From Octopus sinensis (Eukaryota), in contig NW_021824139.1 in assembly GCF_006345805.1 (NCBI RefSeq), forward strand, positions 1-20,248: 20,248 nucleotides of DNA. The letters are read 5' to 3'. Below are positions 1 through 20,248 of this stretch, one piece after another. Each line of letters begins with the position of its first letter. Within the stretch, counting starts at the first letter, position 1. The notes under the pieces are model-generated. The model had not been told where the DNA came from, did no database searches, and was given only the letters and a program-made list of their open reading frames with translations. The position numbers and the translations under genes were made by a program.

Positions 1-160
1 TTACAATGACCCCAGTGTTTCACTGATAGTTAATTTATTGACCCCTGAAAGGATGAAAGTGAAAGTCTACCTTGGTGGAATTTGAACTCAGAACATAAAG
101 GTGAATAAAATGCTGCTAAGCATTTTGTCCAATGTGCTAATGTTTCTGCCAACTTGCCGC
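1..160 (-). mobile_element. Diverged tRNA-derived SINE (same family as the 12429 element)
   Basis: The reverse complement aligns by eye to the 12429 SINE: GGCAAGTTGGCAGAAAC head, CTTAGCAGCATTT, B-box GAGTTCAAATTCC and CTTTCATCCTTTCAGGGGTCAATAAA domain. Confidence 0.75.
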
Positions 161-162
161 CA

Positions 163-198
163 TAATGATAATGATGATGATGATGATGATGATGATGA
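163..198 (+). repeat. (GAT)n microsatellite
   Basis: Direct GAT run; it produces the poly-His ORF at 30..245. Confidence 0.95.
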
Positions 199-240
199 AG
201 ATAAAAACAATTTTGGTAAAGTGGAATATATAGTCCATTA

Positions 241-392
241 ATCAACCCCAGTACTCAACTGGTACCTATTTTACTGACCCTAACAGGATGAAAGGCAAAG
301 TCAGCTTCATGGTAATCAGAATTTGGAATGTAAAGTCAGAAGAAATGCTACTAAGCGTTTTGCCTGATGTGCTCACATTTCCGTCACCTTAA
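241..392 (-). mobile_element. Older diverged copy of the same SINE
   Basis: The plus strand reads CCCCAGTACTCAACTGGTACCTATTTTACTGACCCTAACAGGATGAAAGGCAAAGTC, the reverse complement of the SINE central domain. Confidence 0.65.
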
Positions 393-426
393 CAACAATA
401 ACAACAACAATACTAATAATAAAATG

Positions 427-600
427 TGCTGTTTAGCCCTTGGTCAACCCTGACTGCGCAGGCCTGAGATCAAAAGCATTCTAGCTGTGACCATCCTGTC
501 TTTTTCCTATTTGCAGTGACCATATAACCACGTGAGTTCACATGTCCTTGTTTTAAGATACGAGGCAGATGTGGCTGCTACATCTAGCAGACCGAACCAC
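427..600. mobile_element. Unclassified interspersed repeat fragment
   Basis: CTGTTTAGCCCTTGGTCAACCCTGA...GACCATCCTGTC and GATGTGGCTGCTACATCTAGCAG resemble an octopus repeat I recall. A related motif, CTGCTAGAAATAGCAGCCAAA, occurs inverted near 12254. Confidence 0.4.
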
Positions 601-899
601 CACATACACGATCTCTCATTGGTTCATTATTAGCTTGTGCAAATAAATAGACAGGAACAGTTTGACAGGACCCTGCTTAGATTTTCAGTAGACGCATCAG
701 ATAGCATTTTTATCTGATGTACTTACTACTACCACAGATAACTGTGGTTGTTCAATAGGATTGAGTATTGGGTATATCTATTGATGAGGGGGTCTATTCA
801 TATCCATTCCCTGTCTTCAGTCATCATATGTTGTCAGAATCATAAGGACGCCTTCCTCACACTCATATTTGGGTATTTTAAACATGATGTAGCTAACCC

Positions 900-1016
900 C
901 TCTCTCTCTGTCAAACCACAGTGGAAATCTTTCAAAGAAAAAGAGAGAAGAGAGAGAGAGAGAGAGGGAGAGAGAGAGGGAGAGAGAGAGAGGGAGAGAG
1001 AGAGAGAATGAGAGAG
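900..1016 (+). repeat. (TC)n then (GA)n microsatellite
   Basis: Direct dinucleotide runs. Confidence 0.95.
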
Positions 1017-1072
1017 TGCAAAATATAATGATGTATTCCTTTCAGTACCTGATGTTGTATTGAAAGAATGAA

Positions 1073-1160
1073 AAAGCAAAGTTGACGTTGATGGGATTTG
1101 AACTCAGGGCACAGAATGCCAGAATGACTACTTCAATACATTCTAAGCAATCCGCTAACA
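1073..1160 (-). mobile_element. Highly diverged SINE fragment
   Basis: AAAAGCAAAGTTGACGTTGATGGGATTTGAACTCAG matches the reverse complement of the B-box and central-domain region. Confidence 0.5.
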
Positions 1161-1534
1161 ATCCTGTCGAATCCCCAAGTAACAACTGGCAGGTATTTAA
1201 TGCATGGAACATGCTTGGATGGAGTTGAAAGGCAAGAGGTAATCCCTGTTTTTCTTTACCAGTGAGTGTTGCTAATTAAACCATCACCCATGTTGCTAAT
1301 TGCACTTTAATTAGCAGATTGTTCGCAGTCATTATCTCCTGTGTTAACATTTCCTTTATTTACATTTGACAGCAGTTCATTATAAAAAATCTATTTGAAA
1401 TGTCTCATCTTGTCAATCGGTTTCTATTATTTGGTTATTAATAACCAAATTTTGAATATGTTTTCATAATGATGCCTTTAATGACTTATCATTATTATAT
1501 AACATTGAATTCTTCAGGCTGGAATTACCTATTA

Positions 1535-3240
1535 AACATATTTATATTGGAGTATTACAGTGGATGCGGATGGGGGGGAGGAAGGATATTTTTAAATCCT
1601 TCATTTACGGATGAAGTAATTTTAATTACACATAATTTTATGAGTTAAAATAAACAAAAGACACTGGAACGCCATCCTTCTCCACCGCCATTAATACAAA
1701 GATAATGAAGAACATAATCCAACCAACATCTATTTCACAAAGACACAAATATTAAAGTAAACAATATTCTAGAAAAAAACTTTCTTATTTGTTTTTTTCT
1801 TTTTTGGTTTTTCAAAGAATTTCATTCTCGTTGCTTTCTTTGAAATGTACAGTCCAGTTTTCCTTATTCTTGTTCCAAACAATTCCGTCAATTTCTCGAC
1901 TCTCTCTCTCTCCAACAGTACTGCTCTTTCCTCGCTACCAAACACCTCTTCATCCAGTCTTACTCTTATTAAATTCTTCACCTTTGCAATCTTTTCCTCA
2001 ATTCACACAATCTTATCGTAAATTATCATCATTCAGTCGGCTGCTTTCTTTGCCTCACATATTCCATTCTCCTCCTTACTTCCCCTTTCCACTCCTCATA
2101 TTACTCCTCTTTGTCTATTTCTTCTCTCCTTCTTGTTGTTGGCTCTGGGGTTCGATTAACACTCGTCTCTTTTCTCTACTAATTTTTTCTCTTGTACTTT
2201 TACCGCTTTTTTCTTCTTTTTCAGTTTTGGGCGGTGACTCCGCACTTGTTCTTTTTCTGCCCCCTATTTCCTCCTCCTTTTCCTCCACCACTATTACTTC
2301 CTCCACCTCTGCTTAGTTCTCCGTTCTTTCCTCGTCTCTGGGGACACCTTGCCTTCATGTGTCCTCTTGTACCGCAATTATAACATATTGGAGGCTTCTC
2401 CTCCACCACAATTCTCAGCCGGGTGTCATCGGGGAGCACCAACTCCTCTGCTATCTTGTGCAAGTCAGGCAGGGTTATATGGACCAAGATTTACAGTCTA
2501 AATCTCCATCAGTTTATCTCAGCCAATTTTGCCACCTTGATAATCTTGGTCTCCTCCTCACAGTTGTACAGGATAGCTTCCAACAGCCATTCCTCCTCTT
2601 TTTTGGGTGGCACTCTCCCTATCTGTACTCTTGCCACTCTTTTACCACATTAGGTTGGCAAAAGTGCCCACCTGGCTGATCTCAACAGCATCGTGGAGTA
2701 CTTTTTCGTTTCCTCCTCGTTCACGAAGTGAACCTCCACCGTGCCGTACTTCCTCCCCCGAGTATAAACCGTCGTTAACTCCCTTCACTTCGCTCAGGCA
2801 TTCATCTGCTACTTCCACTCTTTTGTTTCTACATCCAGCATTCTGTATATTATTATTTCCTCTCTGCTTTTCATCGCTTCTCCCCGGGGTATCAGCCTAA
2901 GGCAGTCTCCTCTTTTTTAAATAATCCTTGTACTTTCGAAATCCTTCTGCTCCAACACCAATTCTTTCAATCGCAGAATGTCAGCTGGCAGGCTTTTGCC
3001 CGCCACCGCGGCGTACTGCCTATTCGTTGTTCCTCCATTTCACCCAAAAATGGGGAAGAAAAAGAAACAACAATAACAACAATTAACAAATCTCAAAAAT
3101 ATAACAGTATCCAAAGTACAACAATGCACAACTCGCATCGACAATGCTATTCAAATTTTCTAAGACCCACAAAAGAAAAACAACATTATTTCATTACTTA
3201 AACATGCAAGTGGTTGTTGTTAATAGAAATTCAAACGCGC
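1535..3240 (-). mobile_element. Non-LTR element carrying the ORF1 above; no ORF2 seen
   Basis: About 200 nt of T-rich 5'UTR (3039-3240), ORF1, then about 230 nt ending in a C-tract, TGTAAT and AATATAAA. This layout resembles the Tx1 3' end at 16170-16291. Boundaries are approximate. Confidence 0.5.
1769..3038 (-). pseudogene. Decayed Tx1/L1-type LINE ORF1 (gag-like; RRM-like region plus CCHC zinc knuckle), with several stops and frameshifts
   Basis: Manual minus-strand translation gives YAAVAGKSLPADILRLKELV, then VYTRGRKYGTVEVHFVNEEE, RVARVQIGRVPPK, ELVLPDDTRLRIVVEEKPPICYNCGTRGHMKARCP (C-x2-C-x4-H-x4-C), a K/E-rich linker, and KNLIRVRLDEEVFG...MKFFEKPK*. Probable ATG at 3038. Confidence 0.8.
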
Positions 3241-3723
3241 CGGTTTCAAATTCCCGTAAGCCTATACAATATTATTACAACCATTTTTACTTCTATACAC
3301 TTTCAAAGAGTAGATGAAAACCTATGGTTGCAGAAAGGGATCACCTCAGCAAATTTAAAGTTTTGGGCCCAAAAAACTTAAGGATGGAAGGGATTCCTTA
3401 ACACATAGCTTATACTTATTTATATTTACTCTGAAGTAAGGGTCCCTCAAAATAACAGACCATTCCAAAGAATATCTTTTCTCATTACTCTTTAAACCAT
3501 GTATATAAGAGGCAAGTGTAGTAGAATTAAAGTGGGCCCTATGCCTACTGTACTGCCTTTATAAAATTTATCTAAATTACCCTCCTCTTTAGCAACGCAT
3601 GACTAATCTAAAAGTTAAACCCAGCAGACTAGTTCAAATTTTCTGACACCCAGCCACCAAAAAAAAACGAATTATTTTATTGCTAATCATGCAGGTGGTC
3701 GTTGTTAATAGAAATCCAAACCG

Positions 3724-3800
3724 TATAAACATACACATATACACATATATTTGTATATACATATATATATACACATACACACACACCTATATTTGTATAT
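3724..3800 (+). repeat. Mixed (TA)/(CA) microsatellite
   Basis: Direct runs. Confidence 0.85.
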
Positions 3801-3865
3801 AGCCGAGCTGAGCCCTGGCCGCCATAGCGCTCATTGGGGGGTCGTAGCCTTGGACAGTGAGCCCC

Positions 3866-3975
3866 AACAGGTCTTTGCAAGCAGAGTTTAGTGTCCAATG
3901 AAGGAAAGGTACGCATAAGTAGGCTGGTTACACCCGCTGGCATAGGCCATGAGGTTATGGTCTCACTTGGCTTGT
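3866..3975 (-). mobile_element. RTE LINE proximal 3'UTR fragment (subfamily related to the 8635-11515 element)
   Basis: CAACAGGTCTTTGCAAG...GAAGGAAAGGTACGCAT...GGCCATGAGGTTATGGTCTCACTTGGCTT parallels CAACAGGTCTTCACAAG...GAAGGAAGGTATGCAC...GGCCACGGGTTATGGCCTGACTAGTCTT at 10976-11068. Confidence 0.7.
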
Positions 3976-4538
3976 AACCCATAAAAGCCCTCAATGACTC
4001 AACAGAGCTCAGAAACACGTCCTCCTCCGCCACGTCACCTTCAACACCATGGACTTATTTAAACTAATACAGAACTCTGAATTAATTAGTCATGGTTCTA
4101 ACAACGGAATGCTCACACCGAACCTGATCATGTCAAGACTACATCACTCACTTCTGACATTTCCTTTTATTTTTTAACTGGTTCCAATCAGACTGTGGCC
4201 ACACTGGAGCACTGATTTCAGAGTTTTATTTGATTTTATTCAGACTTGTACTTCTGTACTTTTCACTGGTGGTGTTGGTGATGGCAGTGGCGGAAGTTTG
4301 ACCAAAACCCCTCAGATACCAAAAGATAAGTTCATTAAAAAGACAAACAAATAAAAAAAAAACAGTAAAGAACAATAAAAGTTGAAAAGCTTTCTTCTTT
4401 CTTTCGAAATGGTTTCTCATTCGATGGTTGATGCGATGAAAGGAGACTGAATGAATTTTGTTAACTTTTAGTCATGGTTTGGGCCAAAGTTTATTAATTT
4501 GCATCTCTTAATGCTAATTAATTATTAGAAGCCATGAG

Positions 4539-4694
4539 TGCAGGTGTGGCTTTGTGGTTGGGAAGTTGGCTTCCCACTCATATGATCCTGGGTTCAGTCC
4601 CACTGTGTGGCACCTTGGGCAAGTGTCTTCTACTACATCCTGAGACCAAGCACAGCCTTGGGAGTGGATTTGGTAGACAGAAACTGAAAGAAGG
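4539..4694 (+). mobile_element. 5' half of a CORE-type SINE (OR2-like)
   Basis: tRNA-like head with B-box GGTTCAGTCCC and CORE-like CACCTTGGGCAAGTGTCTTCTAC. Same family as the full copies at 16926 and 17470. Confidence 0.8.
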
Positions 4695-4695
4695 T

Positions 4696-4795
4696 GGCGT
4701 GCTGGCAGAAACGTTAGCACGCCGGGCGAAATGCTTAGCGGTATTTCATCTGCCGCTACGTTCTGTGTTCAAATTCCACCGTGGTCGCCATTGCC
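4696..4795 (+). mobile_element. 5' head of the second SINE family, 3' truncated
   Basis: GGCGTGCTGGCAGAAACGTTAGCACGCCGGGCGAAATGCTTAGCGGTATTTC...GTTCAAATTCC is near-identical to 12429-12512. Confidence 0.9.
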
Positions 4796-4849
4796 TGAAG
4801 GCAAAACTGCACCAGGAATGGGTTTCAATTCCTATATATATACCTTTTA

Positions 4850-5038
4850 TATTTTACTTTAGTCATTTGACTGTAGCTATGCTGGGGCATATGGAATATG
4901 AGAGAGAGAGAGATAAGAAGGGTTTTAGTCGAACAATTGTTTTTAAGGTCTGGTACTTATTCTATTGGTCTCCTTTGCACCAAACCTCAAAGTTATGGGG
5001 AATGTAAACACACCAACACTGGTTGTCAACTGGCGGTA
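4850..5038 (-). mobile_element. 3' half of a CORE-type SINE, interrupted by (GA)n
   Basis: TTTAGTCATTTGACTGTAGCTATGCTGGGGCA...GTACTTATTCTATTGGTCTC...ACACCAACACTGGTTGTCAA matches 16930-17095. Confidence 0.75.
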
Positions 5039-5039
5039 A

Positions 5040-5250
5040 AGAGACTTGCTTTAACAAAAGGTGAGGGGCGCCTCACTCCCAGTGGTCTTTCAGCACGCCG
5101 GACACCATCCCGGAATTTCTGCGTACCCGTGCTAACATTTATTGGATGGGCGTTGACTCTCAAGAGGTCCTCCGCCCTTTGACGGGTTTTGTTTTTCATC
5201 CTGCAGGGTGTCCAATAAACACCCTCCTCACCAAGCAAGCTGGTATTGGG
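5040..5250. mobile_element. Unclassified GC-richer repeat fragment (possibly a LINE UTR)
   Basis: GCGTTGACTCTCAAGAGG...CTGCAGGGTGTCCAATAAACACCCTCCTCACCAAGCAAGC resembles an octopus repeat from memory; not verified. Confidence 0.3.
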
Positions 5251-5371
5251 TTACATGTTACCAATAGCACTCGAAAGTGACCTGACTGCTACGTACATAT
5301 GAACTAACTGTTCATGTTATATATCGAAAAATCACTAGTCATACGAAAAAATCAAAAATTAATTCACTTAC

Positions 5372-5465
5372 CTTCGAGTCCAAAATAACTTTCAAAGAGA
5401 TTTCTTCCAGAAACTGAAGATTTAAAACAACTGAAAAAGTCATCGTTTTTTCCACTGTTTTTCAT
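5372..5465 (-). CDS. Possible first coding exon of an unknown gene (MKNSGKNDDFFSCFKSSVSGRNLFESYFGLE, phase 1)
   Basis: ATG at 5465 opens 31 codons that run to a perfect donor AAG|GTAAGT at 5372/5371, in non-repetitive sequence. No homology recognised and no downstream exon identified. Confidence 0.2.
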
Positions 5466-5743
5466 TTAAAGATGGCTTTCGTTACATCATCCTAAAGACA
5501 ATGCCTAAGCCCATTCTACGGCAAAAAAACAACTTAACTAAACTATTCTTAACCTTTTGTACTTTTTGGTCAGAAACATTTTGGAGCTAAAGTAAACAAT
5601 CATCAAGATATCGACCTCTATTGATGTTTGGGAACTGGTCTGCCATTTCCGAAAGTATATATATTCAGACCAAATCAGCTACTTGTGCTGAAGCAGATCT
5701 TCCCATCGTGACATCAAAACCATTGGGTGTGTCTTTATGGACC

Positions 5744-5796
5744 CACACACACACACATATATATATATATATACGCGCATACGTTAATGAATACAA

Positions 5797-5860
<64 letters not shown>

Positions 5861-5882
5861 ATACGCGCAAACGTTCATGAAT

Positions 5883-5913
<31 letters not shown>

Positions 5914-5932
5914 CGCGCATACGTTCATGAAT

Positions 5933-5970
<38 letters not shown>
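5744..5970 (+). repeat. Compound (CA)n(TA)n microsatellite with a 22-bp core repeated three times
   Basis: ACGCGCAWACGTTMATGAATAC at about 5773, 5863 and 5912, separated by variable CA/TA runs. Confidence 0.9.
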
Positions 5971-6341
5971 CTCAGGGGGCGATTCCAGGTCATCAGCGTC
6001 ACACGGGCTCATCACAGTCTTCGTATAAGACACATTTCTACTCGAAGAATTTCACGTTTCCCGCTTTATTTCTAGCCCCAAATGGCTTATTTTTTTCACA
6101 TCTAACACTATGTCTTTCTCCGTTTCTAAGTTAAAGATTAAAATAAAGCAACCCTGCAAAACACAACTGATCTTTGCGCACAGATGCACAGAGTAAGAGC
6201 AATGAAATTACGACAGGGGAGTGCACAAGCAAACATCAGCGATCTGACTGTCGCTTGTAATCTTGACAAGAGATGCCAGTTTGTCTTTTACACCTACCAG
6301 GCTCGTTCCTATTAGCCCGAGTTGCTGGATAAATTTTCGTT

Positions 6342-6735
6342 CCGGATCTTTTCTGTTTGAACGGCAGTTTTTTAAAGTAATTTCCACGTAACTAAACACT
6401 TTTAAACTTCGTATACTGGTAGAATGTGTTTATAAAACATCTTTTTCTCTTGGCTTTATTGAGAAAATTCTATAGTATGTAAGATATTTGTTGTTTTTTT
6501 CTACAATTTCTGCAATTTCAACCAATCAATGACGTCTATTGAGGTAAAAAAAACATTCTGTGCCGTATGAATATGTCCCTCGTTTAAGAAAGAGATTGGG
6601 TTTATTTACATTTCTGAAGAAAAAAAGATACCCTTCCCCCCACCCCTAATCCTAACCCTAACTAACCCTAAAACAGATTGAAAAGCAATAGATCGATTCT
6701 AGGGTCATAACTATGGGTGACAATTTCATATAACG
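6342..6735. mobile_element. Non-autonomous DNA-type element, one terminus missing, containing degenerate CCCTAA repeats
   Basis: Begins CGGATCTTTTCTGTTTGAACGGCAGTTTTTT, recalled as the terminal inverted repeat (TIR) of a common octopus element. Contains CCCCTAATCCTAACCCTAACTAACCCTAA at about 6643-6670. No matching inverted end is present in the window. Confidence 0.5.
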
Positions 6736-6859
6736 TTCCTTTAAGAATATTACAGAACGGAAAGTTTTCATGGATTTGAATTTAAATATTAATCTCTCAA
6801 AAAATTTATAGTTTCAAGAAAATATTGTATTTGAATTAATTTTAATTTTTACGATTATT

Positions 6860-7127
6860 GATAACAACTCGGGCTGTAACTTCTGAGCCCGAGTCAGGCG
6901 CGTGTGAACGATGTCGAGAGAACGTCTACTACGAATGACATTTTCTGACTCAGACGGTGAACGAAAATAAACCAACAGCGACCAGGCTCATAAAAGGAGC
7001 CCAAGTTATTGGCTGCAATTACATACTTGAAGTCAGTGTTGGCAGAAATGAAATCAGCTTATAAATACACGTCCACCTATATATATTTATATTCGGGCTA
7101 AGCTCGAATGGCCCGAGTGCCGGAGTC

Positions 7128-7130
<3 letters not shown>
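6860..7130. promoter_or_regulatory. CpG-rich unique segment bounded by two related palindromes; candidate promoter or regulatory island
   Basis: About 17 CpGs in 270 bp by manual count, a TGACTCA site near 6946, TATAAATA near 7060, and ACTCGGGCT-N10-AGCCCGAGT plus TCGGGCT-N10-GGCCCGA at the two ends. Confidence 0.3.

Positions 7131-7166
<36 letters not shown>
7131..7166 (+). repeat. (AT)n microsatellite
   Basis: Direct run. Confidence 0.95.
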
Positions 7167-7168
<2 letters not shown>

Positions 7169-7384
7169 ATCAATACAGGCAACAAGGATATCCAAAGGTA
7201 GTGTAGTACAATCGTTTCATGCTACTTCATTTAATTAAACAATGTAAGTATTACATCAGATTAAAATGTAAAGCACTCTTCAGCCACATATGGAACTTTT
7301 TAATTAAATTGACAATATTCATTTTTATACTTATTCCATTTAGACAGAGAGATAAATCTATCTATCTATCTATATATATAATAT

Positions 7385-7465
7385 ATAATGGCGGTGCTCC
7401 AGCAGAATGGTGGTGCCCCAGCATGGCACAGCTCGTGAGATGAAACTAGATAAAATAAAATAAAA
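7385..7465 (+). mobile_element. CORE-SINE extreme 3' tail with a short internal duplication
   Basis: ATGGCGGTGCTCCAGCA followed by ATGGTGGTGCCCCAGCATGGCACAGC...TGAAACTAGATAAAATAAAA. Confidence 0.65.
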
Positions 7466-7825
7466 TCATCATCATTGTTTAATGTCCATTCTCCATGCTA
7501 GCATGGGTTGGACGGTTCGACCGGGGATCTGGGAAGCCAGAAGGCTGCACCAGGCTCCAGTCTTATCTGGCAATGTTTCTACAGCTGGATGCCCTTCCTA
7601 ACGCCAACCACTCCGTGAGTGTAGTAGGTGCTTTTTACGTGCCACCTGCACATGTGCCAGGCGAGAGAGGCAACGGCCACGGTCGGATTGGTGCATTTTA
7701 CGTGCAACCGGCACGGAAGCCAGTCGAGGCGGTGCTGGCATCGGCCACGAGTCGGATAGTGCTTTTTACGTACCACCAGACCAGGGGTTCTGGCTGGTTC
7801 AATTGGATTTCGATTCGAATTGAAT
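7466..7825 (-). mobile_element. RTE distal 3'UTR copy with (GAT)n tail (5'-truncated LINE or derived non-autonomous element)
   Basis: CATCATCAT...CCATGCTAGCATGGGTTGGAC...GGATGCCCTTCCTAACGCCAACCAC matches the 3' ends of the RT-bearing copies at 7858-8623 and 8635-11515. Confidence 0.85.
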
Positions 7826-7857
7826 ATATATAATATATATAAAATAATATATATATA

Positions 7858-8623
7858 TGAGAGAAATGCTGGACATAACAAGCATCGGATGTGGCATGCA
7901 AGAAAGAAGTTTGCGCTGGTATAGTCATGTACTCCGGATGGATGAGGAGAGATGTGCGAAGAAGTGCCACTCCCAAACAGTTGAAGGTATCCGGGGTAGA
8001 GGTAGACCCAGGAAGACATGGAATGAGGTGATCAAGCTTGATCTTCGAGCGTTGGGCCTCACAGAGGCAATGACGAAAGACCGAGACCTCTGGAGATATG
8101 CTGTGACAGCGAAGACACGACAAATAACGTGAGGCTGTTTCCTGCACCAGCTTCACATAACAGCCCCAACCCATCGAAAATACCTTGGATCGCAGGACGG
8201 CCTACTGTGCTTACCTTGGATCGTAGGGTGACCTGCTGTGCTTGAGGAGACCTACTGAGTCAAGTACATCAACATCGAAATAAAAATCAAATGGAAATTG
8301 TAGTTGTGATACCCGTGCCAGTGGCACATACAAAACACCATCTCAACGAGGCTGATGCCACCGCCGTCTTGACTGGCTTCCGTGCTGGGGGCACATAAAA
8401 AGCAACAACCGATTGTGGCCGCTGCCAACCTCCTGGGGTACCTGTGCTGGTGGCAAGAAAGAAGCGCCCTCTAAACTCAGAGTGGTTGGCGTTAGGAAGG
8501 GCATCCAGCTGTAGAGACAATACCTGATCAGATTGGAGCCTGGGGCAGCCTCCTGGCTTCCCAGACGACGGTCGAACTGTCCAACCCATGCTCGCATGGA
8601 AAACTGACGTTAAACGATGATGA
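7858..8623 (+). mobile_element. 5'-truncated RTE-clade LINE: RT C-terminus (7857-8132), 3'UTR and (GAT)n tail
   Basis: ORF ...QERSLRWYSHVLRMDEE...VEGIRGRGRPRKTWNEVIKLDL...DRDLWR is the typical RTE post-RT C-terminus. The 3'UTR contains a 31-bp tandem duplication (8181-8242) and ends GTTAAACGATGATGAT. Confidence 0.9.
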
Positions 8624-8807
8624 TATATATATATCATCATCATCATCATCATCATCATTTAGCGTCCGTTTTCCATGCTAGCATGGGTTGGACGGTTCAA
8701 CTGGGGTCTGGGAGCCCGAAGGCTGCACCAGGCCAGTCAGATCTGGCAGTGTTTCTACAGCTGGATGCCCTTCCTAACGCCAACCACTCCGAGAGTGTAG
8801 TGGGTGA

Positions 8808-9058
8808 TTTTATGTGCCACCGACACAGGTGCCAGACGAGGCTGGCGAACGGCCACGCTCGGATGGTGTTTTTATGTGCCACCGACACAGGTGCCAGACG
8901 AGGCTGGCGAACGGCCACGCTCGGATGGTGTTTTTATGTGCCACCGACACAGGTGCCAGACGAGGCTGGCAGACGGCCACGCTCGGATGGTGGTGTTTTT
9001 ATGTGCCACCGACACAGGTGCCAGATGAGGCTGGCGGACGGCCACGATCGGATGGTGT
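8808..9058. repeat. 62-bp minisatellite, about 4 copies, from an RTE 3'UTR module
   Basis: TTTTATGTGCCACCGACACAGGTGCCAGACGAGGCTGGCGAACGGCCACGCTCGGATGGTGT repeated head-to-tail. Confidence 0.9.
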
Positions 9059-11079
9059 TTGTTACGTCCCCAAAGCACGGAGGCCAGTCTATGCGGTACT
9101 GGCTACGGCCACGTTCGGATGATTTTCTTGTGTGCCACCGGCACTGTACCACAAAGATACAAATTCCATTTATGTTCATCTATTTTGATTTGTTTTGATT
9201 TGATTTGATTTGATTTTCACTTGCCTCAACAGGTCTTCACAAGTGTCACAAGAAGGAAGGTATGCACAGGTGGACTGACTACGTCCCAGGTAGGGGCCAC
9301 GGGTTATGGCCTGACTAGTCTTGCCGGGTCTTCGGATGGTGTTTTTATGTGCCACCGACACAGGTGCCAGATGAGGCTGGCGAACGGCCACGATCGGATG
9401 GTGTTTGTCGCGTGCCCACAGCACGGAGGCCAGTCGATGCGGTACTGGCTACTGCCACGTTCGGATGGTTTTCTTGTGTGCCACCGGCACTGGTACCACA
9501 AAGATACAAATTCCATTGATGTTCATCTATTTTGATTTGATTTGATTTGATTTGATTTGATTTTCACTTGCCTCAACAGGTCTTCACAAGTGTCACAAGA
9601 AGGAAGGAAGGTATGCACAGGTGGACTGACTACGTCCCAGGCAGGGGCCACGGGTTATGGCCTGACTAGTCTTGCCGGGTCTTCGGTTGGTGTTTTTATG
9701 TGCCACCGACACAGGTGCCAGATGAGGCTGGCGGACGGCCACGATCGGATGGTGTTTGTTATGTGCCCACATCACAGAGGCCAGTCGATGCGGTACTGGC
9801 TACGGCCACGTTCAGATGGTTTTCTTGTGTGCCACCGGTACTGGTACCACAAAGATACAAATTCCATTGATGTTCATCTATTTGATTTGGTTTGATTTGA
9901 TTTGATTTGATTTTGATTTGATTTTCACTTGCCTCAACAGGTCTACACAAGTGTCACACACTTGCCTCAACAGGTCTTCACAAGTGTCATAAGTAGGAAG
10001 GTATGCACAGGTGGACTGACTACGTCGCCGGGTCTTCGGATGGTGTTTTTATGTGCCACCGACACAGGTGCCAGATGTGGCTGGCGAACGGCCACGATCG
10101 GATGGTTTTCTTGTGTGCCACCGGTACTGGAACCACAAAGATACAAATTCCATTGATGTTCATCTATTTTGATTTGGTTTGATTTTCACTTGCCTCAACA
10201 GGTCTTCACAAGTGTCACACACTTGCCTCAACAGGTCTCCACAAGTGTCACACACTTGCCTCTGCCTCAACAGGTCTTCACAGAGTGTCACACACTTGCC
10301 TCTGCCTCAACAGGTCTTCACAAGTGTCATAAGAGGGAAGGTATGCACAGGTGGACTGACTACGTCGCCGGGTCTTTGGATGGTGTTTTTATGTGCCACC
10401 GACACAGGTGCCAGATGAGGCTGGCGAACGGCCACGATCAGATGGTGTTTGTTGTGCCCACAGCACCGAGGCCAGTCGATGCGGTACTGGCTACGGCCAC
10501 GTTCGGATGGTTTTCTTGTGTGCCACCGGTACTGGAACCACAAAGATACAAATTCCATTGATATTCATCTATTTTGATTTGGTTTGATTTTCCCTTGCCT
10601 CAACAGGTCTTCACAAGGGTCACACACTTGCCTCAACAGGTCTCCACAAGTGTCACACACTTGCCTCTGCCTCAACAGGTCTTCACAAGTGTCACAAGAG
10701 GGAAGGTATGCACAGGTGGACTGACTACGTCGCCGGGTCTTCGGATGGTGTCTTTATGTGCCACCGGCACAGGTGCCAGATGAGGCTGGCGGACGGCCAC
10801 GATCGGATGGTGTTTGTTGTGCCCACAGCACGGAGGCCAGTCGATGCGGTACTGGCTACGGCCACGTTTGGGTGGTTTTCTTGTGTGCCACCGGCACTGG
10901 TACCACAAAGAATACAATTCCACTGATGTTCATCTATTTTGATTTGTTTTGATTTGATTTGATTTTCACTTGCCTCAACAGGTCTTCATAAGTGTCACAA
11001 GAAGGAAGGTATGCACGGGACTGACTACGTCCCAGGCAGGGGCCACGGGTTATGGCCTGACTAGTCTTGCCGGGTCTTC
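8985..11079. repeat. Tandem array of 6 units (337-365 bp) of the RTE proximal 3'UTR
   Basis: The junction GCCGGGTCTT(C/T) ends at 9333, 9684, 10037, 10377, 10742 and 11079; only the last continues into the RT ORF. Confidence 0.92.
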
Positions 11080-11513
11080 TCACGCACAGCATACTTCCAT
11101 AGGTCTCGGTCTCTAGACATTTCCTTAGTGAGACCTAAAGTTCGAAGGTCGTGCTTCACCACCTCGTCCCAGGTTTTCCTGGGTCTACCTCTTCCACAGG
11201 TTCCCTCAACTGCTAGGGTGTAGCACTTTTGCACACAACTATCTTCAGCCTTTCTCGTCACATGACCATACCAGCGCAGCCGTCTCTCTTGCACGCCACA
11301 GCTGACGCTTCTTAGGTTCAACTTTTCTCTCAAGGAACTTACACTCTGACGATTATGAACACTGACATTACACATCCATCGGAGCATACTGGCTTCATTT
11401 CTTGCGAGCTTACGCATATCCTCAGCAGTCACGGCCCATGTTTCACTACCATGTAGCATGGCTGTACGTACACATGCATCATACAGTCTGCCTTTTACTC
11501 TGAGCGAGAGGCC
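11061..11513 (-). pseudogene. RTE ORF2 C-terminal fragment with an open frame
   Basis: GLSLRVKGRLYDACVRTAMLHGSETWAV...RRLRWYGHVTRK...GRGRPRKTWDEVVKHDL...DRDLWKYAVREKTRQD*; the YGSETW-like and LRWxGHV motifs are diagnostic of RTE. Confidence 0.9.
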
Positions 11514-11515
11514 TT

Positions 11516-11540
11516 ATATATATATATGTATATGTGTATA

Positions 11541-11622
<82 letters not shown>

Positions 11623-12000
11623 ATTTCTGTGTGTATGTATGTGGTATGTATGTATGTATTATGCATGTATGTACGGATGTGTGTGTGTATGTACGTATGT
11701 ACGTAAGTATGTGTGCACGTATATATGTATTATGTATGTATTATGTATGCGTATATGTACGTATGTACGTCTGTATATACGTATGCATGTACGTATGGAC
11801 GTATGTATGTATGTATGTATGTGTATGTTTGTATGTATGTATGTATGTACGTAAGAATGTATGTACGTAAGAATGTACGTAAGTATGTATGTATGTATGT
11901 ATGTACGTATTATGTATGTATGTATGTACGTATGTACGTATGTATATACGTATGCATGTACGTATGTATGTATGTATGTGTGTGTGTGTGTGCGTGCGTG
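11516..12000 (+). repeat. (AT)n followed by a degenerate (TATG)n/(TACG)n and (TG)n microsatellite
   Basis: Direct low-complexity runs; source of the YVCM/HTYI ORFs. Confidence 0.95.
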
Positions 12001-12009
12001 TATTGTGGC

Positions 12010-12185
12010 TTTGTGTGTGTGTCTGTCGTTTACGTTTATCTCCATGTGACTTAGCGGTTCGCTATAAAAGGCCAATAAAATCTACCAGACAAAAATAATA
12101 ACTGGTGTCAGTTTCTTAGATTAAAATTCTTCAATGCGGTGCCCCAGCGTGGCCGCAGTCTAATAACTGAGAAAAGTGAAAAAAC
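12010..12185 (+). mobile_element. Diverged CORE-SINE 3' half
   Basis: GTGACTTAGCGGTTCG...GCGGTGCCCCAGCGTGGCCGCAGTCTAATAACTGA matches the family tail. Confidence 0.7.
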
Positions 12186-12428
12186 TACAAAATTCCTTGG
12201 TAACACTTTAAACTAAGGGACGTAACTCTTGTACTTCCCACTGTGGCTTTACCTGCTAGAAATAGCAGCCAAAATGGTTTTAAACCAGATCCCAATGCTG
12301 GATCTTCAACACCCAAATGAAGAGCAGAGTTTCAATCCTGGGATCATCCTGATTCCAAAAGGGTAGAATATGTCTATGTAGACTGAGGGACAGGGGTCAC
12401 AGGCACAAGGGAATTTCGCTTTTATTAA

Positions 12429-12659
12429 GGCGCGAGCTGGCAGGAACGTTTGCACGCCGGGCGAAATGCTTAGCAGTATTTCGTCTGCCGTTACGTTCTG
12501 GGTTCAAATTCCGCCGAGGTCGACTTAGCCTTTCATTCTTTCGGGGTCCATTAAATAAGTACCAGTTACGCACTGGGGTCGAAATAGACGACTTAATTCG
12601 TTTGTCTGTCCTTGTTTGTCCTCTCTGTGTTTAGCCCCTTGTGGGTAGTAAAGAAATAG
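12429..12659 (+). mobile_element. Near-complete young tRNA-derived SINE (A-box about 12438-12448, B-box 12501-12512, Meta/Nin-like central domain)
   Basis: TGGCAGGAACG A-box-like, GGTTCAAATTCC B-box, and GCCTTTCATTCTTTCGGGGTCCATTAAATAAGTACCAG resembling the conserved metazoan SINE domain. I cannot separate Meta/MESC from Nin by eye. Confidence 0.85.
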
Positions 12660-14752
12660 GTATTTCGTCTGCCGTTACGTTCTGAGTTCAAATTCCGCCG
12701 AGGTCGACTTTGCCTTTCATTCTTTCGGGGTCCATTAAATAAGTACCAGTTACGCACTGGGGTCGATACAGACGACTTAATCCGTTTGTCTGTCCTTGTT
12801 TGTCCACTCTGTGTTTAGCCCCTTCTGGGTAGTAAAGAAATAGGTATTTCGTCTGCCGTTACGTTCTGAGTTCAAATTCCGCCGAGGTCGACTTTGCCTT
12901 TCATCCTTTCGGGGTCGATTAAATAAGTACCAGTTACGCACTGGGGTCGATATAGTCGACTTAATCCGTTTGTCTGTCCTTGTTTGTCCCGTCTGGGTTT
13001 ATCCCCTTATGGGTAGTAAAGAAATAGGTATTTCGTCTGCCGTTACGTTCTGAGTTCAAATTCCGCCGAGGTCGACTTTGCCTTTCATCCTTTCGGGGTC
13101 CATTAAATAAGTACCAGTTACGCACTAGGGTCGATATTACCGACTTAATCCGTTTGTCTGTCCTTGTTTGTCCCGTCTGTGTTTAGCCCCTTGTGGGTAG
13201 TAAAGAAATAGGTATTTCATCTGCCGTTACGTTCTGGGTTCAAATTCCGCCGAGGTCGACCTTGCCCTTCATCCTTTCGGGGTCGATAAATTAAGTACCA
13301 GTTACGCACTGGGGTCGATATAATCGACTTAATCCGTTTGTCTGTCCTTGTTTGTCCCGTCTGTGTATATCCCCTTGTGGGTAGTAAAGAAATAGGCATT
13401 TCGTCTGCCGTTACGTTCTGGGTTCAAATTCCGCCGCGGTCGACTTTGCCTTTCATCCTTTCGGGGTCCATTAAATAAGTACCAGTTACGCACTGGGGTC
13501 GATATAGTCGACTTAATCCGTTTGTCTGTCCTTGTTTGTCCCGTCTGTGTTTAGCCCCTTGGGGTAGTAAAGAAATAGGTATTTCATCTGCCGTTACGTT
13601 CTGGGTTCAAATTCCGCCGAGGTCGACCTTGCCCTTCATCCTTTCGGGGTCGATAAATTAAGTACCAGTTACGCACTGGGGTCGATATAATCGACTTAAT
13701 CCGTTTGTCTGTCCTTGTTTGTCCCGTCTGTGTATATCCCCTTGTGGGTAGTAAAGAAATAGGCATTTCGTCTGCCGTTACGTTCTGGGTTCAAATTCCG
13801 CCGCGGTCGACTTTGCCTTTCATCCTTTCGGGGTCCATTAAATAAGTACCAGTTACGCACTGGGGTCGATATAGTCGACTTAATCCGTTTGTCTGTCCTT
13901 GTTTGTCCCGTCTGTGTTTAGCCCCTTGTGGGTAGTAAAGAAATAGGTATTTCATCTGCCGTTACGTTCTGGGTTCAAATTCCGCCGAGGTCGACCTTGC
14001 CTTTCATCCTTTCGGGGTCGATAAATTAAGTACCAGTTACGCACTGGGGTCGATATAATCGACTTAATCCGTTTGTCTGTCCTTGTTTGTCCCGTCTGTG
14101 TATATCCCCTTGTGGGTAGTAAAGAAATAGGCATTTCGTCTGCCGTTACGTTCTGGGTTCAAATTCCGCCGCGGTCGACTTTGCCTTTCATCCTTTCGGG
14201 GTCGATTAAATAAGTACCAGTTACGCACTGGGGTCGATATAGTCGACTTAATCCGTTTGTCTGTCCTTGTTTGTCCCGTCTGTGTTAAGCCCCTTGTGGG
14301 TAGTAAAGAAATAGGTATTTCGTCTGCCCTTACGTTCTGAGTTCAAATTCCGCCGAGGTCGACTTTGCCTTTCATCCTTTCGGGGTCCATTAAATAAGTA
14401 CCAGTTACGCACTAGGGTCGATATTACCGACTTAATCCGTTTGTCTGTCCTTGTTTGTCCCGTCTGTGTTTAGCCCCTTGTGGGTAGTAAAGAAATAGGT
14501 ATTTCTTCTGCCGTTACGTTATGAGTTCAAATTCCGCCGAGGTCGACTTTGCCTTTCATCCTTTCGGGGTCCATTAAATAAGTACCAGTTACGCACTGGG
14601 GTCGATGTAGTCGACTTAATCCGTTTGTCTGTCCTTGTTTGTCCCGTCTGTGTTTATCCCCTTATGGGTAGTAAAGAAATAGGTATTTCGTCTGCCGTTA
14701 CGTTCTGAGTTCAACAATTCCGCCGAGGTCGACTTTGCCTTTCATCCTTTCG
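12476..14752 (+). repeat. SINE-derived satellite: 12 full 184-bp units plus one partial
   Basis: Units start at 12476, 12660, 12844, 13028, 13212, 13396, 13579, 13763, 13947, 14131, 14315, 14499 and 14683 (partial). Confidence 0.97.
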
Positions 14753-14754
14753 GA

Positions 14755-14819
14755 TGTTATAATATAACACACTCACCGGTAAAATTCCCACTTTTTTCTT
14801 ATTTTTATTGTACTTGCAA

Positions 14820-14861
<42 letters not shown>

Positions 14862-15010
14862 CATACATATGTATATAGGTTGCAAGACGCAACGAAAATT
14901 TTAGGACAATAAAAATAAGAAAAAAGTGGGAATTTTACCGGTGAGTGTTTTACATAATAAGGCACAAAAAGAAAATGATTCTCTCCAGACACAACAGAAT
15001 TATTGAACTT
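14755..15010. mobile_element. Foldback/MITE-like element with long inverted arms and a nested small inverted repeat
   Basis: Perfect 43-bp inverted repeat at 14769-14811 / 14906-14948; inner 15-bp inverted repeat at 14813-14827 / 14872-14886 around (AT)n. The right arm continues to about 15010 and matches 19650-19745 in inverted orientation. Confidence 0.8.
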
Positions 15011-15029
15011 CAGTATTACAACAACCAAA

Positions 15030-15470
15030 AAATAGAAACACATTTTCTTATGCGAATATAGTGTTGCGTTGACAATTTCAATTCAAAGTTTTTATTCATT
15101 CTGCAAATCTTGTCCGTTGATCCCATGCTAAAAACGTCCTTATAGACATTGGTTTGAGTTTTACCTGTAGGGGTGAAAATGAAAAAATTGTCTTTGCTCC
15201 CCACTCTGGAACCCCAGGATATGTCTGTGTGAAAAACAAGCCTTCTCTAATTGCAAAGAAGTAACTTTGAATGTCTGATTTTGATACTTATCAATGGACA
15301 TCGCAAGAGACTGACGTATTGGAAATTGAAGTCGTTTGAGTTCGAAGGGAATATTTGAAGGTATTAAACTTAAGTGAGGCATAAATATATCTTCACCTTT
15401 TCCAAAGACAAAAAATATTCTGGCTTCTATGATATTTCTCGTTAATTTTTTGGATTTTCTTTTGTTATTG
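15030..15470 (-). pseudogene. Helitron RepHel / PIF1-like helicase C-terminal remnant
   Basis: KKLTRNIIEARI../GKGEDIFMPHLSLIPSNIPFELKRLQFPIRQSLAMSIDKYQNQTFK...CFSH../GSKDNFFIFTPTGKTQTNVYKDV parallels the Helitron consensus IPRIPLIP..PF.FKR.QFP.R.AFAMTINKSQGQT...FSHGQLYV..SRV...T.N.VY.EV. Confidence 0.85.
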
Positions 15471-15539
15471 TCTGCTATTCATACAGGCGCACAAGAAGTG
15501 TATGAACATACACACTACTTGTCTTTATACTTCTCTGTC

Positions 15540-15541
15540 TG

Positions 15542-15625
<84 letters not shown>

Positions 15626-15759
15626 ACTATCTATCTATCTATCTATCTAACTATCTATCTATCTATCTCTCTTTCTATCTATCTATCTATCTATCTCTCT
15701 ATCTATTTATCTATCTATCTATTTATCTATCTATCTATTTATCTATCTATCTATTTATC

Positions 15760-15790
<31 letters not shown>

Positions 15791-15793
15791 CTA
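15540..15793 (+). repeat. (ATCT)n tetranucleotide microsatellite
   Basis: About 250-bp direct run. Confidence 0.97.
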
Positions 15794-16291
15794 AGGAAAG
15801 TGAGAATAGAGAGGCAAGTTTTGTCTAGCGAATGTTTTAAAAAAAGATGGGTGAATGTAGCAAGAATGGCACGTATGAATGACGAAGCCACCTTGAGCAT
15901 AATCCTATGAACCCAGAAATTGAAAACAGAGATTTGCTTATTTGCAAAAAAAAAAAAAAAAAAAAAAAAATATAAAATGTGACTTCATTGACCGAGGTTA
16001 CCGTGGTCTTTTCCGTAGGCTTTTCTTTCCACGGGTAAACCTCACCTGTCCTCCCCTTTACACTTCATATTGACATTTCTGTGATAACGATCCCTATTGA
16101 TCAATTTTTTTTTTTTTTTTTTCCTCTCCTCCCTTTTTTAACCCCCCCTTTTTTGTCCTCTTTCTCTCCTTTTACGATCCCTTTTGATCGAAACTCCCCC
16201 CTTTCCTTTTTTTTTTTAAACCTTCAAAAGAAAAGCTCTACCTTGTAATTTGTTCTATCTGTGTGCAGCCCTGTGTGGCTAATAAAGAAAC
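15794..16291 (+). mobile_element. 5'-truncated Tx1/L1-type LINE 3' end (ORF2 C-terminus 15794-15910, 3'UTR, AATAAA at 16281)
   Basis: Frame RKVRIERQVLSSECFKKRWVNVARMARMNDEATLSIIL* has the F..RW end typical of L1/Tx1. It is followed by a pyrimidine-rich UTR, TGTAAT and a polyadenylation signal. Confidence 0.65.
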
Positions 16292-16402
16292 ATATATATA
16301 TCTATCTATCTATCTATCTATCTCTCTATCTATCTATCTGTATATATACATATATGTGTGCGAGGAGAGAGAGAGAGAGAGGGAGAGAGAGAGAAAGAGA
16401 GA
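16292..16402 (+). repeat. (TA)/(TATC)/(GA) compound microsatellite
   Basis: Direct runs. Confidence 0.9.
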
Positions 16403-16493
16403 GAAATATAACTATAGATACAGGTACGAAAAAATACCTTAGGAATGTGAACTCAAATTTCCCCAAGACACCTGATGAAGGCTGGAGGGTATA
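16403..16493 (+). mobile_element. Penelope-like element terminal-repeat fragment with half of a hammerhead ribozyme
   Basis: AAAAATACCTTAGGAATG...TTTCCCCAAGACACCTGATGAAGGCTGG carries a CTGATGA core at 16472-16478; the expected CAGCC-GAAA half is absent. Confidence 0.55.
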
Positions 16494-16774
16494 CAAAATA
16501 ACATCTAGAATTACTTCCCTTGCGTCATATAAAACCGACGTGAGAGTTTCGAATTGAAATGGGTTCGTTTTTCGCTTGCGAAGGGGACACGAGCATTGAC
16601 GCATCAACAGACACACATACGCATGCAAGCTTCCTGCTGATACCTTTAACAATTAAACATCAACTAGCTTATAATTTACATTTAATTACACGCCACAACT
16701 ATATAAAGTAATAACAATATCTAGTACAACCCTTTGTTATTATTTTGTTTCAGATATGCGTGTCTGAGTATATA

Positions 16775-16881
16775 CACCTATGTATGTATGTATGTATGTA
16801 TGTATGTATGTATGTATGTATGTATGAATATATATAGATAAATAGATAGATAGATATATAGATACATATATATATATCTAT

Positions 16882-16925
<44 letters not shown>
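16775..16925 (+). repeat. (TATG)n/(TAGA)n/(TA)n microsatellite
   Basis: Direct runs. Confidence 0.95.
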
Positions 16926-16930
<5 letters not shown>

Positions 16931-17316
16931 ACTTGTTTCAGTCATTTGACTGCGGCCATGCTGGAGCACCAGCTTTAGTCGAGCAAATCGACCCCGGGAC
17001 TTATTCTTTGTAAGCCCAGTACTTATTCTATCGGTCTCTTTTGCCGAACCGCTAAGTGACGGGGACGTACACACACCAGCATCGGTTGTCAAGCAATGCT
17101 AGGAGGACAAACACAGACACACAAACACACACATACATATATATATATATGTACATGTATACGATAGGCTTCTTTCAGTTTCCCTCTACCAAATCCACTC
17201 ACAAGGCTTTGGTCGGCCCGGGGCTATAGCAGAAGACACTTGCCCAAGATGCCACGCAGTGGGACTGAACCCGGAACCATGTGGTTGGTTAGCAAGCCAC
17301 ACTGCCACTCCAGCGA
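16926..17316 (-). mobile_element. Near-full-length CORE-type SINE
   Basis: The reverse complement shows a tRNA-like head, B-box GGTTCAGTCCC, CORE-like ATCTTGGGCAAGTGTCTTCTG, internal microsatellite, and tail ending GGCCGCAGTCAAATGACTGAAACAAGTAAAA. Confidence 0.9.
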
Positions 17317-17407
17317 CTATGTTTATATATTTATTGCCTAAACTGGCAAAATGACCATTCCGAATTATAACCATATATATATATATATATGTATACATAT
17401 ATGGTTG

Positions 17408-17454
<47 letters not shown>

Positions 17455-17469
17455 CTATATATATTGTAT

Positions 17470-17681
17470 ACTCTTTTACATGTTTCAGTCATTTGACTGT
17501 GGCCATGCTGGAGCACCGACTTTTGTCCAGTAGATCGACCCGAGGACCTATTATTTGTAAACCTAGTACTTATTCTATCGGTCTCCTATACCGAACCGCT
17601 AAGTTAAGGGGACGCAAACACACCAGCATCGGTTGTGAAACTATGTTGGGAGGACAAACACAGACACAGTAACATACACAC

Positions 17682-17729
<48 letters not shown>

Positions 17730-17890
17730 TCATATATACGACGGGCTTCCTTCTGTTTCCGTGTACAAAATCCACTGACAAAGCTTTGGTCGGTCCGTAG
17801 GCTATGGTAGAAGACATTTGCCCATGGTGCCATGTAGTGGGATTGAACCCGGAACCATGTGGTTGGTAAGCGAGCTACTTCCCATACAGA
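17470..17890 (-). mobile_element. Second near-full-length CORE-type SINE, same orientation
   Basis: Same head (GGTTCAATCCC), CORE-like region, internal (TA)/(TATG) run and tail; more diverged. Confidence 0.88.
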
Positions 17891-18182
17891 CACTCTTGTT
17901 TGTTAACCTGAGAACAAGTTGAAGGTGAGCTCTGACTGGTTGTATGCAAATTAGTTCATTAATGGGATCCGGAACACTCGAGGGAGAAAAAAAATTTCGT
18001 GGCTGGGTCAAATGAGACGATGCGACCAACATGGGTATGGGTGGACTGTGCTCACACACGCACAAACACCCACACATATAGATACATGCAAAGACGCACA
18101 CTCGTAGATATTTATGCTTTAAAAATGTTGACCTTAAAACCGTGACATTCTGAAGAAATTGTATGAGTGTGTGGGTCAGCCA

Positions 18183-18185
<3 letters not shown>

Positions 18186-18225
<40 letters not shown>
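18186..18225 (+). repeat. (GT)n microsatellite
   Basis: Direct run. Confidence 0.97.
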
Positions 18226-18227
<2 letters not shown>

Positions 18228-18309
18228 TTCATTTCTGTTTCGCTGAATTTGTGAAAGCGGGACGGAGAAGTTGTTGACATCGATAACAATTTTCGTATAT
18301 TGCTTCTTC

Positions 18310-18420
18310 TTTTTTTAATTGTTTCAGTCATTAAATTGCGGCCATGCTGGGTTACCGCCTTGCAGGATTTTTAGTCGAACCAATTGACCTCATTAAAGTA
18401 CATTTTTCAGCCTGGTAAGT
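18310..18420 (-). mobile_element. Diverged CORE-SINE 3' tail
   Basis: GTTTCAGTCATTAAATTGCGGCCATGCTGGGTTACCGCCTT...TTTAGTCGAAC. Confidence 0.7.
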
Positions 18421-18425
18421 ATCCG

Positions 18426-18433
<8 letters not shown>

Positions 18434-18488
<55 letters not shown>
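18434..18488 (+). repeat. (AT)n microsatellite
   Basis: Direct run. Confidence 0.97.
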
Positions 18489-18492
<4 letters not shown>

Positions 18493-18589
18493 TAACAATA
18501 AAGGGTGAAATTAATTAATTTGGAATAATTATTAATTACACCAAGTAGATTTCGGCATGTAAAAGCCTCATTCGAGGAAAATTTAAGTA

Positions 18590-18723
18590 ATACTAAGCAA
18601 TTAAGGGTTTAGCAACTGAGATCCCCCTTTTAGTAGAAAGAATAGCTATAACTCTTTGACTGCTATTTCTAAATTCGGTGTGTGGTGAGGCAATTCGTTG
18701 CTAAACCCTTAATTGCTTAGTAT
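18590..18723. mobile_element. 134-bp MITE-like hairpin with perfect 27-bp inverted repeats
   Basis: ATACTAAGCAATTAAGGGTTTAGCAAC (18590-18616) is the exact reverse complement of 18697-18723; the ends are in TA context. Confidence 0.7.
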
Positions 18724-18726
18724 ATA

Positions 18727-18766
<40 letters not shown>

Positions 18767-18794
18767 ATATATATATATATACATATATTATATA

Positions 18795-18926
18795 TACACA
18801 TTCCTTAAATTGTAGTCTTCGTTTCTGCTGGGGGCTCTTTCCATAAAGAAGTTTAGCATATAGCATCTGTTTAGGGATCCTCTGATCATTAATCTAAAGA
18901 AAATGTCCAGTCCATCATTATTCTCT
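18795..18926 (-). pseudogene. Ancient RTE (BovB-like) RT C-terminal remnant
   Basis: Minus frame **WTGHFL*INDQRIPKQMLYAKLLYGKSPQQKRRLQFKECV parallels LRWxGHVxRMxDxRIPKQLLYGELxxGKRxxGRPxLRFKD. Confidence 0.7.
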
Positions 18927-18934
18927 GTGCTTTT

Positions 18935-19230
18935 ATCATCATCATCGTCGTTTAACGTCCGTTCTCCATGCTAGCATGGGTTGGACAGTTCGACCGGGGA
19001 TCTGGGAAGCCAGAAGGCTGCACCAGGCTCCAGTCTTATCTGGCAGTGTTTCTACAGCTGGATGCCCTTCCTAACGCCAACCACTCCGTGAGTGTAGTGG
19101 GTGCTTTTTACGTGCCACCTGCACAGGTGCCAGGCGAGGCTGGCAACGGCCACGGTCGGATTGGTGTATTTTATGTGCCACCGGCACGGAAGCCAGACGA
19201 GGCGGTGCTGGCATCGGCTACGAGTCGGAT
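18935..19230 (-). mobile_element. RTE distal 3'UTR copy with (GAT)n tail
   Basis: Near-identical to 7466-7760. Confidence 0.88.
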
Positions 19231-19649
19231 GACAAATTCAACCTCTCTTCTCTAGGCAACAAATTTTCCTTTTGATGCTTTTAAAATATGCAAATTACTT
19301 TGACAGTCATTGACCAGAACAAGATGAAGATCTCAGTCAGTAAAGGAATTTGTCTGGGGTCATCAAAGTTTGAAGTTACTCTTTTTAGTTTTATAAAGTC
19401 ACTAAAAGTCTTACGTTTTCTCAATTTAAAGAAAACTAACACTTTTATAAATGAGTTTATTGCTACGCATTAAATGTTAAACTAAATTTGCTCCAGCTGG
19501 TCTATATAAACAATAACCTATAGCTTTGAACAGCTTTATTATTTTGTTGTGTATTTACATGGCATATAATGTGTGAATAGAATTTCTCCCCCAGTTATCC
19601 AAGCAAAAAATAAGAAACTTATGTTATCAATTTATTTAGAAGAATTTTG

Positions 19650-19745
19650 TACAAAGTTTGATACAAAATAATTTTGTTGTGTCTGGGGAGAGTCATTCTC
19701 TTTTAGTGCCTTATTATTTAACACACTCACCGGTAAAATTTCGTT
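19650..19745. mobile_element. Lone arm of the foldback element at 14755-15010
   Basis: AATTTTGTTGTGTCTGGGGAGAGTCATTCTCTTTTAGTGCCTTATTATTTAACACACTCACCGGTAAAATT is the reverse complement, with mismatches, of about 14930-15005. Confidence 0.7.
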
Positions 19746-20248
19746 TTGCTTTAATAGTAATTATCAATTTCTGAATAAAGTTTCTTTTTATCTAATTTAA
19801 ATATCTTGATTATTTAATTTGAAAACAATCAGGTTTGTTCACTTCTATCACAAAAGAATCCAATAAAAAGTGGAGAATACTTATGAATCTTCCTTTCCAA
19901 TTCCACAAAAGTCTGCTCGGTAGAGCTTCCTGTCACATCTTATAATGTACAGAAAGGTCTCATGTGTTTTACTTATTTAATCTTGGTCTCTGCTGTAAGA
20001 ACTTGAAATCTAATTTCAAATTAAAATAACAGTGGAGTAATATGAAGGTAAATATTGTAAGGAAGAATTGTACTCTTCCTTTATCTGAAGTTATTCAAAA
20101 AGAGGGAGACACATGCAGTTAAAACAACAAATGTTGTGTCATTATTTTATTATCTCAGGATTTTTCAGCACAGCTATTGTTTAATTATAATTGTTTTGAT
20201 TTATTTTCATATGTATAATAGTGAAGTTTTATTTTTACTGACGAAAAT

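What the first reader, a model, noticed from the sequence alone, without database searches (positions are those of the whole stretch)
8985..11079. LINE 3'UTR concatemer: six head-to-tail copies, each restarting at the last codons of ORF2
Seen: in element sense every unit begins at GAAGACCCGGC (the ...EKTRQD* end of RT), runs through the proximal UTR, an (AATCA)n tract and structured modules, then jumps back at the same point (CCATCCGA|AGACCC, only about 2 nt of microhomology). The true tail and the ORF each occur once, at the two array ends. Inference: either one duplication followed by unequal exchange, or a reverse-transcription or rolling-circle product from a circular UTR RNA or DNA. It multiplies the RT-recognition region and is a satellite being born from a LINE UTR.
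Basis: partly seen in the sequence, partly recalled or inferred. Interest (0 to 1): 0.7.

Follow-up and report, generated by a model that had tools for sequence, protein, structure and literature searches.

The report
Tandem-duplicated 3'UTR in a dead octopus LINE
A broken copy of a common octopus jumping gene (a LINE) carries six head-to-tail copies of a ~350-base piece of its own trailer; this is best explained by one chance duplication followed by ordinary unequal recombination, which is a known way for repeats to grow and not a new mechanism.

Summary
On the minus strand, 11079→8985 holds six units of 337-365 bp. Each starts at (G/A)AAGACCCGGC, 16 nt before the ORF2 stop codon. The five junctions are the same: CACCA(T/A)CC|(G/A)AAGACCCGGC, 0 expected by chance. 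The ORF2 end (11515→11061) and the true tail (8802→8635, ending in (ATG)n) each occur once.

The host element is a 5'-truncated non-LTR retrotransposon of an abundant octopus family whose ORF2 has the order RT, PHD finger, C-terminal domain.

All seven other copies with a complete ORF-end-to-tail stretch have one unit (UTR about 400-620 bp, against 2,426 bp here).

The units are not uniform:
- Three adjacent units share a 37-bp deletion that removes the stop codon.
- A 33-bp sub-repeat varies from 1 to 4 copies.
- One unit lacks a 67-bp module and one is a mosaic.
- The edge units carry the most private changes.

This fits one founding duplication with 2 nt of microhomology, followed by unequal exchange. 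Nothing calls for reverse transcription of a circle or rolling-circle synthesis.

The conserved ~160-nt tail, the likely RT recognition region, lies outside the unit, so that region is not multiplied. Predicted folding of the unit and its modules is no better than shuffled sequence.

I could not resolve whether the array arose at this locus or in a source element, because the host genome could not be searched.

It is an ordinary case of a known kind.

The parts
11061..11515 (-). C-terminal 150 codons of LINE ORF2 (5'-truncated), stop TAG at 11063-11061
   Evidence: The frame is open from 11513 to the stop. It is 92% identical to P0001 and 78% to an Octopus vulgaris protein. Homology to L001 stops exactly at 11515, next to (TA)n. 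A 262-aa query built from the sister copy L001 matches proteins with RVT_1 plus PHD over 97-100% of its length; P0122 scores RVT_1 E 3.9e-25.
10743..11079 (-). Unit U1 (A-type, 337 bp), continuous with the ORF; the most diverged unit
   Evidence: It has 11 private column differences against the L001 outgroup.
10378..10742 (-). Unit U2 (B-type, 365 bp): 37-bp deletion removing the stop codon; 3 copies of the 33-bp sub-repeat
   Evidence: It is 97.7% identical to U3.
10038..10377 (-). Unit U3 (B-type, 340 bp): 37-bp deletion; 4 copies of the 33-bp sub-repeat; lacks the middle 67-bp module; starts AAAGACC
9685..10037 (-). Unit U4 (mosaic, 353 bp): has the B-type 37-bp deletion and 2 sub-repeats, but its substitutions are closer to the A-type units
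   Evidence: 95.5-95.8% identical to U5/U6 against 90-91% to U2/U3. Structure.
9334..9684 (-). Unit U5 (A-type, 351 bp)
8985..9333 (-). Unit U6 (A-type, 349 bp), continuous with the distal UTR
   Evidence: The collapsed element (ORF + U6 + distal part) is colinear with the single-unit copy L001.
8803..8984 (-). Three further 62-bp modules of the distal UTR. With the last module of U6 they form a 62-bp x 4.1 tandem array; L001 has one module fewer
   Evidence: TRF 8803-9060, 93% matches; alignment to L001.
8635..8802 (-). True 3' tail: ~145 nt conserved across sub-families, with the palindrome CCATGCTAGCATGG, then (ATG)8
   Evidence: Alignment of 7 tails from the window, L001 and L002 has 84% mean column identity and long invariant blocks. 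The terminal hairpin is predicted in all of them but shows no covariation.
11516..11613 (.). (TA)n microsatellite abutting the 5' truncation point (flank, not part of the element)
8623..8634 (.). (AT)6 spacer between this element's tail and the tail of an oppositely oriented related LINE (7858-8624, +)

Best explanation
The element at 11515→8635 (minus strand) is a dead, 5'-truncated copy of an abundant octopus non-LTR retrotransposon. Its ORF2 has the order RT, PHD finger, C-terminal domain. Its 3'UTR is about 600 nt, built of degenerate ~62-bp modules, and ends in a conserved tail plus (ATG)n.

A ~350-bp internal DNA segment was duplicated in tandem once. The segment runs from 16 nt before the stop codon to a point inside the modular UTR. 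The duplication was a non-homologous event with 2 nt of microhomology (GA), such as replication template switching or end joining. It created the new junction CACCATCC-GA-AGACCC.

Once two copies lay side by side, unequal homologous exchange, replication slippage and gene conversion between misaligned units raised the number to six. The same processes shuffled unit variants: the 37-bp deletion, the changes in 33-bp and 5-bp sub-repeat number, the loss of the 67-bp module, and the mosaic unit.

Shown here: the anatomy, the identical junctions, the variant distribution, and the single-unit state of relatives. Inferred: the order of events and the DNA-level mechanism. The array probably does nothing for the element, which cannot transpose. 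It leaves the conserved 3' tail single.
For: - Five identical junctions against 0 expected by chance point to one founding event.
- The flanks are exactly colinear with the single-unit copy L001 (about 91-94% identity). This is the signature of an internal tandem duplication.
- All seven comparators with a complete ORF-end-to-tail stretch have one unit: L001; L046 at 10481-11828, 1945-3282 and 15897-14764; L047; window 7858-8633; L002 5725-6304.
- The 37-bp deletion is shared by the three adjacent units U2-U4. The 33-bp sub-repeat numbers 1, 3, 4, 2, 1, 1 along the array. U3 has lost one module.
- U4 combines the B-type deletion with A-type substitutions, so it is a recombinant unit.
- Pairwise identity is graded: U2-U3 97.7%, U5-U6 96.8%, U1 against the others 89-95.5%.
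- Private changes per unit are 11, 2, 1, 4, 2, 5, highest at the two edges. Heterogeneity is p=0.007 counted by column, and 0.05-0.1 if four adjacent columns in U1 are merged.
- The UTR is slippage-prone at other scales too. The distal 62-bp modules number 4 here and 3 in L001.
Against: - The host genome and raw reads could not be searched. I therefore cannot show that the junction is unique to this locus, or that the array is not inherited from an array-bearing source element.
- Divergence does not date the array relative to the insertion. The window-private divergence of ORF and tail (about 0.5-2.6%) would predict about 1-5% divergence between units that were already present at insertion. 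That overlaps the observed 2.4-5.2% among most units.
- The edge-unit statistic rests on 25 substitutions and weakens when adjacent columns are merged.
- Only L001 and L046 10481-11828 are close relatives (at least 86% identity). The other comparators belong to more distant sub-families.
Confidence: 0.7

Rival explanations
1. The array was not made at this locus. It was already present in the 3'UTR of a transcribed source element (a sub-lineage with a concatemeric UTR) and was copied here by ordinary target-primed reverse transcription. Other array-bearing copies would then exist in the genome. The array would still have grown by duplication and unequal exchange, but in the source element's DNA.
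For: - The timing is not resolved. Unit-to-unit divergence (2.4-5.2% for most pairs) is about what independent decay since insertion would give.
- Variable tandem repeats in retroelement 3'UTRs that seed satellites are documented: the Ogre 3'UTR and PisTR-A, and chicken CR1 3'UTR plus partial ORF2 and the HinfI repeat (review PMC9659126).
- All six units share 7-10 differences from L001. Some time therefore passed in a separate lineage before amplification.
Against: - Seven of seven other complete UTRs have one unit, including two close relatives.
- Uneven private divergence, with the edge units oldest, suggests that growth continued after the units stopped being copied together.
Confidence: 0.2
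2. The array is a one-shot concatemer. Either the LINE reverse transcriptase repeatedly jumped back on its template during one insertion event, or it (or a DNA polymerase) ran round a ~350-nt circular RNA or eccDNA carrying the junction.
For: - Identical junctions are what a circular template would give.
- The array is in register with the ORF and the tail, as template jumping during target-primed reverse transcription would produce. This is inference only; no tool result specifically favours it.
Against: - Units born together should be equally diverged and structurally alike. Instead there are three structural types in the order A-B-B-B-A-A, a mosaic unit, and uneven private changes. Later unequal exchange is needed anyway.
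- Repeated jumps at only 2 nt of microhomology should give varied junctions.
- The unit shows no unusual predicted structure that could pause an RT (z=0.16).
- Relatives have one unit.
Confidence: 0.05
3. The array is an assembly artefact: a single or double unit was inflated by the assembler.
For: Tandem repeats are a classic place for copy-number errors, and I could not look at reads.
Against: - Each unit has its own substitutions and indels. Lengths are 337, 365, 340, 353, 351 and 349 bp, with 1-11 private changes. The units cannot be copies of one read pile.
- The 2.1-kb array is short compared with long reads. The same window holds a 2.3-kb array of 184-bp units and long microsatellites that assembled cleanly, which suggests a long-read assembly (inference).
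Confidence: 0.04
4. The array comes from repeated insertion of 5'-truncated copies into the same site, giving tandem TE dimers or multimers (the double-insertion route to satellites; McGurk and Barbash 2018, PMC5932611).
For: - This LINE family clusters strongly. Three copies lie at 7455-11515, each bounded by (TA)n.
- L046 and L002 also carry several copies within 20 kb.
Against: Every double-insertion junction must join the true 3' end (conserved tail plus (ATG)n) to a 5' truncation point. Here the junction joins an internal UTR position about 350 nt upstream of the tail, and the tail occurs once. This defining feature was tested and not met.
Confidence: 0.01

Closest known systems
Tandem repeats and satellites derived from the 3' end of LINEs, such as the chicken HinfI repeat from CR1 3'UTR plus partial ORF2 and the common cetacean satellite from the L1 3' end (as listed in the review PMC9659126)
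   Same: The repeat unit is a piece of a LINE 3'UTR that also takes in the very end of ORF2. The units are arranged head to tail.
   Different: Here there are only six units, still embedded in the parent element between its ORF and its tail. There is no evidence of long or multi-locus arrays. The host is a cephalopod and the LINE is of a different family.
Hypervariable 3'UTR tandem repeats of Ogre LTR retrotransposons, the source of the pea satellite PisTR-A (Macas et al. 2009, cited in PMC9659126)
   Same: The tandem repeats lie inside a retroelement's 3'UTR, and their number differs between copies of the element.
   Different: In Ogre the arrays are a family-wide, retrotransposed feature. 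Here seven of seven relatives have a single unit. Ogre is an LTR element, not a LINE.
Tandem TE dimers made by double insertion, as seeds of satellites (McGurk and Barbash 2018, PMC5932611)
   Same: A TE-derived tandem structure that unequal exchange can then expand.
   Different: The junction here is internal to the UTR, not tail-to-5'-end. The founding event was therefore a duplication of DNA and not a second insertion.
Internal VNTR or monomer arrays of retroelements (SVA VNTR, mouse L1 5'UTR monomers; my own knowledge, not tested here)
   Same: An array of a few hundred base pairs or less inside a non-LTR retroelement, variable in copy number.
   Different: Those arrays are part of the active consensus and matter for expression. 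This array sits in a dead copy and is absent from its relatives.

Membership tests
Non-LTR retrotransposon (LINE), 5'-truncated copy | ORF2 with a reverse transcriptase domain | tested here: met
   The window keeps only the C-terminal 150 codons, which match no Pfam family. They are colinear at 94% with L001, whose upstream part carries a PHD finger and the end of RT. A 262-aa query from L001 matches proteins with RVT_1 plus PHD over 97-100% of its length. P0122 scores RVT_1 E 3.9e-25 and the O. vulgaris protein P0169 scores 2e-18.
Non-LTR retrotransposon (LINE), 5'-truncated copy | Conserved 3' tail ending in a simple repeat, shared by copies truncated at different 5' points | tested here: met
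   Seven tails align at 84% mean column identity and end in (ATG)n/(GAT)n. Copies start at different 5' points: window 7810, 7858, 11515 and 19240.
Non-LTR retrotransposon (LINE), 5'-truncated copy | Apurinic-type endonuclease domain, and target-site duplications | not tested
   No full-length copy was recovered. Both flanks are (TA)n, so a duplication cannot be delimited.
LINE clade (RTE, CR1, L1-Tx1 and others, as reported for octopus in PMC13282606 and PMC9115989) | Phylogenetic placement of the RT domain among reference clades | not testable with these tools
   No reference LINE set was available. A microsatellite tail and a GRPRKTW...DR..W C-terminus fit RTE- or CR1-like elements (my own knowledge), but the clade is left open.
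Tandem array grown by unequal exchange after one founding duplication | All junctions between units are identical | tested here: met
   Five junctions with at most 1 mismatch in 19 nt, against 0 expected.
Tandem array grown by unequal exchange after one founding duplication | Variants shared by neighbouring units, recombinant units, interior more homogeneous than the edges | tested here: met
   The 37-bp deletion is in U2-U4. U4 is a mosaic. U2-U3 are 97.7% identical. Private changes are 11, 2, 1, 4, 2, 5. The statistical support is modest: p from 0.007 to 0.1 depending on how columns are counted.
Satellite DNA | Long arrays (hundreds of units or more), usually at several loci | tested here: not met
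   There are six units at this locus. The unit was not seen as an array in 60 kb of Octopus vulgaris sequence (L002, L046) or elsewhere in the window. A genome-wide census was not possible.
Double-insertion TE tandem | The junction joins the element's true 3' terminus to a 5' (truncated) start | tested here: not met
   The junction lies about 350 nt upstream of the tail. The tail and (ATG)n occur once.
Rolling-circle or circular-template concatemer | A circular molecule carrying the junction, and units uniform at birth | not testable with these tools
   There are no read, RNA or eccDNA data. The present units are not uniform.

The most novel reading that the evidence does not exclude
The six-unit UTR belongs to a still-transcribed sub-lineage of this LINE. 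The concatemer is then spread by retrotransposition, seeding the same ~350-bp array at many octopus loci. That would be a LINE-borne satellite in the act of dispersing. A first concatemerisation by RT template jumping is conceivable.
Probability: 0.12. Interest if true: 0.55.

Novelty: new member of a known kind. Interest (0 to 1): 0.22.

Why it matters
It is a clean, readable snapshot of the first steps from transposon fragment to tandem array. It shows one non-homologous duplication, then unequal exchange that sorts unit variants.

It sits in a genome where LINEs and SINEs each make up more than 10% of the sequence (PMC13282606). The same window also holds a SINE-derived 184-bp array.

It is useful for repeat annotation, because a library consensus will fragment such loci. 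It may also serve as a variable-copy-number marker.

It does not reveal a new mechanism, and it does not change what is known about LINE 3'-end recognition.

Tried and rejected
- **Protein search for other junctions.** I searched the 5.8-billion-protein collection with a composite of three junction-spanning ORFs. No protein scored E ≤ 0.001. Non-coding ORFs are evidently not called as genes there, so this says nothing about other loci.
- **Metagenome scan for the junction.** The degenerate junction 19-mer gave 38 hits in JGI metagenome contigs. All match only about 21 nt (one matches 44 nt at 86%) and none shares the unit, so they are chance matches in unrelated DNA.
- **Viral and prokaryote scans.** Viral contigs and prokaryote genome contigs gave no junction. 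A control 31-mer from the conserved tail is also absent. These collections hold no DNA of this family, so the negatives are uninformative.
- **More distant RT relatives.** P0004, P0005, P0020, P0021 and P0040 share the ORF only; their UTRs are unrelated.
- **Rfam and tRNA scans of the window.** Nothing was found.
- **Thermodynamic test of 'structured modules'.** The unit gave z=0.16. The modules, the 33-bp repeat and the tail gave z from -1.2 to +1.3, so there is no signal.
- **Dating the array against the insertion.** I polarised substitutions to compare the two ages; the result was inconclusive.
- **Double-insertion model.** Rejected from the junction sequence.
- **A reading frame extended through the units.** Rejected. 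The ORF2 frame is closed by stop codons at every junction.

Full report
**What is there.** The window is animal DNA, rich in microsatellites. The best named matches of its reverse-transcriptase fragments are Octopus vulgaris and O. bimaculoides proteins. It is therefore an octopus or a close relative; the species was not determined.

On the minus strand, 11515→11061 is an open frame of 150 codons ending ...DLWKYAVREKTRQD*. It has no Pfam match of its own. It is 92% identical in protein to P0001, and colinear at about 94% in DNA with that protein's contig L001. Upstream in L001 lie a PHD finger (E 1.6e-5) and the VDSFRYLG end of RT.

A 262-aa query built from L001 finds 240 proteins at E ≤ 1e-10. 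Many carry RVT_1 plus PHD and cover 97-100% of the query. P0122 scores RVT_1 E 3.9e-25 and the O. vulgaris protein P0169 scores 2e-18. The frame is therefore the C-terminal end of a non-LTR retrotransposon ORF2 with the order RT, PHD, C-terminal domain.

Homology to L001 stops at 11515 against a (TA)n tract, and nothing of the upstream ORF is found elsewhere in the window. This copy is 5'-truncated and dead.

**The array.** The + strand motif GCCGGGTCTT occurs six times. In element sense the units are U1 11079-10743, U2 10742-10378, U3 10377-10038, U4 10037-9685, U5 9684-9334 and U6 9333-8985, with lengths of 337-365 bp.

Each unit begins 16 nt before the ORF2 stop codon. Each ends at CACCATCC inside a ~62-bp module of the UTR. 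The junction 19-mer occurs five times with at most 1 mismatch, against none in 100 shuffles.

After U6 the element continues with three more 62-bp modules (8984-8803). It then runs into a tail (8802-8635) that ends in (ATG)8.

**What the normal element looks like.** If the ORF part is joined directly to U6 and the distal UTR, the window element aligns end to end with L001. The only length differences are small indels in the (AAATC)n tract and near the tail, and one 62-bp module. L001 has one unit.

Six more copies with a complete ORF-end-to-tail stretch also have one unit:
- L046 10481-11828 (O. vulgaris chromosome, 86% identical)
- L046 1945-3282
- L046 15897-14764
- L047 679-2025
- window 7858-8633
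- L002 5725-6304

Their UTRs are roughly 400-620 bp, against 2,426 bp here. The single-unit state is the family norm and the array is the exception.

**How the array arose.** Comparing the junction with its two parent sequences (...CACCATCCGA|GCGTGG... and ...GCGTGAGA|AGACCC...) leaves 2 nt of shared sequence. The founding event was therefore non-homologous. Five identical junctions mean it happened once.

The units are not uniform:
- U2, U3 and U4 are adjacent and share a 37-bp deletion that removes the stop codon and the proximal UTR.
- The 33-bp sub-repeat numbers 1, 3, 4, 2, 1, 1 from U1 to U6.
- U3 has lost the middle 67-bp module.
- The (AAATC)n tract varies in length.

U4 has the B-type deletion, but its substitutions are closer to the A-type units: 95.5-95.8% against 90-91%. 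That makes it a recombinant unit. U2-U3 are 97.7% identical and U5-U6 are 96.8%. U1 is the most distant.

With L001 as outgroup, private changes per unit are 11, 2, 1, 4, 2, 5, highest at the two edges. The heterogeneity is p=0.007 counted by column. It is 0.05-0.1 if four adjacent columns in U1 are treated as one or two events, so this point is suggestive only.

Together these are the textbook marks of an array that grew stepwise by unequal exchange, slippage and conversion after a single tandem duplication.

**What is not supported.**
- *A one-shot concatemer.* RT template jumping, or rolling round a circular RNA or eccDNA, would give units that are alike at birth. It still needs later unequal exchange to produce the A-B-B-B-A-A order. 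Nothing in the sequence asks for it, though sequence alone cannot exclude it.
- *Double insertion.* This model is refuted, because the junction does not contain the tail.
- *An assembly artefact.* This is unlikely because every unit has its own substitutions and indels. I could not inspect reads.
- *Multiplying the RT-recognition region.* The part conserved between sub-families is the last ~145 nt plus (ATG)n. It includes the invariant palindrome CCATGCTAGCATGG. RNAalifold predicts hairpins there, but almost without covariation. This region lies outside the unit and is present once. That it is the recognition site is an inference from its conservation and from what is known of LINEs that recognise their own 3' end.
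- *Structured modules.* The unit (z=0.16), the 62- and 67-bp modules, the 33-bp repeat and the tail (z from -1.2 to +1.3) fold no better than shuffled sequence.

**What stays open.** I could not search the host genome. Attempts through the protein collection, metagenome contigs, viral contigs and prokaryote contigs gave nothing usable. The control motif from the tail is absent from the last two.

Whether the junction is private to this locus or carried by a source element is therefore undecided. The window-private divergence of ORF and tail is about 0.5-2.6%. It would predict about 1-5% divergence between units already present at insertion, which overlaps what is seen.

Using the rate implied in PMC13282606 (Jukes-Cantor distance of 0.09 to the consensus for 25 My), unit pairs at K2P 0.024-0.052 would be roughly 3-7 My apart. 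This is a rough inference. The array is not brand new.

**Comparison with what is known.** Tandem repeats and satellites derived from retroelement 3' ends are well documented. Examples are chicken CR1 3'UTR plus partial ORF2 giving the HinfI repeat, the L1 3' end giving the common cetacean satellite, and the Ogre 3'UTR giving PisTR-A (review PMC9659126). Double insertion is another known route to TE-derived arrays (PMC5932611).

Octopus genomes are about two-thirds repeats. LINEs make up 12.9% and SINEs 11.6% (PMC13282606). In such an abundant family an occasional internal duplication is expected.

This locus is a new example of a known kind, at an early and small stage. It is not shown to be a satellite.

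**Verdict.** Interest is low.

Noticed in passing
window 12476-14753: A second TE-derived tandem array: a 184-bp unit repeated 12.4 times at 94% matches. The sequence just upstream (12430-12475) reads like the head of a tRNA-derived SINE and continues into the first unit. Pieces of the unit match dispersed copies at 8-101, 241-346 and 4740-4796. ARAGORN and Rfam find no tRNA.
   Followed up: partly
window 7455-11613: Three copies of the same LINE superfamily lie side by side in alternating orientation: 7455-7810 (-), 7858-8624 (+) and 8635-11515 (-). Every boundary abuts a (TA)n or AT-rich tract (7810-7857, 8623-8634, 11516-11613). This may reflect a preference for inserting into (TA)n microsatellites. 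L002 and L046 (O. vulgaris) also carry 3-5 copies of the family within 20 kb.
   Followed up: partly
window 8476-8793: Two LINE tails meet tail to tail with (AT)6 between them. They form an interrupted inverted repeat: 8559-8624 with 8648-8713 (86% complementary) and 8476-8536 with 8733-8793 (89%). It lies next to the array. Whether such a palindrome favours replication template switching is speculation.
   Followed up: no
L001 1-334; P0122, P0169: The RT of this LINE family carries a PHD-type zinc finger just before the VDSFRYLG strand at the end of the RT domain. Relatives with RVT_1 plus PHD are widespread, including a Branchiostoma belcheri protein. I do not know whether this architecture has been described.
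   Followed up: partly
P0130, P0209: Close homologues of this animal LINE ORF2 are deposited as 'hypothetical protein' of Salmonella enterica serovar Derby and of a Herbaspirillum metagenome bin. This is most likely eukaryotic contamination in those records.
   Followed up: no
window 8803-9060: The distal 62-bp UTR module is itself a tandem array of 4.1 copies at 93% matches. L001 has one copy fewer. All six large units share GATCG...CATCTGG in their last module, where L001 and the distal modules have GAGCG...CGTCTGG.
   Followed up: yes
window 2221-2487 (-): An ORF with a CCHC zinc knuckle (CYNCGTRGHMKARC), as in retroelement Gag proteins, sits in a region of strongly skewed composition (about 1500-3500). 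It is probably another retroelement fragment.
   Followed up: no
window 11515-11991, 15534-15793, 16779-16927: Very long microsatellites: (TA)50, (TGTA)93, (TCTA)65 and (TATA)37. The window as a whole is unusually rich in simple repeats.
   Followed up: no
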